A stretch of DNA of 64,000 nucleotides from Podarcis filfolensis (Eukaryota), in assembly GCA_964270895.1 (NCBI GenBank), contig OZ185439.1. The stretch is one strand, 5' to 3'. The notes under the pieces are model-generated. The model saw nothing but the letters and a program-made list of their open reading frames with translations, had not been told where the DNA came from and ran no database searches. Below are positions 1 through 64,000 of the stretch, one piece after another. Position 1 is the stretch's first letter. Every line of letters begins with the position of its first letter. The translations under genes and the position numbers were made by a program.

Positions 1-555
1 TGCAGCCCAGAAGAGAGAAAGCTCTCTAAGGGCTGATTCACACATGCATTTGTATCACTCAATCTCTCATCACTTGGGCGGTTCACGGTTTAATGTGAGA
101 ACCACCTCTGTTGAAACAGATTGTTTTTGATGTGATATCAGGAGATATGAAAGTTCTTTCCCTGGTGATCCATGATGGCAGTTTCACACATGCAAGGTAT
201 CGATGGGGTGAGTCATCACATGCAATCAGCAAGTGACAAAACACATTTTATGATCTCACCACAAGCCTGCCTTCATGGCTTGCATTTACCATGGAATGTC
301 ACAAGCGATCACACTATCCTGATGGGCTTCAGAAACAAACCCTGAAAGTATAATTTTGTTTGATACAAAGTATTTGAGGGTGCTGACTCTTATGAACGAG
401 TGTGAAGCATTCAGCCACAGAATACAGGTACCAACCATTTTGTGTGTGTTCAATTGGCATGTGACCACTGATGTGTGCACTATTTTTGCCCCCCCACGTT
501 CCGCTGGCATGCATGATGACCTGGAACGCAATTCCCACACAAATGGGGGTTATCT

Positions 556-1186
556 CATAGAATCATAGAGTTGGAAGAGACCACAAGGGCCATCGAGTCC
601 AACCCCCTGCCAAGCAGGAAACACCATCAGAGCACTCCTGACATATGGTTGTCAAGCCTCTGCTTAAAGACCTCCAAAGAAGGAGACTCCACCACACTCC
701 TTGGCAGCAAATTCCACTGTCGAACAGCTCTTACTGTCAGGAAGTTCTTCCTAATGTTTAGGTGGAATCTTCTTTCTTGTAGTTTGGAACCATTGCTCCG
801 TGTCCGCTTCTCTGGAGCAGCAGAAAACAACATTTCTCCCTCCTCTATGTGACATCCTTTTATATATTTGAACATGGCTATCATATCACCCCTTAACCTC
901 CTCTTCTCCAGGCTAAACATGCCCAGCTCCCTTAGCCGTTCCTCATAAGGCATCGTTTCCAGGCCTTTGACCATTTTGGTTGCCCTCCTCTGGACATGTT
1001 CCAGTTTGTCAGTGTCCTTCTTGAACTGTGGTGCCCAGAACTGGACACAGTACTCCAGGTGAGGTCTGACCAGAGCAGAATACAGTGGCACTATTACTTC
1101 CCTTGATCTAGATGCTATACTCCTATACTCCTATACTCCTATACTCCTATACTCCTGTACTCCTATACTCCTATTGATGCAGCCCA
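556..1186 (-). mobile_element. CR1 LINE, 5'-truncated 3' fragment (end of ORF2 plus 3' UTR)
   Basis: Minus-strand ORF 627-1091 ([18 protein letters not shown]...[13 protein letters not shown]...[11 protein letters not shown]) is the typical CR1 ORF2 C-terminus. The CATAGAAT terminal repeat (reverse complement of ATTCTATG) is at 556. Confidence 0.95.
1116..1171. repeat. Tandem 8-mer (TATACTCC) x7 inside the CR1 5' end
   Basis: Seven consecutive units read directly; the sixth is TGTACTCC. Confidence 0.95.
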
Positions 1187-1637
1187 TCTGTATGAGAATG
1201 AAGAACAAAGAGTGCCTCTGATCATATTCAGAACAGAGGCGCTGTAATCTTAATCTTAATCCCTCCCCAAACAGCTGGAATTAGGGGCACAGCTTCCAGG
1301 CAGGGCAAGTTTAGGTTAACATGGTTCTCTGTCAGATGAATAGTAAGGCTGCACCAGTGCTTCTTGTCTACTTTGTGTTGCAAATATAAAGAGAAATTGA
1401 CCTAGCCAAGTTCACACGCCTGCTCCACCATGAAATATCACATGATGGACTCAGTCAGCTGACCATATCTCATCTCATCCTAATTTACACACAAGGGGTT
1501 AGAGCCAGAGTTTGCTCCCATTTGTGGTAGCAGCCCCCCAGGACAGTCCCATCAGTGGGAAAAGAGGGGGAGAAGTGTTATCTGCACATTGATCTTTCCC
1601 CTGAAGCCCCCAGCACCACTTACCATACTGTTCCAGA

Positions 1638-2120
1638 CAGTGCCGGATTTATGTATAGGCTAAGCAGGCTGAAGCCTAGGGCCTCTAAATCTAGGGGGCC
1701 TCACCAGCCCTCCCGGTCCCCAGTGGGAAGTCTCCCCTCTCCCAAAATTCCAAACCCAATACTTCATGTGAGGGCAGGACAACTCAGGCCTCTAAATCTA
1801 GGGGGCCTCGCCAGCCTGCCCGCTCCCCAGGGCCGCAGTCTCCCCTCTCCCAAAATTGTAAACCCAAGACTTCATGCAAGGGCAGGGCAACTCAGGCCCA
1901 GCAACTATTAGACTCAGGGCTAGTCAGTGGGGCCCAATTTAAAGCAGTGGGGCGCAACTTGATTTTTTTTTGTAGGGCCCCAGTTCACAGCCAAAGTCTG
2001 CAAAATCTTATAGATATAAATGAAATCCAACTAGATTGTCCTGGTGCACAGGCCCCCTTAGGAGTGGTCCACAGGGCCCAAGTTGGCCTAATTGCTGAAA
2101 TTGCCTTAAGGTCAGCCCTG
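1638..2120. mobile_element. Degenerate non-autonomous DNA transposon (hAT-like MITE)
   Basis: Starts CAGTGCCGGATTTA and ends TAAGGTCAGCCCTG (imperfect inverted termini, about 9/14). GC-rich interior; no TSD seen. Confidence 0.35.
1680..1894. repeat. Tandem duplication of a 107-108 bp unit
   Basis: GGCCTCTAAATCTAGGGGGCCTC...CAACTCA occurs at 1680-1786 and again at 1787-1894 with scattered mismatches. Confidence 0.9.
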
Positions 2121-2769
2121 ATGAAACTGTGCAGGGGTTGGACTGACAAGCCCTGCACCTTCTAGGTCCCTGGTGTCACCATTCAGAATACAGACTCAAG
2201 GACTTGTTATGGAAATAAAGGGGGGCACTTATTGGAAATCAGTTTTGTCACCTCTTTCCCCCAAAACCCCGAGACAATGAGCCCAGACACCTTTTATTCA
2301 CAGTCGTATAAGCACTACACTACAGCATGGCCATAAACTTGTATGTTCAACCACTGAAATATGCACCCAATATGTAGCAATGGAGATTTATGTTACTGCT
2401 TTATGAATGAACACTGTGTTTTATGAATGGACTCTGTATTTTGTGAATTACCTAAGAGCCACCAATAGGGAGCTCTAGAATCTGACAGCTAACTAATTGG
2501 GTACTACCAAACAGCGACCCCTATTGCTGAAAGCAGGTAACCAGCAGAGAATGCTTCAGCTCAGCCTTTGCACTGTTGACTAAACACCCCCTGCTGTGCA
2601 GATAATGGAGAAAGTTTGTAAATTGTATCCCTTCTGGCATCCTAGCTAACTCTATTACACTGGTGTAAACCCTGGTGTACCAGAAGCACATAATAGCAGC
2701 AAATAAAATCCGCTCATGCGTCAGCAACTGATAAGACTTGTCAACCAGTCCTTCCAAAGTCTTCCTAAA

Positions 2770-3010
2770 TTATAAAGCTCTAAAACACAGGCCAAAAGAG
2801 AGCAGGTCTGGGAAGAGTGAGGCATACAATGGGCACCACCAGTGAAAAGGCCCTGCTCCATGTAACTCCTGTCCTATCATTTGATAGAGTGCCCACTTGC
2901 CCTCATTCTTGACATGGAATGCTCTCTATTGGAGTCTCCAGGTCCAGTACAAAGACCATATGAAAGGAGAGCAGGGACCTTGAAGTTCCCAACAGCTGTT
3001 AAGCCAGCAA
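2770..3010 (-). mobile_element. Old L2 LINE 3' fragment
   Basis: Motifs GAAAAGGCCCTG and GGAGAGCAGGGACC resemble the matching part of the young L2 at 8264-10150; highly diverged. Confidence 0.4.
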
Positions 3011-3092
3011 GCAAGCGCACAGGTCACCTTGGTCACAGTCAGGACACCTATGTCCTGGCCAGGCCTGCACCCAATCTTCTTTTTGTATAATC

Positions 3093-3392
3093 TTGTTTGT
3101 CCTCAGTAACCAAAATTATACTATTAACATATACAAGCAGAAAAGTTGTTTTCCTTCATTTGCAAGGAACCGTACAAAACAAAGTGGCACCAATAAAGAA
3201 AAATTCCAGGGTGGCAACAGAAAGCAAACTAAAAATGCTTTTGCAGTTCATCAAAACTATCCAGCAATATCGAGTTATAGGAAAACTGGTGCTATTAACA
3301 GTAACCCTTCTAGTTGGTTAATTGGTTCGGCAACTTCCATGCACATGACATGTGATGCTAATTATTTTCCCCAAGAGTTAAATGATAACTAA
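3093..3392 (+). mobile_element. Ty1/Copia LTR retrotransposon gag-protease relic
   Basis: Peptide SSWLIGSATSMHMTCDANYF resembles the Copia protease motif W[IL]IDSGA[TS]xHM[TC] with D changed to G. Upstream KSCF..FARN resembles an eroded zinc knuckle. Confidence 0.5.
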
Positions 3393-5056
3393 TCAGAGGC
3401 ATCTACAGGAGAGCTATGAGATTCAGGTGAGGGTCAGATGCCTTGTCAATCCCAGCAGGTATAAAAGAGGACGACCAGGCCTGCAGCCTGCCAAGGTCTG
3501 CCGCCTGGTGCCAGCCATTTTTCTTCTAATAAAATAATTAGCAATGGGGAAAAAAACCCTGCATTCAGTTTAATCAGATTAATACAAAACCAACCCATCA
3601 AATTGCTCAGTTCAGCTGTGACTCTGTTAAAAGATCAGCAACAAACCTGAATGTAATGAAAACAAAGGCAGATAAACACATTGAAATTGTAGCTGAGAGG
3701 ACAGAAGCATTAGGGTAACACCCTTGATGTTGTGATTGATGTAGTGGGTGACACGGCACATGGAGCCTGACAGTGACTGAACAATACCTATCTGAGTCTG
3801 TGCGCACCCAGGCTTGCCAATGTGAACTAAAGCTAGAGAGGATCTGCCTCGCAGCCACATCCCTAAATCCAGCGTTTGCAGTGGCAAATGTCATCTCTAG
3901 TTTCCTTTACAAGACAAGGTACCTATTAAGTTTTACTCCCTTAATGGCCTTTCAGGTCCTTCTTAGACCTTCAAATTCTGTCGTACTGGGCGACTAAAAC
4001 AATCTTGCTTGATCACAACCGCTGCGAGTAGTGAAGATTATGGTTTGGCAAGCATCACGAAACCAAAACTACCCTTTTTTGTTTACTGTTTTCCTGTGAT
4101 AATTTATGAAGGCAAATATTCAGACTGAACACAGGAGGGGGGGGGAGGAACCACCCCGGTGTGATATAAATATACCTGCACTTCCCACAGCTTGGCAAGC
4201 ATCCTAAATCGACTGGTACCTGAAATTATGCCAACCTGTGCAGCACATCTGAATTTGAAACTAATCTCTTATTTACAATCAAAGGGTCTGCAAAGCTGTT
4301 GCTTGTAACACAGCTTATTATTCTGCATTAAATATTGTTGTTGAAACTGGTGTTTGCAAGGGCCAATTAGTATATTTATTTAATAAAAATTAGCCCTGCT
4401 ATTTTAAGTGAAAAGCAAGAACGTAAACACAGTTGTGAGTTGCACCCCTCTTTCTGCAGTTTTGCAGAGCAATCCTATGCACAAGGAGCTGGTACAAGTG
4501 TGGCTAGCACAAAGCCACAGCAGACCCTGAGCCCAGGGGAGAAGCAGCAATAGCAGCTGAGCCCGCAGAGCAGGAATTCACAGAGCAGCAGCGCAAAATA
4601 CAGAACACAGGAGCAACTGGCATCACCATGGCAATCTAGGTTAAATGTTGACAGGCACAGGGGAGAATCCTTGAGCCCCCAGTCATGAGGCCATACAGAG
4701 ATAGCCTGAAAAGCCCGGGAAACAGCAAAAAGAAATGTAAAGGGGGGGTGCTACTTGATGACCCTTCCTGATGTAGATCTTCAGCTAACCCTTTCTTCCG
4801 TGGCTGAAAGGGGGGAGGGAGGTCCATTTTGTGGCTCACCTCAGGTGCCAAAACGTCTTGGACCGACCATGCCACAGCCCCACCAGTGTGCAAGGAAGGA
4901 CCTGAGCAAGGCAGGGCCCCCAGGCATGCAGCCAGATGGGCTCCCCTTCTGCCCAGTCATGCTCCCATGGCCTGGTCCAGCAGGCTCTTATGTTTTCATG
5001 TTCTAAGCCTCTGCCAGCTGATGGCAGCTGATGCTGAGGACCTGCTACTTACCTGG

Positions 5057-5374
5057 TGTTATGTATTCAGTGGTCTCTGTTTGCCTGAGCTTGAGTCTGA
5101 ACTAAGGAATCTGAGCCCCTGTGTTCTGATTCGATACCTGATATCCATTCACAGAACATTTCAGGATTTGGGCCTCTGCCATTGGCGCTTCAACTCTGAG
5201 TCATGATTGCAGCTTGGAAGTTTAGACAGCCAATCACACTGGGAGTGGGAGTGGCCCAGGCCTTCAGAAATGTATATAGGCAAGCGCTTTGCCCATTGTC
5301 CTGTTCTGTTAGTTCAATAAAAGTTCTTGCTGTTATCACTGTGTCTTGCATTGTGTGAACTCACCTACACTTCA
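5057..5374 (+). mobile_element. Solo LTR (318 bp) of an LTR retrotransposon
   Basis: TG...CA termini (TGTTATG...CTTCA) and perfect 5 bp TSD CCTGG (5052-5056, 5375-5379). Internal CCAAT 5230, TATATA 5273 and AATAAA 5316 are in U3-R order. Confidence 0.85.
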
Positions 5375-7559
5375 CCTGGTGTGTTTTTTACTGCTGAGGA
5401 TTATAGCTGCTACTGGTTTGTGGCTGCCAGTGCACAGTTTAGCACTCTTGGTAAACCATGATCCTCAGCATAGCCTGGCCCTGCTGGGGATCCCTGGAAT
5501 CCTATGCTGCTAATCTCAGTGGATCTCATTAGAACCGTCTTCTTCTTTTTGCACAAATGCCAGGATTTGGAAGGGGGGCTGTGTGTGTATGTGTAAAAAA
5601 AAAATAAAACCTTGTATGAAGACTTGCCCATTCTCTCTGAAGCTGTGATGACATTCAGTTTGATTGCGAGTTACACCACATTAAAAAGAAGAAGATATTA
5701 TTCTCAGAGAGGCTGTTAAACCTGATATGCCTACATTTATTTACTTTTGCAATATCTTTGCCATGTGTATAGTGATACAGTGAATTACTAGCTTGTGGAA
5801 TGAATGAAAATAATGTATGTCTGCGTTAAATGTCAGAGGAAATTGTGGCACTGATTAATAAGTAAAGAATACATAATTTAGAAGGGGGGAATTGCTCCTT
5901 TACAAAAATTGCTCTCTCTGTATGTGTGTGTGTAAATTCTCACTCAGCCTTTCACAGAATGAACAGATTAAAATGAATGCAAGATGGGACATGTCAGGGA
6001 ACCAGTTTGCTCTTTTTAGTCAGAGTATTCATATTTCAGAATAACAAGTTCTTAATATTTCACTTGCAATGGACTATGGATGTTTCCATCATTACCTGTT
6101 TTATTAGGATCTGGGATATGAAATAGATATGTTCTGTTTTGTTTCAAAGCTATCATCAATGTGAATGAAATGACAACTCAAATTACTATTTTTTTAAAAA
6201 AAAAAGTATGGAGAGAAATATTTTTAACTTCAACCTTTTGACTTATTCCGTTTTCATATTGTAAGGTTTCATTGATTTTTTTCAAATCTATAACATGAGT
6301 GCATTCAATGCAAAGGATAACCAGTGAGACCTCTCAGTCTCGGGCTCGGAAACGACTTGATGGACAACTTTTAAATGAGACCACACATGGACAGAACACC
6401 TTGAGAGGGAAGATGCCCTCAGGACCAAAATGTATATTCAATTAACACTGAAGCAGAGTGATGCTATTTCTCTTTGAGATGGGATGTCTGGGGGGAAACA
6501 GGACATCATGTGCAATAGGGCTGATTTATGCTCTGCATGGAAGGTGCAGCTGTGTTTGCTGCAGGAGATGTATCTGTTACTATGTGGTTTCCTAGTACAA
6601 ATCCAGCACATGCTTACAAATACACAGATCTCCTAATTATATGGTAGGGTTGTCACCTGGAGGCATGTGGTGACGCCACATCATGGCGTGTGTATTGTAG
6701 GAAGTGTGAATCAGTTCGTAGGGCTGATATACCCATGGATGGACATCACTTGGAGATTGCAGCCTCAAGTGATGACCTGCAAGTGTGAACAGACCATTGC
6801 AGGTCAAACACTGCTTGAAAGAACTAGGTGGAGCTTTTAAGGACGAGTGCTTTTCAGTGGAATTAATTCACATGCTCAGCTGGGAGTCTACAGTTCTGTT
6901 CAGTTGTTGTCTCCCCACCGTCCCACTATGCAAATATCAGGGGGAGCTACGGCAAGACTGCTAACCCATCTCCCTCCCCTGTGCCCCCACCAGCATTCCT
7001 GGAGCCCACCATGTGTTGGGGGCTGGACTTTTGAAGCAAAGAGCTGTTTTTGCCAGAGTAGGTGTCCTGTGCGATTTAGAAAGCTGGGAGAACAGAGTTA
7101 AAAATCATGTGGAGAGCCTATTTGCACACAAGAGTCCTCCCTCTACAGATGTTCACTCCCCCCCCAATATGTGGGGTGTGTGTACAGGAACAGTGATGAG
7201 GCCATGTGGAAGGGGGCAAGGACAATGGGCTGCCATTCTGCCTTCTTCACAGTGCTCTACACCTAGTGCAATTCTGGGGCAATGTGTGTGGGGTGAACAG
7301 TGACTCAAAACAGTGGGGGATCTCCAGAGAACATTCTGCAAAGTGGCTTCCTTTTTCTAGCAGGGTGAGAAAAAGAAAAAAATATTGGGAATTTATTTAC
7401 TTTATGAATAAAAAGCATTTGTATACCTCTGTGTCATAAAGATATACATATCACAGAGGCCTACAGCAACAAAAACATAAAACCCTACAATAAAACCATT
7501 AAAAAGTTGAAAACAGACATTGGATGTTCCCAGAAACATGCTTGGGAAATTTTCTCAGC

Positions 7560-7810
7560 TGCTGATAACATCAAGGTTGCAGGCTTGATATGGGACACCT
7601 GCATATTCCTGCACTGCAGGGGGCTGGGCTAGCCAAATTTGGCCCTCCAGATGTTTTGGGACCACAACTCCCATCATCCCTAGCTAACAGGACCAGTGGT
7701 CAGGGATGATGGGAACTGTAGTCCCAAAACATCTGGAAGGCCAAGTTTGGCCCTGCCTGGGCTAGATGATCCTAAGGATCCGTTCCAATGCTACAATTCT
7801 ATGGTTCTAT
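7560..7810 (+). mobile_element. tRNA(Ile)-derived SINE with CR1-type 3' tail, interrupted by a MITE
   Basis: TGCTGATAACATCAAGGTTGCAGG resembles tRNA-Ile. The tail TTCCTGCACTGCAGGGGG...CTAGATGATCC...ATTCTATG matches the CR1 3' end at 62893-63053. Confidence 0.7.
7633..7757. mobile_element. Palindromic hAT-type MITE nested in the SINE
   Basis: Same family as 58091-58226. Flanked by direct repeat TGGGCTAG (7625-7632, 7758-7765); the left terminus is eroded. Confidence 0.85.
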
Positions 7811-8263
7811 TTTAAACTCCCTATTTTTTATTATTTTTTATTGGGTGTCTCCTGATCTATTTCCCCCTTTTTATCTTGTGTCTGAGTATTCCCTCCAGGA
7901 TTAGTGGTGGGGCATCTGCCACAGGGGATGGGTTAGGCTGTGGTGAGGTGCATGGATGCACTGTCACAGCCAATGAGACATTCTCACTGGTGCATCTGCA
8001 CAGCCCTGACCTCCCCACTGCCTCCCTGCCCCTTTATTGATACATGGCAGTGATGTCACTGCCAGGAGGCTATAGCTGCAGCTTTGCCAGATGAGCCCTT
8101 GGAGTTCTTCTAAGGTCCAGTTGGCATAAGGGCAGGACATAGGGAGGAGAGCCTCTAATAGACCTCAGCACCTGGGCAGTCCTTCAGCCAGCTACTTGCA
8201 AGGGGTATTCTATACTGAATCGAGTGCATGACTGGCCTTAAATAAATACAGTGGTACTAGTTC

Positions 8264-10150
8264 TTTTATTTATTTATTAAATAATAATAATAATAATTTT
8301 TTATTTATACCCCACCCTCCCCAGCCAAGGCCGGGCTCAGAGCAGCTTACAAGCAATAATAAAAACAAGATGAATGATTACAACTTAAAAACAAAAATAA
8401 AAAACAACATTAAAATAATGGAACATTAAAATATTAAAATGTAGCCTCATCGCAGGAGGAGAAGGAAAAGAAAAAAGAAAGAGAGGGAGGGAGGGAATCA
8501 AATTGGCTCCAAGCCAAAGGCCAGGCGGAACAACTCTGTCTTACAGGCCCTGCGGAAAGAAATCAGATCCTGCAGGGCCCTGGTCTCATGAGGCAGAGCG
8601 TTCCACCAGGCCGGAGCCAGAGTTGAAAAGGCCCTGGCTCTGGTTGAAGCCAATCTAACTTCCTTAGGGCCTGGGACCACAAGGGTGTTGTTATTTATGG
8701 ACCTTGAGGCTCTCCGTGGGGCATACCAGGAGAGGCGGTCCCGTAGGTACGAGGGCCCTAGGCCGTGAAGGGCTTTAAAGGTCAAAAGCAGCACCTTAAA
8801 TCTGACCCTGTACTCCACCGGGAGCCAGTGCAGCTTGAAAAGCACTGGGTGAATATGCTCCCATGGCAGAGACCCCGTGAGGAGCCTCGCTGCAGCATTC
8901 TGTACCCGCTGGAGTTTCTGGGACAGCTTCAAGGGCAGCCCCGCGTAGAGCGAATTACAGTACTCAAGCCTGGAGATGACCGTCGCATGGATCACTGTGG
9001 CCAGGTCGGGGCGGGAAAGGTAAGGGACCAACTGCTTGATGCGGCGAAGGTGGAAAAATGTCGCCTTGGCTGTTGCTGTAACTTGCGCCTCCATGGAAAG
9101 GGAGGCGTCAAGGATTACACCCAAACTCTTAATGGAAGGCAATGGCACTAATTGGGCCCCCGCAAGAGAAGGGAGTTGGTCCCTCATCCCCATGCCATCC
9201 CGACCTAGCCATAGGACCTCTGTCTTTGAAGGATTTAGTTTCGATCGGCTCCCACGAAACCATCCAGCCACAGCTTCCAAGCAACTGGTCAGTGTGTTCG
9301 GGGCCGAGTCGGTGTGGCCATCCATCAGCAGATAGAGCTGAGTGTCATCAGCATATTGGTGACAGCCCAGTCCAAAGCTCCGGATAATCTGGGCAAGGGG
9401 GCGCATAAAGCTGTTAAAAAGCATCGGGGAGAGAATTGCGCCCTGCGGCACTCCACACACCAAGGAGTGGCGCGACGACATTTCCCTCCCTAGTGCCACC
9501 CTCTGTCCCCGACCAGAGATAAAAGAGCACAACCAGTTATGGGCTATGCCCTGTATCCCCACGTCTGCGAGGCGGTGGTCCAGAAGATCATGATCGACCA
9601 TGTCAAAGGCTGCTGACAAATCTAAAAGGATCAGCAGTCCTGACCCGCCTCGATCCAGTTGTCTACAGAGATCATCTGTTAGGGCAACCAGAGCCGTCTC
9701 TGTCCCAAAACCAGGACGGAAACCGGACTGAAATGGATCTAATGCCGATGTTTCCTCCAGAAACCTACCAAGCTGTTCAGCAACCGCTCTCTCAGTTACC
9801 TTACCCAGGTATGGAAGATTTGAAACTGGGCGGTAATTGGATAGGTCTAGGGGATCTGATGAAGTTTTCTTTAAGAGTGGACACACCACTGCTTCCTTCA
9901 GTTCCCCTGGGAATGTCCCCGTGTCAAGGGACAAATTGATAATTTCAACCAGGGGGGTCCGCGCAACATCTGGACACTCCCTAATCAGCCAAGACGGGCA
10001 CGGATCAAGGAGGCAGGTGGTGGGCCTCCCAACTTGGAGGAATCTATCCACATCAGTAGGGAGTATCCGATCGAAATGGTCCAACACTGGACCTGAAGTC
10101 AGTCGAGGGGCCTCCAGTTCAGTCACTGTATCTAAATTGGCAGGGAGATT
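8264..10150 (-). mobile_element. Young 5'-truncated L2 LINE
   Basis: Uninterrupted RT ORF, a 3' UTR ending ...GGCTGGGGAGGGTGGGGTATAAAT, and an A/TAA-rich tail at 8264-8306. Homology appears to start near 10150. Confidence 0.93.
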
Positions 10151-10177
10151 AAAAAAACCACCTCTTTTAATCTTCAC
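8498..10177 (-). CDS. L2 ORF2 reverse-transcriptase domain and C-terminus (559 aa, endonuclease domain absent)
   Basis: RT motifs NYRPVSNLP, LLILLDLSAAFDMVDH, GVPQGAILSPMLFN, YADDTQLY, LNPSKTE, VQNAAARLL. No stops. The first ~10 codons are probably flanking DNA. Confidence 0.9.
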   Translation of the reverse strand: MKIKRGGFFNLPANLDTVTELEAPRLTSGPVLDHFDRILPTDVDRFLQVGRPTTCLLDPCPSWLIRECPDVARTPLVEIINLSLDTGTFPGELKEAVVCPLLKKTSSDPLDLSNYRPVSNLPYLGKVTERAVAEQLGRFLEETSALDPFQSGFRPGFGTETALVALTDDLCRQLDRGGSGLLILLDLSAAFDMVDHDLLDHRLADVGIQGIAHNWLCSFISGRGQRVALGREMSSRHSLVCGVPQGAILSPMLFNSFMRPLAQIIRSFGLGCHQYADDTQLYLLMDGHTDSAPNTLTSCLEAVAGWFRGSRSKLNPSKTEVLWLGRDGMGMRDQLPSLAGAQLVPLPSIKSLGVILDASLSMEAQVTATAKATFFHLRRIKQLVPYLSRPDLATVIHATVISRLEYCNSLYAGLPLKLSQKLQRVQNAAARLLTGSLPWEHIHPVLFKLHWLPVEYRVRFKVLLLTFKALHGLGPSYLRDRLSWYAPRRASRSINNNTLVVPGPKEVRLASTRARAFSTLAPAWWNALPHETRALQDLISFRRACKTELFRLAFGLEPI

Positions 10178-11734
10178 ATTTGCAAGGGGGGAAGTTCTGA
10201 ATTATGGCACCTTGATGGCTGTGGCAGACCACATCAACCAGAAACTATGCAACCATTTGTTTCATGCGGCGTGTGTGAGTCTTGCCCCTGTTAGAAACCA
10301 GTAAAATACTTATTCCTCATTATCAGTATGACTATAGCGTATGTGGAAATCATAGCACACACATTATTAGAAGGCAGAGCTCATAAGTCTGTGTATCAAA
10401 TGTGATTATGGTGTGGGCAGGTGGAATGACTGCAGGGGTGTGCTCACTGGGCCAGTTTAACACATGAATGAACATTTGGAAAGACAAATGATCTTTTGGA
10501 ATGGGCATGCTGATTCCATCAAAGGCCAATACCTGGTGTTAGAGATTGAGAAAGCGGCGGAACAAAATAAAATAATACACATAGACCTCTTAATCCAACA
10601 GGACATTGATGTACACGGAAAGTCAGAATCCATTCTCTGGGCATTATGGCTATCTGCTGTGCTTTACAGTTCGGAATCTGATTGCATTGCTCTTCCAGTG
10701 CTGAGAATTTGATTCGCGTTCTCAGCCTCCGCTGCAAATTCCATAGACTGACTGAAGCATACAGTGACCATTTCCCTCTGGTTGTTTCTCGACAACTGGA
10801 ACACAGCTAGGCGTCGCACCTTCTTCCAGCGCTGTAAATCAAGGAGTTAATCGCCCCTAACTGCCAAAAATCCAAAGGCATGATCGGGTTTCATCAAAAC
10901 CTTTGTTACATTAAACATCTCAGTCAGCTCTCATTATCCAGATTACGCAACCCTGTTTCTGGAGCTGATTGGCACAGGCTAGTGTTGCATCACTTTAATA
11001 ACAGAAAAATAAAGTTGTACGGCAGACAAGACTCCCAGGGGCCATCTAAAATAACCGGCTAGTGCCAAAGCAAGATCCAGCCACCCAAACAGTGAATGTG
11101 AAGAAAACAACCACCAAGTAATGAATGGAGGATATTTTTAAACTGAGCCAGAAATTCAGGACAAAGATGAAAAGCCGAGGAGATCTGCAATTTGGAAGCC
11201 CAACAGAGGCTGCTCCTAAGAGACTAGCCGAAAAGTAAGAACTATTGGGTTGTAGGTTGATAGGGCTTACAGGGCATGTTATAGTGATATCTGAATGCTT
11301 TTCAATTACTATATGAAGGAAGGAGCTGCTATTACTAAAACAGGGAGCAGAGATGGGAAGGGAGCGACGGAAGTGAATTAATCCAAGTGAAAATATCATT
11401 TGGATTAATACAATTTGTATAATCTTTTGTATAAAGGTCATTTAAATGAAAATGCTATATTGCTCTCGGGACCTCTCTACACACTTGTAGCCCTGCACTA
11501 GCATCTTTGGACCTACCTTGTTTTGGAGTGGAATCATTTCATTCCAGCCAGGGTTCCCCTGCAGAAGCAGATGGCAGGAGACACTGGTGGCTGGCAGTGT
11601 GGCAACATTGCCTTGACTTTATGTTTCCTACCCTGCTGCTGGGAAAGGGACAGCAAAGTGGACATGGTACATATGCTCTGGCAGAGTCAAACTGGTGCTC
11701 CTGCCAGCAGGAAGTGAAAGGAACCCTTCTACAG

Positions 11735-11872
11735 CAAGGGTGGCTAACCTGTGGCCCTCCAGATGTTGCTGGACTACAACTCCCATCACCCCTGACCTTT
11801 GGCCATGCTGGCTGGGGCTGATGGGAGCTGGAGTCCAATGATGTCCAAAGGGCCTCATGTTAGCTGCCCTTT
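11735..11872. mobile_element. Palindromic hAT-type MITE
   Basis: Termini CAAGGGTGGCTAAC / GTTAGCTGCCCTT and core CCCTCCAGATGTT...ACTACAACTCCCATCA. Partial TSD TTCTACAG / TTCTAAAT. Confidence 0.75.
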
Positions 11873-12519
11873 TTCTAAATCCATGGCTCCCTTATCCAGA
11901 GCTGCATCCTGGGAATTCTCCCTTCATCTACACAAAGACTTGGTATCCACTTTCCCCATAAACTTGTTCTAATTTTGCCACCCAGCCGCTCTCATTTCCC
12001 ACTCTGCTTTGACAACTGTCTTGTATAAAGTTTAATTGCCTCTCCTGAAGCCAAGCGCAAGGAGTGGCCCTTGCTATCTTTAGGGCTGCAGTGTGTCATT
12101 TACTACAAAGCCCCAGAATTGTTACCTTTTTCTTTGTAGGCTCCAGACCAAGCTGTTTTACAAGGCAATAATTTGTGGTATCAAAAAATTGCTTCTACAA
12201 ACCACATCCAGATGTCACATTCAACCAGTGAATGAAACTCTTTGCAATAATAATCCCTGTAGCTTTCACTTCTTTTTGGATGGCATCAAAAATGCTAAAT
12301 TACACTTTCTTTGTTTTCATGTATATATCAGTAGCAGTTGTGCTAAACAACAGTCATATTTTTGTGTGATCTGTTAATACTCTGAATGACTTGTGCAGTC
12401 CAAAAAAACAAAACAAAAACCCCTTACATATGTGATAGGTTTCGTCATGGCCAACTTTCAGATTATTTTGTGTTATAGTTAATGCTCTGGTAACCTCCCG
12501 TTTACACTACTGAAAAGGC

Positions 12520-13085
12520 TTATGAATGGGGCTGCCTTTTAAAACATTCTGGAAAATGCATTTGGTCCAGAATAGGGCAGCAAGATGTTTAACTGGGACT
12601 GGGTGGTTTGACCACATTAGGCGTGTGCTTTGTCAGTTGCACAGACTCCCAGACCATTTGCAGACCCCATTTAAAGTGCTGGTTTTAACCTTTAAAGGCA
12701 GTAATGGCTTGGGGATCAGGTTACCTGCAAAACTGCCTTTTCCAATATGTATCTACGCAAACCTTAAGTTCATCTTTGGAGGCCCTGCTTCAAGTGCCTC
12801 TGCCAAAAGAAGGGAAGCAGGGAATCACTAAATGTGGGGCCTTTTCTTTGGTGGCACCCCAGTTATGGAACAGCCTTCCCAGGAGGGCCCACCTGGCACC
12901 ATCCTTGGGGTTTTTTCCACGACAGGTGAAGCTTTTGCCATTCACGAGACCTTTCAAATAACTTCTGTAACCTGGGCTTCTCAGTTTTTATACTTGTGTT
13001 TTAACTTTGCTTTTGCAGTGAGTATTAATTTTTGGTTGTTGTTTTATGTACCTTTTGATTTTATGTCTTCTTTGTATTTTAATTA
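12520..13085 (+). mobile_element. Old L2 LINE 3' fragment
   Basis: GLPFKTFWKMHLVQNRAARCLTG...FKVLVLTFKGSNGLG aligns with the C-terminus of the 8498-10177 ORF; AFSLVAPQLWNSLP follows in another frame. Confidence 0.85.
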
Positions 13086-14366
13086 GGTTTTCTTTTACAT
13101 GCACACATAAACTTTTTTTGCAGATGGACCTGGCTAGACACGGATGTTCAGAGGAGGGGCACTATGCATATTACTGGGTTGCTAGCCCTCTTTGCTCATT
13201 ACTTGTGTGAAGGTGGCACCCTCACAGAACTGGAGCTGCACAATTGGCTCTGCCACCAGCATCAGGCAATGACAGCAAATCTGAAACTGGGTGGATCGAA
13301 TGAGCTTCTTGATCACAGAGTACTTTCCTACCCAGATTGGATGGCTTACTTTTCTTCTGACAGAGCTCCTAGGTTTTTTTATCTTCCCCACAACAGGCAG
13401 GCATTCAACTGGTGCAGCATGACCCATCGTGCCCCAATTTTATGTTGGGAGACACTGGAGAATGAAGCTCCTTCTTCTTCAGCAAATCTGGTTTCTTTGC
13501 CATGGACCATGCTTGAAGATCAGAAGTGATAATGGAAACTAGTTTCGCTGTGCCTTGCATCATACAGCCATGCTCTTCTTTTTCCTTAACGGTTTAGACC
13601 TAAACTCTGCCTAATCCCACTGACTTTTGATAGTTCGCATCTTTCTTGAGTTGCCACAAGCATTTACCAATTTCTGCAAAGCTTGTGCCAGATACACAGG
13701 GTTAACATTTCCACAAACAGCTGGTGCTAAGCTTATGGTTGCAAGTGCCAAATGCCTTTTGGAATCAGCCCAGGAGAAAACCAGCATTTAAGCAAAGACA
13801 ATAAAAGTGGCTAGGCAAATTTTCAAGAGAGCCTCTGTACTTGGAGTTAACCAAACTTTTATGAATGTTTTACAAAGTATGTGATATAGTAGTTGTGCTT
13901 AGCTATGTGCTGAAACCTGCCCACCAATCTTGCAAATGTTTTCTTCCCCTGCAAAAGAGGCTTCTGTTTTTCTATTTCACTCACCGTTCATCATTACATT
14001 TTCAGTGGGTGCAGGATGAGTATACATGATGGTTGCAAATTGGCCAAAGGCTGTGTCAAATTCCCACTGAACTGTTGTCAGGTGCCAAGCAGGCAGCCTC
14101 CCTGGCTTCCTGAGTTTATATAAACAGTCCGCTCAAGGACATTATGGGGTTTTCAGACAGCACAGGCACCCAGGAAGGCTGCAGTATGCAAACCGCTAGA
14201 GGGATGGTTTGCTGAATGAGAGAAGAATTTTTAGACACCTTGAAAGGAACAAAATAAAATCTCACCCATGAGAATTTCACTAATTCTTTTCTCCACTTTG
14301 ATAATTTTTACATGCAATTTCTTTCTCATTAATTGACGGAGAATAGTAAATACACACACAGAGAGT

Positions 14367-14385
14367 CACACACACACACACACAC
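14367..14385. repeat. (CA)n microsatellite
   Basis: Read directly. Confidence 0.9.
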
Positions 14386-16326
14386 GAAATGGTTAGCACA
14401 ACAAAGATTGTTCTTAGCTAAGCCTTGCCTGCAGTGACTGGAGTGCAGGTGTACCCTTAGAGGTACGGGGACTAACAGATGACAAGGCCAGAATAAAACA
14501 ACTTTTCACTTTACACACGCTCTTTATATATTTTCAAACACTTTGAGAAATTAGAAAATATTTACACATATGACCCACCACATTGGCATTTATTCTTTTT
14601 CTTTACTCTGTGGTAGTTGTTACTGCTTTCCAGATTAATCTAAATGTAAAATGCAGCCTCCGACCTCGCTCTCATAGTTTTCCACTTGGCTTTAGTGAAT
14701 TTGCATTAGGCTCAGCTTAGGGGCAGGTGTGTAGCTACCCAGAAATAAATGGAACAGTTACCTTTGGTACAGCAACAAAGAGGTGAAATGTGCAGCGTGT
14801 CCAATCCCTGAATGAAGTAAGTATTTGGGGCATTTTTTTTTAGTCCATTATATGAAGTTGAATATTTGCAGATATAAAGGGCTGCAATATGAAGTCCGGA
14901 AAGGGAGGAAAAAAGGGCTAAACTATTAAGCATATGAGCTTCCTCAACTGCACGGTAATTTTGCTTCAGATGTAAAAGGCCGATTACTTCATGACAGCTG
15001 GCTTGTAAGTGTATTAAATGGACAGAGGCAAAGAGAGTGTCCTTCAAGATGAATTTCTTGTCATCTTTTCTTGTGGAAAGAGGTTTATCCCATCCCTTCA
15101 AAATCTGTAGGGTATCCTATTTTTTTTTTAGTCTTAAAATATATATTTGGTTTTCTTTGAAGATGAATAAAAACTGGGATGCTATTATATTCAGTTCCTA
15201 CTTTGCAGCATCCAGAAATTCCTTTGCTATTAATATGCTGGAGAAACAGATTTCTTTGATTTTTTTTCCGTTTAGAAGATCAAAAGCTGTCAGAAATTGT
15301 TTCAAAAGAAAAATAAATCTTTGAGAAGTTGGATTTGAAATAATGAGTCTCCTGCATGTTGCCTATACAGTGCGCAGAACAGTTTAATGATAGTTATAAT
15401 TTTAGTGTCTTGCTACCAGCATCACTCACCTACACAAAACATTTCAACCATCTTCTTAGGCTCTCCTTACCTGTAAATATAATATCAGGAAATTGGATAG
15501 AAATTACATGGCAAGTATTATTTTAAAGTATGCATTAATAGTCGTTGTTTTTTAAATTGTATCTCAGATGCTGTTGTAAAAGCTGTGCGGAATTTTTCTT
15601 CCAAACATTGTCACAACGACTTAATTTTACTTTAGTTGGTATTATGAAAAATGTCTTTTTATTTCATCATTAACATCTGGCTGATAAGAAAAGCAGCAAG
15701 CTGAAAATGGAAATGGAAGCAATGCGTCCTTAGTGTTTTATTTCCCTCTGTGAAATGCATCTGGCCTGATCAATGCATTTAAAAATCCTGAAGTCTATTT
15801 TCTGTGAAACACGACACACCACTAATTTTAGGTGACACGTTTTGATGAATAATAACGTCAAGTAACATGGTCAGGAGAGATCAGTTCATCATAGGTCATA
15901 ACTGAAGAAAAGAAGGATAATGAATTTTGAATACTTAGCATCACACCCTGCATTTCCACGGCTTTTACAAGTTGTGTGTTTTTTAGTTTAGTTTTTTTTT
16001 TAAAAAAAATGCCAGCCACAGATAAATTGAGGTTTAGAGGTGAGTGGAGCTTAGCACTTTGGGCACTGTCCTTAAGGTGTCCCTGCACTTCAGATGTGAT
16101 CGGTCCCATCACCCATCCTATAAAGCTTTAAACATGGCACTGGCTGGATCTTGAAGAATGGATCTATCCCATTCTACATGGCTACCATTTGAATGCCATC
16201 CAAACAGAATGGGCCCAATCCTGGGAAAGCCCATGAGATCAAATGTATGTACAGCTATAACCTTACCATTACAATCTGGTGCAAACTCACTTGAGAAGCC
16301 ACCCCATGGAACTCAAGAGGGATTTA

Positions 16327-16657
16327 CATGCGGGTGGTGCTGTGGGTTAAACTGCAGAGCCTAGGACTTGCTGATCAGAAGGGGTGAGCTCCCGTTGCTC
16401 AGTCCCAGCTCCTGCCAACCTAGCAGTTCGAAAGCACGTCAAAGTGCAAGTAGATAAATAGGTACCGCTCCAGCGGGAAGGTAAACGGCGTTTCCGTGCG
16501 CTGCTCTGATTCGCCAGAAGCGGCTTAGTCATGCTGGCCACATGACCCGGAAGCTGTATGCCGGCTCCCTCGGCCAATAAAGCGTGATGAGCGCCGCAAC
16601 CCCAGAGTCAGCCACGACTGGACCTAATGATCAGGGGTCCCTTTACCCTTTACCTTT
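16327..16657 (+). mobile_element. Sauria SINE (Squam1) with a 25 bp deletion removing the B box
   Basis: Near-identical to the copies at 26765 and 55974, with an (ACCTTT)n tail. Lacks GGTCGGCGGTTCGAATCCCCGCGAC at 16380/16381. Confidence 0.93.
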
Positions 16658-17118
16658 AAGCATGCACAGGAGCAAGCTACACGTTTCATTCATTTCAGCA
16701 GGACTCACCGCCAGTCTGATGAAATGAGTCTCTGCTGAAAGGATTGCTTCGTGTATAAAAGAACAAAACAAAAAAAAAAAAGGGGAGAGCAGGAGGAGCC
16801 TTAAAGTTACCCATCAGTGCCCAAATAACAGAATGAGCAAGCACCCAAGTCACCTGGTTACAGTTTTCCTCACTATGGATCATTATCCTGATCCTAAGCT
16901 TTGTTTGCTCCAAAGGAAGTCTCACTATGTTCAGTGGTGTTGCTGCATTAGTCCTGGTCCACTTTCCTTCGTTGCATCTTGGGAAGCACACTCACCATAC
17001 TGACCACCCCAATCATCCTGTTTACATCCCAGTAACTACTGCAAAAACAGGAAATGATGTAGAATGATGTCTAGGCAAAGGGATGCATGTTTGTTATACT
17101 GCAAGTAACAGTCAAACA

Positions 17119-17170
17119 TGTGTGTGTGTCTGTCTGTCTGTCTGTCTGTGTCTATGTGTGTGCGTGTGTG
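17119..17170. repeat. (TG)n/(TCTG)n compound microsatellite
   Basis: Read directly. Confidence 0.9.
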
Positions 17171-17525
17171 CTGAATTTCTTTTCATCCCAAATTTAAAAC
17201 ATTTAGTGCTTCATAAAGCAGCTGCTATTTAACTGCCAATAATGTTTAACATGAATTTGCACACCGCTACCTATCCTCGTACTGTATAATTTATAACACT
17301 AAGCCCTTTCAATACTCCAAAATGCCAGATAAACTTTTCTCATTTGCTCTTAATTTGGTCACGCAGGATAATACCAACATCTGAAGGCTCTTTAAACTGC
17401 TTTTTTCCCTCTTTAAAAAAAACTGCATTCCTGAAAGCATCACCAATGCTACCTCTGCTCCTTGTCATCTTCCATAATTATTTCCAATCCAAAGCAGTCC
17501 TTAATGCGCTTATTAATCTGGCATT

Positions 17526-17654
17526 NNNNNNNNNNNNNNNNNNNNNNNNNNNNNNNNNNNNNNNNNNNNNNNNNNNNNNNNNNNNNNNNNNNNNNNNNNN
17601 NNNNNNNNNNNNNNNNNNNNNNNNNNNNNNNNNNNNNNNNNNNNNNNNNNNNNN
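17526..17654. other. Assembly gap (129 N)
   Basis: Run of N. Confidence 1.
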
Positions 17655-17710
17655 ATCCAAATGCCTTCAAATGCCACCCTATTTTACATTATTAGCTGCT
17701 AAGACTAAGT

Positions 17711-17750
<40 letters not shown>

Positions 17751-17795
17751 AAGAGAAAGAGAAAGAGAAAGACACACACACACACACACACACAC
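17711..17795. repeat. Compound microsatellite (TA)n(GA)n(GAGAAA)n(CA)n
   Basis: Read directly. Confidence 0.95.
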
Positions 17796-18814
17796 TCTTC
17801 TGAACTGCTAATGCTATTATTAGCTAATGGCAGAATTCTGCATAGCATTTAGATACATATACTGGGTGCACAGAGACAGAGAGGGTTTGTTAGGTTTTTT
17901 TATTTATCTGTTCCTGAACAATAATATTGCTGAACAATAATATTGTCTCTCCAGAGGTTTCCACCATTTATGCTATATTTCCACAAGTAGAGATTCCTTA
18001 GGCCTCTACTTACCTCTTCATAGTTATCCTTTTCCTAATTCTGCTTTTAAAAATGTGCCCCTTAGTCCAGGATTTGTGGGTGCATCATAAAATCACATAA
18101 TAGCTCATTTGCTAACAGCCCCATGCATAGGCCTAGGATTTTTTCTTTGTGTGGTACATGTGCACGAGACAATTTCCCTTTCCTTCTCCTGTCCCTTACA
18201 TTGTCTGTGATGCTGTTTTGGAGGATCCCTCAGCCCTGGAGAGAAGCCCTTTGGGAGTGGGGCCCTATAGTTGAGATAAGAGGGCCTGAAGACCTCCAGC
18301 ATGCACGGAGAAGCATGTTTCTTTGGATCCTGGCCACAGAAATTAAGGAGAAATGAAAAAAAAAAAAAGGTTGATGTTCTCAATTAGGTGAAGGGGGTTG
18401 CCCCCATTTGTAACTATGGCAACAGAGCAACCTATTTCTAATGGAAATGGATATACTTAACTGGCTGGCTAAGGCCATTATCTTTACAAAGCAACTGATT
18501 TGGTTGGTTTCCTCTTATAGTTTCTAGCTCACATCAACAAGATCACAGGTGTGGAAGGGAGCCACAGATATCATCCAGAATGACTCCCCAAACCTATAAC
18601 AACATGAATAGCATCATGTACAGTTTAGTCTAAAAATGACAAAGGGCAAACTCAACATTTATGGGAAGGTGGCCACTGACTTTAATGGACTTTGGATTGG
18701 AACTTTATTGAAGAACAATCTCAGATGAGTAATGGTTTCTCTTTTGAACCTACCTCATTGACTTATTCTTTGGCTAAATAAATGTAACAGGAGCTGTCAG
18801 TGAAAGGTCCACAA

Positions 18815-18985
18815 TTCAGCACATGCTTTGAAGAGACAAAAGGCCTGAGATCCAGTCCCTGGTCTCCCTCAGAAGAGCATAAAAGAGGACTCTCATCTCA
18901 AGCTTTGGAGAATCACTGCTAGCCAACCCTGAGCTTGACAGACCAGTGGTCTAACTTCAGATGAGGCCTCTTCCTATGTATATTC
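18815..18985 (+). mobile_element. Old tRNA-derived SINE (tail ...GGTCTAACTTCAGATGAGGCCTCTTCCTATG)
   Basis: Body and tail resemble the copies at 46495-46680 and 56905-57010. Confidence 0.5.
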
Positions 18986-21362
18986 AAAATGCAAATTTGA
19001 TGCTAAATATATTTGAAAATCTGCTACAGAAATGAGCAACAATAAATATTTGACGGTATGAAGAGCCGGATAGTATGGAGTTTACAAGCATAAAATTAAT
19101 CTCACCCTAATTATGCAGGACCACTGGGTGACCTTAAATCCCAATTTATAATATATATCACCATTGCAACCACCATTTATCATATGGACAAAATAATACT
19201 GAACCTATATGAACACTTAGGAAAAGTGAACACGTTGCTGCATTTGTTTTGTTGTTGTCGTCCATAGTTATGCTTATCCTCCAAGAGCTTCTATGTAAAA
19301 TGGCTCAAGTATGATTTTCAGACAAGACTGACTCCATACCTCTTAGCTAGAAATTAAGCTGTTCCACATGACATAAGCTTTTGAATTCATGACACTGTTT
19401 ACACATCCATTGCCAAAAAGCTAAACACGCACAAACTTTCAAAATGCGAAGAAAACTTGCTTCCACTTGCATGCAGTTTTCCTCCCTCCCCAAAAATCAT
19501 TTTAACTTTTGGTTATTCAAAACAATTTCTCTCTAAATTAAAAGAACAAAGTACTGCAACCAATAGACAAAAACAAAACAGCACTGGTTTTTTTGAGCCA
19601 AGGAACACCAGAGTACGACAGAACATATTTGTTGGGGCAAAGCCTCTCTGGTTTTGCTGAAGATATTGTGAGACAGTGGTGTGTGTCCATGTCATTGTGA
19701 GTTCATTGTGTCTCTCTGCCTGTGGATCACATATGATGGTTTTCATCCACACAGCCCCTGACTGGTGGCACTAGTGCTGTTTCTGCTTGCGGAGTGCAGC
19801 AGAGGCGATGGATCACTCTTGCTTACCAAGCAAGGCAGGGGGAGTGCGGAGGCAGTGGGGAGGCTGGCATGGTACAAATGCCCTGTTCCTACCCCTTTCC
19901 TGTCTGATAAGCAACCGTGACACACCTGCTGGTAAGCTAGTATAGCAGCTCCCTGCTACCTTGTAAGCTGCTTTTATTTCCAGGGACCCTCTCCTCTCTC
20001 TGTGCCTGCTGCTGGGTTGTTGTTGTTGTTGTTTTTGCACAATTTTTGTATTTGCTGGTGCAGTGCTACCCCCTCCCCTCCTTGTCCAGGCTGAGCATGC
20101 ATAGGATATTGAGCAATAATTGGAACTTAGGATGGCTCTGCCCATCTCCAGAGCTGACATTCATGTGAAGTCTTCCCTTCCCCAGAAAACCGCAAAGATA
20201 GAGGCTGTTGTTGTCTCTCGAGCAAACAAAGAAACACAAAGTGACTTACTTGGGAAGGGATTTTTCTTATACAGATGGACTGAGGCTTTGATTCCATTGA
20301 AGCATGCACATTCTCTTGAGGATTGGAACTTAAAAGCACGTAAAAAATATTAGAGAACATCATTTTTGAGCTAGCAGCAATGGTTGGGAATTGCATTTTC
20401 TTTCTTAAAAACAGCTTTATGTCTGGGCTACTCATCTCCGAATCGCACTGCTGTAGAGGAAATAGGGCAGTGTTCAATCGGAAGGATCAGCTGCTGTGCT
20501 GTTGGCTACTCTGTGGAGGGCTTTAAATCAAAATGCCACTTTGCACGTTAAGTTTAAAAGGGAAATGCACTTTCTGCTTCAATCCGGGCTGGTTTTCTAA
20601 CTTTGGATATCTGTATAAATGATAGAAAGTGAGGAGCACCCCATAAGCTGACATTTATTTAAGTAATACACCAGCAATTGTACTGAGGGTGGGGGGCATA
20701 AGTCGAAACATGATTTTTTTTTTAAATGATATTTATTGGAAAAAAGGTGTGTGTTTTTTAAAAAAATAAAAAATAAAACCATCATTCTCAGATTCCCCAC
20801 TTTCAATACCTTCTTTCTTTGACCTCCTCCTCCTCCCTTTTCTTGTATCCTGATTAATAATAATCGCAGCAAATTCTTTCCTTAATTCATAATATTCTGT
20901 CATTACATTACCTTAATTCTATTTTCATCTTATCATATAGAAACCTTAAAGTTTAAAGCTTAAATCTTATTTTTACCAACTTCTCCTAACCATAACATTC
21001 TTACCTAATTCTTTAGACATTTTTACAAGAGCCAAGTAATTTCATTTCAACATTTTTCTAACATTCATTAATTTTATAGAACAATCTTAATTATATATAT
21101 AAAAAAAGAGAAAAACAATCCAATCTTCATCCAGCATCCCTTCCTCCTGGTCCCGGGTTTTGTCAGTCCTTTTTAACCTATTAATCTAGCACATTAACCT
21201 GGTAACCTTATATCCGAGGCCCTCAAGTCTCTTCCATGTCCCTTCCGCAGCTCTTCTTCATATTTTCCTTTCATTCTCGGGAACTCCAGCTTGGTAATGT
21301 TTTGGACCCTTTTCAACAAATCAGCCCCTTTTCCATAGACCAGACTGGACTCCATATGGTAT

Positions 21363-21800
21363 TTAAAAACATGTTCCAGATTCCCTCAAAAATTGAGAGC
21401 CCCCACAGCTCCAGACATCAGACGGCCCATTGCCAGACTCGAGAAGTCCAAATCTCTCTGTAAAGGGGGGGTCTATCCAGCCCCCCATTTCCAAACCTAA
21501 CCAAACTTTATCTTTCCAAGTCTGGTTTATTCCAAGTTCATTTGTCAACTCCAAAAATTTATGTTCCTGCTGGGCCGCTGCTCCCTCCGTCTCTGGCACC
21601 CAAGATTCAGCAACATCCTCTTCTTTCAGTTGTTCTGTCATGGCACACTCCTGTTTTAGTTCCTGGGTGGGCTCCATATAATTTCCCACTACCTGTTCAA
21701 GGGTTCTGGCCGCATTAGTCATTAAATCCGTCTTCTGGCTTAACTGATCCAATAGGGCATTTATTTTACAGAAAGCACCCAACAGTGCTTCTGAAGACAT
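21363..21800 (-). CDS. Unrecognised 145 aa ORF of the L1-like element (putative ORF1-like, coiled-coil N-terminus; probably extends to 21194 across a frameshift)
   Basis: ATG-initiated ORF MSSEALLGAFCKINALLDQLSQKTDLMTNAARTLEQVV..., helical and E/K/Q-rich. The +1 frame stays open 56 more codons. Confidence 0.55.
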   Translation of the reverse strand: MSSEALLGAFCKINALLDQLSQKTDLMTNAARTLEQVVGNYMEPTQELKQECAMTEQLKEEDVAESWVPETEGAAAQQEHKFLELTNELGINQTWKDKVWLGLEMGGWIDPPFTERFGLLESGNGPSDVWSCGGSQFLRESGTCF

Positions 21801-22439
21801 TGTCCTGCAAGGTCACAAATCCTTTCCCACGGTTGTAATCTGAGACAGCTGCAAGCTCCCAGGAATTAGTTACAATTTCACAATCCCCCTCTAGGGGGAA
21901 AGCTTCTAGTTGTTCTTTCTTTTGATAACAATAGCAACAAAGTTTCTTTTTTGTGATATTTTGTCCATATTTGTTCTTTTAAAATGCGAAAGGAAACAAT
22001 GGATTCACTATGTTTCTCTTCTCTTAACTATCTGTCAGAGACATTTGTTTCTGGTCAATGAGCTTCAAACGTCAATTCTGACACCCCGCTCCAGGATCAG
22101 GACGGTGGAAAATTACTTTGCTTTAAACTCACTTCTGCAGGTTTAAACAGCCCAAAAAAGATCCCCCTTCTTCTCCTGCTGCCGAAGGGGGGTTCAGCGA
22201 TTTTAAATGATGAAAGCCAATCCTTTAAAAGTGATTTTCAAAGCTCTAGTTTACGTTGTCTTTGCTTTGTTCTGGCTACAAGGAAACAGAAGGCTGACTT
22301 CCTGTTTAGACCTTCCCGTTTCAGTACCAAATTAGGGTAAATTTTAAGTCCAAATTCCTTTCTATTTCGCCAGTTCTTAATTCAAGTCCAATTATTCAGT
22401 GTTTCAGTACTCACGGGTGGTTATTTTAGATGCCAAATT

Positions 22440-22742
22440 GTCCCAGGAAAAAGGCAGCGCTCTCCGGTAACGGCTATACGGCTCTGCTCCGCAGAAAAAG
22501 CAATTGACTCACAGCACCGCGCCACTTCCCCCTCGTTGCTTCGGAGCCTGTTAGTGGGTTCCTTTGCGGGTTGGGGGGCGCTAAGGGTGCCCGCCGAGTC
22601 CCACGGTCACAGGCTTCATCCGCCTGTGATTTCCAGAAGGGTCCCCGCTTCGCCGTAGCGGAAAAGACCCGTTTCATGCGGAGCTGGTCCCTCCAATTCA
22701 GAGGGAGTCCGCCATTACTGATGGCGCCACCCCGGAAGTCCC
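22440..22742 (-). promoter_or_regulatory. CpG-rich internal promoter of the L1-like element
   Basis: Dense CpG. ETS motif ACTTCCGG at 22739-22732; YY1-type cores at 22709-22717 and 22721-22728, within 35 nt of the 5' end. Confidence 0.6.
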
Positions 22743-22889
22743 CATAAGTCGAAGACATGATTTGCAGGTTTAAGGTTCTAGATTCAATCCATAGCATCCT
22801 GGAATGATTGGGAATGATTGGGGAACCCCTCTCTGGATCCCTGGAGAGCCACTGCAAGTTGGTGTAACTCAGTAGTGCTTACTTCTGAC

Positions 22890-23257
22890 TAAGGATCGGC
22901 AAATCTGTCAATTTCAGTTCCTTTCAGCTTCTAGTTTTTCCAGTTTCCAGTTCAGTTCTCCACATTTATGCAACAGTGTTTTATTTTTCTTTAATGTAAG
23001 CAAGTCATTGTGAAAATTCACAAGCACAATTCTCCCACAGTTCTCCCATTTTTGTATGCAGTTCTGCCTAAGACACACAATTTTGCAAAATACTTTCACC
23101 TAATATAATGCATCCTTGTATGTTATTTTCACTGATATGTGTATTTATCTTCACTCTGTGTTCTACTTCATGCATTGTGTCCTTGTTACTTGGCCAGAGA
23201 ACTATACTGCAAAATTCAGATAAGTACAAATTTCAAACAGGGTCTGGGTTCCAGTTG

Positions 23258-23293
<36 letters not shown>

Positions 23294-23378
23294 ACGCACA
23301 CACACATACATATGAAATTGTGACTGAAGTAGGTTCACCTTTAAAAGCAAACTGAATCAAATTTCTGCCCCCTCCCTC
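22890..23378. mobile_element. Old non-autonomous hAT-like element, interrupted by a TG/CA microsatellite
   Basis: Degenerate TAGGGATG-type termini (TAAGGATCGGCAAAT / ATTTCTGCCCCCTCCCT). Similar AT-rich body near 46310-46480. Confidence 0.45.
23260..23311. repeat. (TG)n followed by a (CA)-rich microsatellite
   Basis: Read directly. Confidence 0.95.
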
Positions 23379-24617
23379 CTTCTCAGTAGACATGTATAGG
23401 ATTACACTGCTAGGGAAATGATTGTGTTCAAACATAGTCTGGAATAATGGCAGCAGAATTTGCCCATTACGTTATATCTCAGAACCTTGTGGTGAAGCCA
23501 AAAGGTGGAAAAAAAATATAGGGCACTCTGACCTGGCTATTTCAAAAGAAACTAAAGGCAACAGAGGAGCTTAAGTAATGTTAAAGTTTTGTTATCAAAG
23601 TAAAAGCCTGATCTCACATCTTTTGACCCAAACAACTCATTGATTAAGCAATTAATATTATTGTGATCCCTTCGCCCACCCCACCCCCTTTCCCATTATC
23701 TTTAATTGCCCCTTTCTTTAGAAAGCAGTGAAATCAGAGAGCAGAACAACTTGTTTGGAAACTTTTTAGCTTCTGCAATAAATAAAAACCTCTCCCTAAC
23801 TGGGCCAATTCCCTTTCTATTAAACAAATATATTAATTGTCTAAAGAGAAGAATGACCCTTTCAAATGAAACATAATTAGGTAATTATGTAATTAGACTG
23901 TTTTCTAAAATGCACATTATGTGCTAAGTAGGCAAGACTTGCTTCTTGATTGGCATTCCAGCCTATCCTTCAATTATTCCATTGTTATAAATGTTCCTTT
24001 ATAAAAAGGCTTTCCTATAGCCTTGTCCACCCCCCCCCAAACACTGCCAAATAGAGCTTCAGTGGATGGCAACACACCTGCTGTTTGGTCAAATTATCAT
24101 GATTTTTTTGTGGTGTTTGCCCAGAAGTGGCTTCTACTGTACCTCTGAAATGGGCAGGCCTTGGTATTGATCAGGGCAGTTCATTTGAGTTCTGTTGGGT
24201 TTCGCTGTCTGCGTACACATGAGGTAGGTTCATTTTGTCACAGTGCACTTTTGTATGTAGCAGTTAGCAGTTGTATGCACCTTTGTGCAATAACATCATC
24301 TAAAGTGTCAGCTACCATCCCTGTGGTCTGTACATGCAGATGGACGTGTTTTCAAACTAGTGTGCAAAAGTGTTCTCTATTCCCTTCCCCTCAGTTAGTG
24401 ATTCCACTGTGTGTGTGTGTGATTGTGTGTGTGTGTGTGCCTTTCAAAAGAGAGGAGCTGGAAACTGGTGTGTTGATATTCTGATATACAGATAATATAT
24501 AGCACTATACGGAGGTGGCTCAATTACTGTACTGCTACCTATTTTGCCTGTTTCATTCACTGACAACAGGGTGAAGTGCAGTGGCACAGTCCTACAATGC
24601 CAAAGTATCCTGCTTTT

Positions 24618-24735
24618 GTATTTGTATCTTACTTTTCCACTCAGGGACTCAAGGTTGTGTATGTTTTCCTCCCCACTTTTATACATGCATCAGCCCTGTG
24701 AGGTAGGCTAGGCTGAGTTAATATGTGTTCATAGG
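24618..24735 (-). mobile_element. Squam3/MIR-like SINE 3' fragment
   Basis: CAGCCCTGTGAGGTAGGCTAGGCTGAG and tail similar to 35836-35969. Confidence 0.55.
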
Positions 24736-25775
24736 ACCAGATTGAACTAACGTGGTGTGCTAATGGAAACCAGCCCAAGGATTCCCATTGGTGCACCAGG
24801 ACTTCTCCCCTCCTCTCCCTTCCACTCTCTAATCTGCTCTGGAGGATCGGGAGAACCCCTCAGAACAGTGAGGGTGGATGAGGGGAAGGGAGATAGGTTC
24901 ATCTGACATAATGGCACTACACTGACTTCCACCATCAAGCAGCAGTTCTTGTCAATAGATTGCGGGGGAGGAGGAGATGTAAGGGGTCTGATCCACACAG
25001 TGCCAGGAAGTGCAGTTGGCATCTTGGTGAGGTGGGGGGTGGGGGAGATTTTCCTACTGCAGGGTTCCTTTTTCTCCAGAACAGAAATTAAATTCCAGTT
25101 TTATCATTAACCCCAACAAATCTGTGATGGTGTTAGGCTGATTAAGCTGTTTGTATAACCTTATTAGGTGCTGAAAGGGGTGGAATGTAGTCAATTTAAA
25201 TGCTAGTTATTTGCCCAGTTAGTAAAAGCCCATTTTTCCTTGCCAAAAGTGTAATTCTTTTGCTTGAGATTTAGACCGTAGATATTGACAGAAGAATAGA
25301 TAATAGATAATTGATGTCAAAGGCTGAATAAGGAAGTTGTCGATCAGCCAGGGTCTACGTTATCTCTACGCAATGTAAGATCAAGCAATGGCAAATTGTT
25401 GCTTGAAAAATTGCTGCATTGAAAAATTCTTCGGGAAGAGTGGGGAATATAGATGGGTTTTTTTCAAAAGGCCTGTTTCCCTCTCCTGCCTTCCCAACTG
25501 AGCTGCTGGATCTAATTATGTGTATTTTGCAAAATTGAATTTTTAGAGGACAGTTATAATGTTCAAACAAGCACAATGTAGAATAACCCATCTTCACCAT
25601 CTAATCCAGAGGCATTCATACTTGGTCTGTGGTCTGTCCTCGTATCAAAAAAATAACAGTCTCCTGAAATGCCAAGCAAAACTGGAAGTCTCACTGAATG
25701 TAATAGAATTTATTTACGTGTAAATAATATGCGCAGGATAAGGGTGCTCATCTCACTATTGTGAGCCCAGCAATA

Positions 25776-26596
25776 CACTAGAGAACATTTTTTTTCTTCC
25801 ATTTTCTGTTGCATGAGATTTTTCAACTGTTCTTATATGTTTTTCAATGCTGATTTCAAATCTGAAATCGATTTTCGGGTACATGCTATAATTATCTTTC
25901 AATTTCCAACTTTTGCCGATATGTCATATTTACACTGGGGATAAGTGAACACTGACACGTTGATCTACCCTAACAACATGGTAGTTATTGTTTTGCAAAC
26001 TTAATTTTTCTTTATTTTTATAGTTTTGTAACCTAAATATTTGTATTTTTCAGATCGGACCATGGCTTCTTCAAGTAGACAATAATGTGTAAACAAGCCT
26101 GATGCCTTTTGTTATGTATGTGGCTGCTACACACTTCCTCGTCAAAGATGCAATATAACAGCGTTTGTGAGGCGTGCCTATAAAAGCTATTTTGAAATTC
26201 CCCTGGGCGACCAAGGCAAGAAATGGGCTCCGCATATTGTTTGTCACAATTGTGAAGAAATGCTTAGAGACTGGACAAGGGAATACATTTTTTTGCATAC
26301 CTCCAACTGTACATAGATACACATGTCATTTTAAATGCTATACATGTCATGTTCAATGCTATATAAGTCACTTACATTTATACTCATATTGTACTACTTT
26401 GGCTATGTGTTTAATAAAATATTGAATTCTTGCATTGTGAAAAACAAAGATTACAGTATGGTGAAAAACATGAATTGCAAAAAAACAACAACTAGAGCTT
26501 ACAGAACAAAACCAACTTCAGATATGAAATCAGCATGTCGAAATTAGGTTAGAACAACTGCATGTGTGAATGCAACAAAAATTTGGTTCCCCAGTG
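25776..26596 (+). mobile_element. Internally deleted Chapaev3 (CMC) DNA transposon
   Basis: Termini CACTAGAGAACATTTT / AAAATTTGGTTCCCCAGTG, with the transposase N-terminus inside. Confidence 0.8.
26062..26280 (+). pseudogene. Chapaev3 transposase N-terminal Chapa zinc-finger fragment
   Basis: Hand translation: MASSSRQ*CVNKPDAFCYVCGCYTLPRQRCNITAFVRRAYKSYFEIPLGDQGKKWAPHIVCHNCEEMLRDWTR. It carries the C..PD.FCY.CG, LGDQ.K.WAPH..C..C.....W signature and one stop at codon 8. Confidence 0.85.
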
Positions 26597-26694
26597 AATT
26601 GGAGGGCTGGCTACATGCTCCAACATGCTAGAAGACTGGTTTATCTTATGGATCTGCCAACTTTTGCAGCCTTGAAGATGCAGTCCCTCTAGAT

Positions 26695-27271
26695 CAGGGG
26701 TTCCCAAATTGTGGTTCAGGGACCACCAGCGGTCTGCAAGCTTAATTCAAGTCGTCCATGGTGTGGGACGGGGGTGGTGCTGTGGGTTAAACCACAGAGC
26801 CTAGGACTTGCCGATCAGAAGGTCGGCGGTTCGAATCCCCGCGACGGGGTGAGCTCCCGTTGCTCAGTCCCAGCTCCTGCCAACCTAGCAGTTCGAAAGC
26901 ATGTCAAAGTGCAAGTAGATAAATAAGTACCGCTCTGGCGGGAAGGTAAACGGCATTTCCGTGTGCTGCTCTGGTTCACCAGAAGCGGTTTAGTCATGCT
27001 GGCCACATGACCCGGAAGCTGTACGCCGGCTCCCTTGGCCAATAAAACAAGATGAGCATCACAACCCCAGAGTTGGTCACGACAGGACCTAATGGTCAGG
27101 GGTCCCTTTACCTTTACCTTTATGTTGTGCCTGCAAAAATACAATTCAAAACAATACAGCATCTAGTACAGTGTAATATAATTGTTGCGAAAGAAAAAAT
27201 AAATAAGTGGTCCACCATGAACCTCAGCAAGCTTCAAGTGGTCCATGAGAGGAAAACTTTGGGAGCTGCTG
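26695..27271. mobile_element. hAT-Charlie-type non-autonomous element
   Basis: Termini CAGGGGTTCCCAAA / TTTGGGAGCTGCTG. 8 bp TSD CTCTAGAT / TTCTAGAT fits the Charlie NTCTAGAN target. Confidence 0.8.
26765..27121 (+). mobile_element. Full-length Sauria SINE (Squam1)
   Basis: tRNA-like head with B box GGTTCGAATCC, conserved body and (ACCTTT)n tail. Possible TSD ATGGTGTG / ATGTTGTG. Confidence 0.95.
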
Positions 27272-28603
27272 TTCTAGATGTTGTTGGATTCCAGCCCCCA
27301 TCGGCCCCGCCAGCATTGCCAATGGTCAGATATTATGAAAGTTGCAGTTCAAAACATCTGGTGGGCAGTACGGTGCGGAAGGCTGTATTAGTGAGTTACA
27401 ACCTGAACTAAGATGTTGTGTGCAAGCAGAACTACTGCCAAAGTTAAGAGGTCAGTCACCAACTGCTTGAACCCACTGAGTCCGTAAAGGTGGAAGATTA
27501 CTGGTCTAGAACACCCCGTCGGCTTGCACCGAGGAAGCTGTCATTCAGAGATTGCCTGCTAGTACAAATGTCTAACTGGGGGAACACCTGATAATTTTAC
27601 TTTACTTTCTCTTCTTCTGCAACACATCTAATCTAGATTGCAAACATGCAGCCTATTTTAATTATTGTAAAGCTCCTAGCATGACTACTTCAAGAAAGCC
27701 CAGATTTCCCAGCACATTGCTGGGCTGGCTCCCAACATAGCTGCATAATGTTTAGTAAGGGTTGGATTCTCCCAGAATGTTCAATAGTTTAGAGAGGACT
27801 TGAGTAGAGCACAAGGAGTGAAGAAGGTCATCAAGGGCAGGAGGAGCAGGGGCACGGGGATTAAACAGAGGATGTGTGTGCAGAGAAGGAGGCCATTTAA
27901 GGCACAGCAGCCTTGTGTCATAGCGCTGAAGAACAAGATGCTCGATTATTTGAAAACGAAAGCTGAGATTCTGAGAAAGCCAAATTCTGCAGCACATTCC
28001 AGATTCCATGCTGAGTGATGCCTATGCAGAATATGCAAAGCTCTGGATTTAGGTTTTCCTTTGCAGCTGTGTGCCCATGTGTTAGACCGATATACATTTC
28101 TTCTTTAAAAAACCAGCGGCATTATTTTTGCGATGTTAAAGGAGGAGGAATTCACAATTTCTTAATTCAGGCCATAGCTTTCATACCAGATGCAGAGCTA
28201 TGCATGATGGCGAACATCCCAATATCCACTGGTGTGCAGCTTAGGACATCTGGGACATTAGAATTCCTTCTCAGGAAGTGCCATTAGTAGCTTCGTTTTT
28301 TTAAGCATGTGTGTTTAAATGTCTGAGTCCATTTGTTTTGGTTACAGTGTCCTCCAAAGAGACAGAGAGCTCAAAAGAGGACACTGATCTCTATGAAAAT
28401 TGTATATGTTAATGTATATGTAGAGATACACACTTTTTTATACAGAAAAAAGAAAGTGACTGTACTTTAAATGGACATACAATACACCTCACCCTAGTGG
28501 GAAAGACTGTGATCAGGTCAACAGTGTGCCTGCTCAGTCTGTGGTCTAGGTCCTAGGTGTTGATGGGTGCTGCCTGCCAATTACGGTAGTACTGGGCTAA
28601 GTT

Positions 28604-29030
28604 CAAGGTGATGGTTTGGGTGTGTAAAGGGCTATACAGCTTGCGACCAAGATACCTGAAAGATCACCTCACCCTTTATATCCTCAACCAATCCCTGCAC
28701 TCTGAAGGCGTGGGCTTCCCCCACAGACCATCTTATCAGGAGGTTCATTCTGTACAATATAGGAATTGGGCCTTTAGTATTGTGAGACCAACCCTTTGGA
28801 ATTCCCTCTCCTTGAATATTAGACAGGTGACATCTTGGTTGTCTTTTTGGTGCCTATTGATGGTTTTTTTTGCTTCCAATAAACCTTTTATGTAGAGATC
28901 TTAAAAGGTTTATTATTCCCCAGTGTTGGAATTATTTATAATATACTTTTAATTGTTTTGTTGCTTGTTATTTGCTCCTTTGGGCTCCTCCGGGAGGAGT
29001 GGGATATAACGAGTGGGATGTAAATGTAAT
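28604..29030 (+). mobile_element. Old L2 LINE 3' fragment
   Basis: KVMVWVCKGLYSLRPRYLKDHL...WAFSIVRPTLWNSLSL matches the L2 ORF2 C-terminus; tail GGGAGGAGTGGGATATAA. Confidence 0.8.
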
Positions 29031-31080
29031 TAACTGATTAACTAAAAGCCCCGCTCCTCACCTGCTGTCCCTTCTGGACAGCCTTCAAACAGAGGACAGT
29101 TCTCTGTAAAACAGGCCATGTGACCACCTTATCATTGGTGCAATCTGACCCAATTCTTGGTGCAGTGCCATTGGCAAAAGCCAACTCTAGGCTGAGGGCC
29201 AGCACCACTGTTGCTGTGCCTTGCCCCAGTATTTCACCATGATGTCTTACATGGGGACACATGCAGAAATGTGTACCCAGAGAGGGTTGTGGTAGTGTGT
29301 GAAGAGATCCTGTCAGGTCTGGCTCTCTTGCCACCTGAAAGGCAGCACTGCTGGCGCCACTGCAGCTAAACTTGTCTGACTGGACTAGGCTGCAGAGTTT
29401 TACCCAGGAGTTCAAACACCTGTTCTTAGGTTTGGGACTCCAAGCAAAATGCTAATGTGCCAGAGCTTTGCATTAATTTGGTTTTGTTCAAAGGCTGTTT
29501 TTACACCTCTTTGACTAATGACACTCAAAATTTAAACACATCCTCAGAGATAAAAGGCATCATTAGTTAAGTCCGTAACTAGTTCCAAAGCATTAATTGC
29601 TAGTCTCATATACAGGCCAGGAATTAGTCTCATCTACTTTTAATCAAGAGAAGTTGATGTTCTGTATAATGAACATACCTCAAAGCATCAGATCAAAGGT
29701 AACAATGACTTGCATTTTATCTTCCCTCAATCTGCTCTGGAGCAACAGGTAAGGTGACTGGATAAGTTTTTAAACACACCCTTGCTCTTCTAACACTAAA
29801 TGAAGCTCTATGTGCTGTATAGGCAGGGATCACCAAGCCTAATAAAGCAAGGCTAACTCCTATAGGTCTAAGCTGGTTTAAATTATCTGTGGGTGTCCTG
29901 CCTCGATCCCAGGAAGGAGCCCACATAGCAAGTCAGATCAGCTGTCATAGCACCATGAAGAGCGAACAACTTGTTCTGGCAAGCATTTGAAGTCTACAAA
30001 GTCCTTTGAGCCTCTGCCTTCAGTCCACCTTTCCTTGGCTCCAGGTTTTTCTTGGTAAACAAGTTTCTTAAGGGCCAACACTTTGGCCTGAAGGTGGACA
30101 CTTCTCCTGTGTTTCCAGACCTTCCCCCGGGTGTACTAATTATTTGCAAAAACATATGCAAGAATGTAGAAAAGAGTTAAACCCATGCTACACTATATTT
30201 CTGCACCATAATTTTATTACCAAAAACTTTCATTCAAATATATGCATTGTCGTATTCATCTGTCGATATACTGGTTACTTTAGGAAACCAAGAGCATATA
30301 TCCATATAATATATGTATAATAATGTTTATAGTATGCAAGGATTCTTGATATTTGTAGTGAAACCAGAGGGTAGCAGGAAATTGAGATTAATGAGTGATA
30401 CGGGATATATCTATGCAGATAAGGTCAACATACATTTTCAGAAAATTCCATACCTTGTGGGAACAGGGGGCACAACCCCTGTTCTTCTTCCCTGTTTTCA
30501 TTGTCCATGAATTATGAACATTTGCCCAGTAATATGCATGCATGAATGAATCAGCTCTTACTGTTTTGTGCTAAGTCATCCTGTTAATTTCGGAAGTTCT
30601 CTGTGTTGATGTTACTGGGCTTTGGGCAGTCTGGATACACCTTGCTTGTTGAAAGCAACTCGGAAGCAAAGAGTTGCGTGAATCTTTTTCTGAGTTTCTC
30701 TGAGTTGACTTGAAAAGGTGTTTTGGGGATCATTCTTTAGAGATAGTAAGACTGACACTAACCATTGTGACAGATGTACAGCTGCCACTGCCTGAAAATG
30801 ACTCAGCTCCTGTCCTCCTCCTCCTCTTTTCCCAGCATTGTCTAATCATGCCAAAATGGGCAGTGTTTGTGACACCATCCCTTTCCAAGTTTGTGTATCT
30901 CTGCTTTCTTTGATCGTCTGCTGCATGCAAGGGGAATACTGTGGGGGGGGCAGGGGGCCCGTAGTCCTGTGTGCATGATTTTTCAGGGGTGCAAGCCAGG
31001 TGACCCCATGCGAGGATCCCTGTCCCACCCTGCCTATCTTGGTCTGTCTCTGAGTCTCAGAGCCCTGCTCCCATACTGAA

Positions 31081-31112
31081 TTACTGCTCCCTTACCTTAC
31101 TGCTCCCTTACC
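31081..31112. repeat. 16 bp tandem duplication (TTACTGCTCCCTTACC) x2
   Basis: Perfect direct repeat. Confidence 0.95.
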
Positions 31113-34100
31113 TGGCCAGCATCAGGGCGGGGCATTCTGGCCAAGGGCTGTGTTTGTTGACTGGACCCCACCACGCATAGGTGGCCAGGACTGAGCTGGT
31201 GCGCGGGCTCCGTGAATGTTCCGTGCCCTGTGTGTGCATGCCCAACAATGTTGGCAGTGAGGCCTGGCCTGGTGGGTTCTGTTGACCTCCCACACCACAA
31301 CCCCTCCTGGCATGTGCACACATGCATGCGTGCCCCAGGCGCCAGAAAAGGATGCAAAGCGGCTGCATTGGTGCGCTTCCAGCACAATGATGCCATGTCA
31401 TGTGCTTTGTGTTGACTAGACATTACAACGGGATGAGGTGAAGGAGATACAGGAGTGACGCCTTTGGTATTGGCCATGCATGTGACATCATGCCCAGTTC
31501 CAATCTAAGGAAATGCTCCAAGAATCTAGTTTACTTTAATGATATTATTTGGGGGTATTCTGCCTGGAGAATTAACCACAAATATTCATATTAACGTTTC
31601 CACATTGGGAATGATCTTTAAAATAATAAATGTCTTTGTACAAACACAGTTTGCCTTCTGAATAACAATGAAGTTGAGGGGCGGAGGAAGAATTCCATAG
31701 GACATGGGTCAGCATCTAATTTCTAAGAGGTACCAGATTTCCAAATGAAGAGTCATCTTGTGCCCACATATGCTCAGACACAGGCAATGGAGACTTTGTC
31801 AAAATCCTCTCTGTCTATGCACCCCAGTCAGCAGCCCTGTTGAGGCACTGAGGCTGCGCATGGAGAAGGGGACAATTCTGCAGGACCTACCCCTGGTCAC
31901 CAGCCTGGCTCCCTGGACTTGAGATGTATGTACTGGGAAAGTTTTGGCACAAGCAGCTGCAGGCACATAGGCTTCCATGCTAGAAATGTCCACATTAGGA
32001 GGGTGAGTTTAGTGCCATCCATGATGTTGGGGATAGTGGTGCAGTTCTGTCTCCCCTCCATCCATCTAGGTCTCCAATGTGAGCTGCTTGAGAAGGACAA
32101 GAGGAGAACTCTCACAAAGTTTCTGCTGCTTCCACACTGGAGGAGATGGAGCTACAGAACCCCCTCCCTGTGTCTTCACTAGCATGAAAGGGACCAAGTT
32201 TCAAAACGCTCTATGTGTGCAGAGGTGGAGTGATGGTCCTTGAGATCAGGAATGGATGAGACGTCTGGAGAGCCTTTGGGAACTGGCTATGGCTCCTGGG
32301 CGTCCAGTTCTCCATCACTGGTGAAAGATTTTAGAGCACGCTTTCTAAACTGCTGCCTCCCATATGTTTTGACTATAGTTCCCCTCATCTCTGATCATTG
32401 GTTATGGTGGCTGGGGCTGGGGCCTCTGATTGCCTTTCTTGTTCCCGCACTCCTGCACCTGACTCTTCAGACTGACAGAGTGGCCCAGAAGCAGCATATC
32501 CCTTAGGTGGCCAGTAGAGGCACTACTAGGCAGCCTTGGGATCTAGGTCTTGGAGACGGGGGACCCAGGACTGGCAGGTTGAGGAGCCAACCAAACTGAG
32601 TCAGAGGAGGGGTGTTTTTTGCTGCAGCCTGGCAGCAGCTCCTGGATTGCCTATTCACCACTTCTTGTCATGATGTAGTTGGCAGGATCACCTGTCTGTT
32701 GCCAGGTGAATTGCAGCATGACAACACTACATTCTTACATTTATATAATGGGGTGGGGAGGGAGAGAACAAGCCGCTTGTCTCCCTTGAGTTCCAGGCAC
32801 ATGTTTTTAGAAATAAATATGACCAAAGAATCTCACAGGGAAAAATAACTTGGGGGATGAAGTCATGAAAGAAAAATGGTGAGAAAGTGTTAAACGGCAC
32901 CCTAACTCCTCTACTTTTGACATTGTGCCAGCACAGTTGCCAAACATTTTAACATGGCATCAGCTCGAGTTAAAACTGGAAGCTATCCCTAATATCTTCA
33001 TTTTCATTTATGGACTGCTAGATTTGGGAATTTGGTTCCGTTCCTTTTAAGATGGTGTGCTCCTTTAAGAAACCAGATTTAGATATATATCCTTTAAAAT
33101 CCTGCAGCTTCAGGGAAGTACAGATCCAGATTTTGGGGTGTAAACTCATATTTTCTTGAAATAATTTGCAACTATCATTATAATGCATCTACCGTTTAAA
33201 GTTACCACTGATGACTGTTTAAAATCAAGCAGAAAAGCAAAGACATCTTTGATGGATTATCAAGTTCTCCACATAGCATAGGATTGCAAAACGACACCAT
33301 ACCACTTATCTTTCAGCCCCATTAAGCTTAAGGCGATGAAATTGCTTTAAAGACTTTTGACAACTTCGGCTAGATTCTTTCTATCCCCTTTACCACTTCT
33401 ACTTAGCCATTGTCACCATTTTGTCAGAAATTAATTCTGTTAGTGGTGAGGTTGGTAGGGATGTCAAACTGCTTTAAAAGGCTGGTAGTTGGATATGTGA
33501 GTATCAGTTTGCATCTGGAACTTTCTTAAAGTATCACCAGCATTCCCTTTTAACCCAAAACATTCATCCATAAGCCCTAAACTGTATCTTATTTAAGAAG
33601 TATGCATGTATTGTAATTGTACCAGGGCCAAATGAAAGAAGATGGGCCTCTGCCATGAGGGTGGTTTTCATAATTGCAACTCTTTTGATATCAGACTAGT
33701 GATTTTCATTAGTTTAATATAAAGATACTTGAATCCTTTCCAGGAGCTGTTTAATGAATTACCCAGACTACCTCAACTGTTACAACAGCAGCAAAATCAC
33801 CAGTGGCCAGATTCAATAGCAGCATTAAATAGATCTGCTCTTAGATTGCTAGGAGTCACATTGCTAAACAAGCAATGCCGCAAGTAAGTTAGCAAAGATG
33901 GTGGGGCAGAAGTTCTACATGATGATATACATATGTTCTGTGCTGACTGAAATCAATTTACGCACAAGCTGAATAAGCTACATCCTTGCCTATGTGCCAG
34001 TTTAGATGCAAATATAAAAGTTTATTCTTTCTATCGCCATTGCCTTTTCTGTTAGAATAATGCACTTTTTTGGTAATGCTACGGGACCTCTTAAACTTGA

Positions 34101-34860
34101 CAACACTTGGGACCTCAGCAAGCCTTAGGCTGTGTATACATTACCGTTTACTCTGGGTTCACTGCACTCCCAATGCTGTTTGTTTGAAGCTGAGAACACA
34201 TCACCCGCAATCCATATGTGTCCTGTAACTTCTTGAGAAATGCTCATTTTTATGTGCTTCCCCTCAAACCAATTTCCATCCAATTAAAAGATGGAAGCGG
34301 TTAAGCTGTGGTGTGTTCATTTCCCAAAAATCCAGGGATGTTAATACCAATATACTCATTTATCCATCCTTACACTATAGGCTTTGTTTCTCATTCATTC
34401 TCTTTTGCTCGGTTATGAAGAGGTTGTAGTTCTTCTAGCCAAGAACCTCAGGGTCAAAGTTCAGGATCCCTGCCCTGGCCTCCACAATGGGTGGTCCGCC
34501 CCGGCTGTTCCCCATGGCCTGAGCACTGAGCCATTCAGCCTCCAAGTCCACTCACTAGCTCCTTGTGGGTGTAACCACTTTCTCCTTCCTGCCTGTTGCC
34601 ACTGCTGGCTTTCTGTGCCCCCAGTTTTGTGCTACACAGCTGTTGTACAGGTGTGCTTTTAGAAACCATGTATTGACAGAGCCCACAAATCTGGGGGTAT
34701 GAGCCAGAATAACAATAAAAAAAATAGAGTCAAATTTGTATAAATCACAAAAGAGTTGCATGGTATCAAACAGAGGTGGATAGAAGGCCTGGTTGAGCCT
34801 CTTGTCCTGAGGTCTCTTACAGAAGATGTATGACCACACAATTTCACACAGCCTTTAGAA

Positions 34861-34996
34861 CAGGCTTCCTCAACCTCTGCCCTCCAGATGTTTTGAGACT
34901 ACAATTCCCATCATCCCTGACCACTGGTCCTGCTAGCTAGGGATCATGGGAGTTGTAGGCCAAAAACATCTGGAGGGCCAAGGTTGAGGAAGCCTG
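34861..34996. mobile_element. Palindromic hAT MITE (136 bp)
   Basis: Perfect 16 bp TIR CAGGCTTCCTCAACCT / AGGTTGAGGAAGCCTG; 8 bp TSD CTTTAGAA / CTTCAGAA. Confidence 0.92.
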
Positions 34997-35835
34997 CTTC
35001 AGAACATTGCAGTAATGACCTTATTGGGAATATATAGTAACTCCCCTTAAAACACCAGGATGAACGGCCATTATTCATCTTCCCAAGGCTGCAAGCTTAG
35101 TTTTGCAATAGCACTGAAGTTCCTAGTTCAGGGGCTGGTTATTCAAATTATACTGAACTGTCTGTCTATGATAATTCGTGGGATTGTTTGAAAAACCAGT
35201 TTTGTGCTTTTAAGATGAATACTTCCTCAAAATTAGCCACATGGAACTTTAGGCCTTGTTATTGCTTTCCATTTTTTTATTTTTTGGCTCTGTTGCACAT
35301 TACCTCAAACCCAGCCTCATACATGTGTTTTCCAGTTTAACTGATATTTTCCAGCATTAGTTTATAATAACCACATGGAAGACTTTCACATCAGCAGAGT
35401 TCTTGTTAACTGTTTAATTCAGTGAACGGAGATCTGCAGAAATGACTTAATGACACCTGCACACTGAACTGTGCTTTCAATAGTTGAAAGTATAAAATGT
35501 ATAGCAAATTAATATTTCTCCTTTCCCAGTCATTCACACTTCATCTCTGCTTATCTTCTATTTGCAAACAAAGTAAGGCAAAATAATTCATATCATATAG
35601 TAGTATATTAAAACACTACAAAACAAAAAAAAAAAAAAAGCAAAAAAAGTTAGTTGAATCAGGCCCAGGGATCTCAGGTTGAAAAGAACTAAGGGTATAC
35701 TCCCATTGCAGTTTAATATCTGAAGGTGCTGCCTCAATCATAGAAATAGTAACAGGAATAGTAAGAAGATAATCTCCCCCCCACTCTCTCTGACTAACCC
35801 AGACATCACAAGTATTGAGTAACCAGGAACGAATC

Positions 35836-36454
35836 CATTTATTTTATTGCATTTGTATTCCACCTTTTTGTCCAATGAGCTCAAGGTGGTGTACTTGATT
35901 CTTCCCCTCCTCATTAATCCCCACAGCAACCCTGCAAAGTAGCTTAGGCTGAAAGACAGTGACTGGCCACAGCGGCGTAGCGTGGGTTGTCAGCACCCGG
36001 GGCAAGGCAAGTAATTTGCGCCCCCTAACCCCTAACCTGCTGCCGCTGCCAGCTTCTTCTTGCTGCTGCCTGGTCTGGTCTGGTGTGGTTCTCTCCCGTG
36101 CTCAGCGCTGCGCTGGGCAGCCGCTGCACTGTCCCTCCCCCAGACAGTCCCTTGCTCTTTCTCCGCACCGCACGCCTGGCACCCACCCCCTCCACAGTGG
36201 GCGGCGACCCAGCGGCTTGGATCGGATTCGCACAGCCAGCACTGCAGTGAGAGAGAGTGAGTGAGCCAGGTAGGGGCAGAGAGCTGCGAGTGCGAGCGCC
36301 CCCCCCCAGATGTTGTGCCCGGTGCGGCCGGCCCCCCCTGCACCCCCCACGCTACGCCACTGACTGGCCATGGTAACTCATTGAGCTTCATAGCCGAGTG
36401 GGGATTTGAATCCTGGTCTCCCAGGTCCAACACACTAACCACAGCAGTTCCCAC
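35836..36454 (-). mobile_element. Squam3/MIR-like tRNA SINE split by a hAT insertion
   Basis: Head with B-box-like GGATTCAAATCC at 36371-36454; body and tail at 35836-35969. Confidence 0.75.
35970..36362. mobile_element. Young GC-rich non-autonomous hAT element (393 bp)
   Basis: 17 bp TIR CAG(C/T)GGCGTAGCGTGGG (16/17 match), perfect 8 bp TSD ACTGGCCA (35962-35969, 36363-36370), many intact CpGs. Confidence 0.92.
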
Positions 36455-36466
36455 ACATCTATAGTA

Positions 36467-36697
36467 CAGTGGCACCTTGGGTTACAGATGCTTCAGGTTG
36501 CAGACGCTTCAGGTTACAGACTCCGCTAACCCAGAAATAGTACCTTGGGTTAAGAACTTTGCTTCAGGATGAGAACAGAAATCGCACGGTGGCAGTGGGA
36601 AGCCCCATTAGCTAAAGTGATACCTCAGGTTAAAAACAGTTTCAGGTTAAGAACGGACCTCCAGAACGAATTAAGTTCTTAACCCAAGGTACCACTG
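36467..36697. mobile_element. Tc1/mariner (Tigger/pogo-like) MITE
   Basis: TIR CAGTGG(C/T)ACCTTGGGTTA with a TA TSD on both sides; inverted sister copy at 59006-59220. Confidence 0.92.
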
Positions 36698-38651
36698 TAT
36701 TGGTGGGATGAATTATAGACAGACTAAAGATGGTAAGACAGTATTACATAGGACAGTTAGAACAAAACTTTCTGCAAATGTGCCATAAACTGGACAATCA
36801 CCCTAGAGGGAAGACAAGAGCTGTAAAATCCTTCTGTCCGTGGGTGAAGAGAAGAACAAATTATCCAACAGCTTCAGGATTGAAAGAGTTGGATGGTGGC
36901 TAGACACAGAATTTGAATTATCTTGCGTTAATTGGTGGCAGTCCCTGTGTAAGGCTGATGAAGCAAAATGGATAGTCCCTTCCTTGGAAATGGCATGGTT
37001 GTTTCTCTTGCAAAAAGGTGAAAAGGACATCTATGTTCATCGTGGGCTCGGAATTTCAGGTGTTCTCTCCCGCCCCCCGGTTGTTGTTTGTGGAATGCCT
37101 GAAATGAGTGGAGCGTTGTGTGTGCAAGAATGAGGTGCAGTGCTGACAACTAAGGTCTCGTTGTGACAAATGGGAGCCTCAATCACAGAGGGGCCTCCCA
37201 TTGGCTACATTGGGACCTTTGTCTCAGGTGGCAGATCAGGGCCCACCCACCCTCTGGACTGCTGGCCACAGTCTGCCACTGTTTGGCATGCTGCTGCCAG
37301 GCACTTTTGCCAGGTGGTTCCCCCTGTCACCTTTTCCCCCTGCCCACCCACAGAGTGCGATGCATTGCGGTTCTCATTTGCTTTTGCCCAGCACTTTAAG
37401 TTAAAAATTGCAAAGGCACCAGGAACTAGAGAACAGGGGGCAGAAATTTATGTATGGTAGAATATGAAGAATAATAGTCATGCTTTTGGTAGGAGTGTGT
37501 TCATCTCTCTAGGCTTTGTGCAAATTTACACCTACTCTGAATTGGATTTACTGCACCGTAGAGCACACACACTTTCCTGGGCTATTATATTATGGAGATT
37601 CTGAACCTAAAAATACATCAGGGGTCTAGTTTAGGAGCTGCAAAAGTTAACCAATCAGTCGAAATCCAGAGGGGGAATTTTGGATTATGTGATAGCCTGC
37701 TTTTTTCTCCCAACACTTCCTATGGAAATTATTCCCAGATTTGCAATTTAATTTTGCATATGGACACATTTTGCTGATGCCAAATTGCATGTGGTTTTAT
37801 CATAAAGCGGGAACTCAGTGCTGTGCTTGCTTCAGTCAGATACTGACCTGAGTACAGAACACAGAAGAGATCCAGAATAATACCCAGTCATTGTTCTCGT
37901 CCCAGAGGACCTAATCACGCAAGGTGCTGAGACCCCCTGATCTCCAGCTAAGTCCGTGCTCAGCACATTCTAGAAAGGGGGGGGGGCCTGAAATGCTTTC
38001 CAGCCTCCCCCTTTCCTGTCTAAGAGTTGAACATATATAAAAATCAATTGTTAAAATAAAGTTGATTTTTTTCCCCTGTCACCTTTACAGGTCTGTTCCC
38101 CAGGATCGTAACTATTTATGTTTTATCACATTTTCACATGGAAAATGTGTGACAATGTTTTTCTTTGGACTTTTCAGGATCAGATTGATGAAGCAGAGTT
38201 CAAAGCCAGACATGCAGCAAAAGAGACAAAGGTTTAGTAATGAGCTTGAAATTTACAAAACACAGAAGCAAATATGGCTTTAATACATGATGTGACCCTT
38301 TATAAGGCTTGAAATTACTCTTCAAAAATCATTCTGGCTCGACTTCAGAGCACAGTGTATTGTGGGATACCACAGATTGACTTTGAGTAGTGGGCTGGTA
38401 TTGCAGGAATTTTTTAATTTCCTGTAACTCACAACAATTCTCTTGCAGTTAAACCTTAGAAATGATCTTGCTGCAGTCCTTTTCTGAACAGGGTGTAAGT
38501 CAGTTCAGACTTATGCACACATGGATGCAAATCAAGGTGAAGTAAAACATGAAATACGAAATTATACACTTCTTAAATCAAAATTTGAAAGTCTATAAAC
38601 CATCAGTTTAAGGCACACTTAAAAAGCAAATTCTAATAAAAAGTAGCTTAA

Positions 38652-38740
38652 AACTGCAATCCCATAGCAGTGGCCTGGGAGTAAGCCCCAGTGAACTTAA
38701 AAGGGACTTGTGTCTGAGTAGACATGGGCAGGGTTGTCCT
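38652..38740. repeat. Short palindromic interspersed repeat (GGGAGTAAGCCCC...GGGACTT)
   Basis: Second copy at about 48963-49050. Confidence 0.55.
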
Positions 38741-39454
38741 GTTAATATGCACTCACAGAGTGGGGAACAATTAGTATTGATCCTATTAGTAGCTTTGAAT
38801 AATCCTTTAATTGACTCTTCAAACACGTTTCCCCAAAATATATCACGGTGCTGGTCCTGCATATCATATGTTTATTCTTTGAATAAATAAAAATATCCAG
38901 CCAACATAGACTTCTTTTCATTTCTGCAGGCAAACCACCATGGTGGCGATAACGTCTTGAGAAACAATAAAAAGAAACATTGAACATTAGCGAAATTCCC
39001 ACTTAAGTTCCATTTCCCCCTTCTGTATAGCAGCAGGACACAAGCAATTGGCTTGGCTCCTTGGCCACTCCTCTGCTAATGCGGAGATGGGGGTTCCTGC
39101 CAGTTCCCTCTTTGGACTGTAGCCTCCCATCATCCCATAGTCTACCCCAATCTTTGAACTTTGATCAGAAGCACTGAAATAACATGGGGGGAGGGAGGGT
39201 CCGGGGGTCTACTCAGGCCAGCCCCTTTCCCCACCCTCACTGCACTTAGCAGCCAGGCCCCTCCTACTCATGCATTTGGCCAGCACGTGAATGGGCTTTC
39301 TGTGGGTACTAAGGTACATGTATAGAGCTCCTCCTCATGTGTGGCAGTCTGGTCCAGTGTGCGGCCAGAATCCATGCAAGGGAGCGAAGTATCCCTATCA
39401 GTATGCTGAGCAGTTGACTAGCAGGGGTTTCAGATTCAGCACTGATTGGGTACT

Positions 39455-39780
39455 TATTATTATTATTAATTAAATTAATACACCACCCTTTATTCGAAGG
39501 GTGGTTCACAAGATAAAAATACAGAATAAAAGAACACAAAAAATAGTTCAAACAAAACAATAACACCCTCCACCACCACAAACACATTTAAAAGGCCATA
39601 GAATATTAACCAGCCCAAGGCTGGTTAATTAACGGTGTATAATGAAGGTGCCAGAAGAGCCTCCTTGGGGAGAGCATTCCACAAACAGGGAGCTGCTACA
39701 GAAAAGGCCCGTTTTTGTATTGCCACCCTCTGGACCTCTCATGGAGGAGGCACATGAAGAAGGGCCTCAGATGATGAACT
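39455..39780 (-). mobile_element. L2 LINE 3' fragment
   Basis: GGGAGAGCATTCCACAAACAGGGAGCTGCTACAGAAAAGGCCC (antisense of RAFSVAAPCLWNALP) and a TAA-repeat tail. Confidence 0.8.
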
Positions 39781-41214
39781 AATGGACTACTGATATTACT
39801 GATGGACTGTACAGACCAAAGTTCACAGAGTCTGGCAGAATACACACACCTCCGCAAGTAGTGTCCTGCAACAGGAATCTGCACATACAGGTATGGTCAG
39901 AGTAGAGATCCTTCCATCCTCCTCCTTTTCTCCCCTCTCAGGCGCATTTTGAAAACACCCCCCCCCCACACACACCCATAAAGCAAAAATTGGGTATAGC
40001 ATTCCTCACCCCCATAATTAATTTAATATATTCCTGCATGTTCAAAACAAATTCATATTAGAACAAAATGATAACATACACAATTGTAGCCTTTTCCAGA
40101 AGGGTAGCTGTGCTGAACTTTTGCAGTCAAAAGTACAAATATTTTTTTGGCATTGAAAAGGCTAACAAATGTGTTCATCAGGCACATGTACAGCAAGTTA
40201 TGCACTTAATAAGACTTCATGCCTCCGATGAAGTGGACTGTAGACCACAAAATCTTATGCTATAATAGATTTGTTAGTCTTGAAGGTGTTGTAAGAATCT
40301 TTGTTCTTTTTACATAATATTGTGTGTTTTTTTAAAGTAACTATTTTAAAACTCAGTAAATTACAAATGGTGCTGGACAGAAGTGAAAAAAAACAAACTT
40401 GCCTTACAGTGAAGGGAATTCTGTATACAAGAAGGATGCCATTCAAAATATTAAATGTTCATTTTAATATTTTGATCCTGACTTTATGCCTCTAAGAATC
40501 GGGAATGCGAGTTCTGGGTTGGGTTTTGTAGAAATGATATACAGCAACAACACTGATTAAAAAAGGTAACTTCATTTTATATGTTCTTGGAATTTCCCCT
40601 TTTTAAAAATAACACACAAATGATTGAAAGTTAAGCCATCTTAAGCAGACTAGAATCCTTCAAAAACAGGTCATAGAAAGAACTGAAGCTGAGCCAGTGA
40701 CAAAACTTTAATAAGCAGGGAACATTTTATAATATCTGAGCCAGTAACAGAAAGATCCAAGCCCTTTGAAATGAGCAAGAATTTGATGGAACCATAAATA
40801 TTTTCTTTCCTGGAAAGAAGCAAGTAATTCATGTTTAAATATTCAGTGTAGTCACTTTCTAGTAAACTGCTCACCTCTTCACCAGAACCTTTGGGTTATA
40901 GCCAGCTAAGTTATACACAGAGTAGACCCACTGAAATAAATCGAACTAATTTAACCATGGTCAATATTTGAATGGCTGCCCTATGTGTAGGACTGACATC
41001 AGAATAACCTATAGCCTTCCACAAGGTAGGCCCAACGTCACCCCTTGAGCTTTGTGGCTGAGTGGGGGCAGAGGTGGATTTAGGGGAGCACGGCCGGTTC
41101 AGTTTCACTGGGTGTGGAGCCTTGAGGGCACTGCAGTTGCTGCCATGAGTCTGAGGTAGAATGAAAGGTGAGAGGCAGGGGGGAGGGATTTTGGTGTTGC
41201 ACTGGGTGCCACTG

Positions 41215-41300
41215 AAATTTGATACCCAAGGTCCACCACTGGTGGGTATTCGAACCCTGCTCTCCCAGATCCTAGTACAGTACTCTAACCACTACATGAC
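41215..41300 (-). mobile_element. tRNA-SINE head fragment (Squam3/MIR-like)
   Basis: TATTCGAACCCTGCTCTCCCAGATCCTAGTACAGTACTCTAACCACTACA is a reverse-complement A/B-box head. Confidence 0.55.
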
Positions 41301-44300
41301 ATTGGTTCTGCTGTATTCACCATAGGAACTTCATTAATTTCATCTGCTTTTTTTTTAGTGGCATTTGGGTGCGGGTTTTTCTTGACCTTGTGCTATTCCA
41401 CAATCCCATCAAATTGTGAAGGTTCCTCTATCTTTTTGTACATTGCGTCAAAATTATTGGCAGCATAAGCTGTTGAAAAATGGACTTGAAGCAGTGATCT
41501 TGGCATGGTATGCAACTCCCCCCCCCCAACATTGGTCCCCTGATTCCAAGAGAAGTGTAACAGTCTGTATGTATGTTTGGGAAATACATGAAGGTAAATA
41601 TGGGGACAGCTGAAGGGGGAGGGGGCTCATTTAGTTCCACCTCAGCATGCCCATGATGCCAGTTTATGAATTCCTCCATAATTCCTCTGGAGAAACAAAC
41701 CATCTGTTAAGAATCAAAAGGAAGCAACATTTATGCATTTAGTCATACATAAGAAGAGTTAGTACATAACTTTCTGTTTATACAATTCCCATGACTTCTT
41801 CTCCGAAGAATCATTGACAGCCGATATATCTTGTTTATAAGCCTTGAAATAACAATGTGGTTGCATACATTTTGAAGGGCTTCACAGAAAACACACAAGA
41901 TAAAGATAAGCATCATAAAATTGAGCTTAAATAGGCCTTTTAAAAAGAACAAGTGCCGCCATTTTATTGGGATCATAGAGTTTCCTATCCATGCTGAAAT
42001 ACGAGTTTGCCAGATATGCGGAAGGGACATCATCGAGGAGTTATGGGCGTGCATATATGTTTGTGTTCTATGGATCATGGTTTCCCAAAGTGTGGGTTGC
42101 CATTCCCCTAGGATTACGGAAAAAGTGGAGTGGGCTCATTAGCCCATCATTGCTGTGAGCCCAGATGTGGCCCCTTGAATCTCTCATACACTGTGTTGAT
42201 TCAGAAAGCACCAATTAGGTAAGATTCATCTTCAACCTTCATTCAATTATGGCCACACAAAGCCTTCCCAACACACTTTCCATTGTGAAATTCACACATA
42301 AGTGAACCTACAGGGTAATCCTTCTATAACAGTTGTCACAAATGGTTACCTGTGCAACACCTCCAAATTTCACTCAGTTGCCACTTACTGTTTTCCTTCT
42401 GGCAAAAACAAACACCTGTGGCATGAAATGACTGAAAAATGCATCTAATTTTGCCATGAGGGTGTGTTCATTACCTCAGCCAATGGGTAGTAAAACACTT
42501 CATCATTTTTTCATAAGCAAATGGTCAGGGAAAGGTCAAGTAAGGTCAAGAAAGTGTGTGAGGTGTCAATTGGTTGTCACAAACCATATTTCTCCAAGCA
42601 AGGACAGTTTTCTTGTACGTTTCTTAATGGAGCCGGAGAAATGCCCCACGAAACCATTAATGTTAGTTGATGTTAGTTCTGAGTTGTAATAAAGTTTTTT
42701 TCTAGACTGCCTACAATATATTCATAACATTTTCACTGTAAAAGATAGTTTTTGTTGTTTGTAATTGAAAACAACCCCCTGTACAGTGGAAATATCATTG
42801 GGGTAGAAAATACACCCCCAAGCATTAATGTGCCTTTCCCACACACACATTGCAATCTGAATCAAATTCTAGGCCCTGTTCCAGTCCCAGCCCACCATTT
42901 GCAAGGCTAGAAGGTTGCTGAGCAACCGCAATGGGATGGCAACTCTTCCCTTCATTGCCATGGGGAGGAGAGTTGCCGTTGGACTTTGGAGGGTAAGGAG
43001 GACAGGAGAAATTGAAAAGAAAGAGCAGCATAGGCTAGCAGGAGGAAGGAAGTTAGCTTGGAATATCCCCTCCAGTGCATCAAAAGCCATCCATCTGGTT
43101 TTATGCCATATATTGCATCTTACTGAGTGTAGGTGGGAGGGCCACACCCGCACACTATTTCTGTGCTGACATGTCATAATAGTAGTAATAATAATAATAA
43201 TCTCATTGCTATTCAGAAACCGGAAAGGGTTTCTATTGGCACACATAGCACCAAACATCCGAACACATAAAAGTAAAGCCGAAGCTTTCATGCCAGAAAG
43301 GAAGTTGTTCTAAAGAGCCTCCAATAAATGCGAACAACACATGGCCCCCAGTTTGAGGATTTTATCAGCTGCCATGGAACAAGACTCATTATGATCTAAA
43401 CACTTCTGACAGTTTTTCTCATGACTTCATCAAGTCCCCCTAATGAAATCATCAGCGTCGAAACCTGGGCAAGGACGGCTAAGGTATCACCTTGGATATG
43501 GGAATCGATATTATATGAAACAATGTCAGCGCTGGATTTTGCTGTGAGGAATGACCTCTCAATCTGGGACTGTTATTGTAAATAGGGGATCAGCTTTCCA
43601 CGGCTTTGTTGAGGAGGGCTACGAAAAGGACAAAAGGCTCGAGGCCAAAGCTGAAGTGCAGATGTTAAATGCAAACAAAATCAAGAGTTGAAGCATGACC
43701 AATTTAATGCCTGTCCTAACTTGTACATGAGATATCCACTTGCAAGCTGCCCAGGGAGAGGTTGTGATTTTGCCTTCTCCCGATGCCCTGCCATTTCCTT
43801 TTGATCTTTTGATAGCAAGAGCCAGAAGCTACTGTCCTTTACTATAGCTTGCATAGATGACAGTTATATTCCCCCTTAATGCAGACAGATGATATGGGCT
43901 GAAGTGTCCATTTATTTGATAGCTAAACCCCAGTGATCTCTGCGAAAATAAAATAACACCGTTGTCTATGTGAGCAGGGAAACCACACAGAAGACAGCTT
44001 TTGAGATACTGGAGCCCCCAGTGGACAATTGTTCGCCCATTTCAATTTACACAGCTGGCTGTCATGTCCCAAGAAGATGCCTTAGGACTCAGAGCCATGG
44101 AAAGTAAATTACCATCTCATTCCAAACAACATCATTTCCCTTTGCTCTGGGCAAAATTTGAGGTATGTTAATACAACAATGTTAGGAAATCAGCATTGCT
44201 TCTGTTGGCACAACATTTAACCTGTGTAGAAATGCCAAACGCATTGAAAGAGTGAAAGTGAACTTTTCTTAAAGGAGGAGGGAGACGTAATGCACATAAT

Positions 44301-44507
44301 TGATGAGGCTCTTCTATTTCTGAGAGATCAAAAATAAAAAGGAAAGCTCAGCAGGGGTAGGGGTGGGGTGGGCAGTCATATGAGAAAGCATTTGCTGTTA
44401 TAGGGTTGCCATACATCTGAAATTTCCTGGACATATCTGGAATACTGCATTTGGCAGCAGCGTGCAGGCGGAAATCGGCAAAAAGACATACAATTTGCAT
44501 TTAATTT

Positions 44508-44537
44508 GTATGTATGTATTTGTATGTATGTATGTAT
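44508..44537. repeat. (TATG)n microsatellite
   Basis: Read directly. Confidence 0.9.
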
Positions 44538-45253
44538 TGATGTAAGTTTAGGGTGACTTTCAGAGGGAAAACCATTCTGCAAACAAAGCAAATAACACAA
44601 CACAAAATGGGAGAAGGGGCAGGAGGTGTGAGGGCTAGTGAGAAAGATCTGAGGTTTGGATCTTCTGGGCCACCTGCTAAGAATGTCCCTGATGTCAAGG
44701 TGGTGTTCTCGTTCTCCTAGTTGCCACTTTTTGATTCAAAGCTCCACAAAGTCAGAAGTGCACGTGGTCTCATTCACTTCAGTGCTGGGGGCACTGCTGC
44801 ACACATAATGGTGATTGCTGGCCTCTAGAGTGTATCTGGACCAAACCTCGCAGCTTCCTGCCTGTCTCTCGCGATCCCATTTATGTTCTGCGACTCGTAC
44901 TTCTTAATGTCCAGAGCTAGCTTCAGAGGGTAGCAAAGTAAGGCATTTGCCTGAGCCCCAAGACCAGCAGAGGGCCCACCACCCTAGCTGTGCTGTCATT
45001 TTCACTTTGAAAAGAATTATTCAAGAGGATCAGATGCAACCTAAAATAATGACCTTATCCAGGGAGCTCGCTGATGGTGCTGTGACCTACCGCCACCCCA
45101 ACGGTGGAACCAGCACTGTGTCAGTTTCTTGAAGCTAAAGAATTCTCATCCCAAATGCTCCAAGAGCATAGAAGCTGAGAAAATTGAACGCACACACAAA
45201 CACACACATGGCACAGACAAAAATACTGATTATATCAGCTCTGAAAGAAAGAT

Positions 45254-45410
45254 GTAAGAACGTAGGGAGAGCCCTTGTGTATCATACCAAAGCCCTATCT
45301 AACCCAGCATCCTATTTTCCACAGTGGCCAATCAGATGCCTATAGGAAGCCTCCAAGCAGGACACAAGGACAATAGCCCTATCCCACTTTTGCTGCCCAA
45401 CGAAGTGTGG
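45254..45410 (-). mobile_element. CR1-type 3' end fragment (second family)
   Basis: TAAGAACGTAGGGAGAGCCC...CCCAGCATCCT...CACAGTGGCCAATCAGATGCC. Confidence 0.6.
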
Positions 45411-46494
45411 AACTTCGCTGTCTGCACACTGTTGGAGCACATTTCTGGTTTCACACGTGGAAATCCCATGTTTACATGCAAGCATACTTGGCGCAGCAGG
45501 TGAGGGAATCACATTTAATTCTGGTACGATATATATGGTTGAGAGCCTCACTTTCTGTTGTTTTCTTTATTTCTTTATCTGCAGAAGAGAGAGAGACTGA
45601 ACTTTGCACAAAACAGTGTAAAACATTAGATGCAAGCCAGTGCAATATATTTCAAGGATTATCAACAATTGCAAGGGAGTAATCTGACTGTGAATTCATT
45701 ATCACTGAGGATACTTGCACATGCTGAGTTTATAAATTTGATAATGCTCGGTTTATGAGTTTGATTACTGAGCTGAATTACAGCTCATACTCATTATCTC
45801 AATTAATGCATGCTTTACCACTGTGCTGAAAATAACAAAACTCACAATCAAATGCTAATCAAATAAACTTCTCATAATCAATGGCTATTATATCTGAAAC
45901 CTCATGGCACAGTCCCGAAAGAACGGAGAAGAGCAAATATAGACATTAGTCCCAATTCAGCAACACCAGTGCAAATGACTTTCTCAATGAAAGTTTGTTC
46001 CAGTGAGGGCTAAACTCCATCTCTCCCTCCCTCCCTCCCTCTCTCTGTGTGTGTTTGTATCTGTGTGTGTGCAAACTGCAGGGCTCCCGATCTGGATCAG
46101 AACATACTACGTGGTAGAACATTTACTCAGCTCTCCACAGTGGTTTTTAATGAATTTATTCCCCTCATCCCCCCCACACCCCGCCAGTTATATGCCCCAG
46201 TAGAAAAAGCTGTTTTTGGAGCCAATTTCTATTGTAAGGGCATCTAGCCCCCCTCGATGTTGCTGTACTATATAACTTACATAAAAATGGGAAGTATCTG
46301 TTTCTTATTTTCCAGCCTTAAGTTCAGCTATTCAAATTCTGTATCACTTTGCAACATATATTTTTTCTCATGAAAATTTGTCAGCCTTTTTGTATAAACA
46401 ACTAATATACAGATTTTGAAAGCAATGTTCCTTAATACGATGCATTTTATGTTATTTTCATTAACATATGCATTTTAATACATACCTCTCCCTG

Positions 46495-46680
46495 ATGTAG
46501 ACTGTCCTGGCTCAAATGTAGAGCTCACACTTTACATGAAGGCCATCCCAGGATCAATCCCTAGCCCAAAGGAAAAGATAGCAAGTGGTGAGAAAAACTT
46601 TGCTGAGAATCCTGGAAAGCCACTGACAGTCCTAATCAACAGTCCTAGGCTAGATGGATGAATTGTCTGGCTTGGTATCA
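46495..46680 (+). mobile_element. Old tRNA-derived SINE
   Basis: A/B-box-like GGCTCAAATGTAGAG...CAGGATCAATCCC; tail CTAGATGGA...GCTTCCTGTATTCCT. Confidence 0.55.
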
Positions 46681-46879
46681 TTTAGCTTCCTGTATTCCTG
46701 AGTATAAGGCAGGTGGTAGGCTCGGGACTAATTGTGTTTACCTCATTGTGCTGGATGGAAGGTGGGAAAGAAGTTCTTCCCTACTCTGGACTGTATAAAA
46801 GTAGGGAGGCTTTGCCATGGACGAAAAGGCCACCAGTGACTACTCACAATGATGGCTATGCTCTGCCTTCATAATTGGA

Positions 46880-47040
46880 GGCAGTATCCTTCTGAATACC
46901 AATCGCTGGAGGGAAGAGTGCTCTTGCACTCTTGTGTCTTGCTTGAGGATTTCTCACAGGCCTCTGGTTGGCCTCTGTGGGAGCAGAATGCTTTACTAGA
47001 TGGGTCATTGGACTGATCCAGCTGGTTCTTCCATCTTCCG
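46880..47040 (+). mobile_element. CR1-type 3' end fragment
   Basis: Reverse-complement similarity to 45254-45410 (CTGGTTGGCCTCTGTGGGAGCAGAATGCT...ACTAGATGG...CTGATCCAGC). Confidence 0.6.
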
Positions 47041-48962
47041 CATGGTGGCTCCCTTGTAATCAAGCTTGTGATCATCTCAAATGGTGCAATCCACTCACAA
47101 TTGCATCTCAACATTCATTATAATTTTCCTGCCACACTTGCCCCTCTGGAATACTCTTCTTTGCCCTCGCTTCTTACGGGCCCACAAGACAGCAAATTTG
47201 TTAATTATTAATACAGAATTCTCTAATGTGTTAATTTCCAACACAGAGAGACAGGCCCATTCAACTGAAAATAATGAATGTATGTGCTTGTGGGAACAGA
47301 CCAGCAGCATGGTAACAGGCTCCACCCTGAGCTGTGAGCATTCATTATAACAACAAGATTATCTATCCATCATCTATCTATCTGGAAGGTATTTTTTTTA
47401 AAGGAATCTTGCTTTTCACAGGTTCTTGGTCACATGGAGAAAGCTTATATGTCCATGGGCTTTCTACAGATGTTATAACAAATGCATGTAGGTCAGACTA
47501 GAACCTGCAGCACTGCCATCACCTGAAACCCACTATATCTGTTTATTATCTCCAGTTGGACAAATGTACCCATAACCATCCAAGAAACTCATGGTTTGAA
47601 ACCAGGCACAGAGAAGATGCTACCTCCTAGAACAGACGTTGGGGAACCATTTCTGTTCAGTGAGCCAATTCAGAAAGAGGCCACCTCTATGTAGGTCACA
47701 TTTGGCAGGTGGGCCACCAAATTACCTGATGTCATATGATGTAAGGTGGACTGGATCTTGCTAGGAAGCACCTGGGCTTGCATGCAGCACCAAATTTAAA
47801 GCATGCTGGCTGCAAGCCCAGCTGCAAAGGGAGTGCAGAGTGAATTTGGTTTGTGGGCCAGAGGTTTCCCACTGCTCTACCAGCAGATTGCACGTGTTCA
47901 CATATTCCTGTGAAGTGAAAATAAAAGATGTGCATAAAAAGCAGAGGAGTGATAGGTCAGGACCACAAAGGAACACTGTCCAGTAGCAGCTTCAAAGCTT
48001 CAGTTCAGATTTGTATTTTCTCTGACTTCACCTAAACTCTCACACCCTACATGAAAGAAACCAAGATCAAATGTTGACATTAAAATGGTCGTGCATCTTA
48101 CTAAATCCCTGGGAAATCCACACTTATCATTTGTTTACAAGTGGAGCAGGAAATGATCTAAGCTTCATCAGCTGTAAATTGAAACCCAGATTTCCTTAGA
48201 TCAAGTGGGCTTACTCTTCATGCAGAAAATTAGATATGATAGCTAAAGCACAAAAAGCTCGTAAGGTATTAGCCAACCTTTGTCATTCTGTCAAATGTGA
48301 TCACCTGTTTAGACCATTCCTTGCACTTGATATAGGTAGTTACATTTTGCAAGATGGTTGTTAAAGGCACTGTGTCTCCAATCACTTTTTCTTGAATACA
48401 ATAGCAACTAATTACTTAAATGGGGCTTAAAACCTCTTTCTTTGACTGCTTTAATGTGTCACACAGTGATCATGAAATGAGATAGCACTTTCTTTTCACG
48501 TGTACTTTGATATTACATAATCATTACCATTGTTTGGGAGTCATTCTTTCCAATCCCCAGAAAATGTGGCCCCACCAGGATTCCCACCCAATTTTCTTTT
48601 CATGCCTCTGCATCTTTCTCAAGTATAAGAAACGCAGTATGCAGGTAAGCAAAAGAGGGATTTTGATCTTCACCAGTGCAATGCTCCTTGCTTGGCTTGT
48701 TCAATAAAGGAACTGAATAAGCTCAATGGTGCTATTCTTTACAATTCTAATGAAATACTGCCAAAATCTCCATCACCACTTTAAGCCCAGGGTTTCATGC
48801 TCTTTGCTAAAAGGGTCCCATAAGGGATTTTATATTTTATTGGATTCATCATTTAACAGTCCTGCTTCTTGCTGTAGAAATCGCATAATTCTTTAGTTCA
48901 TTTTGCTAAGGTATGCCTAGCCCTTTCACTCTCAGATTCATTTGATTGGATCCTGACTAAGG

Positions 48963-49050
48963 CCACAATCCTATACCCAGTTTCCTGGGAGTAAGCCCCT
49001 CTCAACTTAATGGGACTTACTTCTAATGTAGACATGTAAAAGATTGTGCT
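48963..49050. repeat. Short palindromic interspersed repeat
   Basis: Sister of 38652-38740. Confidence 0.55.
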
Positions 49051-50450
49051 GTCAGTCTGTTTGTTGCCACTGAAATCAATTAGCTACTTGTGATTAAATT
49101 TTCACTTTTTTTTCATGAGATCTAAGTGTGACTAATTTACTCATCTGGATCAAACCATCTTAGCTTCTTCAGATTCACAATTCAGTGTTCTGCTAAACCC
49201 ACGGATAAGTTTTGATTCACCATATGTTAGTCTTTGGCTACAATCTAAAGTAAAGTTCACCGAATCACAAATAAAGATTGGGCTTGTTGAATCACTGGGC
49301 CATTCCACAGCCCTTTAAACTGCTGCTCTAAAAAAGTAAGAATGTTCTTGGACTGAGCTGAGATTGGTCATGTTTTTGTCTCAGTCATGGCTGACAAGGG
49401 ATAAACCTCTCTTCCTCCTGAGCTGAAAGCCCCTCTCCCCCAACTAGCAAAGGAGTAACTGCATGCTATGCAAGCTGTGTAATTTGTAACTTGGCCCTGT
49501 TCTTTGTGAAGTTTCATTCATGAATGATAGACTGTGGCTGCATACACACCAACACCTCTGTAATCGTTTTTCTCATGGTCAACATGATGCTCTCAAAGTC
49601 GACTTATTCTAGATTCTGCCATCCACAAGGCTTCCTGGTTCATGCAGATTTTTCCTGCTCTTTGAACTACCATATTTGTGACTATGCAGCCTACAAACAC
49701 ACACAGTGTGGAATTTCATGTAGGACAGCGGCACTTCTGCAAAGAGATATGAGGATCATTTGCCCCAAAGAATGGATGTTTCCCATTTTTTGCATGTCCA
49801 ATGAAAGCTTCCATTATGCTCCCTTTCTCGAAGAAGCAATTTTCTTATTCAAACCAGTCAAGAGGCATTTTCCTATACAATAGGCTTGTCGTTGATTACT
49901 CTCATTATTGCTTCCATTCTCTGTTAGAATTGGAGTAATTGATACTTTCAATGCATGCCTATTAGAAAGGTAATTTCATATTGTACCTGGTATCTGGCCA
50001 GGTAAGGAGCAAGGTTCTGAAGGCAGTTTCATTACCATAATCATTTAATGAGGTCAATCACAAGTCCATACAAACTCAGATTAGTATGACTTAATTAAGC
50101 TTTTAGAAAATGATCAAGTACCATCTATTAGGATTTTCAGAATATGATTCAGGCCAATTAGACCGTTTCCTCTTCGATGAAAGGGGTAATAGGAGGTACT
50201 CAGGTTACTTTCCAGGTGAAGCAGCAATTTTGCCATTGTTGCCATAGAGTGAAAAAGCTTGGCCAGTGAGAAAACACTAAGCATCAAGGATCACAGACAT
50301 TTCATATTGTGCAGCTGTGATGACATGCAGGGAGAGATGGTGTAATCTCCCTCCTTCTGACAAAGCATTGGTAATGACAGCTGAGACTGGGGCAGGGTTG
50401 TGCTTAAAGCTCTTCCAGCTTCAGCTCAAGAAAAAGGAGGTGACTGCGGC

Positions 50451-50451
<1 letters not shown>

Positions 50452-50491
<40 letters not shown>
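50452..50491. repeat. (CA)n microsatellite
   Basis: Read directly. Confidence 0.95.
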
Positions 50492-50493
<2 letters not shown>

Positions 50494-63053: not shown

Positions 63054-64000
63054 CTGCTATCTCCCCTTCTTGTGTATGGTGCTGTTTTGGCCACGTAAAC
63101 TATGGCACCCACATAACTGAGACTGCTATTAGTATATGCAAGTGGGACCCAACAACAAAACATCTCTCTCTGTGTGTGAATGTGTCAGAGGGTTGTAGCC
63201 TTCAAAACTTGACCTTTTAAGGCAAGAGGCTTCCCAGTGTGAATTAATGGATGTGTGCCAGTTACTGAGTGAGCAAGTGAATGGCTGGAGTTGTGCCCAT
63301 CTCCAACTATATCAAAATATTGGATTTTTTTTTATTGGTTTCTATGGATAACTTGGACTTCTGTCCCCCAGGACATTTAAGAATTGTTCCTCACTGTGAA
63401 CCAGAAAACTAACTAATCGAAATAATGGGATAGCTCTCTCTACTCTTTTTATATCAGTGTGTCCCTACTTTCCATCTCATTTCCCAAACATTCCATTTCA
63501 TTCCCTTTCCATCTGGTTTTAGTGTTTTTCCTCTCAATGACCGGTCAGTATTCCATGGTCACTGGGCCCACCCACTGGCCACATTAAGATACTTGCTTCA
63601 GGTGGTGGATCTGAAATGTGTGCCATGCTGAAAGACTGTATCCTCACTTAAATTCTGAAATGAATCTGTAGAGCGCACGTCTGATTTATGTTTGGACTTT
63701 CCTATTGAACAAGTGATAGGAAAACACAAACCTGATTAAGTATACTTCCATTTATTTATGTGCATAATCTCCTTAGCAGAGTCAGAAGAATTTGTTCTTA
63801 TAAGTCCACTATTTCCTGATATTCACTGTTATTGTGGAACAGGCGTTTTACAATGAAGGGCACAACAGTTTAAGGAGGAAAGCAAATATTGTTGACTTAT
63901 AGAAGAAACAGAAGTGAAGATAAAATTAAAAATATGCTTTGGGAACCTAGAAAAAATAAAAGCCTATCTTGTATGGAAAATATTCATCTAATAGATACAT

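Follow-up and report, generated by a model that had tools for sequence, protein, structure and literature searches.

A 64-kb stretch of the Podarcis filfolensis genome (the window, meaning the whole stretch of DNA analysed) carries on its minus strand a 2.03-kb polyadenylated insert that is flanked by a target-site duplication (TSD) of 18–21 nucleotides and is found once in the window. Its ends are those of an L1-type insertion, yet it has no room for the enzymes by which an L1 copies itself. Is it an L1 that lost its interior, the retrocopy of a cellular mRNA, or a member of a family that travels without ORF2? A sequence-only reading had favored the last of these, holding that the insert was not an ordinary 5′-truncated L1.

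A polyadenylated insert with a target-site duplication

The sequence CATAAGTCGAA occurs exactly in both copies of the TSD, at 20697–20707 and at 22743–22753. The copy adjoining the 5′ end of the element (22743–22760) is an 18-mer with one occurrence in the window, where 0.04 matches (with at most three mismatches) are expected by chance; it may be as much as 3 nt longer, because up to three T's at its right end could equally belong to the tail. In the copy adjoining the tail (20697–20713), a 1-nt gap follows CATAAGTCGAA and ACATGA comes next. The missing G, which would stand behind 20707, is present in single-copy junction contigs of two DNA sequencing runs (X1 and X5), so the duplication was originally perfect and the single nucleotide was lost in the present genome. 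Read on the minus strand, the insert closes with a 3′ UTR of 72% A+T (20724–21193; 480 nt including the tail region), an AATAAA at 20737–20732 and a poly(A) tail of ten A's (20723–20714). These boundaries agree with the sequence-only reading, which had described a TSD of ~17–20 bp with one indel, an A-rich 3′ UTR, AATAAA and a 10-nt poly(A). Elsewhere in the window, runs of N occupy 17526–17654 and 60816–60971.

At its other end, the insert starts with GGGACTTCCGG from position 22742, which is exactly where the likeness of one contig from another copy (record 16 of X15) stops. An ETS-type ACTTCCGG lies near the start of the insert (22739–22732), followed by a YY1-like AATGGCGG whose last base is 22709. 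Over its first 300 nt (22443–22742, minus strand), the insert has a G+C content of 62% and a CpG observed/expected ratio of 0.85, compared with 0.28–0.45 in the remainder. Judged from motifs and CpG content, this 5′ end is a candidate internal promoter and plausibly an L1 promoter. The remainder of the leader (21801–22442) is non-coding, with stops in all frames of a three-frame translation, and is matched by colinear contigs of other copies; together the two parts make a leader of 942 nt (22742–21801) that ends at an ATG at 21800. Both the CpG-rich minus-strand 5′ end with its ETS and YY1 motifs and a leader of ~940 nt had been noted beforehand, and both hold up. A SINE, whose Pol III head would come from tRNA, 7SL or 5S, was also considered and set aside, as an Rfam scan of 20000–23500 returned chance-level matches only.

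A broken copy of a ~200-amino-acid ORF

The insert had been described as carrying one ORF. It does contain a single ORF region, but the 145-amino-acid frame that stands open in it (21363–21800, minus strand) is only the front piece of the family's ORF, which we put at ~200 amino acids because its relatives are 196–215 amino acids long. Residues 1 to ~113 of the front piece, a coiled-coil derivative, match these relatives, with 77% identity to residues 1–113 of P0002 (tblastn). The match then changes frame at element nucleotides 1292–1299, beside a run of seven C's (21465–21471), and resumes in the back piece (21194–21464), which is 85% identical to residues 111–201 of P0002 and closes with RDLRASDIRLPG, the motif conserved at the C terminus, and with the stop codon of the family (21196–21194). 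The continuing frame also meets a premature stop (21386–21388) that is private to the present copy: at position 21388, all or nearly all of the contig depth from other family members in X1, X5 and X15 has a different letter. With its frameshift and premature stop, the present copy is unable to produce the protein; it is an ordinary dead member of its family.

Intact relatives of 196–215 amino acids are found in Podarcis lilfordi and in other assemblies. They include P0002 (201 amino acids, from P. lilfordi), P0001, P0003, P0004 (199 amino acids, 33% identity), P0005 (212 amino acids) and P0007 (215 amino acids), whose 90% cluster holds three more 215-amino-acid members. One further candidate from the large protein search, P0008, was rejected as a low-complexity false match.

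Descent from L1 ORF1p without ORF2

The first half of the family ORF resembles the ORF1 protein of lacertid L1 elements. Aligned with the L1 ORF1-like proteins P0009 and P0010, the family profile gave an hhalign probability of 96.4% (E = 1.3e-9) over family residues 1–124; P0002 matched P0009 by BLASTP (E = 7e-7), and a profile search of 1.84 billion proteins retrieved P0009 (E = 1.6e-4). P0009 is itself an ORF1–ORF2 fusion, an internally deleted type of L1: its residues 188–319 match residues 752–882 of human L1 ORF2p (PDB 8sxt, E = 3.9e-15), and its N terminus is 50% identical to P0010. P0010 includes a 119-residue helix, its one well-modeled part, with high confidence along most of the helix, and contains NLRVRAVPE, which we read as the L1 ORF1 RRM motif. 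Judged by these alignments, the N-terminal half of the family ORF shares ancestry with the lacertid L1 ORF1p coiled coil, a homology whose scores may be inflated by composition but whose EAL..AL.K.N..LEQL..KTD motif is nonetheless specific. The start of the family ORF corresponds to an internal Met of L1 ORF1p.

Beyond the coiled coil the resemblance ends. Homology to L1 ORF1p stops before the RRM in the hhalign alignment, and the RRM and CTD of ORF1p are absent; Transposase_22 had no match in the window ORFs or six relatives even with permissive E-value cut-offs, and tblastn of the first 60 residues and the RRM part of L1 ORF1p against the element found nothing significant. With ~200 amino acids, the ORF thus falls short of a complete ORF1p with coiled coil, RRM and CTD, as expected from the earlier remark that no canonical L1 ORF1 RRM motif was to be seen. 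That the cargo might be novel turned out to be half right: the N-terminal half derives from the L1 coiled coil, and the C-terminal half is an orphan for which no known relative was found. No family was found for the ORF in Pfam (queried with the window ORFs and six relatives) or when the family profile was run against PDB sequences, and the ESM Atlas, queried with the window ORF, assigned none (best score 0.85, a mere lead). Scans of metagenome contigs found no match to P0002 or to an exact 23-nt pattern taken from the conserved end of the ORF.

It is the ORF that shows descent from L1. The enzymes of an autonomous L1 (APE endonuclease and RT) are missing, as had been claimed. The element's ORFs had no Pfam match to RT or endonuclease, the ORF2 part of P0009 had no tblastn match in the element, and outside the ORF region all frames of the insert are closed. 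An RT-encoding ORF elsewhere in the window (8498–10177) was rejected as an L1 comparator; it is not L1 and has no DNA in common with the element.

A high-copy family rather than a single accident

We compared sequencing depth in two DNA runs. Single-copy flanks had a depth of 6.5 in X1 and 89.7 in X5, whereas summed contig depth in the interior was 510–12,085 and 13,836–231,045, respectively, a ratio of ~80–2,600-fold, which is not itself a copy number and whose excess at the CpG-rich 5′ end, where family coverage is deepest, may come partly from other families with a common 5′ end. In all, 2,043 contigs of X1 and 3,446 of X5 aligned to the stretch. Related sequences colinear with the present copy number in the hundreds to thousands in the DNA runs of lacertids, and contigs of other copies run without a break in colinearity across both the leader-to-ORF and the ORF-to-3′ UTR junctions. 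Overlapping contigs of other copies span 20781–22742 with two gaps (22004–22014 and 22191–22352), leaving no room for an ORF2. The element is therefore not single-copy but belongs to a repeated family, here with TSD and poly(A) tail. The view that it represents an ORF2-less family and not a 5′ truncation is borne out by the depth, the colinearity and the ~200-amino-acid ORFs of other copies.

The same data bear on two other origins. Internally deleted L1s exist, and P0009 is one, so the insert might be a full-length L1 that suffered a one-off internal deletion during or after a single insertion, the outcome that would have undone the sequence-only reading. We regard this as very improbable: the architecture recurs with other copies colinear at both ORF junctions, the ~200-amino-acid ORF is common to several proteins from other loci and assemblies, and depth is 80–2,600 times that of the flanks. 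The insert could also be a processed pseudogene of a cellular mRNA with a CpG-island, housekeeping-type promoter, a retrocopy that would account for an ETS motif at the transcription start with a YY1 motif ~25 nt further downstream, for the poly(A) signal and tail, and for the TSD, as well as for the presence of just one copy in the window. But a cellular retrocopy is hardly credible in the face of the high copy number in the DNA runs and of an ORF homologous to L1 ORF1p, and the family profile matched no cellular gene family among 1.84 billion representative proteins; we rejected this class.

The insertion also occurs in two other organisms, A and B, whose contigs cover its junctions (20100–20739 and 22713–23200) with flank differences of ~1%, which speaks for its age. 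No RNA from the present copy was detected. Transcript evidence for the family is sparse: in X23, 356 reads aligned, nearly all of them matching the stretch only in part and none with a likeness of at least 99%, and the RNA nature of the X15 runs is a guess.

We conclude, with a probability of roughly 85%, that the insert is old and inactivated, and belongs to a lacertid retroposon family of high copy number that arose from L1 when ORF2 and most of ORF1 were lost. The family can be classed as HAL1-like, an L1 derivative that has no ORF2 and whose ORF1 has shrunk.

How the family may spread

Having lost the L1 copying enzyme and kept only a shortened piece of ORF1, the family most likely spreads by borrowing the L1 machinery. 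Pol II would transcribe it from its first base, driven by the internal CpG-rich promoter with its ETS and YY1 sites, and the RNA would be polyadenylated. The ORF2p of a resident autonomous L1 would then copy this RNA in trans by target-primed reverse transcription, a step suggested by the tail and the TSD together with a nick site rich in T: the nick implied for the bottom strand, ATTT/GC, would provide the poly(A) with a T-rich primer. A helper role for the small coiled-coil protein is the least certain step of the mechanism; it probably joins L1 ORF1p trimers, or holds the RNA on ribosomes near nascent L1 proteins. Predicted co-assembly with L1 ORF1p gives this role weak support, with a score of 0.48 against 0.00 for the best control. 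Of 78 solved complexes, 51 reached the mark, as did 2 of 108 mismatched pairs; among scores of at most 0.60, only 5 of the 78 did so, along with all four mismatches that passed. The runs agreed on at least 85% of contacts, and the pLDDT of the partner was at least 62.

One alternative turns on whether the protein matters at all. Processed pseudogenes and SVA ride L1 ORF2p through their poly(A) tail, and the same family could be mobilised in trans by L1 in the same way through its poly(A) alone, with the ORF a decaying relic. Such decay would explain why the middle of the ORF is highly variable, with indels and, in one contig, a swapped 145-nt module, why the RNA-binding domains of ORF1p are lost, why the structure predicted for P0002 is poor and mostly disordered (AlphaFold2, pLDDT 38) and why the frame of the present copy is broken. 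Against it, start, stop and length (196–215 amino acids) are held between lineages only ~30% identical, both termini are conserved, including RD[LI]RASD[LI]R.PG at the C terminus, and four 215-amino-acid members share one 90% cluster, whereas ~200 random codons would stay open by chance with a probability of roughly 7e-5; this constraint is read from database proteins, which are there by virtue of being open and so carry an ascertainment bias. On balance we find a relic ORF unlikely, while granting it a serious chance.

If the protein does serve the borrowing of L1 machinery, it could be an adaptor consisting of a coiled coil only, which would co-trimerise with L1 ORF1p while still nascent on its own RNA and thereby recruit, or poison, the L1 particle. 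We offer this adaptor as a speculative and rather improbable proposal. Were it true, the family would be an L1 parasite that targets cis-preference via protein–protein mimicry, and the fast-evolving middle and the conserved C-terminal motif would be marks of an arms race against L1 or host restriction.

Discussion

In mammals, HAL1 elements are reported to encode only ORF1p and to have several independent origins (PMC5753468; PMC13756887). Like them, the lizard family is a non-autonomous derivative of L1 that lacks ORF2 and retains an ORF1-derived gene, and like them it is ~2 kb long, polyadenylated, flanked by TSDs and presumably mobilised by L1 in trans. It differs in its host, a squamate, so its origin is independent of that of mammalian HAL1. 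Its protein differs too, starting at an internal Met, keeping the coiled coil without the RRM and CTD, and bearing a C-terminal half that is an orphan and has a conserved end motif of its own. In the literature that we searched, half-L1 elements are described from mammals only, with the whole ORF1p kept, and nothing linked HAL1 or ORF2-less L1 elements to lizards.

With the autonomous lacertid L1s, for which P0009 and P0010 stand here, the element has in common the coiled-coil sequence and the insertion hallmarks, namely poly(A), a long TSD and a T-rich nick site; unlike them, it has neither endonuclease and RT nor the RRM and CTD of ORF1, and measures 2 kb against ~6 kb. SVA elements and processed pseudogenes are likewise polyadenylated Pol II transcripts that are copied by ORF2p in trans and flanked by TSDs, but they are not derived from L1 and lack the conserved ORF1-derived frame that this family has.

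For genome annotation, the family accounts for several 'hypothetical proteins' in Podarcis gene sets and for a substantial class of repeats. More broadly, it is a squamate half-L1 in which a trimerising coiled coil and an orphan tail alone were retained through long divergence. As these are the only parts kept, the family amounts to a dissection by nature of the features that a passenger RNA needs for exploiting L1, and it makes testable the question of whether the coiled coil of ORF1p can by itself give access to, or interfere with, the L1 machinery.

Structure of the insert

The retroelement occupies 2,029 nt on the minus strand (22742–20714) and is bounded by a direct repeat, the target-site duplication (TSD) CATAAGTCGAA[G]ACATGA, at 22743–22760 and 20697–20713. 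The 18-mer occurs once in the window, where 0.04 matches with at most three mismatches would be expected by chance, and the duplication measures 18–21 nt when T's ambiguous with the tail are included. The single indel between its two copies, described in the sequence-only reading, is a G lost behind 20707. Because single-copy junction contigs from two other DNA runs (X1 and X5, from differently labelled organisms) retain this G, the TSD was perfect when made, and the indel is private to the P. filfolensis genome examined. Junction contigs over 20100–20739 and 22713–23200 were found in both runs, with flanks ~1% different, indicating a non-recent insertion that at least two other labelled organisms also carry.

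The anatomy proposed for the minus strand (a CpG-rich 5′ end, a leader of ~940 nt, a 3′ UTR, AATAAA and a 10-nt poly(A)) was borne out when each feature was placed on the sequence. The insert starts at 22742 with GGGACTTCCGG and carries an ETS site, ACTTCCGG (22739–22732), and a YY1-like site, AATGGCGG, ending at 22709; its first 300 nt have a G+C content of 62% and a CpG observed/expected ratio of 0.85, compared with 0.28–0.45 in the remainder. The leader runs for 942 nt from the insert start, with stops in all frames, and the ATG of the ORF lies at 21800. The 480-nt 3′ UTR is 72% A+T, with AATAAA at 20737–20732 and an A10 tail at 20723–20714. Three donor-like GTGAGT hexamers lie in the leader (minus-strand starts 22512, 22414 and 22132), compared with a chance expectation of ~0.5 per 2-kb strand; judging from these hexamers, family transcripts may be spliced.

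As had been claimed, neither reverse transcriptase (RT) nor endonuclease was detected in the element, either by Pfam on its ORFs or by tblastn with the ORF2 part of a lacertid protein (P0009, below). Elsewhere in the window, a 559-aa ORF at 8498–10177 (minus strand) contains an RVT_1 domain (E 1.8e-32). Its distances to R2 and to human L1 ORF2p in the PDB are roughly the same, which identifies it as a LINE of non-L1 type, and it has no DNA in common with the element.

A high-copy, colinear family

To examine copy number and colinearity, we aligned contigs of the two DNA runs to 20100–23200. The left flank was covered by a single contig, at a depth of 6.5 in X1 and 89.7 in X5, and summed depth over the interior was 510–12,085 in X1 (2,043 contigs) and 13,836–231,045 in X5 (3,446 contigs). 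The resulting interior/flank ratios (~80–1,900 in X1 and ~150–2,600 in X5, with medians of ~330 and ~550) are ratios of summed contig depth, which is not copy number, and they rule out a single-copy or low-copy sequence.

The alternative of a one-off internal deletion of an L1 is contradicted. Contigs from other copies (85–99% likeness) overlap over 20781–22742 with two gaps, at 22004–22014 and 22191–22352, and cross both the leader/ORF junction and the junction between the ORF end and the 3′ UTR. They are thus colinear with this copy, which misses no ORF2-sized segment relative to the family. Depth peaks at the 5′ end, with no fall towards it, a profile that fits mostly full-length copies and perhaps a 5′ end common to further families; in record 16 of X15 (a run guessed to be RNA) likeness ends exactly at 22742, the 5′ end of the insert. 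Scans of metagenome contigs with a family protein (P0002, below) and with an exact 23-nt pattern taken from the conserved end of the ORF gave no match.

The right flank at 22908–23200 also consists of high-copy repeat sequence (X1 depth 870–1,570, compared with 6.5 for single-copy sequence), in which many contigs skip variable lengths between ~22917–22977 and 23047–23116. Farther out, a (GT)16 microsatellite at 23260–23292 explains chance-level Rfam matches to mir-297 and mir-466.

The ORF is broken in this copy

The single unrecognised ORF of the sequence-only reading, 145 aa at 21800–21363 (minus strand), indeed matched no Pfam family, but it is the front part of a longer family ORF. A word search with it found two relatives (77–79% identity), the longer of which, used as the next query, brought in two more. 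One relative, P0002 from Podarcis lilfordi, has 201 aa, implying a family ORF of ~200 aa. The window matches P0002 residues 1–113 in one frame and residues 111–201 in another, revealing two breaks: a frameshift adjoining a C7 run at ~21465–21471 and, in the continuing frame, a premature stop at 21388–21386. At the latter place all or nearly all of the depth of other family contigs reads a different letter, so the premature stop is a private mutation of this copy. The stop codon of the family lies at 21196–21194.

A profile built from four members and scored against 1.84 billion representative proteins matched seven proteins in total. P0008 was rejected as a low-complexity false match, and P0006 reads through a deleted copy. 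The distant relatives P0005 (212 aa) and P0007 (215 aa; its 90% cluster contains three other members of this length) show only ~30% identity yet keep the family's start, stop and length, showing that the ORF was kept open across deep divergence. They also share its C-terminal motif RD[LI]RASD[LI]R.PG, which is found in P0002–P0007 and at 21194–21240 (minus strand) of this copy. This motif has no known relative; its faint likeness to RRASTSGPPG near the N terminus of lacertid L1 ORF1p is not significant (tblastn E 5). In record 19 of X5, another copy, 145 unlike letters replace 21320–21465, indicating that the middle of the ORF differs blockwise between subfamilies, in agreement with the protein alignment, whose middle is variable and rich in indels.

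Descent from L1 ORF1

The key match of the profile search was P0009 (Podarcis raffonei LOC128406054, 340 aa), residues 188–319 of which match residues 752–882 of human L1 ORF2p (E 3.9e-15); over its first 187 residues, P0009 shares 50% identity with P0010, a 274-aa protein from P. lilfordi. P0010 has a helix at residues 54–172 (119 residues), mostly of high confidence in AlphaFold2, and contains NLRVRAVPE, which we read as the L1 ORF1 RRM motif; as a lead, it has structural neighbours in the Atlas that carry Transposase_22. From these features we conclude that both are lacertid L1 ORF1p sequences, P0009 being an internally deleted L1.

Profile–profile comparison of six family members with P0009 and P0010 gave a probability of 96.4% (E 1.3e-9), aligning family residues 1–124 with L1 ORF1p residues 52–199, and BLASTP of P0002 against P0009 gave E 7e-7. 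By these alignments the family ORF descends from L1 ORF1: its start codon falls at a Met that is internal in ORF1p, and it keeps the coiled coil without the RRM or the CTD. The suggestion that the cargo may be novel thus fails for residues 1–124 and survives for the C-terminal half, of which Pfam, the PDB and the 1.84-billion-protein library contain no relative. The structure model of P0002 was poor, with one N-terminal helix and the remainder at low confidence. Two TRIM39-like E3 ligase predictions from Podarcis muralis (P0011 and P0012) are 60% identical to ~45% of an L1 ORF1p coiled-coil query; they could reflect a TRIM gene model that encloses an L1 ORF1 fragment or is fused with one, or mere coiled-coil likeness.

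Proposed mobilization and relation to HAL1

The TSD and poly(A) are hallmarks of L1-type insertion. In human L1, YY1 positions the start site, and the element would likewise be transcribed from its first base, within the CpG-rich end bearing the ETS and YY1 sites. Its polyadenylated RNA would be reverse-transcribed in trans by resident L1 ORF2p, the implied bottom-strand nick (ATTT/GC) providing a T-rich primer for the poly(A) template.

No transcription of this copy was seen in one raw RNA run (X23), in which 356 reads aligned from 12.8 million read: 347 lay only partly on the stretch used as reference, 242 were <90% alike and none reached ≥99%. These reads, with unlike sequence adjoining, pile up at 22560–22600 and mainly in a 40-nt hot spot at 21037–21076. 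The latter 3′ UTR segment, whose DNA-contig bin is also 2–10× deeper than adjacent bins, is probably common to another repeat that is more abundant or more expressed. X15 contigs cover most of the element at 86–99% likeness, which would fit expression of other copies without proving it.

We favour a protein that would act through its coiled coil; under the main rival reading, only the poly(A) RNA matters, the ORF being a relic. When two L1 ORF1p coiled-coil chains (P0010 residues 52–160) were co-folded with P0002 residues 1–100, the score was 0.48 (best control 0.00), with ≥85% of contacts agreeing between runs and a partner pLDDT of ≥62. Of 78 solved complexes, 51 reached the mark, as did 2 of 108 mismatched pairs; only 5 of the 78 did so at ≤0.60, as did all four mismatches that passed. 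These models raise the odds of co-assembly between the family protein and L1 ORF1p only slightly.

HAL1, a non-autonomous L1 derivative encoding only ORF1p, reportedly originated on several occasions in mammals (PMC5753468; PMC13756887). Among the papers listed by searches of a papers library, none connected HAL1 or ORF2-less L1 with lizards, and the family may already be catalogued in Repbase or Dfam. Its proposed way of working resembles that of HAL1, but its host is a squamate rather than a mammal. The proposal of a HAL1-like family therefore holds for a high-copy, ORF2-less element with an ORF derived from L1 ORF1, differing from HAL1 in that it lacks a complete ORF1p, a defining feature of HAL1.
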